Source: Podarcis filfolensis (taxonomy: Eukaryota). Taken from it: 64,000 nucleotides of DNA. The stretch is taken from the NCBI GenBank assembly GCA_964270895.1, contig OZ185437.1; one strand, written 5' to 3'. A program made the translations under genes and the position numbers. This document shows positions 1 to 64,000 of the stretch, one piece after another; the first letter of the stretch is position 1, and every line of letters starts with the position of its first letter. The notes under the pieces were generated by a model. It saw only the letters and a list, made by a program, of their open reading frames with translations, searched no databases and was not told the DNA's origin.

Positions 1-901
1 GTTCAAATGAGTTCGCCAACTCCTCTTTTCATTTGTTAAACAGGAGGGCTGCTGCTTCAAACGTATCATTTTTCTAAAAATAAATTTTGCCCTCAGCTAA
101 CTCCACTATGAGCAGCATTAGCTGTGTGTGTTTGGATAGCAGAGAGGGCACTCATAATAATGGTGAGGGATCTTTCAGCTCGTGACATGGATGTCATGAC
201 TGGACCAGGGCTGCACCTTAAGCGATAATTGTAAATGGCAGTGACTACAGACAAAATGGAAATAAAAGGAAATGACCTTGGTGGCATTCTTGCTTTTGTT
301 TTGCTTTGTTTTCTTCCAGCAAGAGTGATAATGCAGCATGCCTCGCTTCTTCTTTAAATGGAGCGTCGCAGCCTAAAATACATTCTCTGTCATATGAATA
401 TGCAATGTAAATGTTTTAAGCAGTTGTTGAGCATTGGCACAGAGCTGGTCACTGGGAAAAGACCAGCTTGAAGTGAAGGGGGTTGGAAAACATGGCAAGT
501 GCATCAGGAATTATACAACAGGAGGGGAAAGTGTCCACTGATTTTGTTTGGGGTGCTGGGAGCATCATAAATGAGCACACTTTCCTTTCCTTCAGCCATG
601 CCATTTAGAGGAACAACTACTTTGGCTTTGAGTTCATGACCCTCCTGAACCAACAAACAGACTGATGAGCAGATGGCTATGCTGAAAGGCACCCTACTTT
701 CTGCATGGGCTGAGCTCACCGCTGGGATAACTCAGGCAGACTGGGGAGAAGGCTCAAAAGGCTGTTCTGCAGATGCTTCCAAGGGCTGCGCCTTTCCCTG
801 TTCTTTCAGTATGCAAAGTGGCTTTTGTAAAGCTCTCTCTCTTTCTCTCTCACTTCCCATTATTCAGTTCCAGAGCTGTCCCTACTGTTAAGCAGAGTGA
901 G

Positions 902-922
902 ACTGCTGTCCCAGGTGCTGGC
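902..922 (-). promoter_or_regulatory. RE1/NRSE (REST-binding) element, canonical spacing
   Basis: The minus strand reads GCCAGCACCTGGGACAGCAGT against consensus TTCAGCACCACGGACAGCGCC. Both cores (CAGCACC and GGACAGC) are exact, with the canonical 2-nt spacer. Confidence 0.7.
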
Positions 923-2129
923 AGAGTGGGGGCAGGACCAACTGCTGTTCCTCATGAGTTGTTTCCCTCTGCTGGAGAACATATTTGTGTGTGGACATGC
1001 AGCCTACCCAGTCCACCTTAAAAAAGCCTGGAGCCCTCAGATGTTGAAAATAATAGTCCGATCATATTTTGGGATCACCTAGCTTTAGGCAAAAACAAAC
1101 TGAGGGAAAGGTTATCTGAAGTAAAAAGTGGGGCTGATGTGAGGCGGTTGTGACCATTTAAATTATCTCAGCAGCATATTTTTTTTCAAAGGGCCATCCA
1201 AAAATCTAGGTATCTGGAAGGAAATTTGACAACTTGAGGAAAATTTGACATTCTTTCCCTTTCATACTGTTTTTACTGCATTTACAGATCATAATTCATG
1301 CCATGTTGGATGGCATATGCAGACAGGCTCCTGTCACCCAACAGATTTGTGTCTGCAATTTGAATTGGAAGGGAAATGTCATTATGTACTGAAATGTCTG
1401 CTATACGATGGGCCAAGAGAAAAAAATGCTTGAGAAAGATTTTGTCTAGGTTAACAACTTATTCTGATAGAGAAATCCTCTGTTTTTTATCAGAAGATTT
1501 TCATCCTTTTGTAGCCGATGAAATAGTACTGTATGCTTCAGTTACAAGGAAACTCCAAGTGAACAAAATGGAAAGCACCAGGGCAGATCATGTAGGGGAC
1601 TCCTCAGCAGATAACAGATCTTTTTAATTTGGTTTAAATGGAGACTATATTGGGCTGGTTAAAATAACCATAGTTATATATATATATATATTGCTCTATA
1701 GTCATTTATGTAATGTAAATTTTATCTTGATTTTTTATCTGGAAGTTGTCAAGGCCAAGGGCTATTGCAGACAACAGTTGGTTTTGCAAGTGGAAAAGAG
1801 AGGCACTTTTCTTTGTCTGAGGCCACGAAATGTTGGACTGCTAGGTGTTTAGCTGAATGAAGTGGTAGAATCCTGAAGTGGTAGAATGAATCATATCACT
1901 TCAGGAAGATCAGGCTGCAGGTGCCATTTCTGTCAAAAGTAAAGTAAGTTTAATGGCTGCCATTGGGGTGTGGCATAACACAAAATGGCTGCCATGAAGG
2001 CATGTCAGAAAGGCTGAGCCAGTGTAAACAGAAGTTGAGCAAGAAAACCAAACAGTCTCTCATGACTTGTGGTTTTTTGAGGGGATATTTGGTGAGTCCT
2101 TTTGCAGGTGTCATAGGAGGCACTAGATG

Positions 2130-2267
2130 CAGCGGTTCTCAACCTGTGGGTCCCCAGATGTTGTTGAACTACAACTCCCATCATCCCTGAGCTCTGGCCT
2201 TGCTAGCTAGGGGTGATGGGAGTTGTAGTTCATCAACATCTGGGGACCCACAGGTTGAGAAAGGCTG
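2130..2267. mobile_element. Palindromic non-autonomous hAT-type MITE (URR1-like), 138 bp
   Basis: 59-bp inverted arms (2130-2188 and 2209-2267, 4 mismatches) starting CAG and ending CTG. Flanks are CACTAGA(T)G and CACTAGAG, an 8-bp TSD with a 1-nt insertion on the left. Confidence 0.8.
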
Positions 2268-4594
2268 CACTAGAGGGAACAAGAGCACCCACGGGCACTG
2301 TGTTGACAACCCATTAAGACATTTTACAAACATATATGCATACATATATTCACCTGAGACTTATTTTCATCTGAGGCTTCAGACTGCAATATCCTTTTTG
2401 ATAGAAAGATTTGTTTTTAACAGCTGTGTGACATAAATCAAATAGGTGCAGATTTTTCTGGCATGAAAATGTCATGATGGGAAATTTGCACTGTTGCTAT
2501 GCATTTCATGAAACTGTTGAAGGTGTTGTGTGTCAGTCAGGAAATAAATACACCCATGAAACATCTGGTGTAAGAAATCTGATGGAACAGAAGTGTACTA
2601 AACAGCAGTGCTAAAACTTAGAATAAAAACAGTGGCAATCAACACAACCACAGTTGGTGGCGCAAAGGAGTGAACAAAAGATGTTACTGAAAGTTGCTCC
2701 TTAGCTCGGCAACTCCCTTTTTAGGGGTCCACCAAAATTTATATGCAGATCCTTAAAATGAATCACAATGCTAACTTTTCAGCAGGCATTAATGGCTAGA
2801 AATAGGAATGTGGTCTTAATGTAAGTAGTTTTAGTGTATATTGCCTGTCCTGAGCCTTAAAAAAGGGATCTTCTGGTACAGAAATCAATGGTTGGCTTAC
2901 TTTTTGAGTTTCATTGAGGTAGAGATCACAAGGCTTAGAGACATTTATTATTTGTAGACCATTTGAGCTAGGCATGAACTCACCTGAACCTTACTGCATT
3001 TCCTAAAATGGAACTGCACATTCAGAATCTACATGTTTGCTAAGAGCAGAATGTCTATTAATTTGCTCATTTGGCAAAGCTGTAAGTATAGGACCACAGG
3101 AACAGCTGACACATAATCTTCCTGAAAATATGCAAATGCATACTTTGTATCAAGCGGGGAAGCAAGCTGAAAGCCTGAAGCCTAGGTTAAACCACATTCT
3201 GGTTGTCCATGAGCCCTTTTCAGGTGTCAGCCTAAAGATGTGTCAATAGAGGAGCAGGACTGTACATCCTAGCCCTGCCTCCAGTATCTCTTCCCCTGCC
3301 AAGTGTAGCCTCAGAACTTTGCCCATTGGGTAGAAGGACTGAACATTCTTTGCCTGTTCTACTGAATGCATTTAGAAGACTCCCTGTGACTGGGAATGCC
3401 AACCAGACTTAGATTCCTCCATATTTTCATACTCATTGCAGAGAGCTTGGGAGTGGAACTGGTAGGGCTGGTGGATAGAGAGGAGTATGTGAGTCTGTGT
3501 GTAAACTAGCCTCTTTACAAAGGTAAACATTTGCTTTGGTTGCTCCACCCACTTTTGCTTCTGGCCCCACCCACCACTGTCAGGTGGTTCATTAAGGAAT
3601 GTGGTCTTAAGGCTGAAGAGGGTACTCCAACTCTGTTCTACAGAATATTGTAACATTGATGATTGTGCACAAATGCTTATTATAAAATAAACATCCAAAT
3701 TAGTTGTTATTATCTGTGAGAAATAATAGGCACATCCTTCTGAATCATTCCTGGATCATAAAATCCCTTTTAAATTGATGGGACTTTAAAACAGACAACT
3801 GTGTCTGATTGCAAACAAAGCAGCAGGTCCATACAAGGATCAAATTCATTCTTACCAGGAATATTGTGTAAGGAACATTTTAATAGATTCATGTGCTCCC
3901 ATTCCTAGATAATTATCTTCCAAAGTGAGTGACACAAAGAATGATTACTTTCTTTTCACCCTAAACCATAATGACCATGTATGCCAGCCCATGCCCAAAG
4001 CACCAGATAATTGGGAAATTAAATACAATTAGCAAACATACTTGAAAGAAAGAAATGCAGTGTGGAAATTGAAATGAACTTGAGGCTAGGATTAAAGGTG
4101 ACCTAGAGAAATCTATTGCTCTTGTACATTTATTCTCACTGTTGGCCCATTATCTCAGCTAAAGTATTTTGGCAGGGCTCCATCCAAGCCGAACAAACAA
4201 AATGGCAGCAAAGGATTTTCTTTTCTGTGTCTATAATATTAGTGTGTCTCTAATGTCACCATAACTTTTTACTAGCAAAGCATATCATAACTTTAAAAGT
4301 AAGAGACCAGATTCATTATTTTTAAAGTTCTGAAGTATGCAGCTTGCATACAACCTGCATTCTCACATGCAACTCTGATATTCCCTTTAGGATCTTCTTC
4401 ACGCTGAGGCTTGAATGCACTCCAAAATATGGCACCCCTGGGGTTAAGAAAGATAGATCAAAGTGTTGTTCTGTATATAAAAAGAAGTATTAGTTTATTA
4501 ATTAAAGATGTTGAAACAAAGACAACTGGCACACCAACATGTGACTTCAGAGATTCCCATAAATAAGCCTATCCACTTATTACCCAAAGATATA

Positions 4595-4814
4595 CAGTGG
4601 TCACTCGGGTTAAGAACTTAATTTGTTCTGGAGGTCCTTTCTTAACCTGAAACTGTTCTTAACCAGCTAATGGGGCCTCCCGCTGCCGCCACCACATGAT
4701 TTCTGTTCTTATCCTGAAGCAAAGTTCTTAACCCGAGGTACTATTTCTGGGTTAGCGGAGTCGGTAACCTGAAGCATCTGTAACCTGAAGCGTCTGTAAC
4801 CCAAGATACCACTG
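4595..4814 (+). mobile_element. Tc1/mariner (Tigger/pogo-like) MITE, copy A
   Basis: TA|CAGTGGTCACTCGGGTTA...TAACCCAAGATACCACTG|TA, with a TA TSD and internal GTTCTTAACC and GTAACCTGAAGC repeats. Same family as 9671, 9894 and 55427. Confidence 0.9.
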
Positions 4815-6118
4815 TAGCCAGAACAAACACATGACATAATCAGAAATCCTGCATTTCAAAAGCATTTTGTAGGCTGCACCCTTCCTTGCCAGATGTCAAA
4901 TGCAATGGGTATATAGGGGGTGGAGAGCAGATGGAATTAGTGCAATGTATTGCTGACCTATATATTGGGTGCTAAGTTGGCCATTCTAATGTAAGAAGGA
5001 GCAGTGAAAGAAAATGTTGGCACACAAAATAGACTTGGAGGAATCACTGCAATGGCACTCAGTTAAATAGTAACAGTAATGGAAGAGATCATATTAAGGC
5101 AATGGTATTAATATGATGGCATTTCCTTGTAGGTGGCAGTGAAGGTAGCAGACATCTAGCCCTCCACAGGTCATCCTTCCCCAAAATTTATAATATTGAT
5201 AACACCACAGGTTGGGCAGATTGTCTCCTTCATCTTAAACAGTGACTCTTTTTAGAATGAGGTACGGAGAACAGCATGCAGCACTTGTAAAAATCAGTCA
5301 CTGCATTCAGTGGGATGCACAGTTCTTGGGAATATCTCCACTACTGGTAGCATCCCTAGTGCAATGCATTGTGCATCGTGTCCTAGTGTAAGGGAGTGGC
5401 AAAGAGATTACTCAAATTATTTAATCTTTTTTCCAGTTCTCTGGTGTGTTTCTGTTTCTTTCAGGCTTTAGAGTCTTGGGGAAAATATATTACCTTTGCC
5501 TAAGATAGCCGCTGATGAAAAGAGCCCACAGGGTAATTATATAGTTTAGCCTCTTGGTGACATGGGGCTTAGCTTTATTCTGAATACAGTAAAGGCTATC
5601 CAGTCAATTGTTACATTCCTAAGAGGGACAACGGCGTTCTCATGTGGTTTCCTTATAGGTGTGCCCGCTAAGCCTATGAAAGGCTATATCATAGAGACAC
5701 CAGCCTTTTAGGGGTTTGTGGGCACATTTGGAATTTTGGGAGTATAATAGGCACCACCCTCTCCTTTTCTGACACACTCTTTCCCCCACTCCTCCCAACA
5801 GTGAGAAAGAGAGAAAGCGCATGAGCACACATGCACACTCACATTCTTTGCTTTCCATGGCAGACAATCTACTAGAATTAAAATGCATCGTCTTGAATCT
5901 GCATGATTTTATACAGGGTCAATCCCCCAAACACCATCAAATTAAAGTTTACAGTGTTGGGAGGGCACAGTAGAACAATAGATGTGGTACTTGCCAGCAC
6001 CACAACAGATCTTCATGGATCTTCGCATTTTTCACATAGGATGACAAAGAAAACAACAAATCACAGAACGTGTCACTGACCTATGCTCTGATGATCGATC
6101 ATTTTGAGGGGATCCATT

Positions 6119-6119
<1 letters not shown>

Positions 6120-6162
<43 letters not shown>
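6120..6162. repeat. (AAT)14 microsatellite
   Basis: Perfect trinucleotide run. Confidence 0.97.
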
Positions 6163-9100
6163 TAGAGAATTCAGAGAATAGCAACATGTGCCAACATGTT
6201 TTTGTACTATAGCACTGCTGGAAAGCACAGAATTGGTGATTGTTTGGGTTTAGCCAATAGAGACAGGTGTGATCTGTCATTTGATAGTGATGGTGGTAAT
6301 GAAAAAGCTATGCAATTTGAAGCGGATCTGCTTTATTGGTTCTATCTTATGCTTATGTACTTTCTCTTTTTCTCTCTTTGGTGCTCTCTCCCTCTCTCCC
6401 CCTTGCTTCTCCCCTTTGGTCACCTCATTTCCTTCTCCCTAAGGCTCCTAGATTGCAGTCAGTCCATCTCCTGCTCTGACTCTTGAATAAAAATCTTAAC
6501 TGCATCAATTATTTCTAAATTAACTTTGCATCTGTGCATAGAAGTTAGCATATGCATATTCTGTGGTTGTCTTTGCCCTCACCTGTTCTGTTGAATAATT
6601 TCTTCTTCCCTGGTGAGGCACAAGTGGCACCTTTGTCCTCTTACCTTAAGGACTCCACTGTGGGAGACCTTGGAAGACCTGAGCCTTCCTGGCTTCATTG
6701 CAGTCGCAGATAACTAGAGAAGGGCAGGAGCCTTTAAGGGGAGCATCATCTTGCAGCACATATGGTGCTGATAGTTAGGGTGTGCCTGGTGCTTCTGCTA
6801 TGAAAGGGTTCTATCTCAGCTTCTTCCTTGCTGGAACAACTTCACAGCTCTGTATTTCCTCAAAGCCTTGACCTGTATCTAGCCTGAACTCTGCCTTCTC
6901 TTGTGCCCAGCCTGAACTTCACCTTGATGTATACCCTGGCTGAGCATTAACACACCACAAAGCAGGAAAATGAACCTCCTTCAGAATGGATCATCACACA
7001 TAATAGGGGTTTTAACCATTCATCATTTCAAGCATATTGTAAACAAATATTGAAAGAATGCAGTGATTTAGATTGCATTAGAGTAGTCTGTGATTTATCC
7101 TCTTCTGTATTATTAAAAGGGTGGCGATTATTATTGCTGATGGTAATGAAACAAGGGAAATAAAGCATCAGAGTATACAGAAATCCAGGAACTGAACAAG
7201 AGACCTTTTGCTGAAGGTTCACACAGACCATCCCAGATGATCTTGTTCCTTGTTTCTTCCTCTATTTTAATATAGCATTTTACTTTGAAATAAAGCCAAA
7301 ACTACATGTAAGGGGGGGGGGGAAGAACTTTTGCATAACTGTACTACAAGATTGCTAAGTGAAAGAAAAATGGAAAAATCTGACTGTTGCATGTTGCGTG
7401 CCGCTCAATTTCTGATCAGCGAAAGACTTCATGGGTTCCAGCACTTACCTTGGGTTTAGTTTCCTTGCAATGAAGACCATGGGAGACTGTGGCATCTTTA
7501 TGATACAATGTTTTATTTACACCTCTATGCAACCTGAGCATAAGATGGAAGGGCTAACAGCATTAACACTCCAACAGATTTTGCTTCCCTATTAGATTCC
7601 CAGGGGAATCCTCAAAGCCATAGTTTTGGATACAGCACACAGAGCAAGCCATGCCTCTCAGTCTCCTGTAAGGATAAGATGGAGTTAGTTTGTTGTCACG
7701 ATCTAGATCTTGCCATTCCTTTCCTTACATCTGATATCCATAACAATTAAAACTGGTCATCACATACCTATGTAATTATTACTATTCCAGTGCTTCAGAG
7801 AACCCCTTTGAGTAGGCATCGTCCAAAAATATTTTGCCCAATGGATAAATCAATGTTAATTTAAACACTGCAGTTGTTAACCTAGTGATACAGGGGTTAT
7901 TTAGAAAACCCTAAAATTTCTACTTGAATCTTTTCACCATTTCCCATGTCAGAATGAGCAACATTCAAGTTATGTATTGTCAGCAGACCACATCTGGCTT
8001 CAACATTTATCCTAAAAAAAGGTTCCCTAATTAGTCACCGGGGTTTTTTTGCTTCAGGACAGGTAAGTAATTGCAACACAATAACTTCTATCTTCCCGTT
8101 TTAATAATAAATGAAGAAACTTGGATGAAAATTATAATTACATTAGCATTCCCATAAGTGATATCTCTCCACCTCAAACACTGAAAATGATTAAGGACTA
8201 GATCATATTGTCTGGCTTCTCTTCTCAGTTACATTATTTTCATCCTGTCCTTAGCAGTAGTTTTGTTTCAGCCACAATCTACTCTTTGGGTTAGCATGGA
8301 CACATTACAATCTATCTTAAATGAAAAGCAAAGCCTATCTATATCTCTCTGTTTGTAAATCTGCATACATGAAGCAAGTACATCAAATTAAAATGAGCAC
8401 AAAAATCTTCATTACAGTTTACCTGTTATATACAAAGCATATCATAACTTCATTAACACCTCTTGGCTACTTTGGAAGAGCAATGAATGACCAAATTCAA
8501 GTACAGAGAATTCTTCCAACATAGAAAGCTTTGCTAAGGTTGCTGACATTTTCCCCATACTTTACATAAATAAATGACTTTCAAGTCTAATATTTCCTAA
8601 ATTTGCATTGCAGCAATTCACAAAAATTGTCCACCTCTCAGCAAATGTTGTGTTGTAAAGCACACCATTCCTCTTTAAATTGTCTTGCTTTAAAGGACAA
8701 GCAGGCGCTGTTTCTTGAGTCCTATGGACCACACAGCCATGCCGCAGGGATAGCATCAGGAGGGAGGCCACATAATGAAGGGGTATCCATGCCTTTTAAG
8801 AGTGTTTGGTGGTCCTGCAAAAAGGGCAGCGCACAGGAGAGTTGGACTGGAAACAGATGCCCAAAAGAACACAGTCCCCCTTCATGCCTAACTAACTTAG
8901 AGCTACCTGTGGCAGTGAACCACTGGCCTTCTTCACTGCTGCCTTGTGGGCCCCTTGTTGGGTCCAAGGCAGCCCAGTTCCCCATTCCTCCCCACTTTGA
9001 GAAATTGCCTCCTCTCATCCATGCCAGCTCAGGACAAGATGAATAGACAGCTTTGCGTATTATTACAGAAGAAAGATTCTAATGCCGTTTCCATCTCGCT

Positions 9101-9544
9101 GCCTAAATGTAGCACTCTACTCAGCTAATGGAGACAGGCGCGCAATCATTTAATTATCATTAAGAATTAATATCTGCTCATAGATGTAGACTGTCAGTTC
9201 CCATGCCTTTGTATAAATCTGTGGTGCAACAGCATCTGAAATACTCTGGACACTTCTGGTCGGCACATTTCAAAAAGTATGTTGCAGAGTTGTGAAGAAA
9301 AGAGCAAAGGAAATCTTACCCATGAGTATAGCTTAGAGTGCTCTGGCTTTGTGAGTTTAGAAAAATAAGGATTTCCGGGGTGGGAGAGTGAAGGAGTTTG
9401 CACAATTATTCATGATGTATGAAGAAAGGAGAGGAAGAGCCTTTTTGTTTGGCTCTCATCTCCTAATACTAAAGCCAATGAAATTGATGATCACTAGCTT
9501 TGGGACAAACTAAAGAAAGTGCATCTGTACACAATCTATAGATA

Positions 9545-9663
9545 ACTTGTGGAATTCACTGCCACAAGATATTCTGATGGCCAGTACACAGTTTTAAAGG
9601 ATGGGTTTAAAAAGGGATTAGACAAATTATTGGAGGGGTTTGTCTGTCATCTGCTCTTAGCCA
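9545..9663 (+). mobile_element. Degraded CR1-type LINE 3' fragment
   Basis: TGGAATTCACTGCCACAAGAT...GGGTTTAAAAAGGGATTAGACAAATT...GGAGG resembles the conserved CR1 ORF2 end and 3' UTR (recalled consensus). Confidence 0.6.
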
Positions 9664-9670
9664 TAATATA

Positions 9671-9893
9671 CAGTGGTACCTCAGGTTACAAACATATTGG
9701 GTTACAAACACTTTGGATTACAGACTCTGCTAACCCAGAAGTAGTACCTTGGGTTAAGAACTTTACCTCAGGATAAGAACAGAAATCGTGCAGCGGCGGC
9801 ACGACAGCAGCGGGAGGCCCCACTAGCCAAAGTGGCACCTCAGGTTAAGAACAGTTTCAGGTTAAGAACAAATTAAATTTGTAACCAGAGGTA
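9671..9893 (-). mobile_element. Tc1/mariner MITE, copy B (reverse orientation, more diverged, last 6 bp of one TIR missing)
   Basis: TA|CAGTGGTACCTCAGGTTACA... The reverse complement aligns along the length of copy C, and it ends ...GAGGTA directly at the start of copy C. Confidence 0.88.
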
Positions 9894-10135
9894 CAGTGGT
9901 ACCTCGGGTTAAGAACTTAATTCATTCTGGAGGTCCGTTCTTAACCTGAAACTGTTCTTAACCTGAAGCACCACTTTAGCTAATGGGGCCTCCTGCTGCT
10001 GCCACGCCGCCAGAGCATGATTTCTGTTCTCATCCTGAAGCAAAGTTCTTAACCCGAGGTACTATTTCTGGGTTAGCGGAGTCTGTAACCTGAAGCATAT
10101 GTAACCTGAAGCATATGTAACCCGAGGTACCACTG
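9894..10135 (+). mobile_element. Tc1/mariner MITE, copy C (full length, 242 bp)
   Basis: TA|CAGTGGTACCTCGGGTTA...TAACCCGAGGTACCACTG|TA, with perfect 18-bp TIRs and a TA TSD. Confidence 0.93.
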
Positions 10136-10223
10136 TATATAAGAAGAACCTCTTTGAAGTGACTCTCCGGGTGGCACAGAACTGCTACAATAGCTTCCCA
10201 GCAGATGAGTCATTGTTGCTAAC

Positions 10224-10226
<3 letters not shown>

Positions 10227-10284
<58 letters not shown>
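10227..10284. repeat. (GA)29 microsatellite
   Basis: Perfect dinucleotide run. Confidence 0.97.
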
Positions 10285-10288
<4 letters not shown>

Positions 10289-10605
10289 GAAGGGTTACTT
10301 CTATAGGCTGCAGTTCCTCAATTTGTCAAAGTACTTTATCTAACTGCCTTTCCCATGGAGTGAGTTTCACCAGCAATTCTTCCAGGGCTGACAATCCCTT
10401 CTGCCTTTTGGCATGGATGCCTCACCCCTGCCTCCTCATCCTCTGGTGAACCCTGTGGCTGATGATGTGGGCACACACACCCCACTGCTGCTGGGGGGGC
10501 AGGTATCCACAGGACGGGAAAGCTTGTCCACATCGCAGGCATGGCAAGGGTGTAACATGTCTGAGTAGGAGATGCGGTGGTGAACAATGCACTCCTCGGG
10601 CCCAG

Positions 10606-10782
10606 ATCATAGAATCATAGAATAGAATCATAGAGTTGGAAGAGACCACAAGGGCCATCGAGTCCAACCCCCTGCCAAGCAGGAAACACCATCAGAGCAC
10701 TCCTGACATATGGTTGTCAAGCCTCTGCTTAAAGACCTCCAAAGAAGGAGACTCCACCACACTCCTTGGCAGCAAATTCCAC
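10606..10782 (-). mobile_element. 5'-truncated CR1 LINE 3' end
   Basis: The minus strand reads GTGGAATTTGCTGCCAAGGAGTGTGGTGGAGTCTCCTTCTTTGGAGGTCTTTAAGCAGAGGCTTGAC...GGTCTCTTCCAACTCTATGATTCTATTCTATGATTCTATGAT, with the diagnostic CR1 (ATTCTATG)n tail. Confidence 0.9.
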
Positions 10783-13700
10783 CTGATCTGCCACCTGAGG
10801 TGACCTCCTCATCTCGCCTCATGGGCAGGCTGGCCTTGGGCTGTCTTAACTGTTTGGATAGTCTGTTGGAGCCCCCGCTTTCAAAATTTTACAAAGGAAG
10901 CTATTGAATAACATCAAATAACAGAAGCAGAAAGAGTGGCCAAAAACCAAGCATCCATTCCCTCCCCCGCAATTACTATATTATCATGTTTGATATATTG
11001 CACACTTGCAGAACTTGTGAACTATACAGCAAGTGTAACCCACAGGTCATGCATGCCTATCCACCAGGGCCTCAATGAAGCCCCTGTTTTGCTAGCTGCA
11101 AAATGCCCCCATGCATACTCACAGGTTGTCAAGCACTTGGCAGACCACAATTAATGGCTGGTAAGCTATTTTTGGATCGGGGAGTCACACACTTTGCAGG
11201 ACTGTTATAATGCTTTTCCATTGATTTAGTATATTTTCTTTGTGGAATTTAATTTTGTTAGCTATCTTGAGAATGCTAATGCAAAGGCAGGATTTTGAAA
11301 ACATGAATAAATCAGATGGCTTGCTCTGTTCCTATATAATTCTACACCATCAAACAAGCGTTCCACATTTGCGAAGGAATGAGTGATGCTATTTGCCAAA
11401 TTGATAATAGTTTACCCAAAACACCCTGAAACCATTACTGGTTCTAATGTAGAAGTGTAGGGACACTGGTCTCCTGTTTGATTTAATGACCAAACTCAGT
11501 TAATTTTTTAAATGAATAACTTTAGAAAAACCTCTAAGCAAACACTTCATAACATATAAGGAAGGCTGACACCACTCCTCATCTCAAAAAGATGGATACT
11601 GGCAGATGATGCAGAGAAGGCTAAATAACTTGGTGCTTCTTTGGCACTATTATTTACAAGATAATATTTCAAATGCAGAAATTGCATTTGAAAATTCATG
11701 ATACTGGAATGTTTCCAGGAAAATGGATAATAGTAAATATGGTGTTGTAGCAGAAATGGAGTGTGTGTGTATAACTACAACCCAGTCCATTGCTCTGACA
11801 AGAGTCAAACCTAATAAAAAGCACTTGTTGTTTATTTAAAAGTTTGTTTAAAAGACTCCTCCCATAATTTGGAGGCTGATAGTGAACGTGCTACTTTAAA
11901 CCTCCTTTCTCCATGATTCTTCTCCCCCCCCCCCATCCTCACTTTCCACTCAATGACATGCTAAATTCTGCATCTTACATATTAAATCATTTTAGGATAG
12001 TTTGATGTTGTTTGGTTTTCTGTGCTTTAGGATTCTACTTCATTCTCAACTCACAGCACATCAGAAGGGAAAAAATACTGGGACATCTGAGGAAATACTA
12101 GATCACAGGATCCTGATGCAATATGACCCATGTTTCTCAGCCAGATCCCTCTACTATTATCTACAGTAGGAAGTGAAAGCTGCCTCTCCCAGGGATCACA
12201 CAACTTGCTGATCTTTAGTACCTCCTCCCCCCCCCCCAAATAACATACTTCTATAGCATGAACCTTACAGGTGATTTCAGAGAAGAGGCCAGGCCAAAAT
12301 GGTTGCTGAATAGTGGAACAGCTTCATTGCACAAAGAACAGTCTAAACCGCAGCTTGACTCACAATGCCACCTATAGCTGAAGTAGCAGCATAATGGTTA
12401 ACTCTACATCATGGAACCCAAGCAACCTACTGGCATGAGGGAGACTACAAGAACCCTTGAGATTGGCAAGTGCACACACTCTTGACCCCCAGCAGCCAAG
12501 TTTTATGAAATTTTATTAAGAAGGAAGGTAAGAAGGCAAGTGCACAAAGCAGGTTTAAAGTGACAGGAGTGCTGTAGATCTATGTATGCTGCCCTCGAAA
12601 GTTAAAAACAGGTTCTCAGTTTACTGATGAGTAACAGAATGTTTGAGGAATGATGAACCAAGATGGCAGGGTGGTGGTGGCACAGACCACTTTTAAGGAT
12701 TCTATTCCCCATATTGGATTGACAACTGCTGTTGAGTGACCAACTGGAACCCACACCTGGCTGGGACTTGGGAAAGATGTTAGATACCATCTGGGGTAGA
12801 GGAAAGTGCTGGTGAAAATTCTCACCCAGATCTTTCCATCTCCCTGCTAATCTATAACTTGGGGACTTGGAGACATTGCAGATATTACATGTTTGGCTCG
12901 CTCAGTTTTAATGGAGGGAAGGACTTGCCTTGCTTAGGATTAACAGAGAGCAGAAGACCAGTGCTTTTTCATCCGATGATACCCATTAACTTTATAAAGG
13001 TCCATATGGCAGCAGTTTGAGCATCATACAGTTATGCTTGCCCCACTTCTCTGAGATGTGAGAAGTTCCAGGAACTCTGCTTTTACCTAGACAACTTTTC
13101 AAAGGTCACCGGAAATTGTTGATATTTCCCATATTTGGCTTTATTTTCAAATATACAGATTGAACATAGGGAAATGCACAGCTTAAATGTCCACTGCTCC
13201 CACATCAATATCCTGGGAAAGACAGCAAGCACCCCAAAATTCTGTTCAGCCTCTGACTCAAACTGCAGTCTTTCCAGGCAGACAGGCTCAGGTTATAAAA
13301 GCCCCAGCTGAGCGAACTGAAGAGAAAGGCATGTCCTCTTTCAGGAATGTCCTAACAATTAGTTCCTATGGAGATGCGTTTCCTGCAATTTGTGTAAAAA
13401 GCATACTACTAGGCCATTTTACCAGGTTTCCAGCAGTAGTTTTCTGAGTGGATCCATTAGCCCAGTCCAGTACAAACCTGCAGTACACAAGAGCCTCATT
13501 AGAACACTGTATGGACAGTGATTATAAAGCAAAGGAAGGGAGGTCAAAGAGATGGATAAATTAGCAAGAGGCAAGAGGCTCAGGTATGCAATAATTCTTT
13601 AAATGTGTGTACACAGAATATCTGAAGCTTCTTAACCTCCACACTGAATATCAAGGGAAATCAACAATTGGCAGCAACCTTTCTGCTGTTTAACCAAACT

Positions 13701-15499
13701 GAATGAAATATGCAGGCACATACAGTAGATTGAAACCTATCAAGTTTCAGACAAATAGATGCAGGGGTTTTTAATGTAAGCAAGCTTTACATTTTGAGGT
13801 GTTTTGTTTTTTTAAGGATTGCCTATAACTTTTTGAATTTTTCATCAGAAGAAATTTGGAGTGGGGGTGGAAGAAGGGGTTAGATATTTGTTCCTGCTCA
13901 GTTGATGCTAGCCAACCATTTCCTTCTACACTGCATTACTGAAAGCAGAGGGGGAAAGGAGTGTCCAGGTAAAATGATCCCTTGGTTGGAAGCAGAGCTG
14001 TCAACCATAAAATTATACCTTTCTCCCTCCTACTCTCTGGTGCTTTCCTTACATAGAGAGCTTGCAGGAAAATCTATCAATTTTCATACATTTGCTGCCT
14101 GTGTCTCCGTGCCCTTCCAAATCTCTGAATTGGTCTCAAATGGGTTTCTGAACAGCCCAATTTGGCTTGGATGACTCCTGAATCTTTCTGAGGCAGCTTG
14201 CTTCAGTTCTTGGATTCACCTAGACTGAATACACACCTCTGGCACATATCACACGCAGAGACCATTGAAAAGAGGCATTATACTATTGGCTCATGTTCAG
14301 GTAATTCCTATATCCTCTTTCACCTTCTGCTTCTGTGCCAGCATTTAGCCATTTAGTGATGGCATTTATGCCATGCTCTGCAAAGATCAGCTGCAGAGCA
14401 GAGCGGATGAGCTGCTCCCTGCAGTCTATGTCCATATGTTCTTCTTGTCTCCTCAATCTCCCCCCACGTTTTTGCATTTGACCCCTTCTTGTTGTAACAC
14501 TGTAGAATCTAAGAGGAGCTATGGTAGGCCAGTCCAGATGTTCATCTGGCCTAGTAAGTTGTTTTATATTGTTTTTAGTATTGTGTTAATGTGTAACACA
14601 TCCTGGGACCTGAGGGAGAGGAGTAGCAATCAATCATCATCATCATAGTATTCAGTTTCCAGCTGAATACTGGTAGGGTAAGAAAACAGCAATGCTACCC
14701 ACATTCATGTCCAAGCATATGGTATTTTGAAATATACCTTCTACTGTATTCAAATGTGTTCTGTCTTTATTTTGTTGTTGTTAGCCAATATATCAATTTT
14801 ATTTTTTTGTACCATTTCAATTCAGATTTGTTTTAAAAATCTGTGCTCCAAAGCACTTTGCAGTGCCACTCAATTCTGTCTCATTGCTGTTGTGTGTCTT
14901 ACCTAGTCCTTAATTAGGATGAGGCAGAACACCAGAACCTGAGTGGAGCAGAGAGTTCAAGAAGTGCCACAGAGAAAACAAAGCAGATACTTTCCTCCCA
15001 GATATCATTCACTCTGTGCATCATAGGTGGTTCTTTTCAGCCAATTAGAGCAGCGAGAAACCAGTGTGGATTACAGCTTCCTATATGTATGAGCTGTAGG
15101 CATTCAGTGTTCAGAATTACACTTGGTTGAAAAAGTATGGCTTAGGTAGCTGCTGACAGTCCGGTATCTGTTGTTGGCACCTGCTTGCCTAATTTCCATA
15201 TAGTTACACCCCCCCCTTGGGCCTTGCACGTCAAAATACGTTTCGATAGGCTTAAACGTAAATTTACTTGATGGCACTATTTGTTAGTTTTAACAAATCC
15301 CCTGAGATGTCCTGTGCATTTCTGCAAAGCTCTGCATCGCAAACTTCTTCCTGATCCCAGCGTAAGGCTGTTTCTATTTTCAGAAGGTCTCCTTCCTGAG
15401 TCTGTTTGGCTGGCTAGAAGCAAGTGCTCAGAACAGAGCATCCTTTCTGTATCCCGAACTCCTTTCTTCCTTCCCAGCTAGGCAAGAAAACAAATACTG

Positions 15500-16900
15500 A
15501 GAGCAGCACGTGCGCAAGCGTCGGGTGCTGCTGCTGGATCTGCCTTTACGCTCGGCTGCCCAGCTCGGACGTGCGCCCCCCGCCGTGTTTGGATGATACC
15601 TTTATTTGCAAAGGCGAAGAGGCAGATCCAGCCTACCCACCCCCACCCCCCTCTCCGATCTGAAACGGACGTGTCTTTGGCCATCCGCTTTCCTCGCCTC
15701 CTCATTGTTGCACGCGCGTTACGTTGTTGCCAACAAAGGCGATGTGGCAAAACCACACACAAGGGGGACAAATCATCATAGCAGCGAGGAAGGAAAAGCC
15801 CGTCTTGAGATGTGTCACACATCCATGAGGGGATGCTTCTGCCTGGCTTTTGCATAACCCTGATTTGCCTGCCTCTTTTTCTCCTCCTTTTCTGAAGGAG
15901 GCAGCGCTGGAGAACCGGGGGGGGGGGGGCGGGCGCCGAGCGGGAGGGGAAGAAGACCGAGAGCCAAGAGCGAGCGAGGGGGCGGCGGGGGGCTCTCGCT
16001 GCCCTTCTCCCACAGTACGACCTTCCCCGCGGAAGGAGCTGCTGTGGGTGCGCGGCGCCAAGAGGGGGCCGCGAGAAACCGAGGGGGTGGCGGTCCCTCA
16101 CAAAAGGAGACCCCTCTGCCTGCGCGCTCCGTCAGCCTCGGCTCTCCTTCTCGCCCACCCCAACCCGGCCGAGCGGCTCCGACTTCCTCGGCGAGCGGGT
16201 CGAAACCGCGAGGCTTCGCTGCAGGGGGGGTGGGGTAGGTGGGAGGCGAAGCGGGAAGACCGCGGCGACACCAGCCGGCGTCTTCCACAGCAGCAGCAGC
16301 AGCAGCGACCCCGCGCGCGCCTCACATCGCCACCAGCAGCCCAGCCACCTTCTCTTCCCCCCCCCTCGCTCGGTCGCGCGCCCGCCGGTCGCGCGCGTGC
16401 GCGAGCCCCAGGCTGAGTCCTTTCTCTCTCCGTGTCTCCCTCTCCTGCTTCTCTCTCTTTCTCCGAGCCTCCTCCATCCAGCACCGGCGCCGAGGATGGG
16501 CAGCGAGAGCGCGCGCAGGAGCAGCCCCGGCTCGGCCGCTCCCCCCTGCGCCCGCTCTTGCTCGTGCTGCTCCTCTTGCCCCGCTGCCCCCAGGGCGGCG
16601 CCTCGGCTGCGCTCCCGCCTTTTCCCACCGAGGACGGGTGAGTGAAGGAGTGGCTCCTCCCTCGGAGCACCTGCTCTAGCCGGCGAAGGGGGTGGCGGCG
16701 GGGGGCGGGCGAGGGGTGAATTTTGGCGCGCTCTCGGTCTTCGGGGCAAGTGGTGGGCGGCTGCCTGAGGGGGACAAGTCAGTCAGTCAGCGGCATTCGT
16801 GCCCCGCAGGGAAACGGAGCAGGCTCGCTTTTGGGCAGCCCCTCATAGCTGAGGAGACCGTCTGAGGGAAGGAGAGCGAGAAAGGGAGCCTGTTCTTGGG
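15500..16900 (+). promoter_or_regulatory. FUT9: CpG island, probable TATA-less FUT9 promoter
   Basis: Abrupt GC- and CpG-rich block in an otherwise AT-rich, CpG-depleted window. Contains GC boxes GGGGCGGGC (15926-15934, 16702-16710), an NRF1-like GCGCGTGCGC (16393-16402), an E-box CACGTG (15507-15512) and G-tracts. It is the only such island upstream of the FUT9 CDS. Assignment to FUT9 is inference. Confidence 0.8.
16260..16637 (+). other. FUT9: Candidate FUT9 exon 1; 5' boundary (TSS) uncertain, 3' boundary at a consensus donor
   Basis: Donor ACGG|GTGAGT with GT at 16638-16639, near the 3' edge of the CpG island and preceded by a pyrimidine-rich leader. The TSS cannot be fixed from sequence alone. 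Confidence 0.65.
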
Positions 16901-19900
16901 ACGAGGATAGAAACAACAGCTTCCCAATCTCGGGTCCAGCGCCCCAGAACCCTCCAGCGTGGTTTCTGAATAGCACGTGTCCCTCTTGGCCTCTGGGATC
17001 ACTGGGCACCTTCTTCCTCTCGCTCATCCTTTTTTTACCCATTTTGAGTCCTCAGCCCAGCCGAAGAGACCTTTCTCTGAGAGCTGCTCCTTTCCGAGCA
17101 GCTATTAACTTTTCCTGATTTTTTTGGTGGTTGTTTCGAAAGAGAGAAGTGGGTGAAGAGGAGCTGTGGAGGTTTTCCCCCTCGACAGTCCCTTCATGCC
17201 CTTGCAGGCTTCTCTCCTTTCCCTCCTCCTCCTGCTCCTTGCCGTACAATGAAGTCTTTAAAAGAGATTCCTGCTTGCCCGCTAGCTGGCTGGGCTCGCG
17301 CCAGGACTTCTCCACGGGAGCGCTGGACCATTCCTCGCGACTGAGCAAAGAATGCCATCTATGCAGAAGAAGAGGGCACCCTGCACACCTGGCTCCCCAG
17401 GGCTGCGGTGATGTGATTGGGGGCCATAGGTAAGCCGTTAGGATGTTCTCAGGGCGAAGGCAGGAAGGAGACGCCAAGAATGAATGGCCAAAGCACCCCA
17501 CCCCTCTTCTTAGGTCTCCTTCCAGATGGGAGAATGGGGATGTTGCATTACTGAAATGCCTTTTTCCTCTTCCCCCTCCCTTTATATCGCTGTAGGCTGT
17601 GTAGTATTTTCAGACTATTTTCAGTATTTCAGTAGTGCTCTGTGGAAGGGTTGTTATGACAGCAGTTTCTCTCTCCACTCACCCCCCCAACACCCCATCA
17701 TTACTTTATAGACAGCATCGCTGGCTACATTAGAAACATAGGTTTTTGAGCCTGTTGCTGAAGTAACTCTGCAATCTTGTAATCTTGGAAATATGAGCAT
17801 ACACACACACATACACCTGAGTCAGTGTTTATTGTAATAATGGTTCTGCTGAACTGAAGAAATTGGAGCATGTAGTAGTAATCCTACCATAATTCCTATT
17901 TGGGTTTTCGGTTTTCAGTGCATGTGTGTCTGTCAAATATGACAAAGGGACTTTTCTTCATTTATACTGCAGCAGCATAGATTTTGGATTATAGGACAGA
18001 AATGCTTTAAAAAAACACACACACCACATTCACACACAGTAAGTTGCACAGGCACAGTGAAATGTCTTTTTGAATACTGGTATCTACCTAGAAACCAAGG
18101 TTGTAGCACTTGATTTGTGAACCTGTACTTGATTTGTGAGCATTGACAGTAACTTTTGAGAGCTCCTGATAGCTGAAAACTAGGTAGTAATAGTTGAAAC
18201 CTTGTTGGTAGTTCAAAACTATCAGTTCCATGGGTTTTTATGGCAATGAGTCAGTCTGTCATTACTAGTAATGGTTATGTCATGGAGGGTTTGCTTTTCT
18301 ATCACCATATTAAGCTGTAGCTCAAAAGCTATTGCTCTGATTTCTCTTCCCCAAAAAATTATTTTCAGAAAAAATATAGCATTTGTATATATATGCATAC
18401 AATGGTGTCACATGTGAAAAAAGAGAGAAGTGGTTCCTTGTTCTCTTTTTTCACACGCGACACCATTGTATGCATATATATACAAATGCTACATTTGTGG
18501 TTCCTTGTTTCATCTTAACCTTCACCTTCCCCCGCCCTTTTAAGGTAAGCATTATTTCATTAGCCACATGTGAAGGGTTGTAACTTAAACATAGAATTCT
18601 ACCTCCCCCTCGTTTTAAAGGCTTTTGCATTCGTAACACTTCAGCCTAGACCTATGAGAAGTTTACCTCCATATATTTAGAAACCTTTGTTCTATGGAGA
18701 ATAGGAAAGGACTACAGTACAATAAAATAACTAGAGGAAGAAATAAAATGGAAAATGCAACACAGTGCCTTTGTTTGCAAAAATAAAATAAAATAAGTGT
18801 CTAATATGTTCACCATAATATAGGGAATGAAAAATTAAGTAGAATAATTGCTATGTACTAGTAATAAAGGGAATAAAATAAGAAATAATTGCATCTATAG
18901 ACAAAGAAGAATTCTGCAGACTTGCCTTAGTACAAACACTGGTTAGATAAAGTAATTTATTAAGAAATTGGAATTAATTGGAACATTTGTTATTGGATTG
19001 TACATTACATTAAAGCAAATATCAGCTGGATCTTTTATCCCTTAAACTGAACCAACATCATGAACAGGCACCATGATCCATGTAGCAGCAGTTGCTTCAG
19101 ATACCTTACAGTTTGACATAAGCCTGTTGCTGCTGGTTCAATAAAACTCTGATGACGGTGCTTAGTTAGGAAAACTCCAGGCACTGAACCCAATCTAGAG
19201 ATCCTCTGTGTGTGACAGGTGGCTGCATGCCTGCATGCTGTTGTGCACGAGGGCTCTCCATTTGCACCCACCATACAGATAGTTAGCTCCATTGGAGTGA
19301 GACTAAGGCAGGACTAGGGGAAACAATTTTAATTCATTGATCCCACTTCTTCAAGCAAATGCCAGCCAACCTACTGTTAAGAGATTAACATACACAGGCT
19401 TAATTCTGCAAAGATCACTGATATGACGGAACAGCCTTGCATGCTGAATAGAAAGGTTTAGCCGCCATCCACAAGAACATTTTAGGTACATGAGATGCAC
19501 TCATTATGGTGACCTGCACCCAGATTGGTTTTGCCAATCAGCATGAAATTCTAGTATCCCATCTACACCTGGGGAATATCTGCACCAGAATAATCACTGA
19601 CGGGGTGAAGGTGAATTTTAGCTTAGACTGAGCTTAGGATAATACTTCAACACAGGTATATGGAAGATACTTGGGGCTTATTGACTTTTAAGAAGGATTG
19701 GGCTGGCAATTCGTACTTCTGTGTGTGTTTTTTATTTATATACCTTGGACTCTGATTTATTAAAACAAAATATCAAAGTTCAACAGTATATGCTTATCTC
19801 GCTTTGTCTTTGTAACAGCTCTGTCAAGGTAAAAAGTTAAGTCGTCCAAGGCCAATGGCTGAGCATTATAGCTGAGTGGATGGCTGAAGTAGTGGGGGGG

Positions 19901-21215
19901 GGGCGTGTTCAATCATCTCACTGGTTTATAAATGTGTATGACTAAATTGGTTAATTTTACCTGCAAGGGTGGGTGGGGAGGAAGAAATATGCTGGATAAA
20001 AGAGATTTCCACTACTAATGCTCTTAAATGATAGTTTCATATATCTGAAATATATGAATTATATTATTTCATGAAATAATATTTTAAGTATAGTGGGTTA
20101 TATAGCAAAATGTATATTTAAAATAATACTATGAGAATTTACTGTGTTTTAAAAAACTAGAATGCAGCTGAGTCCAAATGTTGATTTGGGTGTGCGTTTT
20201 GGAAAATGCTACTGAATTCTAAACTGTGATTCTGTGTTAATCATATGCAATCGGTTGGAACAACTGAAGAAGATATTATATTGGAAACATTATTGAAAAC
20301 ATAAAAATGGTGTGATACAGGTAAAGATATAAACTTCAGTAATGAAATAGAGAACAGTGGCTGAAATTCTTCACTGAAAAAGAGGCAATGGAAAGAAAAA
20401 GTCCTTTCGAGGTTCCAAGGGCATGGAAAGTATTAATGTGATAACCAGAACAGACAACAATAAAGAATATAATGAAAATAACAATAACAATACTGTAATA
20501 CTATATAATATTTAGAACTTTCAGGTGTTTAAGGCTCTTCTCAGGTTTCCTTTCAGCAACCCTTATCTCTAGAATGACTGCATTCTAGATACAATAATAC
20601 AAATTCTTGTTAAAGATTACATGAATTTTCACAAATTATTTGGCTGTGGGTTTTTTCCCCCCTCTCTGTGTTTTTTCTCACTGTACCCAGAGAGGATAAC
20701 AAGAAAGTTTTCTTTAAAACATGCATATATATTTTTTCTACTTAAATCATAAACCTTAAACATTTATATCACATTAAGCATTTCTTTCAAAATAACCAAT
20801 TTCAAATGACTTGGGATTTAATAGAATGGGTGGCAGCCAACGTTGTGCCTAATACAATTGGATTTTCCCTTCCTCTCTTGCTCTCTGTAGCCCCCCCTGC
20901 ACACTCCCCAAATCTACTTGGTAGTGTTTGTGGGACACCCTGAAACACATATGGGGGACACATGAGGGATTACAGGGAGGGGAAAGTGTAGGAGAAGTCA
21001 TGTTGCACAAACAGAAATTAATAACACAATCAGGTGGACATCACTTACTTATAATGGAGCTGGTTTGGGGTTTTGTGGCCAATGATCTCCCTCTATATGC
21101 AAAGTGCATATATCCCCTGTTTGAGAGGCATTGATTCAACCTGTTAAATAAGGGAGACTTTGTAAGATAGGACACTGAATCCCCCATGTTTCAGGACAGA
21201 ATTTATGGGATATGG

Positions 21216-21448
21216 CAGTGGTGTCCAAACTTTTTTCAAAGAGGGCCAGATTTGATGAAGTGAAGGTAGGATTTTTTAGGATTGAAGTTGTTGGACTTCT
21301 TGTAGGGTTGGAGTTGTTGAGCTTCTTTTAGCAGAAGTTGCTGAAGTTTTTTTAGGATTTTACCCCAGGAAATAAGCTACCACAGAGGCCGGATTAAACC
21401 GACCGGCAGGCCAGATTAGGCCCCCAAAACGGACTTTGGACATACCTG
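21216..21448. mobile_element. hAT-type MITE, 233 bp
   Basis: Imperfect TIRs CAGTGGTGTCCAAAC and CTTTGGACATACCTG, a perfect 8-bp TSD GGATATGG (21208-21215, 21449-21456), and internal short TAGGATT/GAAGTTG repeats. Confidence 0.88.
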
Positions 21449-21619
21449 GGATATGGAGACCCTCCATGGTCATGTGTTAAGAGTGCTTGGGAGTTCCATC
21501 TGTTTTCTTTGGGTGCTTAAGGAAGAAATGCAGATATAATGCTCTGGGGCATGGTCTCCCCCTCCCTGCTCAGTCCATTATCCCAAGCTTACAAATGTAC
21601 CCTACATTTTCCATAAAGG

Positions 21620-22049
21620 TTACACCCTTCCTTTCCCCCTAAATATAAAACTGCAGAACAGTTGAGAAATCCTAAAACACTTGACAACACTTTTACAACT
21701 GTACAATAAAAACTGCAACTAAAATAATAAAACTAAACAAATAAAGCAATGGAATAAAACTGGAAAATTCACCTATGATTCAGAAGAACAGATTCCTTCA
21801 TGTAACATAATCCTGCAAATAGCTTGGAGCATGATGTCTGGTCCTTGCTTGGTAGCATTGTCCATGGAGTGCTGGATTTGATGCAGCAGGAGTGGTGAGC
21901 AGGATGACATTGTCCCTCTCTATGAAGTTATCATCTTCGGGTCTTTCAGTGGTACTGGAACGTGGTTTAATGTAAGATACATTTCTTGTGACTTTGCAGA
22001 TCCTGTCTGTGCAGTGTCCGTTGTGTTCATGTAGAGTAGTTTCTGTCAC
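21620..22049 (-). mobile_element. Relic of a Gypsy-type LTR retrotransposon: integrase C-terminus, PPT and start of the 3' LTR
   Basis: The minus-strand peptide ...KVTRNVSYIK...EDD...ARTRHHAPSYLQDYVT* (stop at 21798-21800) resembles Gypsy pol C-termini (VTRNxSHFK...RRxxRxRRPPxYLxDYV). Downstream is a polypurine tract AGGGGGAAAGGAAGGG (21625-21640) followed immediately by TGTAA (21624 leftwards). The far end of the LTR was not identified. Confidence 0.55.
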
Positions 22050-22052
22050 TAA

Positions 22053-22318
22053 TGGAATTGGGCAGGCCCCTTCAGTGTACTCCTTTCGACACTTGCTAAA
22101 AATGTTTTTGTTTTGGCAAGCCTATACAAACATGTAGATTGTGGGCATGTGTTTCAATCTGGTTTTTGGTTTATTGCTGATTTTAATTGTTTTTGAGTGT
22201 TTTACATAGTTGGATTTTTTTGCTGCTAATTCTGTTATTTTATTCTATTTGTAAACTGTTTTGGGGTTTTACTACAATCACTTTGTATATAAAACTTGCT
22301 AAATAAATAAATAAATCC
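22053..22318 (+). mobile_element. L2-type LINE 3' fragment
   Basis: Peptide GIGQAPSVYSFRHLLKMFLFWQAY matches L2 ORF2 C-termini (xIRQAPSLxxFRxxLKTFLFxQA). It is followed by a T-rich 3' UTR, a TGTAAACTG...GTATATAAA motif and a (TAAA)n tail at ~22299-22316. Confidence 0.7.
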
Positions 22319-23109
22319 ATAGCCAAGACCCACTTCCCAGGGTTCTAGGCATGGTGTAGCCCTGTGCTATCATAAATGAGCTGTTTTGCTTTGCTGGACT
22401 TATATACTCCTGGTATTTTGTCAGGATTATTTGATTAGTTATTTGGAATCCTCTTTTCTCATGTAAACAAGAACGCAAAGTGTTAAGAGCTGATGATGGA
22501 GACATTCACATTGGTGTCACATTGGTTTCAGTGGGAGTGTTTTAATTTAGCCCAAATTTGCTGTTGGTTTGTCACATTACATTGTAATTGAGGAGAGTAT
22601 AAGATCAAAAAGGTTTGGCATCTCCCTTGCCACTACTCCCCAACTCCAACCATTTTTGTTTCTTATTCTGGCAATGTACTATAAGCAATTACAGTGGCAT
22701 TTCATAAAGCCTGCACAATGACAATGTTATGACAGTATTAATCGACTACATAATGCACAGACATAAGGGATCTAGTAGCAATATTATCCATGTCCATTAG
22801 GAATTACTCATGAATACTATTGTCCTTGACTTATGCTTGATGATTTAATAACTCCGTCCTGCAACACCTTCATTCTAAACAAACTTTTTTGAAAGTAAGT
22901 TGCCCTGAAATCACTGGGGATTATTTCAGCCGATTGTTAAATAAATGGATAATCTTACTACAGTGAGTAAATGAAGACACCATTGCAGCATTTTAAAATT
23001 ATTATTATTGCATAGGCTAAGTAAGATGATGAAGCACATCATTAATTTCATGAATCTGAAGAGGTCTTGGTGAAAATCACAAATTTGGTATGTACTCTTA
23101 CCAAGGTCA

Positions 23110-23492
23110 GGGATGTGGGTGGCACTGTGGTCTAAACCACTGAGTCTCTTGGGGATTGCTGATCAGAAGGTCGGCAGTTCGAATTCCTGTGATGGGGTGA
23201 GTTCCTGTTGCTCGGTCCCAGCTCCTGCCAACCTAGCAGTTTGAAAGCACGCCAAAAAGTGCAAGTAGATAAATTGGCACCGCTCTGGCGGGAAGGTAAA
23301 CGGTGTTTCTGTGCACCGCTCTGGTCTCAGTGTTCCATTGCTCCAGAAGCGACTTAGTCATGCTGGCCACATGACCCGGAAAAACTGTCTGTGGACAAAC
23401 GCCAGCTCCCTTGGCCTGTAAAGTGAGATGAGCACTGCAACCCCAGAGTCGTCTGCGACTGGACTTAACTATCAGGGGTCCTTTACTTTTAC
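23110..23492 (+). mobile_element. Sauria SINE, copy 1
   Basis: tRNA-derived head (A box TGGCACTGTGG, B box GTTCGAATTCC), a Sauria body (GCCAACCTAGCAGTT.GAAAGCA...GTGCAAGTAGATAAA), a (TTTACC)-type tail and a 13-bp TSD CTTACCAAGGTCA (23097-23109, 23493-23505). Confidence 0.93.
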
Positions 23493-24659
23493 CTTACCAA
23501 GGTCAATATACTTTTGCTGTTTCCATTGCTTCTCCTTCTTTCCTCTTTGTATTTTTTCATTTTGAATGTACTTTTACATAACCAGTTTTCACAGAGAATG
23601 ATGAAATAAAAAAATCAGCTCTTTGAAGCATGCATTGATAAGTTAAATAATTCAAAACCTGCATTTTGAGCGTTCTAAAATAGAATGTAACAAGTGGCAC
23701 CTGCAACAAAAACTTACACTGTGTGAATTCTTGTGCAAGGTTATGTGCAAGTGTGGCAGAACAACACTAGTGTTTCTTCCCTTATTTTCCCTAAAGACTA
23801 CCACCCAAGTTGCAAGTGAGGTCTACTTCACACACTGCCGAGCAGCCTTAGAGTAATTCATGTGGATGTCATGAAAGCATTGATGCCTCCCTTAAGACAG
23901 CTTCTGTGTCTATACCTTCTGCATGGCAGACAGAAATTCAACAAGTGCACTGATGGGGACATGATCATCTGTGAATTCTGCCTGTTCAGCTGTTAAAGTC
24001 ATGGGGAATAAAATATGGCAGCCCTGCAGACTGATGTAATGTTATGAGAATAAATGTACCAGTTATGCAGTGACAGTTTTATTATATAGGCATTAATTGG
24101 CTGTGTTCAGATATTCATTTCGATTTCATCTGCAGCCTGTGAACTAGTGCCATGGCTCCACACTCCTCCCTCCCCTCTTCTACTAGTACATCAGCTTCAG
24201 GATAGAGATCATTGCTTACATTAACCCCAAATTCTTCATTGCATCCAAACTTAGGAACTCTAGCTTAATGTTGATTAACAATCCCGTGTAATAAACTAGG
24301 ATCTGATCAGGGCTTATTATTCTGCCATGTTACCCAACATTAAACCAGACTTCTTACGGAAATGTAATGGCAAGTTAGGAACAACTTTTGCAAACTGAGT
24401 TTTCTAATGTTTACAGATTCATTTCCAGTCCTTTCTAGCAACTTTTCCCAGAATTAGAATAAGTAAAAGTGCCACTTGCTTTAATAATGAACTCAGGTAG
24501 TGAGTGCCAACAGGATTGTAACCCAAATGGGGAAACAAAGGGAAGGTACCAGCTCGACCAGTTGAACCAATTTGTCCAAATTCCGAAGCAAATGAACACT
24601 ATTTTGCCCAGAACTTTAAGAGACTTTTGAAGACTCAATAGTGCTTTGAATGGAGGTTC

Positions 24660-25033
24660 TGTAGGCTACCTGATACCATTGTGAGATCAGGTGATCAGTG
24701 GGTGGGTGACTCCAGCCACCTGACAGTCTTGGACTTCAAGGGGTGGGGAAGATAATAATGTGACCTACTTGCCAAGTCCAGTTCCTTACCCCGGTCGTAT
24801 AGTATCCTAGATGAATTCATGGCTGGCTAGCAGAAATCCTGAACAGGAGCATTCTTGTTATGAGGGGAAAACTACTACAACGTGTAGTTTCAAGACCCAC
24901 CTATGCTAGATCCGGAGTCTCCAAGGATTAAACCCTCATCCCACATGGTCCTGGCCACCAGAAGCCAGTTCTAATAAATATGTCTTGAACTGCTTCTGGA
25001 GGATGGCCAGGCAGCTCTGGCAAGATGCCTACT
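24660..25033 (+). mobile_element. Candidate solo LTR (unclassified)
   Basis: Starts TGTAGGC and ends GCCTACT (near-inverted termini), with AATAAA at 24973-24978, 55 bp from the end. No TSD found. Confidence 0.3.
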
Positions 25034-25309
25034 TAGATGTGTTAAGGATTTTCTACTGTCTCAGAAAAAGTAGCTGCACCTAGGTTAGAATACACAGATA
25101 AAAGCAAGTTAAAATTTCTACGAGACAAGACAAGAAAATAATAATAAAAAAATACATCAAAAGAACGTGCCAATATAGTACAATCACAAAAGCAGCAGCA
25201 GCAAACTCCTCCCTCCCCTAATTTAAAACACTCATAGAAGTAGTCGGGTAGAAAAGGTTTTCACTTGCTGTTGACTAGTACTACATAAGGATGCCAAGGC
25301 TCAACTAAG

Positions 25310-25592
25310 GAAGGACAAATCTGTGAATTTTGGTTTCTCTCACATTGTTATATTTCCAATCTTAGGTCCGCTTCTCCACATTCCCACATCATTGTGATGT
25401 TAAAAAAAAGAAGTTCTCATTAAAATTCACCAGCATTTTAATGCAAATTTCTCCTGATACACATTTTTTTAACATTGCTTGTTCAGAGAGAAGCGTGAAT
25501 TTCAAAGCATAGCTGCATTTCAGTTTGTGTGTTGTTTTTCATTTTAATTAAAGAGTTTTGCACTAAAATGTGAAGCAGACCAAATTTCTTCC
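25310..25592 (-). mobile_element. Degraded copy of an abundant lizard interspersed repeat (MITE-like); related copy at ~44270-44549
   Basis: AAATTCACCAGCATTTTA.TGCAAATTTCTCCT and ...AAATTTCTTCC. It shares sequence character and end motif with the 44270-44549 copy. Family recognised from memory only. Confidence 0.4.
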
Positions 25593-26135
25593 TTATGCTG
25601 GTTCAACCCAAAAAGCTTAAAGATTTGTCAGTGCAATTCAAGTTCATAGAGCAACCACCTTCTGTCCCTTTTCCCTGTCCCCATGGACCCAGAAACTTAC
25701 TGGTGATAGTGTTGGAGGCAGCAGCAAATACTGACAGAGCATATTCTCATGCCAGGGATGGGACTGAGACCATCCTATTGGCATAATTTCTGCCAGAAAG
25801 AATGCCCTCTGAAAAAAGCAGCATCCCCACCCACCCCAGGTTTATGAGATTAGTGGCTCCAGTCCATCCCCAGTTGGAGATGACACCCCTAAGACCACCT
25901 TCTGTCTTTCCTGTTGCCATAGGTCAATTGGTATGCCTTAGGGGAATAGGAATGGTAGTTTGGAGGCAAGTAGAATCTTGGGTACTATTCTCAGCTTGGT
26001 ATGACTCACAAGGCTGTGAATACTCACAGTATTCCTAATATGAGAGTTGTCTAGCTACGTGTCCCTTGGGCACAAGGTGAGTATTATCCAAAAGCAGAGT
26101 TATATCATATAAGTTCTTTACTTGAAACATGATAT

Positions 26136-26562
26136 GTTGTTGTTTAGTCGTTTAGTTGTGTCCGACTCTTCGTGACCCCATGGACCAGAGCACGCCAGGC
26201 ACTCCTGTCTTCCACTGCCTCCCACAGTTTGGTCAAACTCATGCTGGTAGCATCAAGAACACCATCCAACCATCTTGTCCTCTGCCGTCCCCTTCTCCTT
26301 GTGCCCTCCATCTTTCCCAACATCAGGGTCTTTTCCAGGGAGTCTTCTCTTCTCATGAGGTGGCCAAAGTATTGGAGTCTCAGCTTCAGGATCTGTCCTT
26401 CCAGTGAGCACTCAGGGCTGATTTCCTTAAGAATGGAGAGGTTTGATCTTCTTGCAGTCCATGGGATTCTCAAGAGTATCCTCCAGCACTATAATTCAAA
26501 AGCATCAATTCTTCGGCGATCAGCCTTCTTTATGGTCCAGCTCTCACTTCCATACATCACTA
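26136..26562 (-). mobile_element. 5'-truncated BovB (RTE clade) LINE, 427 bp
   Basis: The minus strand encodes VMYGSESWTIKKADRRRIDAFEL*CWRILLRIPWTARRSNLSILKEISPECSLEGQILKLRLQYFGHLMRREDSLEKTLMLGKMEGTRRRGRQRTRWLDG...HGVTKSRTQLND, the BovB ORF C-terminus with one TGG>TAG stop at 26489-26491. It has a (CAA)n tail and a perfect 12-bp TSD GAAACATGATAT (26124-26135, 26563-26574). Confidence 0.96.
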
Positions 26563-27024
26563 GAAACATGATATACATACTAGCATTGTCCAGCAGGAGG
26601 AGGAGGCACAAATCAGAGGGTACAAGTTTTGCTTTTTCTCCCCTACAGCACAATAAAGATAATTTTGGTGGGCATTGTATGTACTTTCCAGCTTTCTAGA
26701 GCATTCCTTCCCTCATTAGTGTTTTTAAGTGCTGTTGAAAGCATGCGAGTGAAGCTAGAGTTTTGCCTTCATCACCTTGAGCTTCAGGAGTTGAGACAGT
26801 TAAGGATAAGATAATTAGAGTAACTTTTTGCTCAGTTACAATTTTTGAACACATATCTATATACTTTGTTTCTTTAAAATGCTATTAAATGTTTTCAGTA
26901 TAGACATTAGCAACACAAATATAATAGTGTGATCTTCAATATTTGAATCAGGGAATTGCAATCTCTTAAATACTTATTAACATATTCATACAAATTAGCA
27001 GTTGTTGGTTTTATATATATGTTT

Positions 27025-27048
27025 GTGTGTGTGTGTGTGTGTGTGTGT
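27025..27048. repeat. (GT)12 microsatellite
   Basis: Perfect dinucleotide run. Confidence 0.95.
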
Positions 27049-27273
27049 TGCATTACTTGTTACAGGAAGCCATACAAAATGCAAAACAGGAATTTAAACT
27101 GATGAAATTGTTGTGATTTATGTTATAGTGAACGCTCAAAATGTTATGAATGTTGGCAGGCACATGTAAATACTGACAATACTGGTTGAATTTTGTGAAT
27201 ATCAAAATTTAGACATTGACTGCAGCATATGCATATTCAGATAAGAATGAACAGATTTCCCTATTTATATGCC

Positions 27274-27274
<1 letters not shown>

Positions 27275-27309
<35 letters not shown>
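27275..27309. repeat. (CTTT)~9 microsatellite
   Basis: Tetranucleotide run. Confidence 0.95.
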
Positions 27310-27529
27310 GTTTTGGGGGTTTGTTCTGCTCTTATCTAATTTAATGTAGAAAATTCTTAAAATTAATTCCAAAATTGGCACATGGACTATTGGCCACAAT
27401 TTAGTTCACATCATTTTTTGTATTGCACTGTTTAACATTATTCTATACAATAAGAGTATTTTGGGGGGGGGGTGGTAACTGTTATATTTTAAGAGCATTA
27501 TTATTAATCAGTATAACATATCCATTGCT

Positions 27530-27805
27530 TGTCATGGACTAGTTGGATGCAGAGAGGTGGTGGAAGGAAAGATGGCATAGAGTCCAAGTTGTCTTGGTGG
27601 GACAATGATGAGTGGGCAGAGGGAGAAGAGGGAGAAGAATTGGAAGAGGAGGTTTTGGAAGCTGAAGGGGTTACAGGGCTTAGTGAGCTGGGAATGTCTG
27701 TGGCAGAGAAGTCCAGAATCAGAGGGAAAAGCTGAAACAGGGTAGGAGGGAAGCCAAGAGGCAAAGATGAGTCAGACTGGTGAAGAGTCACAGGTGTGAC
27801 TCAGG
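27530..27805 (+). mobile_element. Purine-rich LTR-like repeat fragment
   Basis: Starts TGTCATGGACT and continues as a GA-rich block (GGGACAATGATGAGTGG...GAAGCTGAAG...TCTGTGGCAGAGA) that resembles a lacertid LTR-like repeat as I recall it. No 3' terminus or TSD seen. Confidence 0.4.
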
Positions 27806-28111
27806 GGGTAAAAAACTTCTATGCACTCACCTCCTGCCTTGCCCAAAGCAAAATTGCCTGGCAGTAGATATGGCAATTTCTATGTTAGATTATCTTCCAC
27901 CACCCATTTCACATCATACATGCATGGTAGAATTGCCTTGCTAGTGTACTATTCTTCACATGTTTACTCAGTACTATTTGAGAGCCACAACAGCAGCAGC
28001 AAGTTTGAAAAATATTTTGCTAAGCTCCTGCTTCTCCATCTGCACTACTAGATGCTATCAAGGTAGGAATCCTCGCCAAAGGAATTTATTATTGTTAATG
28101 TTCAAACATAA

Positions 28112-28223
28112 TGCTATATCCAACTAAGTCCCTTTAAAATCAATGGCCTTGTTAATCACAACTAACTTGAGTCCATTGATTTCAATGCATCTACTCTGAG
28201 TATGGCTTAGTTGGACACAACCC
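28112..28223. mobile_element. Degraded short palindromic MITE-like repeat; related copy at ~39581-39684
   Basis: TATCCAACTAAG ... CTTAGTTGGACA inverted ends (11/12) and an internal CCATTGA..TCAATG palindrome. The 39.6 kb copy shares TAGTCCTACTCAGAGTA and TTAGTTGGATACA. Confidence 0.5.
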
Positions 28224-29600
28224 ACAGAGAGTAAGTTACACATTTTACTCTTTTAAACATTGTAACAGTACCCAAAGCCTCAACCCTCTTGTCACTATGT
28301 TTGCTAGAGGCTTTGTTCCTCCATAACAGCAAGGAACAGAAACATCACCTGAGGTGTGCATAAATCCAAAAGAAAATGGTTTCACTGAGTTGATCCAGAT
28401 GAAATATCTGGATCAAAATGAAATATCTTCTCAGGTTTACACCTCATAAGGTTTTTCCAATATATCATGTACCAATATATCATGTACATATTAAACCTTA
28501 GAAACCCAAAGTCCCATTTTGATGCTGGCTTTCTCTCATGCTAGCCTTCCTACTGCTAAATCACGTTAAAAAATAGATGGTTTTAAACATGCTTTTTTGG
28601 TCTGGGGAAGCTCAGCCTCTTATCTTCCAGAACCCATCCTTTAGGCATGCAGAAGAATGACTTGCTCTCATTTGCAAGTTACTGAGACTGGTTTTTAGGA
28701 TTTATATCCAGTGTTAGGACCAGTTCAGAAACACTGTTTGTTTTATTTAAATGCAGCTAGTATTTCTTTTGCTTTAATAACTATCTTAGAGACCTGAGGT
28801 TGAGTATTGAGCCTTTTCTTGGGCAGTCTTGCCCACACTGACTATTGCCTCAAGGCACTTAATTACTAGGAGGAGAGCTGATCTCTTGCTCTTCACTTTG
28901 AGATACTGTAGGTCGGGATTCTATGTGCTCAGACTAAAGTATTAAAATACAGGTGGTGGTGGCACTACCATCTGTAAATTACACCAGGGGCATTTCAGCA
29001 GTCCTTAATCCATCTGAAACTGAAGCTCTTTAATTGGCATACGTGCTTCCCTTCAGTATATCTTTCTGTGGCATGCCTGGCATTTGACCTTTTCCTCAAA
29101 CTACTTCATAAACTGTTTAGGATGGTTGTCATTTTATTTGGTCTGGTGCAGACTTCGTTATAGCAGAAACATTTGAAATGAATGAAAACTATTTTCAAAA
29201 TAATGATGATTATTATATGTAGTTAGAAATGTGATTAAAATCCCACAGTAGGGGTAAAATCTATTTATTTTAAAAGTAAATAAATTTATAAGAAGTTCTC
29301 TGAACAAAGAATACACTGCAGATAATTGTTAACACAAAGAAGCATTTAAATCAGTGATAACATGCAGTTTAATCTCTGTTGAAATCAGAAATTTTCTTGT
29401 ATAACAAGCAAAGGTTAACCCATTAGAAATAGATTCTGTATAGCAAATGAAATATACATTATGTATTATCATGGGCTCTATATTTCACTCTGAGACTAGC
29501 AAGTCACCTATAGACATTAGGGTCCATATAACAGTCCACAAATAGTGTCTGAATTTGGACAGTTTCAGAGAAGCTTTTAATGCAGATATATTATTTTGAG

Positions 29601-29950
29601 GGGACGCAGGTGGCGCTGTGGGTTAAACTACAGAGCCTAGGACTTGCCAATCAGAAGGTCAGAAGCTCGAATCCCCGCAACGGGGTGAGCTCCGGTTGCT
29701 TGGTCCCTGCTTCTGCCAACCTAGCAGTTTGAAAGCATGTCAAAGTGCAAGTAGATAAATAGGTACCACTCTGGCAGGAAGGTAAACGGTGTTTCCGTGC
29801 ACTGCTCTTGTTTGCCAGAAGTGGCTTAGTCATGCTGGCCACATGACCCAGAAGCTGTACGCTGGCTCCCTTGGCCAATAAAGCAAGATGAGTGCCGCAA
29901 CCCTAGAGTCAGTCACGACTGGACCTAATGGTCAGGGGTCCCTTTACCTT
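29601..29950 (+). mobile_element. Sauria SINE, copy 2 (full length)
   Basis: GGGACGCAGGTGGCGCTGTGGGTTAAA head, B-box-like GCTCGAATCC, CCTTTACCTT tail and a 12-bp TSD TATTATTTTGAG (29589-29600, 29951-29962). Confidence 0.95.
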
Positions 29951-32900
29951 TATTATTTTGAGAGCATATATTAGGACAGGATCCAGGTGAACATGAGAGT
30001 AATATCCCTTTGCTCCATTGACTGTTTTGTTTTTTAATAGGGCTATCACGGCTTCTTATGTAGCAATGTGAAGTAGACCCACTTTTGACAGCACTTTCTA
30101 GAAGGGATGTCATCTACTTGGCCACATCAACCAACATTTCTACATTGCATTATAATAAAAGGTTCATGATTGAACTAGGGGATGCAATTTTGACTTTTTT
30201 GCTTTTAATTTGAAAATGTCACAGTGATATAATTTTCTTTTGCTTTCCTTGAGTGTTTATTGCACTCAGCAATTATAATTTTTCCCCTTGCTGTGCAGCT
30301 TTGTAAAATATTTATTTTCCCCTCATAATAATTAATTATACAATTAATGTTTTCCTTGCCCTCTATAATATGCTGTGCCCATATTATTATTTGCAAACTG
30401 TGAGGTAAAATTGTAGAGCTTTAAGGGAGCCATGGTCAGAGTGTTTGTTGCTCACCGAAGGCATTCCATTAATTCCATCCATACCACATATCATCTTGTC
30501 ATTGTTTTCCTTATTTTGGCAATATTTTCATACCAAAAGTACATGGAGGGACACAGGAAAAGATGTGTATTGTTTGACATGGCTTGCTGTCCTAACTGGG
30601 CAGCGCTTTTCCCTCTTTTTACATAGGGGTACTCATTTTCAGCATGTTCCTGTGTAATCATCTAGTTTGTTGCTAAGCCACTGGCAAAGGTTGGAGGAAT
30701 GACTTTAATATTCTGTAGTGGCTGGTAAGCATTTAAGCATCCCAATTTAAAATAAATAATTGCAGGGCTCCTTCTCTTTTCTTTTCCAAAATTATTTGAC
30801 ATTGCAAACCTGCAATACTTAGCATTTGTCCTGTGTTTTATGTGAGAGGTGGGGAAATGCAACCAGCCAGAAATTACCAGCCTTTCATGGATCACTTTGG
30901 CATATGGAAAGGGCCACCCACCTGTCAATCACAAAGCATCATATAACATCAGGAGATTGTTAATTTTATCTGTGACTTGTCTTCAAGTTGCAGCTATAAA
31001 AGAAGTATCAGGGCAACAGAAAAATGTGCAGAAACTCAAGAAGCACTGGATTTTGCATGCAAAAGAAGAATCATGAGTGCACATTGCAGGACCTGCAGTT
31101 TGAACTTGCCCATACCTGGCGTCATCAGGCACTGTAAATGTGGGTGCGGCTCACTAACAATAGCTTGACAGGCCAATCTTTGAGGTTTAGTGCGGCTATT
31201 AGACCCTTGGGCTGGTTGTGGCCCACTGTTCTACACACTAACATAATTGAAAAGCAGCAAATGAGTTTCTTTCTGTCATACATATTTTGTATGTATGTAG
31301 CCTGCAGCATATTCACTTGCAGGTTCTAGAATGTGGAAGGTTTTATTTAGACTATACAGAACAGGATGATGATTAAACCTAAGTGTAGCAAACGACAGAA
31401 ACCCCTCTGTATGCAATTTCATTAAATCACAAGTAGATGCCTTCTGTCTACACAACAATAATAAAAGATGCAATATTAAACTGAATTATTCCATAAATAA
31501 GTAGATTTGTTGTAAATAACATGCAACTGTGTCGGGCTGTAAGCAGATCCTTAATTCTAATTATATCAAGTTGAGTTATTATCATTGAAGACAGCTAAAC
31601 CACTGAATTAAAGTTAGGCTTTCATTTAAAAAAACAACACTTTTATGGGCTTGAATCTTGGCATATGAATGCAGCAGAAAAAATATATTAGAAAATTGTT
31701 ATTAGATTAATGCAGCCTAACATATATTTTAGCAGTGATAATTTAAAAATTGTACTCTTTTGTGTGGCTCTTGCTGCAATACAGCAAAAAACAGTTCTTT
31801 CCTAATTTTGCTCTCTAACAGTCTGATGGAGTCCCAGTAACTGGAACTGGGTATGTCTGTAGCCTCAATACCTTGCAAATCTTTAGCATCAACAATCTTA
31901 TAAAAACCTCAATGACTTTTTGCACATCTCTTTTCAAATTTTTGGCTATGAAGCGATTAAGAAATTCTCCTTTGTGTAATATCTTCTAAACTATTATTAG
32001 AAGATAAGGAAATGTCAGATCTCCATTGTGAAGTTCTTACTTCCCATTTGTCTAATATTTAAACATTCTTTTCAATAGCTTTAAAGGGTCAGTGGTAGTG
32101 GAGAATGTAACTGATCACCCTTGATTTCACCTTTGGAAATCTGAGGCACATTTAGTTGCATTCAGTTTTGTTCCATTTTGCTTCTCCCGTTTGTCAATAG
32201 GTAAAACTTTTCAAGTTCCCAGGAAAACAGTACCTCCTTATGAACAGATGCCCTAGACAAGCTTTCTTTTGTGTGAATATGTTTCATTCAGTAAAAAGGG
32301 TGGTATAATGAACATGTCAGCTTAATTTTCAGTAAAAATGCTGGATTTCCTTTTGCTGAAATGAGAGGAGCAATCACAGGAGTTATGAAAGGAGAACTCT
32401 ATTCATGAGCACTGGAAGTTTGATAACATGAAGTGCAATAGTGGGAAATGGCCAGGCTTTGAAGCAAAGGACAAAACTACTTTGAGTGAAGCAACTGAGC
32501 ACTATGGAAGTTCCACTGAACAAGGAACAAACATATAGACATTAAATTCCGTACAATGGAGCACAACGCTTTGTCCAAAACATTGGTGGCTGAATTAATA
32601 CATCTTTTCTAGCCCTGCAGCAATACCAAAATGACACCACCACAAACTCCATATAATACAAGGAAGGCACATATTTTTTTAAAAAAAAACTAAATGTAAT
32701 GGTATGACATCTAATATTTTGTTGGTTTTGTGGGGTGAATAAATATAATGATGAGGAATAATATACATTGCAGAACATTTCCCTATGATGTGCAAAGTTT
32801 CAGGGACTTTCCTACATTAAACTAAAAGAGAAAGTAAAACAATATCACTGTCATAAGGAGGGGGAAATAATTTGTGCTAAGGACTCATTAGCACCCTAAA

Positions 32901-34489
32901 GCTATAGTATAATTTATTTAGAAATAAAGGTGTACATGATTGGGATTTAAGTCCCTGTCACCCAGTAGCTCTGTGTTCTCTGAGTCAGCACTTAGTGCTG
33001 AACCATATAGAGACTGCAGGTTAAAGCAGAAGTCACCACCCACCCTTTTTGTTCTCAGGTACCCATATATGTTTATTTTAGGGAAAGTTAAGTTATTTGA
33101 GCTCATCTTTTAGTAGAAAAATGGCAAAAATTGAAAGGATTAAGTATATTTCCCCCATGTAGTGGCCTTTGCAGTCAAATGCAATGTGTGGGGCAGTTGT
33201 GTCTCATTTTTGTGAGTTTGCCTTATTAATGTAGTGTAAAACAAGGATGAGGGTCTAGTTGCTGCACAATCAAAGGAGTTCACAAGGAAAGAAACAAAAT
33301 CCAGCCTTCCTCCATCTTGCCTAGCTAAGTTGTGCTCTTTTAAGTCATATTTACCCCAGCCTACCTTCAGTACTGGAAGTGAGCCAGGCAGGGAGAAAAT
33401 GCCATAAATCTACACAGCACAGCAAGTTGTGGTGAAAGAAGGAGCAAATTTAACTCTGTTTTCTCACATGCTTATTTTGCAGTATAGAGTAGACCCCTAT
33501 CCCTGCTTTATAAATTAACAACACAAGTACGCGTTTTAAGATTTATCTTAATTTGCTCTGCACATCTAGTTTGCAGAGTCTGAAGATCCATTTTGCAACA
33601 CAGAAACCTTCATGTGTTTAATGACTGCTCACACAGTGGCCTGTAATTCATATACTCCAATGGCCTGCATACCACACCTACAGCTGACATGAACAGAACA
33701 TTTGCAAAAGGCTTATGCTTCTAGTTACCTTCAGTTAATTTGGCTGGAGTGTCATTTTCCTGAGATCAAAAAATTGTGCAAGATGCCTTTTGCATTTCAT
33801 AAAATTAGGACATGTAGTTTCCCACAGTGGTATTTTGAATCCATTTTTGTTCGTACCTTGCTTTTGTTAAATCAGTAGCCACTAAGACTTGCTCTTATTA
33901 CGCATCTAAGTCCATCAGAAAATGACCGCTAATTATTTCCCTATGTCCTAGACAGGTTGAAACTGTCACTTCTGTTTAGAACATGCAAATGCTCCTTATT
34001 CACCTAACTATAATGGAACTGTCAAATTATGGTTATGTCAGACCAGAGCCAGGACACACCAGTTCAGAAGATAGATTCAGAAGAATCTGTTTATTCTTAT
34101 TTTTATCTGCTGAACTCAGTGCTTGCTTTGTATGTTGCTATTTCATTAGAAGTTATGGTTTTAATTATACTTGTAAACCACTCTGAATGAAGTGCATGCA
34201 TTAGAATAGTGGGGTAGAAGTTTGCATTTAAATAAAATAAATGAACTTATTGGAGGATGGGGGTAAAACTTAGGAGGAAAGACTTGGTGGGCCAAGAAAG
34301 AAAGGAGATACTAAACAGAGTTCAAGAGGCAAAAACCAAGGCATTCAACATCATGCTATTACAAAAGTTCTGTCTTCTGCAGCATATCAGCTTGTCAAGC
34401 AGAACAATCCCCCTCCTACCATGTGCTGTTCTAGGAGTTCTCCCTATGCCCCCCCCCCAGCCAGTTTTAGGAATCACATGGGCATATTT

Positions 34490-34810
34490 TGTTTTATTAT
34501 ATTTCTATGCCACTTTTCATTCAAATGAATCCCAAAGCAGCTTACAAACAATAAATAACAATAACATGATAGATTGTAATAGAACATCACAAATACAGCA
34601 TAAAACATATAGAATAATTAACAAATCATCAGTGAGATTCCACAAGTCTCTAAGGACAGACCATCTATATCAGTTTCTCCACTGTGAAGGAGGGAAAATG
34701 TCACCAGCATCTCAAACCTCACCAGGAAGTCACCTGTCAATTCAGAGCTGTTGCTTTAACCCCAAATCATCAATATTTGGGAAGTGCCTTGAAAGGAAAA
34801 GATCATGTCT
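34490..34810 (-). mobile_element. Degraded L2-like LINE 3' fragment
   Basis: A TTTTATT tail, then ATTTCTATGCCAC...CCCAAAGCAGCTTAC, an A-rich tract and GGGAAGTGCCTTG, the usual layout of a reverse-oriented L2 3' end. Heavily diverged. Confidence 0.4.
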
Positions 34811-37800
34811 ATTAGAGTAATAATTGATGTTAGTCAGACATCTGAGAGTTTTTTTATTTTATTTGGGAAGACCATAGCCATTTGCTTGGCTTACAAAATA
34901 CTGCAGCAGTAAATGTGGAAAAACAAGTAGTAACTTGTATTTACTAATAGAGTAATCTGTATCTATCCTTTTTAAAATATATATTTTAATGAATATTTCT
35001 GGAAGAACCTAAAGTAGGGTGCTATATTTTCAAATTATCCTCTGCCTATGCCGATCTGGCATACAGTATTGTTTTTCTTGTAAAGGTAGCATGTGTCTTA
35101 ACCTGATGACTACTATCCCAGCAAACCTGCTAACTTATAGACATGTTTAGGGTGCAGTTCTGAGAGCACTGTATTCAGGCAACAAGTCAGTTGTTTTTCA
35201 CAGAAATTGGTTCTTTCTCTACTATTTTCCATTGTGTACACAACTGTAATAGTCCACAACCAGGTGAGAATCCAATTCTACACATCTTTGTTCAGAAGTG
35301 AATGATAATGAATGTAATAAATAAACCCTACTTAACAAGTAAATGTTCATGATTGGAGCCTTATAATGCCAGCCACGTCATTATCATTGGTGGTTGTCAT
35401 TGCCTGCATTTAACACCCAAGTGTGCCAACAACTGTTTTAAGAATGTCCTACCTGCCTAATTCCTTTCTTAATTGGGAATTAAATATCATATTAAAAGGT
35501 CAGAGATGGAAATATTATGCTAATTTACAATGTTATATCCAATGGTCTTTTAAAGCAGACATTGACATTCCACAATTGCTCACACAAACAACATCAAACG
35601 TTGTAGGTTGTATATGGTAACTGAGAAAGTTAATTCATCTGAAATAGATGTGAGTTACACAGTACTCATCTTCAGAGTGGACCTTTCATCTCATTCCAGG
35701 ATAAATGATGCACAGTTCTATTCCACTGTAAAATTCTGGAACATTGTAATCAAGGCCATTTGCTGTGGCTGCCAGTATTACGTAGTATCATCACACTATG
35801 CATTCATTTGGCAAAATTGCAGTCAATTGACATTTAAAATTCAGCGCTGTTCACTTTTGTGGTTCTGCTTCCAATGTGTTCAGTCCTCCAGTTGCGTTTT
35901 TTCTTGGCATCCCCTGCCTTCTGAAGAATCCTTGGTAGATTGCTATCTGTAAGAATAGTAAGCAACAGCAGACGTAGTAAGCAATTGTTTGGCTGAGGGC
36001 CATGATGTCTGTCAGCTGCACTTTGATCAAATATGATGTGATTGAACTGCCTTTCATTTCTTTAGATAGAACACATCTCAAAACTTTACATATATACTGA
36101 ACAGCAGCTGATACTATAATGGACAGACAAGAGATAAGTTCCAAAGAAAACAGTGAAATTTAATTTACTGAATAACACAATTTTCATGTTCCTTAGTTTG
36201 ATTAAGGAGGCTGTAATGTAGACAGTAAGATATTCCTTAATTACATTTTTCTCTAATAGTGTTTGGGCTTTATAATTGGAAATAATAATTTACAGTGAAT
36301 GTAAAAAAACTAAATATTTTAAATAGACACTATAATATTTCACAGTGGTATACCCTTATTTTAAAACATTTCCAACATCTAATAATTTAAATTTTTATAC
36401 CTTGCTTTTCTTTTTAGATTAAATTCAAAGCAGCTTACAAAAAATAATATAATACATAAACCATAATACAATAAACACAACATATGATTCCAATTACAAT
36501 GATAGTCCATTTTGCAGTATTTGACAGAAATAGCTTTAGGTGATAGACACAAAACATTATTTTGGACTAAAGGTAACTCTGATATATTACAAAGTTCTGC
36601 AAGAAGCAGTGAGCAAAACCAAAGAGCTAGCAGACTAAAAGTGAAACCGTAATGTAGAACAGCCCTATTAATGGGCAAACCCATCTCTGATCCATGCATG
36701 TCATAACCTGCATGATGTAAAACAAGGCAAGGAGGCACTAGTTGGCTCCAACCGTACCAGAAGGTCTAAATAGCTAATCACTGCCGCCTACCTGATTGGC
36801 CAGTATGCCCCATGTGGCAGGGAATGAATGCTCTTATGTTCCATAGTCATGTGTCTCTAGCCTGACTTCAACCAGATCAGAATAAATCCATCTCCCTCTT
36901 GAGTACAGAGGGATGGCATTTTAAAGCTTCACAGCATGCAACATCAGGATAATATTTTGCCTTTAGTATGTGTGAAAAAAGTGACCTATAGAAATTATTT
37001 GAAATCTTAACTTCCTGCTCCACCAGAATAAAACCTCTGCTTCTGTTGCTAACATTGCTGTGGTTATCAGTGGCAAAAAGTTTTAAAAGAAAATAAATCA
37101 GAAAGGGGAAACCACTCGGGAGCTACTAGGAGTTATTCTGCGAGCAGAAAAATGTATAAAAAATTAAAAAGAGAAGACCTGGTGAGGCTGTTATCCTTAA
37201 TGGAGGCCCTAAGCTCTTCTTATCAAGATTACACCTTGAAGTAATATTGTTTGGCCATCTCATTGAATTAGTTATTATACAGTCCCTAAGTTTAGTTTCT
37301 GTCTTATTCTCTCCCACCCCTTCATAGATCTGAAGAGTTCTGTGAATCACAGTCTCTGCCTGGCTTCTTTCCCCAGAGTCCAGGATACTTATTTCTTTTC
37401 TTTAGCTTTCCTGCTCCAGGGTGGTGAAACTTCCAGATGTTGACCTCTGCAAGCTGTGGAGCTTCCAAAGTATAGGGCTGTTGCTTCCCTCTCCCTATTT
37501 GCCTTATCCTTTGTCTACTGATTAGGGTGGCACTGATGCACCCATTCCTGTCTTGTCACTATGCCAGCTAATTTCCAGACCAACTGTGCTTATACTTGAC
37601 TGAAGATTGGAGCTACATGTCAACAGTTTAGGATAGGCATTGCATTCATGGTGTCCAAGCCTTCAGTGTAGTATTTCATAATATATATACAAAAGGAGTC
37701 AACAACTGGCTGCCCTTGGGTTATATTTTCCCTGCGAGGTGCTGCTTGTCCACCAGTTGCTTCCACAAAAGTAGAGGAGGGAAGATATGAAGGGAGTGGC

Positions 37801-37876
37801 AGCTGTGGCAACTAGCCTTCCAAGAATCCCACTTGGCTAGTACAAAGTATGTATCATCCCCTTCCTCCTCTCAAAA

Positions 37877-37996
37877 TGACTTTTCAGCAGAACTGGTTAT
37901 TAAACAGGGTTATTCTCTGTAGAATAATTTTATTATCTGTTATTCTCTGTTATTCTCTGACTTTTCAGCAGAACTGGTTATTGAACAGGGTTATTC
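37877..37996. repeat. 39-bp direct duplication separated by a 42-bp templated spacer
   Basis: TGACTTTTCAGCAGAACTGGTTATT(A/G)AACAGGGTTATTC at 37877-37915 and 37958-37996, 1 mismatch. Confidence 0.95.
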
Positions 37997-40900
37997 AACA
38001 TAGCCATTGCATCTGGAGTGGAAATAAAATGTTTCAAGATGCTAAGTTTTGAAAAAGAAAAAAAATCCAGTCCAGCAATGGTAACCTTGTGACAAACTGC
38101 CACTTTTATTTACCCTTCCCAAATGGTGTGGAGTTCAATGAGCTGTAGAGTATGGTTACCATGTGTATGTTCATCATTCACTGCCTATCGCATAAAGTGA
38201 TGACTTGCATGGGTGAATGAGCTATCAAAGATCAATCACCACAGACAGGATTTCCATTATCAGCCAGTGTTTCCACCTCAAATAATTACGTCTTGAGTTG
38301 ATATTTGACACATTCGACAGGGCGCTATCAAGGGTTCAGCAGTAATCAAGTGATCTTGATTTAACTTCTTAGGCACAATATTTGACTTCTACATTATGAA
38401 AGCATTGCTTTGGTATTTGCTTATATAAGATTAATTTTATGGCAGCATTCTGAGCAGGAAATTTGCAACAAAGCATGAGCATGTGAGCATATGGTACATA
38501 GCAGAAGATCAAAAGCTTGTTTTGTGGAGGTAAGCATGAGGGTTTTTGATATTAATGTTGGTAAATAAAATACTGAGTTCCTTCTAGCAAAATAAAAATA
38601 GACAGTTTATTTCTCATGACATGTCACTGAATGCTGAACCTCTTAATAGATTTTGCCAGCAAAGAATTCATTTAAATGCTTTCAGAGCAGGCTGCTCAGA
38701 GGTACAGCTGTGACAATGTATAATTATTATATTTTTAAAAGTTTAAAGAGAGAACAAGGGGAAATAAATTGTAACTCCTAAGGTAATTAACACTTTTATA
38801 CATACACAGTAAAATAGAAATTTCCTAATATTTTTTAAATTATTTGGTTTCTGTTGTGTTATAAGATCAATTGTTTCTTTGCAAAAGGAACTAGAATGTA
38901 TGAGAAGCTGCCTGACTCATGTAAATGAAGGCACAAAGAAGATGAAAGTTCACATGTATGATTAGTGAATGGCAACAGATAGACATATCCACCCACACCT
39001 GTGCTCAGTGGAACCCAATATGAAAAGCCTCTTAATCTGAAGGGACATGATAAAATGTGGCCCTGAACTGAAATATGAAGGCTATGGGCACACAGTAACA
39101 TAATTAAGGAGTCATAGTGCAGGATCCCCCCCCCAAAAAAAAACCCCGGCATCCACACCTTCCATGAGCTGTAACAAGATACTTACCTTTGGTCTGATGC
39201 AGCAGATCTCTTCTGATATTACAATACTGAGCAAGAACATGGAGAAAAATACATTTTACATTGTTGTTCATAACTTAATTGTAAGCTGTTTTGCATGCTT
39301 TGTATGTAGAAAAGCAACTAAAGAATTTTTAGATAAAGAAAAAAATACTTCAGGTGGATTTCTGACAAAATCTACTAATCAAACTGTCACTTTATCATAG
39401 GAACAGTGTGTAACACATTTTAGGCTGATATTTAGATCAATTGTGACATTCCATCCATGTTTTATTTATAGAATGTGTGTAAGAATTTAACCTCTCAGAG
39501 GTATTTAAAAAATTGCATACTTCTACATGACTTAGCTGAATTCTGGTATAATCTGATTCCTAGGCAAAATACAAAAATATTTGGGTTTTAGCTACTGTTA
39601 GTCCTACTCAGAGTAAACCCACTGAAATTAATAAGATTATTTTAGGTCCACTGAGGTCTGAATAAAATTTAGTTGGATACAAAGATGTAAACTTAGGACG
39701 CAAATTGCTTCAGAAAGGAAAAAAACATCACAGCACACGGCCAGCAAAATCAAACATATGATGGAATTTGGGACTCCAGAACTCTAGCTGACCCTGGAGA
39801 AAGGTTTGTGGGTGTGAGAGGGGAGAGACACACTTCTTTAGCCTATAGAATGAAAGGCTAAAAAAAAGAACTTTCAATAATTTCCCTAGTAGGGGTTTAG
39901 ATAAGGCATTTTTCTATTCATTTTATCCCTTTCATTTTTCTATTCTTTTTTCATGTGTGTGTGTTTAATATTTACAATATTTTAAATATTGTTAAGCACC
40001 TGGATTGTAGACAATATAAGCAGAAAACAGAGGGAATATAGATAAAAACTAGTTGATAGTACTTTTTAAATCTCTCTTTCTCTTTCTTTTTGGTCTGCCA
40101 CCAATAAACGCCTTTTCCTTTTTATATTGTTCTTCCTTTCTTGGAATATATATATTTTTACAATTGATGGTTGCTGATGAGACATTACATTCACCCAGCA
40201 CCCTTGTAAGCAGCTCTTATTTATGTAATTCTTTGAGGTCCAGCCAGTGTTCTTCTGTGTGAAACAAAATTTGACCCAGTAAAGCATCTACAATAATGCA
40301 TAGGTGAAAACAAATAAAGAGTATAAATGTCCTTTACACAAAGATATGCAGAAGCAAATCTGTAGAGAGGACAAATTTCCATTTAACAACAGTTTATTAT
40401 TAGCTCTATTGCTATGTATCATAGGGTACCTCAGTATATATATGCTAGTCCTTCAGTTTATCTGGGGACCTTATTCTTCTTAGACTACCTTGTTTGGCTT
40501 ATAAAGCCTTGCAATCTGTTGAGCATAGTGGCCTTGTCTCTTTCTGAGAGTCTCCCTGAGATGTGGCCTTCTGAACTTTCCAGGAGACTAGTTATTTGAT
40601 ACTAGTCTTCTTCAATGATTACTTTTCCAGGTTAGATGAAAGACAAAAACAATACTTTCAAACAGGAATAAAGCTCCAGGAATCCTGGTAACTGTAGCAT
40701 TGCATAGCAGAGACCTGTCCTATGTTGCAGTTGCTGTTACAATTGACAAAATAAAAGCAGGAAGGCTGGAGGAAGAAGGTGAAAAAACCTGCACAAAGAG
40801 ATGAAAGGACAGTTGGAGGGCTTTCCTGTTATTTGCCAAGGTGCCTGTTGAAAGAGAGAAAACTAACTGTGGTTCAAGGCCTAAGTTCTACTGAAGGGTT

Positions 40901-41121
40901 GAGCAAGAAGCATAGCTTCAAGGCTTGGGTAGAACTGTAGCTTCTGGGACACAGGCATATGAATGCTAAACCACACTGCTTTGCTTTTGGAAAGTGCTCC
41001 TTGCTATCTAGGACAAGCACAAAGTTGGTGACATTTTCTATTTCTTTTTATATTTTCTCATTTATTTCTTTTTTTTTTTTAGAAGCTACCCAGATCCTTA
41101 TTTAATATCCTTATGCCCAAC

Positions 41122-41266
41122 CAGTGGTGTAGCGGGGGTGCAGGGGGGGGCCGGCCGCACCGGGCGCAACATCTGGGGGTTAGGGTTAGGGGGCGCAAAT
41201 CCACGGGTTAGGGGGCGCAAATTACTTGCCTTGCCCCGGGTGCTGACAACCCACGCTACGCCACTG
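41122..41266. mobile_element. hAT-type (Tip100-like) MITE, 145 bp
   Basis: TIRs CAGTGGTGTAGCGGGGGT and ACCCACGCTACGCCACTG (16/18), a perfect 8-bp TSD TGCCCAAC (41114-41121, 41267-41274), and a CpG-rich interior. Confidence 0.92.
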
Positions 41267-44200
41267 TGCCCAACTGCACAAAAAACTTATTTCACACTGC
41301 AATTTTTTCTTTTTGACAGTGCACAAAAAGGCACTGCAGGTTAGAATAAACCCTGATACGGGCAGAATGGAAAGATGGCTGGAAGGGCTGATTTAGCAAA
41401 AAGCAATTCTTCAATAGCACCTCAAAGATTACCAAAAGTTTACATTTGACAATTCCATACAAATAATTACTTGTTTTCTCTGCCAATGTGAATTTTGCTG
41501 CTAGGTGGTCTGGAGAAGTTAGCAAATGTTTCACTTGCAGTGGCATGCTAGAAAGCAAATTCCATTTTCAGTCTTCAGAAGCATGTTTGGTAATCAGACA
41601 TAGAAATCTGACAACTTGCAGTTGCTTCTAGTGAGACAAAGAATGACTATAAATCGTTAACAGTCAGATACATGACCTTTCGGTGTTCCATGTTATTAAA
41701 CACAAACCTTTATTTTATAATTTTTTGATTTTCACTTTATGAAAGCAAAAGGATTCAGAATTATTATTCAGTTATTCTTATTTCATAAAACAAGAAAATG
41801 GACTTCATCACTTACCTTGCTGAAGAAGCATTCTGATAATTGTTTGTCCTATTTCCATCCCTATACCCACATCTCAAAAGGACTCAAATTGATTAGATTT
41901 TTATTTTTTAAAAAACCATCAATTTGCACTGCACAGTATAGTAATTTTTGGTGCATCTTTATGACATACTGGCATGTCCATTGCATTCATAAACACTGGA
42001 TATTCATGGTCTTTAAAATTAGTCTGAAATTAAATATAAATTTAATTGTACATTAGTTTTATGTTATGCAAGCAGTTAAACATGATTACTACTAAAAATA
42101 TATCTCACAGCTGTTCACAGACTACTTAAACAGAAGCACAATGGCATTTCAATTGGGCCAATTTTGTTTAAATCAATAGGAGTGTTTTCAGAGACAAGTT
42201 CAAAAATTTCATGTGGTATTATCCTGTTCACAATTCACGTATGCTGTTTCCCTGTCAAACTCTCTGGAAACTATACAGTACTAGGATCTGTCTGCCCCAT
42301 GTGAAAGCTCTACACCTATGTACAGCTACTACATGAGGGATAATAGTCTTCTCATTGACACTATAGCTTGCACAGATAAGAAGAATGGTGTGGTGGATGT
42401 TTTCAATTGAATGTCCTTCGCTGAATCTTTTGAAACAATGCAGTCCTATGCAAGACATCCTCAGGCATCTGTGAACATATGACTGTCCCCGTCATGAAAT
42501 GAAAGTCTACCTATTTAGATGTGCTCTGGACTGCAGTTTCTAGCTATCTATAATAATAAAAAAACCTTTTCAAAATAGGTTCTGCTCAAGATAGCGAAAG
42601 CAGATAACATCAGCTGTGCTGAGAGCTTTTTTTTCACTACACTGGAATAAAACATCAAAAACAGGTGGGAGAGAGCAGCCACATAGATAGAATGCATTAA
42701 ATTACACCTAGGTTTAATTTTACAGGGTGATTGGTTTCTTTCTCTGCTGATTACCATTTGGGTGTTCCATTGATGTACTATTTGTTTATTCATTGTTGAG
42801 CTGAAATTTTCTTAAACTTGATGTAGGATAAAAAGTACTAGTCTCATTTGGGAACAAAAAATGGGATAAGCTACCCAAAGATCACAAAGTCTAGAGAACT
42901 GCTCAACATGTGCTGTTTATTTTATTTCATAAACTTATATACCACTGGAGGTGGGGAACAACCTCAAAGCAGTTTACAAAAAGTTGTATGATATCACTTT
43001 GGGGGTGCTGGAAATATGTATATTGCAGTAGAAGCCAAAATTAAATTGACCATTTGAACTTTTCTGTGTAGTTTCAAGATTCATATTTTTAAATATCTAC
43101 TTTGCATGCATTCCACAAATAAGAAGAATGAAAAGGTTGTTTCCTTATATGACATCCTTCCTGACTTCCATGCAAAATTTGGACATTCTGACTTCTTTAG
43201 GAGATTAGCTGTAGGCAGCTGGGATAATAATCACATTTCCCCATCCGTTGCTTGAGACCCAGAAATGGATGTGGGAAGAATCCAGCTTTCTGTCTCTTTT
43301 TATCTAGTGTAACATGGACATATGAAGTGGCTTGAATTTCAGAAATTATTTGCTTTTTGATGTTGCATGGTTCTACAGCCATTCTGTGTCAAAACTTCTC
43401 AGGATCTGAGTGAGCATCTATTCCAACCATGTTTACTGTAGCTGCTAGGAAATAACTGTAACAATGTCTTTGATTTAATGCTAGAAATAAAACTTACCCT
43501 GATACTTGAAATTATAAGAGCTTACCAATACAGGAAAATGTTATCTTCAAAGAAAAATGTTCCCTGAATTTTATGACACTTCATAAGTGACATTGCCAAA
43601 AAAAAAGGGGGGGGGACATTGTCGTACCCTGTTATAAATTGCTGAAATATTATGAATTCCAGAGTGATTAATTAGTCTTTATTATGTGTAGGGGCACACA
43701 CACATACACACACACCCTGAGACTAAGATTTTGTGATGCTATTTCAAGTGCTAAACACTCATTTAATAATAAGTATCTAGAAATACAGCTAATTTAATAA
43801 AGTTCCTCATGTTATCATTAATTCCTTTGGCAGACCATTTCTTAAAAGTTATGGCAGCAATTACAAAACTACACAGCTCTTTAGAGCTTGGTCATAAGAG
43901 ACTAAGTTCCATCCCTTAAAATATGCAATTAATTTCAATTTTAATAAATTCAGTATTTTGTTCCTTTTGCAACAGAAGTGACTGTTGCAGAGAGGAATTA
44001 TGTTTTGGTGAAAATTGAAGTATGCTGATAGCTGCAGGATTGGGTTTTGTTCTGTTTGTTTGCTGAATTTTATTCAAATGCAATAAAGGAGTTTTCTGCT
44101 AACAGAACCACACAGCTGGAAACAACAATTCCATGAATCCATAACATGCATTATTTCTGTCTTATTGTCATTGCATGGACCCAATCCGGTAGCAGTTATT

Positions 44201-44269
44201 ACATGATCGGGCCTAGATGCTGGGTACAGAGAGAGAGGTGGGGTGGCATGATACTTTATCCTTTCATAT

Positions 44270-44549
44270 GCATACATACATCTAATAGAATGAATGCAAG
44301 CAATTTCTCTTAGTGGACTGCATTTTTGTGTGTTATTTTCACCAATGTATTCATTTCTATGCACAGTGTTACCTAATATATGCACTTTCAAAAGCATTGG
44401 TTGGGGAACTGCATTTCAAAATTTGCATAAATGCAAATTTTGAAGGATGGTTGTGTTTTAGAAAGTGTTAATTATTTTGGAGGGTGCAAATTCAATTGAT
44501 CCACCTTTAAAAGTGAATTGAATCAGATTTCTTTCCCATTCCCACTAGA
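44270..44549 (-). mobile_element. Degraded copy of the MITE-like repeat also seen at 25310-25592
   Basis: GCAATTTCTCTTA...TGCATTTTTGTGTGTTATTTTCAC...AAAATTTGCATAAATGCAAATTTTGAAGGATGG...TTCCCATTCCCACTAG terminus. Family recognised from memory only. Confidence 0.45.
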
Positions 44550-45614
44550 GGTCACATTGTCTATCCAAGCCATCTGGTATTTCTTTACAGAGCAATGTAA
44601 GATTCAGCCTGGCAGAATGGTTCTTGTGTTGCTCCAGTGGCCCATGAATTGGTTCTGTGACATGGAGCAATGCTACTCTGGAAGATCTCATCTATAATGA
44701 GGGCTCATATGGACTGTAATTCTATGTCTTAATAATACATCCCATTAGTAATCCCTTAAGCGACTATCATTTTATATTATAGACCTATTTTCTTTCGCTT
44801 GTATTCTTGCCGTGTCTTTAATGAGCTCCCATCCTTGGTTCTTCTTAATGAAGATTTGTAGGGAAAACCACAATATTTCCCATCAAGCTTATTTTCTTTA
44901 AGCACACATAGTTAATACCCTAGACACACAGGCTTCTTTACTTGACCTACTCTGTCTTGACACTGCATCACCCCTCAGCCCATCTCTTGTGCTCTTTCAG
45001 ATCCATTTTATCCTTAGCCAGGGGCAGACAGTGCAGTGCTTACTTGAATTTTTATCTCCAAGGCACTTTTCAATTTTTAACACATTTTCTTCCCACACAC
45101 AGTGGTGCAAAGGGAAGATGCATCAACCCTGGGTTGAAGTAGGAAGGAGAAAAACAGTGACAGAAACAGAGGGAGAGGAAAGCCATCTAAATTTAGATTG
45201 TGTGTAAAAATAGACTGCAGAAGTCTGAAAAGATTTTTTTCCCCTTTTAAGAGGAGGGATGGGCCATACACAACAGCATAAGATTCGGGAGAGGAGGAGA
45301 AGGAGTGGGAAGGGACCAGAAAAGCACAAACTGAAGAAAAGAACAGCCACTTAGCTGTCATATCTGTGGCCAATATGTGGTTATTGACAGAGATGAAAAG
45401 CAACTAGGTATTGCTACAAATGTTCTGGCTATTTTAAACTGGATTTCCAAACCAGACCTGTTCACCTTCACCTTTATCCAGAAGTCAGTCCCAGAATATA
45501 CAGTGGGGCTTAACATCCAAGTAAGTATGCAAAGGATTTCATTTTTCCAAAGCATACATAGGTTTTCACAGATGTAAATCCCTTTTAGTTAGATGCCTCC
45601 TTCTACTGGCTTTC

Positions 45615-45990
45615 ATTTCATTTTATTTTATTTTTATTAATCAGATTTGTGAGATGCCTCATAAAATATATTTTCTGATTGTCATGCAGAATAAAAGAAT
45701 AAAATATAAGAATAAAATCATATTATAATAAAACCACAATAAGCTTAATAGACAATCAGCATAAAAACTCAAATACAAAATGAGCATAATAAAATACCAT
45801 ATTTAGCACATAACATTAAATATGTAAATTAAAAACATTCCACCATACCACAGGGATTTAAAACCAGAACTTATAATTCTTAAACAGGAGCCAGGCAGGC
45901 TTCCTTAGGCATTCTATAGCTAGGGATTCACCACTGAAAAGGCCCGCTCTAAAATGGCTGCCCCCTGAGCTTCAGACTGAGGGACATAGG
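45615..45990 (-). mobile_element. Degraded L2-like LINE 3' fragment
   Basis: A TTTTATTTTTA tail, a long A-rich tract, then GGAGCCAGGCAGGCTTCC...CACCACTGAAAAGGCCC, typical of reverse-oriented L2 ORF2 ends. Confidence 0.55.
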
Positions 45991-48703
45991 ATACTAATCT
46001 TACCACTATGTTTTGTTGTCATTTGGACAAATGATTTTTGCCATAGTTTCATATCAGCCATTGTCCCCTTTCCTTCACCTTTTTGTTTTCTTATACACTC
46101 TATATGTACACAGTTCATGACTCTTGATAAATCCAGAAAGATATTTCAAGGTCTCTGTCCTTCCTTACTCCCTCCCTTCCTCAATGTTTTGCTTGTGGTT
46201 TGCTTGTTTTTAGACCACAGCAGGCATTTCTGCCTTTTTCAAATGCAAGCCCATCCAATGAACCAAGAGGGTGTGAGAATATGTACTGAGAATACACAAT
46301 GAGTTGCAAGGGGCAGCCTGATTCACAAATGCATGTACGCAGCATAATTTCTCCTTTCTTGATTATGCAGTGCTTGATAATTCTCAGTTGAGTATGTGAA
46401 CTGAATCCACTGACTAGCTGAATCCATGGACATTGTATCTAAAAGGAAAATGCTTTGAAAGTTCAGAATCTGCTATTTGTTCTGTGAGTCTAGTAAATTC
46501 TAAAGTCTAGTAAACTGGTCTAGTAAATTCATTCACACATACACGCTAACACTTGCTGTTGCAATAATTCAATACTGAATATGCAACCATAAATTTACTA
46601 TGAAAAACCAGAGAAACAAAGAACTGCTGTGGAGAGTGTATAGTCATACTGATTAAAGCTGCCCAGAATGGATGGGGCAACCCAGTCAGATGGGTGAAAT
46701 ATGAAGAATAAAAAGTAGTAGCAGTTGTTGTAACTATTACAACCTTTGGCATAAGCTGAACCAGGAAGATATGCTAACTGGTAGGACACTTAAACTCTTT
46801 CACACACGCACACACACCCCACATTGTATGCAGCAGCACCATGCTGCACTTTTCAAGTAAGTGAATTAGAAATACAATAAACCCTGAGGAAATGATGTTT
46901 GTCAATTCCTTTGTGTTATCAGCTGCTTTAGTGCAATTTACTTGCTTTCTCAAATGACTCAGTACGATAAGAACATGTATTGCTCAAGTAAAAGCTACAT
47001 GCAGATTAATGATAAGTAATAATTTGGTAGATGACCATCACATGTAATTTTAGTTTCTCAATAGCACAATCACTACATTACATGAAATCAAAGCTGATGG
47101 GTTTTAGTACTGCTAAAATTAAATGTGTGTTCTGCCTTGTGTAGCCAAAATGGTATCACACCCACATGAGATACCTTAATGCTTTGGGGGACCCAAAGGT
47201 TTGTGGAAGTACAAAAAAAAATTGCATGGGGGGGCAAGGGGGACTCATAGACTATAAAAAACATTCAAGCTAACTAACTGGAGCAGTGAACTGTAGCACT
47301 CCATACTGCAAAATTTTCTTGATGGTCCCACTTCCATTCTGTACATCACATTCTGAATACAGTGAGAGGGATTAATCATAGAAAGCATTATAATATGCTA
47401 CAATTTGCATAGCACATTGGCCAAGGGGACCAAATTCATTGACACTAATGCTCTCAGAAGAAGGGCAATACTTATCTATGCTCTTTCATAAAATTGCAGA
47501 GAAATTTATGTACTATTTATGCAAAGAGGCAGCCTTAGAAAAAGACCATCACGTTTTGAACCCTTCTTCGTAATTTGCTAAGATCAAAACTACAGATAAT
47601 ATGCATGTGTGAAACATATTTGATCCAAAATCACAGATTTGCCAAGTGCAAATTCAGATAACTCACTATGGTCATCAGTGGGGGACTTCCTTACAGTGTG
47701 ACTTGAACCAGAGGTTCACTCCATGTCTTATTGGCTGCTATCTTGTGGAACACACCACCCACTGAGATTAGAAAGACACCAAGATTGTGTTTATTCCCTT
47801 GAATGCCAACCTGCAGTCCACATTTATTTTTAGAGGTTTTCTCAGAAAGTTGAGCCTATTAACTGATAGCACTTGCTATTTTTTTAAGTACTGTATTTTA
47901 TTGGTTTTGTTTTATTGTTGCACCCAGCTGTCATATTATCTAAATGTTTAGCAGTTTATAACTATTTCTATTTTTATTTTATTTTTTGGGGGGGAAAGCT
48001 GCTCTACTTAGTTAAAATGAAATCACCAAGAACACCATTCAAAATAGTATTAATAAATAGAGAGATGAAGAAAACTGAGTGGGTTTATAATGAAGGATGA
48101 GGCTTTGATGACTTGAAGAAAAGGTATAGTTCCATCACCAAGGCCAGGAAAACTTGCATGTTCCCATAAAGGGATAATTACCGGTAGTTGCAATTCAGAT
48201 TGCATCTCTGTAAAAAGGGCAGTGAACTATTTCTTTGATACTTTGATTTTAGTGGGACAGAAGCCACTGTGTAGCAAATGTACTCGTCACAGTTTCAAAA
48301 CAACAGGTTAGATTAGTTTGGAGCCCATAACTGTCAACACAGCAGACATTTTTTGGGGGGGGGATAGAGAATTCAGATGGTGTAACTTCTATAGTTAGAT
48401 GTACATGAGATGCACTTCAAACCCTTCTTAAAACTGAAATATGCATTGGTGGCTGCTTTCAAAGGAGTGCAATACAAGGCTCCGCCTTGAGATTTGGAAA
48501 GCAATGCTGATATCAGAGAACTGCTTGATCAGAACATAACTCAGTGCCCGATTTGCTCACCAGCGTGCTCACCAACCGGTACAAGCAGAAGATCAGAGTC
48601 AATAACTGGGGACACTGAGCTAGGGAGAGGGAGGACACGGCTTGCCTGCCTGCCGGGGTGAGAAAGTCAGAGGACGTTTGAGTTTGTAAAGGGCTAGGGA
48701 AGA

Positions 48704-48704
<1 letters not shown>

Positions 48705-48748
<44 letters not shown>
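48705..48748. repeat. (TG)22 microsatellite
   Basis: Perfect dinucleotide run. Confidence 0.97.
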
Positions 48749-48751
<3 letters not shown>

Positions 48752-51700
48752 AGTGCGAGAGAAGCAAATGGTTTCTGTGGCTTTGAAATTGGAGCAGAGA
48801 AGGAGCATATTGGGACCAGTGGTGAGCATAATGGCAGATGTGAAATTGTATGTGTCTAGGAGAGAAGAATGTGAGGGTGGAAGGGACTGGCTTTCTTGCT
48901 AGGCATATCCTAGAGGGAGTTTACTATTGGTAACGCTGAATATCCATGGAGGCAGGGTGATGAATCTTCCTGGTGTAGAAGGCATAACCAGGTAGTCGAG
49001 TATAGTATTTCCAGATTCTGAGGACTCGGAATGATGTATAGTGGCCCAGGCCTGTTACTGAAAGAGTGTATTTGTAACCACTGGAAACTGCACACACATG
49101 TGTGGCGGCAGCAATAGTAGTGGTGATTGCATCACTTATTTCCTGTTTTGCACTACTTTTGTATATAAAATCTTAAGAATTCCCTTTGCATGCTCCTAGA
49201 TCCTCAGGTGTCTTATATTTTTTCCAGTACACAAGGATGTACATTCATTAAACCTTTTTTTTTATGAGCAAAGTGAACAGTTATTGCTCTCCTTTAAGTA
49301 AAGATGCTTACCTTTCCATATTACATTGAACTGGTCTACATGAGGCTGCAATTGTGCCCCTTAAGAACTATTTATACTCAGTTGCAGAGGATGGGACCAG
49401 TTAATGTACACCCTTATTTCAATGGAAAGATAAAAGGGTCTCATTGTTGTACATGCATTGAAGATTATTTAAAACTCTTTTTTATTCAGATGTAGAGTAT
49501 ATTCTAAAACAAATAAGCAAATATAATGATAAAAAACCATAGCTTAGTGCTGTGTGCGGAGCTATGTGCTGTGGGCTCTGTGTGAATGAAATACAGAATA
49601 TTTTCAAGATTTAAAAAGTGGGGCTGATCATATCAGAACATGATACAGCACTAGGGGTCTAGGCATGTGCTGTGTGGAATATGACCTTGGAACTTGATAC
49701 TGCATGGCTGGGATTGAAAGGCTGTACCTCATCATCCGTGAGTGCATTGAGAATTTTCAGACTCCATCTTCAGCACCACAACCCAACAGCCTTATGTTGA
49801 GAAGCCTCTGGAGCAGCATTCAATGAGGCTCAGGGGGCTGCAGCATAAAGGGAAATAATGGCAGCTCCTCTTCCTTTGGAAAAGGAAACTGTGTGGTTAT
49901 ATTCAAAAGCATATTCGCCTTGTTTTTAACATAATGCACTATCAAAATGTTTTGCATTTTATAATGACTTTTGCCAGAAAACATAATATTATGGAAATAA
50001 AAATGTAGTTGTAAATGGGAATAGAAAAAAATGTAGACATCAAACATAAAAATGTGTCCCTGTGTTTTTTACAATAGTTATTAAAATTAGTGAAAAGAAC
50101 CCCCTGTTCCAAGGGAGTGGGGAAACAGCCCTCATTCTCATAAAGGCTTGTCTGTAGACAAAGGAACTGGCACTGATAAAATCCTTTGAGGGATAGAATC
50201 TTTCTGAAGATCAAATTAAAGGAAACTCTTGATGGGACAATGAGTGCAGGTTCAAGTGTATACACAAGAGATGAAGGAAAGCATTTGATCTTTTAAGAAC
50301 CAATATAGAAAGTTGTAGAAGGAAATACTTTTTTTAATTGAATACAGGCTTTTACAAAGAAGGGGGATTGAGATCTCTTCCGCCATGAAAGTGGAATGAA
50401 TATGATATTGAAGAGATAAGCAAATTGGATATTCAAAGTATACCAACATTTCAAATTATGTCACAAGTGTATCTGCAGCATTTTCTTTCCATTTACAGTG
50501 AAGTTGACATTGTCCTTTAACAATCTACCAGTAATCCTTTAAGCACCATGGTTTACATTTTTAAAACCACATGTAATTCTAGAACAGAACAGAATTTAAA
50601 TGTTGCATGAATTGAAATTGAGTCAATTTTTCGAAACATGAGACTGTGGTTTTTAGAAGTTTTATTTCTGAGATTGGTATACAAAGTTCTAAACCTCTGA
50701 ATATGTGTCAGTTATTAGAAGATACATTTTTTAAAAGTGTGTTTTCCTGAAGTTTGACCTACTTGGAAATAAAATATTTAGTAGCTGCCATTTTGTGTGT
50801 GTGTTGTAATTTTACTTTCATGTGTTTTAGAGTCTTCTAAGCTTCCTTGTAAAGGCAGCATCTGGGCTAAAAATTGTATTAAAAAATAAAATAAAGAACT
50901 TTAAAAACTCACAATAAGAAAAAATAAAACACAGAAATATCAAAGATACACAATGCCCAAACTGCAGCAACCTCAACACAACATTAAAATAAATGAATCC
51001 AAAGTCAAAAATTTCATAGTCCATATGTTTCAAAATAGAGTTCACATATAAACTGCAGATCTACTTAAATATTTGTTTTCTATCAAAATTTACTTCCGCG
51101 CTTATACTTTCTGTGTCACATGCCTAACCCCAAACAGTCATGCCACAGTTTTGCCCTGGCACTTCCAAGCAACCAAAGGCAAAAGTGAGACCTGCACACC
51201 TAAATTAGATTTGTGGGGAAATGGTTCATGTACATTTTATGCAATCACTGTTATTTCACATTGATTTTACCACAAGCAGCCATTTGTTTCTAGAGCTGCT
51301 TGTGAAACAATGCAACCCGACCAGTGCACAGACTGAGATTACCCTATTCCTCAGATCACTGATAAATGCAAAGCTTTTTGATCAAGTGGTCTATAAATAT
51401 CCTAAATAAACAAATAAAATATCAGGTGAACCACTTTCAAGATAGTCTCTTTGCAGATCGTTTTGGCCCTGATTGCTTCAATGGCTTGATTTCATCTGCT
51501 GTATGTTGAGCAGATTGCAACCTAGCTTGCTATTCTGATTATTTAACAAGCATTGTTCCAGTTAATATCAAGAATACAGTGGCATTTTATTGAAAGTTGT
51601 ACCTGTTCTTGGCTGGCTTTAAGAATGATTGAGACTCTTTAATCGAGTTGTGTGAAATACGCCTGCAGCCTCAACATTTATATCCCTGACAATAGCCATT

Positions 51701-52863
51701 TGTTTCTGCTTCACTGACTCCCAAAAATGGCAGTTTGAAAGAGAACATCTAATCCTAAAGCAGCCATAACTGCCTCAACTCTAATCCTAAACACTTTGTT
51801 AATAGTAACTTCTACTGAATTTAACACTACAAATTATATGATCCAGTTGCCATTTCTATAGTTGAAAATTTCCAGGCAATTAAAAAAACCAGGTACTATT
51901 TTTTCCCTGAAGGATAATATACACCGACCAATTTTACATAAAATTTTTGAGTTGGTCTAGCAAAACTTAATGAAAAGGAGGATATAAATTGCTTTTATTG
52001 TTTGGGGGCGATTTAAAACTAGAGAGGAACATAGTGTATAATTATGAACTGTTTTTCCGTAAATTAACTAACCAAAGAAGAGCAACAGATACTTGGCATA
52101 TTTATTGGGACTGGCTTTTATCAGACGCATAGCTAGGTGAAAACAGTACTGCTTTCCTGAAGGAAACTGCAAACTCATCTAATGAAGGGTAGCTGTTTGG
52201 AGCAGGCAGAATGTTTTTCTAGATATCTATTGATCTTCAGATTGTAGTTGCTGCTGTGATTTATTTGTATGACGGTGTTTCAAATACTTTTTTAAATAGC
52301 CTTAGGCTTCCGATACACTTGACATATTTTTAGAATTGCAGTCATATCAATATAAAATGCACATCTTTTCTTTTCTGGGAGTTGATAATGCTATACCTAC
52401 TTTCCTAAAATACATAGGCATTTTAATTTACTACATCTCTCATACACCTTCCTATTGCTGAGGGCTTGTTTTTCCAGCCAGAACTCAACAGAACTCAGTT
52501 ATGGCACCTCTCAGGTGGGTGCCATTGCTATTATAAGAAAACAAAGGATGTGTTCATGGTGAGTTTTGGCAGATCTTTTTCTAGAAAAATAGCACTGCTA
52601 TTGCTGCTTGTGGCGGCCACCCTATCCAAGCTGTCATACAACCATTTTTCTTTACTTTCATAGTCTTTCAGGGGAAAACCTCTTACAATCCTTATTTATT
52701 ATGTCTCATTCTGAAAATTTCTGTATTAGAAATGCAACAGTGCTGCTTTGGAGAAAGCTGCTACAGAAGATTCCTATTTACAATATACATCTCCTATTGA
52801 ACAGGGGTATTCAACATGGTTCCTACATATGCTGTTCCTCTACGTCATCTTCCTTGACTTATA

Positions 52864-53239
52864 GGAAGCAAGTGGCGCTGTGGTCTAAACCACTGAGCTT
52901 CTTGGGCTTGCCGATCAAAAGGTCAGTGGTTAGAATCCATGTGATGGGGTGAGCTCCTATTGCTCTTTCCCAGCTTCTGCCAACCTAGCAGTTCGAAAGC
53001 ATACCAATGTGAGTAGATAAATAGGTACTGCAGTGGGGGGAAGGTAAACGGCATTTCCGTGCACTCTAGCACTTGTCACGGTGTCCCATTGCACCAGAAG
53101 TGGTTTAGTCATGCTGGCCACATGATCCAGAAAAGTTGTCTGTGGACAAACGCCGGCTCCCTCGACCTGAAACAATATCCCATAGTCACCTTTGACTGGA
53201 CTTAACCATCCAAGGGTCCTTTACCTTTTACTTTTTACC
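52864..53239 (+). mobile_element. Sauria SINE, copy 3 (more diverged, internal deletion near the 3' end)
   Basis: GTGGCGCTGTGGTCTAAACCACTGAG head, GCCAACCTAGCAGTTCGAAAGCA body and CCTTTACCTTTTAC tail. No clean TSD. Confidence 0.9.
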
Positions 53240-55084
53240 ATCCCTGACCATTGACCGTGCTATCTATGGATGATGGGAGTTGTAGTCCACAATATCAGGA
53301 AAACACCACATTAGCTGCCCAAGCTGTGGAACTCAGGTAGCTGTGGAATCTAGTAAAAGCTGTTTGCTATTAAACAAGTTGGAAAGTTGAATTTGACACA
53401 TTTTTCTGTTGCTGAAGTTCTCAAATTTTGTTCTATTGAGCCTCGTCAAGTCAGGTGAGGAAGAAAATTTGACTAAAATTGATTAAAATAAAAGATAATA
53501 AAGCAATGTGCTAGCTGACATATATAGTGCTGTCAAGCTTTCTGAATACTGCTGTCCCAAGACATTCTGCAGCCTCAAGCAGAGATGCAAGTGCCCTCTC
53601 CACCTAGCCAATGCTTTAAAAGTCTTATTTGCACCCTGCAGAAACCAGCTTAAGCTTTTATCTACTCCCCTCTGCCTGCCCCCAACTTCAAAAATGTCAC
53701 TTCACCTTGCTGCATGTCAGGACCAGACCTGATTATGAAAAAAAGAGGCTATAAACATAATTGTTTGCCCTAAACGCTTAGGAAGGGCTTTTCTAACTGC
53801 CTACACAATGTGTTCTGGATGGAATTGAGTCATAGATAAATTCTACACAAGTTTGGGTCTTGAATAAGCTTTGCCAAATGCAAGTCTTGCAGCTGAAACT
53901 TTTTTGTTATGATCCTTTGTGTGAAGTAGATCTCATTACAAGGCAGTGGGGAGGGGAACAACTTCATGGTGAAAAGAAGAAGAAGAAGAAAAATCATTTG
54001 AGTCCATCGTAAGATTTAAATGTGTGTTTTATTATGATGTGCAGATTTTTAGATGTTGATAGCTTCCCCATGGATTTACATTAAAATTCAAATCTCTGTC
54101 TAAAATTCAGTAGCTTCGTAATACACTGCACAACAGTTCTATAAGCAGCTTTTAAAAATTAATTTTATGTATGATTTTGTGCTGCAAGAAGTATAAAGCA
54201 AGCACTTGCTGACCTTTAATATTTAATCTTCTGGTTGCACATCATCATATTTTCTTCTTAGTACTTTTCTTTTTTTAGCTCCAGTACCAGAGGGATTCGG
54301 AAGGAAAATGAAAATTACCCCTTTACTGAAATTCATCAAAGATGCCTCCTCCATATTGTCATTCTAAAAAAGGACATTAAACAATATGATGAATCCACTG
54401 AGAGTATGTTTCCTTAGCTTTACAATGGAGGATTTCTAAATTGCTATAGAAGAAAACAATGTACAGTGGTAATGGGCTACCTACATGCCTGATCAGTGAT
54501 GCAGCACACATAACACAGTAGCAGAATAGGATTGATTTGGAAATGTCAGTCTTTTGTGAGAGACGGGGCTTATAGAAAGGGAGAAAGAAATCAAGAAAAT
54601 ATTGAATGCCTCATCCTAAAATTGTATTAATTAGGATTGATGCAGGATACTATGAAATGGTTCTTAGCTGCAAGAAATAACAAGGAAGATTTTCCAAAAA
54701 AGCAAGGAAGATTTTCATTTGAGCTGGCTCCTACACTGCTTATGGCCTCACTAATTCCTCACCACACCCACCCTAGTACAGTTGTGTACCACATGCAAAA
54801 GACCGGAAAATCCAACCTGCCATTGTTTTGTGATTTTATTCATTGCATTTAAATTATTTACACCTTGCCCTTCAGAAGATAGCTTCAATATGGCTTGCAA
54901 TAAGGAGGCTAGAAATGTCATAAGATTTACAAAACAATAAAAACAGAATAAATATCTATATAATGATGAACACATATAAATATGAATACATATAAAAGCC
55001 AGTGGGCATGACAAGGAAAACATGAACATAAGTAAAATTTGGAGATGGCAATTAAATAGAACCATTCCCATGATAAATAGAAGA

Positions 55085-55235
55085 TCATAAGAACCTATTG
55101 GAATAGTCCAGTGGCTCATCTAGTCTAGTGTACTGTTTTCACAGTGGCCAACCAGACGTCTATAGAGAGTCTGAAAGTAGGACCTGGAAGAGCTATCCCC
55201 TCCTGTGGTTTCCAGCAAGTGGTATTCAGAAACTA
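55085..55235 (-). mobile_element. Degraded CR1-like LINE 3' end
   Basis: CATAAGAA...CAGTGGCTCATCTAGTC...TCACAGTGGCCAACCAGA...CCCCTCCTGTGGTTTCCAGCAA.TGGTATTCAGA matches a common reptile LINE 3' end in reverse orientation (recalled). Confidence 0.6.
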
Positions 55236-55426
55236 TGAAAAAATGGAAACTATGACTGATAGTCAAGTTCCCAAAGCAATTGAACTGGTGATCTAAACTA
55301 TATGGCCAAGTGTGAACTCTATCCACTGACCATTGTAGATCTCATGTGTCAAAATCACAAGATTTCTTTTGGCATAAGGTACATTCTGAGGAAACAACCC
55401 TTATTGCTGATGGTCACACCTAAATA

Positions 55427-55651
55427 CAGTGGTACCTCAAGTTAAGTACTTAATTCATTCCGGAGGTCCGTTCTTAACCTGAAGCACCACTTTAGCTAAT
55501 GGGGCCTTCTGCTGCTGCTGCGCTGCTGGAGCACAATTTCTGTTCTCATCCTGAAGCAAAGTTCTTAACCCGAGGTACTATTTCTGGGTTAGTGGAGTCT
55601 GTAACCTGAAGCGTATGTAACCTGACGGCTATGTAACCCAAGGTACCACTG
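55427..55651 (+). mobile_element. Tc1/mariner MITE, copy D
   Basis: TA|CAGTGGTACCTCAAGTTAAG...GTAACCCAAGGTACCACTG|TA. It lacks one internal AACTGTTCTTAACCTGA repeat relative to copy C. Confidence 0.92.
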
Positions 55652-58619
55652 TAAACCATTGCTGATCCCTTTTTATTCGCTTCGATGCCATTGAAATGTG
55701 AGACAAAAGTACAAATATGAAGAAAACCGAGGCTGTAAAACTGATATGTGAAACATATTATCAAATCCTCTACACAGATACAGCACTGATACACTATATC
55801 AAATGCAGCCTGCAGGCTGTCCCTTCCCTTTTTACCACAACTTCAGTTTATCCAAACTGTGGTTAGTTTCAACTACAATTTACTCAAGCGTGCCAACTTC
55901 AAACCTTTGTTTATGATGTAGGCTTGCTTCAATAAACAATGGTTAATCAGAACTTTGTGCTTAAAATAACTGCCATGGAAATGTGTTGATTATTCTTAGA
56001 ATTTGTAGAAATGACATTACAAAATACAGTTTATGACAGATTTGCCTTGGCAGCATGCCTTCCAAGAAAAGCCCTCTATTTTAGCTAAGAAAGGAACAGT
56101 GTGTAATCCTGGTGGAATAAAAAGAGAAATGGCTAGAGTGGTAAAACAACATCAGTTTCCAAATTACATATTCATGACTTTCACAAAACTCAAATTTAAA
56201 GTACCTTTCCAACTGACTTATGGGAGACTGATCATATTTAGTCTGGTTTTGAAATTGTATTAGAACTTTTCTACAGAAGCACGTTCAGTTTGCAAGGCTG
56301 GTATCAGAACAGTTGGAATTTATTCCATTTCATTTAACTTTATCAGCTAAGGATTATCCATCCAAAAAACGTATTTGGATGATAAAGCATTTTGTTCTAT
56401 TTGTTATCTGAAATAATGTAGAATTCCAGTCAGGTATTACTATCTTTGGAACACTGGAAGCATAGAAGCTCTGCTGAGCCATCTGTTATGCTCTTTAAAA
56501 TGTTCAGGGGAGAGTTTTCCCCCAAAACTTTTTTCCTTTAGGAAACATTTCCCACATTACCCTGCCTGCTATAGAATCCCTAAGCCTCTTTTCCGGAACC
56601 ACAATGGATAGCTGTCTGCAATCATTAACGGACCCATAGTTAATTCTGTAGTTACATGCTTCTGGAGGTGAAGCTACATCCCTTGAGTCTGAAGGTGAAG
56701 GGAAAGCCATATGCTCAGGCCAGGTTGGAGGGAGGGTTAGGTAAAAGTAGAAGGGAGTGCTCTGCAGGTAGCACTGGGCCATGGATGCTAAGAACATGAA
56801 AAGCTTTTCTCATGCTTCTTTCCTCCTGCGACTCTCTTCCCAACTTCTCTCGCAACATGTGTGTTTCCTGTCCCTGTATCTACCACCAACCATTTAGTTT
56901 GGCCCCAGCTTCCATTGAAATCTTACCTTGGACTTGATTATTCTGCACATATTTACAGTCACTGCAACATTCATTGATGTTATTTGCAAGATCTACATTC
57001 TCAAGCAAATCAAAAGCAATTGTCTGTTATATACTCATAACATAAATGTATTGTTTGTTTTTCAAGAGCTGCAATAAAAATAGCTGTATTACTGAGCAGT
57101 AAATAATTTGATGTGGAAAAATTTAGTTAGCTTCCTTACAGATGATGGTGGCTTGTAAATTAAACCTTATGTATTAAACAATGATGTAGATCAAATTTTC
57201 ATAGTATTTTTTAAGGGGGAGGGGAAGATTTTACATATTATAGTTTTCAATAGAAATGCTTGTAAAGACATTTAATATTATATGTTCTAGTTTTCTGGTT
57301 TCTGTGGTACTTTTTCATTATATTTGTTTGCTTTGATCTGTTGGGGTACTTAGCTTTATGTACAGTTGTTGGGCATAATCTACCACTATTGGGTGCAATC
57401 AAACACCATTAAATTCAATGAGAGCTATGCTATTGACTTCAATCAAATGTTTGATTTCTCTCACTGTAATCACTAGTGAATGATCTGACTTGTGTGACTC
57501 ATTCTCATAACAGAGCATTATTGATTTTTGTCTGTGGGACTTTTCTCTCCTGAATGTAAAGACACATTTTTCTTTCTCTTTCTTCTTCTGGATGCCTTTT
57601 CTCCAGCAATCAATACACTTTACTAAATTTATAGAGTGTTTTGTTAAAAATAATTAGTCAGAACAAAATGAAGTTCTGCCTTTTTTACTCAGATTGTATT
57701 ATCTTTTTGGGAAAACATAAATATTCAATAACTTAACTAGCATATCTTATATGATTCACTCTGTATAAGAAACACAAATGTTTATGTTGTTAGGATGAAT
57801 GAGAGAAGACAGAAACTCTTCGTGGAGGAATTTGGCATTTTTTTCATTCATTGAGATTCATTCTTAGCAAGAGGATTACAACCATGAGAACTTGTGTTGG
57901 CCTGCATCAATGGTAGAAATTTTCACAGTTTAACATGATGGTGGGTGTGCAAAGTTAGCATTCACTGGGGCTCCCAGTTTGCAGCAATCAAAATTTGTTT
58001 GGGACATTAAGGGTGGTAGTAAGGTATAGAAACCAGGAGCAAAGTTTTGCACAAAGCAACAAGTATCTCTTTCCAACAGCAGCCAACCGGACTTGTCTCT
58101 CGTATTCTGAATTAAAGACTCCATGTACCTATCATAGCTAAGAGCTATTGATAGAAATCCCCATAAATTGAACTAAACCTTTCTGTAGAATTTATTAATT
58201 AATTAAATTGATCTTCTGTATCAAAAGAACATACAAAATGCATCAAACATAAGCAATAAGATTTTAATAAAAATCCCAATCACTGTGATTTGAGTATCCT
58301 GGAAAAATAATTTACTGTGACTAAAATTTACTGTGTCTTTAAGCTGCCACAAAGACTATTGTTTTTGCTGAAATAAATAAATAAAAGAAAAAAGAATATT
58401 AGACTGTTTATTGCTATCAGGTCATTTTACTCTCCTTCAAATCTTTCCATAAAATATTATATTAAACTTATTATCACTATTATATTTAATACATGTAAAA
58501 ATGTAACAGCATGCACTTCCCTTACAAAGTTTGTTTATGGTGGGGAGGGGAGAGACAACATACTGAAAACTGTTGGCACACTAGCCTTTCATGATATGCT
58601 ATGGTTGTCCACCCATCTA

Positions 58620-59037
58620 CCGTATTTTTCGCCCCATAGGACGCACCTAGATTTGGGGGGGGGATAAAGAAAAAAAATTATTTCCCCCCCCAGGCGCAGG
58701 GCTGGCACGGGGGAAGCCCAAGCTTCCCCCGACCCCAGCCCCCAGAACAGGCTGCGGACATCTGCCTGAAGCACGGGGCGTGCTCCGCAGTGCGCCCCAT
58801 GCTTCGGGCTTCAGGCTGCCGCCCACAAGCCTTGCACGCCTGGTGGGACCTCCCGCCGGGTGCGCAAGGCTTGCGGATAGCTTCCTGAAGCCTGGAGAGC
58901 GAGAGGGGTCGGTGCGCACCGACGCATCTCGCTCTCCAGGCTTCAGCGAAAGCCTTCATTCGCCCCATAAGACGCACACACATTTCCCCTTCATTTTTGG
59001 AGGGGGAAAAGTGTGTCCTATGGGGCGAAAAATACGG
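58620..59037. mobile_element. Tc1/mariner superfamily (pogo/Tc2-like CCGTA termini) MITE, 418 bp
   Basis: 27-bp TIRs CCGTATTTTTCGCCCCATAGGAC(G/A)CAC (26/27), a TA TSD (58618-58619, 59038-59039), a GC/CpG-rich interior, and an internal copy of the TIR core at 58959-58977. Confidence 0.95.
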
Positions 59038-59532
59038 TACTTTAGCAGAGTTTAATTCATTTCTGCTAAGGCAGCTGCTTGCAGGAATATTGAGGGGTTG
59101 TGGAGATAATGTTTGATAAAGGATTTCCTTGCATATCACTCCATCCATCTGACATATTCTCTATCCAAGGGGGAATATGGGAAGAAGTAACAGTAACTTA
59201 GATGAGATGTAAATTAGATTCCAATGTCCCTTGAAGTATTGATTTACGCTTATGGAAAGAGATGTGCCAATTGCAAGTATAGCTCAAGCAAATGTTTCAC
59301 CTGCTTTTTCCTGATATTTTAAAAATTTTGCCAACAAAAAAACCCAACTCATTAGGAAATATTGGTGACTGAACTTGGAAAATCCTGCATGCAGAACAAC
59401 TGCTCTACCCACTGGTATTTATTTACTTATAGGATTCCTGAAGCAGATTTTTCTCAAATGGTGTTGTTCCACCACTTAGTGGAACAATAATGTATAATGT
59501 ATGACATTGTTACCATGGGGTAACATTACAAT

Positions 59533-59580
59533 AATTTAACGCTTGATGATGACTTCCTATTTCCATCTTCCCTTCACAGA
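59533..59580 (+). promoter_or_regulatory. FUT9: 3' splice site of the FUT9 coding exon (branch point, polypyrimidine tract, CAG)
   Basis: TTTAAC branch-like motif at 59535-59540, then ACTTCCTATTTCCATCTTCCCTTCACAG|ATCAAATTATG. AG is at 59578-59579 and the exon starts at 59580, 8 nt before the ATG, consistent with the known FUT9 layout of a non-coding 5' part plus one coding exon. Confidence 0.9.
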
Positions 59581-59587
59581 TCAAATT

Positions 59588-60664
59588 ATGACATCATCAC
59601 CCAAAGGAATTTTCCGGCCATTTCTATTTATCTTCATCGTGCTGGGATGCTTCATGGCATGTCTGCTTATTTATATCAAACCGACAAACAGCTGGATATC
59701 TGGTCCTATTGAATCAGCCAGCTCTGTTCTAAAAATGAAGAACTTCTTCTCCACCAAAAATGATTATATCAATGAGACAACTATTCTGATATGGGTATGG
59801 CCGTTTGGCCAGACATTTGATCTGAAATTCTGCCCAACATTTAACATCCACGGGTGCCATCTGACTACAGACCGCATGCTATATAACCAGTCTCATGCCG
59901 TTCTTATTCACCACAGAGATATCAGTTGGGATCTGACTAATTTACCTCAGCAACCTAGGCCGCCATTTCAAAAATGGATCTGGATGAACTTGGAATCACC
60001 AACACACACTCCACAAAAGAGTGGCATTGAGCATCTATTCAATTTGACCCTCACTTATCGTCGAGATTCAGACATTCAAGTGCCTTATGGCTTTATGGTA
60101 GTTAGCACAAGCTCCTTTCCATTTGAAATGCCGAATAAAGAAAGACTGGTGTGTTGGGTGGTGAGTAACTGGAACCCAGAGCATGCTAGGGTCAAATATT
60201 ATAATGAACTAAGTAAATACCTTGAGATCCATACCTATGGACAAGCATTTGGAGACTATGTGAGTGATAAAAATTTGATCCCAACCATCTCCGCTTGTAA
60301 ATTTTACCTTTCCTTTGAGAATTCTATCCACAGAGACTATATCACAGAGAAGCTTTACAATGCTTTTCTTGCTGGATCTGTGCCAGTCGTTCTAGGTCCT
60401 CCTCGAGAAAACTATGAGAATTACATCCCTGCTAGTTCTTTCATTCATGTGGAGGATTTTCTCTCTCCAAGGGACCTCTCAGAGTATCTTCTTTTGCTCG
60501 ACAAAAATGATAAACTGTATGTTAGCTACTTCGACTGGAGGAAGGATTTTTCAGTGCACCTTCCTCGATTTTGGGAATCACATGCATGCCTTGCCTGTGA
60601 CCATGTAAAAAGACACCAGGAATACAGGTCGGTTGGCAATTTAGAAAAATGGTTTTGGAATTAA
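59588..60664 (+). CDS. FUT9: Alpha-(1,3)-fucosyltransferase 9 (GT10 family, type II Golgi membrane protein), single coding exon, 358 aa
   Basis: Uninterrupted ORF MTSSPKGIFRPFLFIFIVLGCFMACLLIYIKPTNSW...EKWFWN*. It has a short cytosolic tail and TM segment, HHRDISWDL, WIWMNLESP, VCWVVSNWNPEHARVKYYNEL and the GT10 motif FYLSFENSIHRDYITEKLYNAF, with N-glycan sequons NET, NQS and NLT. It closely matches vertebrate FUT9 as I recall it. The start is placed at ATG 59588, not the ORF-track start at 59543, because a splice acceptor lies at 59578-59579. Confidence 0.98.
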   Translation: MTSSPKGIFRPFLFIFIVLGCFMACLLIYIKPTNSWISGPIESASSVLKMKNFFSTKNDYINETTILIWVWPFGQTFDLKFCPTFNIHGCHLTTDRMLYNQSHAVLIHHRDISWDLTNLPQQPRPPFQKWIWMNLESPTHTPQKSGIEHLFNLTLTYRRDSDIQVPYGFMVVSTSSFPFEMPNKERLVCWVVSNWNPEHARVKYYNELSKYLEIHTYGQAFGDYVSDKNLIPTISACKFYLSFENSIHRDYITEKLYNAFLAGSVPVVLGPPRENYENYIPASSFIHVEDFLSPRDLSEYLLLLDKNDKLYVSYFDWRKDFSVHLPRFWESHACLACDHVKRHQEYRSVGNLEKWFWN

Positions 60665-63600
60665 ACTCCTATCCCTTACTTGCACTTTACATATATATTT
60701 TTAAAATCTAACAAAACCATTATTCCAAGTGAAGATGGTGGGGGGAATCCCTCCAGAATATGTGACATCTTTGTTTCCTGGATACAACATATTCCAGTTA
60801 CACTATCTCTGGATCATTCATCCAAAACTCTCCTTACTTTCCACAGAAAGGTATCTCATTAAAAAAGACTAATGATGTCACGGACATTGGCCATGTTCTG
60901 TGTTGTTGACTTATTTGGAGAGGTGATCATTTTATTTTATATAGATGTGACTTTGAAAAGGAATTAAGAGCTGGCAGCCTGAACAGAAGTTTAATTATTT
61001 TGTTAAAGCAATCAGCGCTATGGTGACTTCTTGTTATATTTTCATCAAATGCAAACACAAATATCATTTTTTGCAATGTGTACTGAGAAAAACTGAGAAG
61101 TAACTTATGTGGACACTTATTAGAGATCTGTATGTGAAACTGGCGCACCATGGTTGCACAAATTATTCCTCCTGAGCCACTGGCATGCTATCTTATTTAT
61201 ATTTTGTTGGAAATCCTGCTATGTATATAGCTGGTTATGTGCACTGAATAGTAATTTATTGTTTACCATTTCTTTTTAAAACTTCCCCCCATTTTTTATT
61301 TGTTTGTAATACAGCAGTCACTGGCCAATACATAGAGTAATGGTGTTTACACTGGCTCAGATAGTTTCTTTCTGGGAGAAAACAGGCTTAGAAAAAAAAT
61401 TAAAATTTCTAGCTAAGATTCAATATAGGATTCAAAGAAAAAATATTTGTGAGTTCAACTCTTTAGTGAAATACACATGTGACCTTCTATGCCATTTTAT
61501 ATACTGCGTACAAGGTACAGTTCCAAAAGCAGTTTTCTATGAAGCATGGAAGGCTTCTACTGAGTAAAAATAAGTCTAAAGACCCGTTCAGCTCATGGAA
61601 CTAGTTTCCTAATTATTTGAAATCTGGCCTTGGTAAACAAATACATTTTTTAAAAAATGTGCATTTTCCTCCATCTACTCTAGAATGCTAGTTGATTGAC
61701 AAAGTGAACATTTTCTATCCTTGGCGAAGTATTAAGTGGCATGCTTTGAAACCACACAGTCAGAATTAAATGCGAACTGAGTGCTTTGTTGAAATGAAGA
61801 TTCAGAAGGCAGCAAATGAAAGTCTGTTTCCATTTGGGGACAAAGGAAGCAGCTTTATACCAGGTAAGACTATTTGTCCAAAAAGCAGAGGCTCTTCATC
61901 ATTTCAGGATGCAGAAATATTTCCACATCAACTGCTACCTGATGCTTTTAACTGGAGATCCCACCAGTTCGGCCTGGGGCCTTCTGCATAACAAAGCTCA
62001 TGCTCCACTTCTGAGCTTGGTCCCTCCCATAAGCAATAAGCAATCTTTTTTGTTGTTGTTTATCTGATAGGACCACTGTTTCAACAGTAGGTAGATATTT
62101 TGTCTAATGCCTTGAAAAGAGTAAAAGATTTATCAGTTAGGTGACAATCTTATACCTGGGAGTAATCACCACTGAACTAAGTGGGACTTCTGGGTAGCTG
62201 GGTGCATAGAATTCTATTGTTAGCCTTGTATTTCTGACAGTTGCAAATTATCTACTTCTCAGATGTAACCATCTGACAATGATTCAGCCATTAGCAGGCT
62301 GCTATGATAGGAATATTCAGTCTCAGAAGTGATCCCTGAGCTGTGTGCACAATTAAGACAGTACTGGGACACTTACTGGTGGGAAATGTTTGAAAATTGC
62401 TAGATCAGGCTACAGCTGTTTTGGGCTTGAATTTAAGCCCATAGAATAGAGTTTCTCAGTGGTGATATTAATGCACCTCCCCTATGTCATTATGTTGTGA
62501 TGATACTGCAGCCTTTTATTGGGGCACAAATATTTTAAGGTCAGAGATCTAAGCAAACATTTCAGTTCATATTTCTTTCTAAGTTGATGAATACAAATGC
62601 TTTTGATTACTTCATGTTTTAACAATAAACATAAAAGCATGATTATCAAGACCACAGTACAACAGAAGGCTGCAGAATGAATCATGAAGGCTGACAGAAC
62701 CTCATATCTGTTGGGAAAGTGAAAGAAGAGAAAGCAGGACAGCGACTAGAAGGTTGTCGATGTCTTCAGAGTTGTCAGTGTTCATTATCTTCCGAAGGGG
62801 TTGTGCATACAGTTTGGGAGTTGATGACAGATGTGGTGCTCCATGTTCTCCACACTTTCAGAAGGAATGAGCAGTAGCAGCCAGTGAGGTGAGGCAGCTT
62901 ACCTGAATAGCTCTGGGGCAGAGCAGTGGGAAGATAGGGGCTGGCAGAGCCAATCCAGCACTTCCACCAGCACACCTGCACAGCCCTAACCTTGCTCCGT
63001 CCCTGCCCCAGCACTAGCCAAGTAACCTGTAGCAACACTGGTGTTTGGATGCAAATCTGTGGCACTGCCCCACCACATTGGCCACTATTGTCAGTGAGCA
63101 GAAACCTGATTAAAATGGTGGTTTATTTTGATGGGCAATGGCAATAGAACATTTTGATTTAGTTGGATCACATTTATAAATGCCCCACATTGTGTGGACT
63201 GTTGGCACATAGGATATTGAATATTAGGTGATGGCTTTCTACTTGCAGAATACTATTGCTCCTAAGATACATTGATCTACCTATATATAGCAAGTCCAAT
63301 CCATGTGTTTCTTAATGTGTTTGGGGAGAAGCACCCATCCTTCTGTTTCAAAGGGTTTTACATTGTCTCAGTACTTTGTGGCTAAAATCTATTCCTGTCC
63401 TTTTATGAATGTATGAATCGAGGGTTTCGTTAACACTAAATCAATGCAATAAAAAAGAACAGCCTTTTAGGCACTGAAAGTAGACACTTCCCCTGAGAGA
63501 AGGACTAAGCTGTTTGCTTAAATGTATTTTATTAAAAAGGTAAAAATTGTAGGTATTAGAACTGGGGTCCCTGGTGTGGTCCCCTCAGACACACACACTC

Positions 63601-64000
63601 TTGGTGCTCAGCAGGGCCCCCTGCCCATCCTATTGTACAAAGAGGTTTTTTGCTTTGGGGGAGGTTGGGTTGGGGCTCCTGTTCCTGTAAATTCCATCTA
63701 CTTTGGGAGAAAGGAGAAAATGTTATAGCTGTTCTTAAACTCCCCGTGATAGTGAATGGGGCACACAAAGCTCAATTTTATATAAAGTTGCTCAGAAATC
63801 AGATTGAAAAGGTGCACAGAACAACTCAGAAACAAATCATTTTTTTTTAATGCACAACTACAAGATGATACAAAGCAGTTGAATTTGAACCTGCACCCAT
63901 CTACGAAACTAATATGTCTTTGTGCACAAAAGTTGTGCTTGGAACTCTAAGGCTCACATTTCAGTATGTGATACGTTTACTAGTCAGTAGAATTCAAAAT
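60665..64000 (+). other. FUT9: Probable FUT9 3' UTR (may extend beyond the window)
   Basis: AT-rich sequence after the stop codon. Possible poly(A) signals are ATTAAA 60858-60863, AATAAA 62624-62629 and AATAAA 63448-63453. Mammalian FUT9 has a very long 3' UTR, so the true end is unknown. Confidence 0.5.

Follow-up and report, generated by a model that had tools for sequence, protein, structure and literature searches.

The FUT9 gene lying in the window (the whole stretch of 64,000 nucleotides of Podarcis filfolensis DNA analysed here) possesses two distinct 5′ exons, ending at 16637 and 17429, which feed one common acceptor in the spliced contigs of RNA run X3. The first of them, exon 1a, gives an open in-frame start, and the second, exon 1b, leaves only the start further downstream. 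We consider it likely that this arrangement reflects a genuine long-tail isoform of FUT9 switched by alternative 5′ exons, in which the additional tail is probably a functional segment of the protein. As a prediction the long form is not new, since it is already present in RefSeq and UniProt as FUT9 isoform X1 of Podarcis muralis and Lacerta agilis (P0191 = XP_028578835.1 / XP_032999342.1 / A0A670IHL8_PODMU, 408 aa). This entry is the same product, its first 47 residues being the translation of 16496-16636 with DQI next. Other sauropsids also have an isoform X1 of this kind, as in Eublepharis (XP_054848510.1), Rhineura (XP_061482250.1) and Gallus (XP_015140150, 410 aa). All these entries are automatic gene models, and the window holds a closely related, not identical, lacertid sequence that differs by M97T. 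In the literature searched, no paper was found to describe a longer version of FUT9 or an extension at its N-terminus.

In brain and stem cells, Lewis X (SSEA-1/CD15) is mainly synthesised by FUT9. The product of the large exon in the window has 358 aa, is 92% identical to snake FUT9 and matches Podarcis/Lacerta FUT9 at 357 of its 358 positions, M97T being the sole difference. It is a FUT9 orthologue, and its homologues carry the Pfam domains PF17039 and PF00852 (GT10 domains). At codon 97 of this reading frame (59588-60664) the window encodes Met, the residue being Thr in Podarcis muralis/Lacerta agilis, Zootoca and Pogona. Upstream, the ATG at 16496-16498 is flanked as ccgAGGATGG (A at -3, G at +4) and is the single ATG between 15836 and 16637, the nearest one further upstream being located at 15833. 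From this ATG to the end of exon 1a there are 142 stop-free nt (47 codons + 1 nt), and the donor cgg/GTGAGT cuts directly after 16637. The acceptor of the coding exon at 59580 reads ...cccttcacag/ATCAAATTATG, so that the join generates the split codon G/AT followed by CAA ATT ATG, in frame with the FUT9 ATG at 59588, and a long product of 47 + 3 + 358 = 408 aa. An earlier, sequence-only reading of this DNA had put forward the same sole ATG of the candidate first exon, its strong context, the 142 open nucleotides and the in-frame join to 408 aa, and all of its arithmetic was reproduced. The sequence is free of N over the whole window, and the coordinates of the features are collected in Table 1.

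Table 1. Position of the FUT9 5′ exons, coding exon and associated elements in the window.
Feature	Position	Strand	Basis or detail
CpG island with FUT9 promoter and exon 1a	about 15250..16750		GC 0.52-0.72, CpG observed/expected 0.74-0.93 (500-nt windows)
Exon 1a, transcribed 5′ UTR, minimum extent	16436..16495	+	RNA contig X3 record 14 on 16436-16637
Exon 1a, coding part, MGSESARRSS...LFPPRT	16496..16637	+	from the ATG, 47 codons + 1 nt; 47/47 match to RefSeq isoform X1
Exon 1a splice donor GTGAGTGA	16638..16645	+	used in X3 contig record 14
Alternative 5′ exon 1b, non-coding	17149..17429	+	X3 records 15 and 16; donor tag/GTAAGC after 17429
Common FUT9 coding exon	59580..60664	+	acceptor 59580, linker AT CAA ATT, ATG 59588, stop TAA 60662-60664

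It is important to bear in mind that, from the sequence alone, the frame of exon 1a and the phase of its junction are within chance expectation. Exon 1a has ~75% G+C and all three of its reading frames are nearly open, and 69% of composition-matched shuffles are stop-free over 46 codons; the in-frame join to the coding exon has a chance prior of 1/3. The open frame of exon 1a was dropped as evidence on these grounds (P(no stop) = 0.69 by shuffling), and the ATG-free 660 nt upstream were likewise discarded as a sign of selection (P = 0.37, dinucleotide-preserving shuffles). The exon 1a observation rises above chance only because of the RNA and comparative evidence. A (CAG)6 run is also found at 16276-16316, within the promoter or towards the 5′ end of exon 1a.

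The RNA survey covered positions 14000-19800, and the junctions derive from run X3, a set of assembled contigs from one study whose RNA status is an automatic guess; its contigs are spliced and the run has no depth over the intron. X3 contig record 14 (235 nt) lies on 16436-16637 without mismatch; beyond this, a further 29 letters match 59580-59608, a 29-mer with a single occurrence in the window. Because the contig runs on into this unique 29-mer, the junction 16637>59580 exists, and because it starts at 16436, ATG 16496 is transcribed with at least 60 nt upstream of it. The junction singled out by the sequence-only reading is thus present in a spliced contig, which begins upstream of the ATG, rather than downstream of it, and passes directly from exon 1a to 59580 with no obligatory frame-breaking middle exon in between. 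The place where the contig begins is a CT-rich, low-complexity microsatellite at 16436-16464, and the true 5′ end of exon 1a may be situated at 16436 or further upstream. The same contig carries 4 extra letters somewhere within 16436-16637, for which the CT microsatellite is a likelier site than the ORF; inside the exon 1a ORF, they would cause a frameshift in the animal concerned. The exon-1a and exon-1b junction forms have a similar X3 depth, about 3x each, and the raw-read RNA run X19 contributed one partial read only over the surveyed region. Runs X1 and X2, listed as "RNA?", were rejected as expression evidence, their even cover of intron and intergenic sequence at 95-99% identity indicating genomic DNA. 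These two runs, which have the same species label, differ from the window by ~1-2% and by several small indels, e.g. 15 nt inserted behind 17008, and their source is probably a different population or a close relative.

Positions 17149-17429 are covered by X3 contig records 15 and 16, of which the second ends in the same 29 letters of 59580-59608, so that exon 1b uses the same acceptor 59580. Exon 1b holds five ATGs and, as all five terminate within the exon, only the short 358-aa enzyme is possible from exon-1b transcripts. X3 contains no contig joining exon 1b to exon 1a, and exon 1b could be either a first or an internal exon; a possible acceptor for it is seen near 17143-17150, behind a pyrimidine tract. 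The sequence-only reading had attributed the toggling between long and short forms to the inclusion of a middle exon, and this part of it has to be replaced by a second 5′ exon, ending at 17429, spliced on the same acceptor.

The conservation of the extension was approached by an enzyme search with the 358-aa FUT9 together with homologue cluster look-ups, which retrieved this extension in many annotated FUT9 entries. The isoform X1 of Podarcis muralis / Lacerta agilis (408 aa), compared exon by exon, is identical over 47/47 residues, and the same 47/47 identity is observed in the geckos Heteronotia, Eublepharis and Paroedura as well as in the amphisbaenian Rhineura. Vipera and Hemicordylus retain 44/47 residues each, and Pseudonaja has the extension with four differences from the window (manual count on the alignment). 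Relative to five full-length squamate proteins, 3 of 235 positions are changed in the extension and 119 of 1790 in the catalytic core (Fisher p = 3.6e-4, a protein-level proxy whose comparisons are phylogenetically non-independent); on this count of protein sequences the extension is more conserved than the catalytic core among squamates.

In birds, nine proteins (Anas, Anser, Gallus, Athene, Falco, Pezoporus, Theristicus, Larus and one more) share MGSESA.RSSPG.AAP.C, CC, SCPAAPRA and a final PPRT in a single frame. Their extensions vary in length, always by whole codons, and share the splice phase of the lizard, T and then (D/E)QI-M. Across the 18 squamate and bird sequences, 23 of 49 alignment columns are invariant, and every one of these sequences retains the start ATG, the Gly codon and the phase at the exon end. 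The ATG, the frame and the Cys cluster to which the sequence-only reading had drawn attention are hence kept, at the protein level, in lacertids, geckos, an amphisbaenian, a cordylid, viperid and elapid snakes, and birds, and in >15 species the gene models connect these exons in an identical phase. The extension is low in complexity, and its length changes sit in Pro/Ala and Cys/Ser codon repeats; whole-codon length changes are weaker as coding evidence because triplet slippage in repeats favours multiples of three. Between lizard and birds there is no convincing similarity in the frames ahead of the conserved Met. Among birds ~23 codons upstream of this Met are kept in frame, and bird conservation is not confined to the ORF. 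Of the bird models of Theristicus and Larus (P0005, P0006), P0004, P0136, P0139 and P0142, some insert an in-frame middle exon of 52 residues between the extension and the enzyme, and others start at non-conserved ATGs farther upstream. A tblastn search of the window with this 52-aa bird middle exon and with the alternative N-terminal pieces of Laticauda/Python, Liasis, marsupial and frog forms gave no match at E <= 0.05.

The distribution of the long form is bounded by several searches. A word search with the exon-1 peptide alone (candidates of 26-82 aa) gave no match, and one with residues 1-50 of the gecko long form retrieved only Vipera and Hemicordylus at E <= 10, with none from mammals, turtles or amphibians; bird extensions are too low in complexity to score in this latter search. 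Metagenome contigs scanned with a degenerate pattern, back-translated from the first 18 codons, had 0 matches. Among the members listed, Zootoca, Elgaria and Erythrolamprus have short or differently extended FUT9 only. No long form was found in the mammal, turtle/crocodilian and amphibian clusters among the members listed, up to 40 per cluster: all turtles, Alligator, mammals and amphibians listed have a short or differently extended FUT9, and the longer forms in these clusters use unrelated short pieces. The sampling carries an ascertainment bias, as annotation pipelines give a long form solely when its frame is open.

Constraint of this depth might act on the nucleic acid rather than on the peptide. 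Under such an explanation, exon 1a would owe its conservation to an element of the CpG island, either promoter-proximal or in the 5′ UTR, that acts through transcription-factor sites, an RNA element or translation control; its ORF would be incidental, and the annotation pipelines would simply have taken the longest ORF. An open frame is what composition predicts here, every frame being nearly open, and the 47/47 identity between gecko and lacertid, lineages that diverged roughly 200 My ago, exceeds the conservation of the enzyme and is unusual for a disordered tail. The upstream codons kept in birds point in the same direction, and it should be considered that we infer the translation of the long form and that conservation was measured on protein sequences. 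However, the three blocks conserved between birds and squamates remain in one frame across at least 2 length changes, and two further length changes within birds are of whole codons too. The invariance of the ATG, the Gly codon and the exon-end phase is in line with a coding role, as is the unconvincing lizard-bird similarity upstream of the ATG. The predicted RNA fold of 16436-16637 is ordinary (z = -1.1), which neither supports nor excludes an RNA element, and no Rfam match was obtained at E <= 0.1. Furthermore, Vipera and Hemicordylus have 3 single-residue changes each, a core-like rate, so that the segment is not frozen everywhere. Taken with these observations, a purely nucleic-acid constraint appears unlikely.

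At the structural level, AlphaFold2 was applied to the gecko 408-aa orthologue with a 31-sequence alignment, and gave a pLDDT of ~30 at residues 1-57 and a helix at residues 59-79, equivalent to residues 9-29 of the short form. In this model the type II topology of FUT9, an N-terminal tail followed by one transmembrane helix, is preserved, and the extension is predicted to constitute a disordered tail ahead of the signal-anchor. The tail contains 8 R+K vs 1 D+E, together with 5 Cys, 8 Pro and 10 Ser. Under the positive-inside rule, the charge of the tail, as read from its sequence, fits with a cytosolic placement. The Cys residues of the squamate tail are C18, C22, C24, C25 and C28, and birds have four or five; at least 4 Cys occur in each of the 18 sequences, in a tail that is N-terminal to the predicted transmembrane helix. 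These residues lie ~31-41 positions before the start of the helix and are not membrane-adjacent, and S-palmitoylation of the cluster is possible, although it is not implied by the sequence. For a myristoylation pattern of the PROSITE PS00008 type, squamate GSESAR fits and bird GSESAP fails (Pro at the sixth position). The RLRSR run of the squamate tail is absent in birds. A search of the ESM Atlas for look-alikes of the tail returned none usable.

The preferred reading of a long-tail isoform can be articulated as follows. Exon 1a, extending to 16637, would act as a real first exon of FUT9 within the promoter CpG island, and a transcription start anywhere in 15834-16495 would make ATG 16496 the first AUG of the exon-1a mRNA. 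Once exon 1a is spliced straight to 59580, the reading frame would be continuous with the enzyme and the transcript should yield mainly the 408-aa FUT9. Given the strong context of the upstream AUG, scanning ribosomes would produce the long form for the most part, and some of them would leak through to the canonical AUG, which has A at -3 and A at +4. The cytosolic tail would in this way grow from ~11 to ~61 residues, as a basic, Pro/Ser/Ala-rich and predicted disordered segment with a conserved Cys cluster. Exon-1b transcripts would provide the ordinary 358-aa enzyme only, behind several short upstream ORFs, and the choice of the 5′ exon would set the length of the tail in a B4GALNT2-like manner. 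The tail is most likely a functional protein segment because it is kept across squamates and birds, and, by analogy with other glycosyltransferases, its most plausible role would be to help associate the enzyme with membranes or to direct its sorting inside or past the Golgi. Translation from the upstream AUG, any lipidation of the tail and any effect of it on localisation are all inferred.

A more ambitious version of this reading, which we regard as doubtful though worth stating, envisages a sauropsid-specific FUT9 module absent from the mammalian models listed. The tail would then be lipid-anchored, by myristate on Gly2 and/or palmitate on the Cys cluster, or metal-binding, and would shift Lewis X synthesis to a different compartment, or gate it, in neural tissue, and the near-absolute conservation among squamates, above that of the catalytic domain, would reflect a specific binding partner or a double constraint, on the peptide and on the promoter-proximal DNA.

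The same start codon could instead serve mainly for translational control, capturing scanning ribosomes and thereby lowering or tuning the output of the canonical enzyme from exon-1a transcripts, with the tail being tolerated rather than functional. The A -3/G +4 context of the upstream AUG vs the A -3/A +4 of the canonical one indeed implies that most ribosomes should start upstream, and the five upstream ATGs of exon 1b suggest that translation of the FUT9 mRNA is generally damped. Nonetheless, the capture of ribosomes needs an AUG alone, which leaves the 47-residue identity of squamates and the four Cys and motifs shared with birds unexplained, and since the ORF is in frame an active enzyme would still be made, all of which renders a mere control device improbable. 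It is scarcely conceivable that the junction contig is an assembly chimera and the exon-1 ORF meaningless, for even though it is a single contig of ~3x depth in a run whose RNA status is guessed, its two parts meet precisely where a consensus GT donor and an AG acceptor 43 kb away would place them, a second contig does likewise from another consensus donor, and independent models in >15 species use the same exons in the same phase.

If the long form is real in reptiles and birds, tail-dependent sorting of FUT9 would be ancient and regulated in a large part of the vertebrates. Work on Lewis X in chicken and lizard should then consider two FUT9 proteins, and the comparison between sauropsids and mammals could reveal the role of the tail and why mammals appear to manage without it. 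The case of FUT9 also shows that uncharacterised N-terminal extensions lie unnoticed in automatic annotation.

Different precedents exist for glycosyltransferases with tails of alternative length. B4GALT1 and FUT4 have long and short forms that originate from two in-frame starts and different transcription starts, and that differ in the length of the cytoplasmic tail; in those enzymes both ATGs are in one exon, whereas the upstream ATG of FUT9 is in a separate exon 43 kb away. FUT9 itself has been treated as a monoexonic coding sequence with a very short tail (PMC3479001), a view that the sauropsid long form contradicts. In the mouse and rat Fut7 genes, an alternative 154-bp exon gives rise to a longer N-terminus (PMC3479001). 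Like FUT9, Fut7 encodes a GT10 alpha-1,3-fucosyltransferase, and its extra 5′ exon of ~150 bp encodes a longer N-terminus, but it is another paralogue and the arrangement occurs in another lineage. B4GALNT2 uses two alternative first exons (1L and 1S) for its long and short forms, and with the long tail the enzyme is also located in post-Golgi vesicles (PMC9959560). B4GALNT2 belongs to an unrelated enzyme family, the tails of the two enzymes have no sequence similarity, and for FUT9 a comparable shift in localisation would be conjecture; in FUT9, moreover, the short form has a non-coding 5′ exon and takes its start codon from the common exon. With these differences, B4GALNT2, which like FUT9 is a type II Golgi glycosyltransferase, joins either of two alternative 5′ exons to common exons, with transmembrane and luminal parts that are identical between forms and an unusually long cytoplasmic tail in the long form, as would be the case for FUT9.
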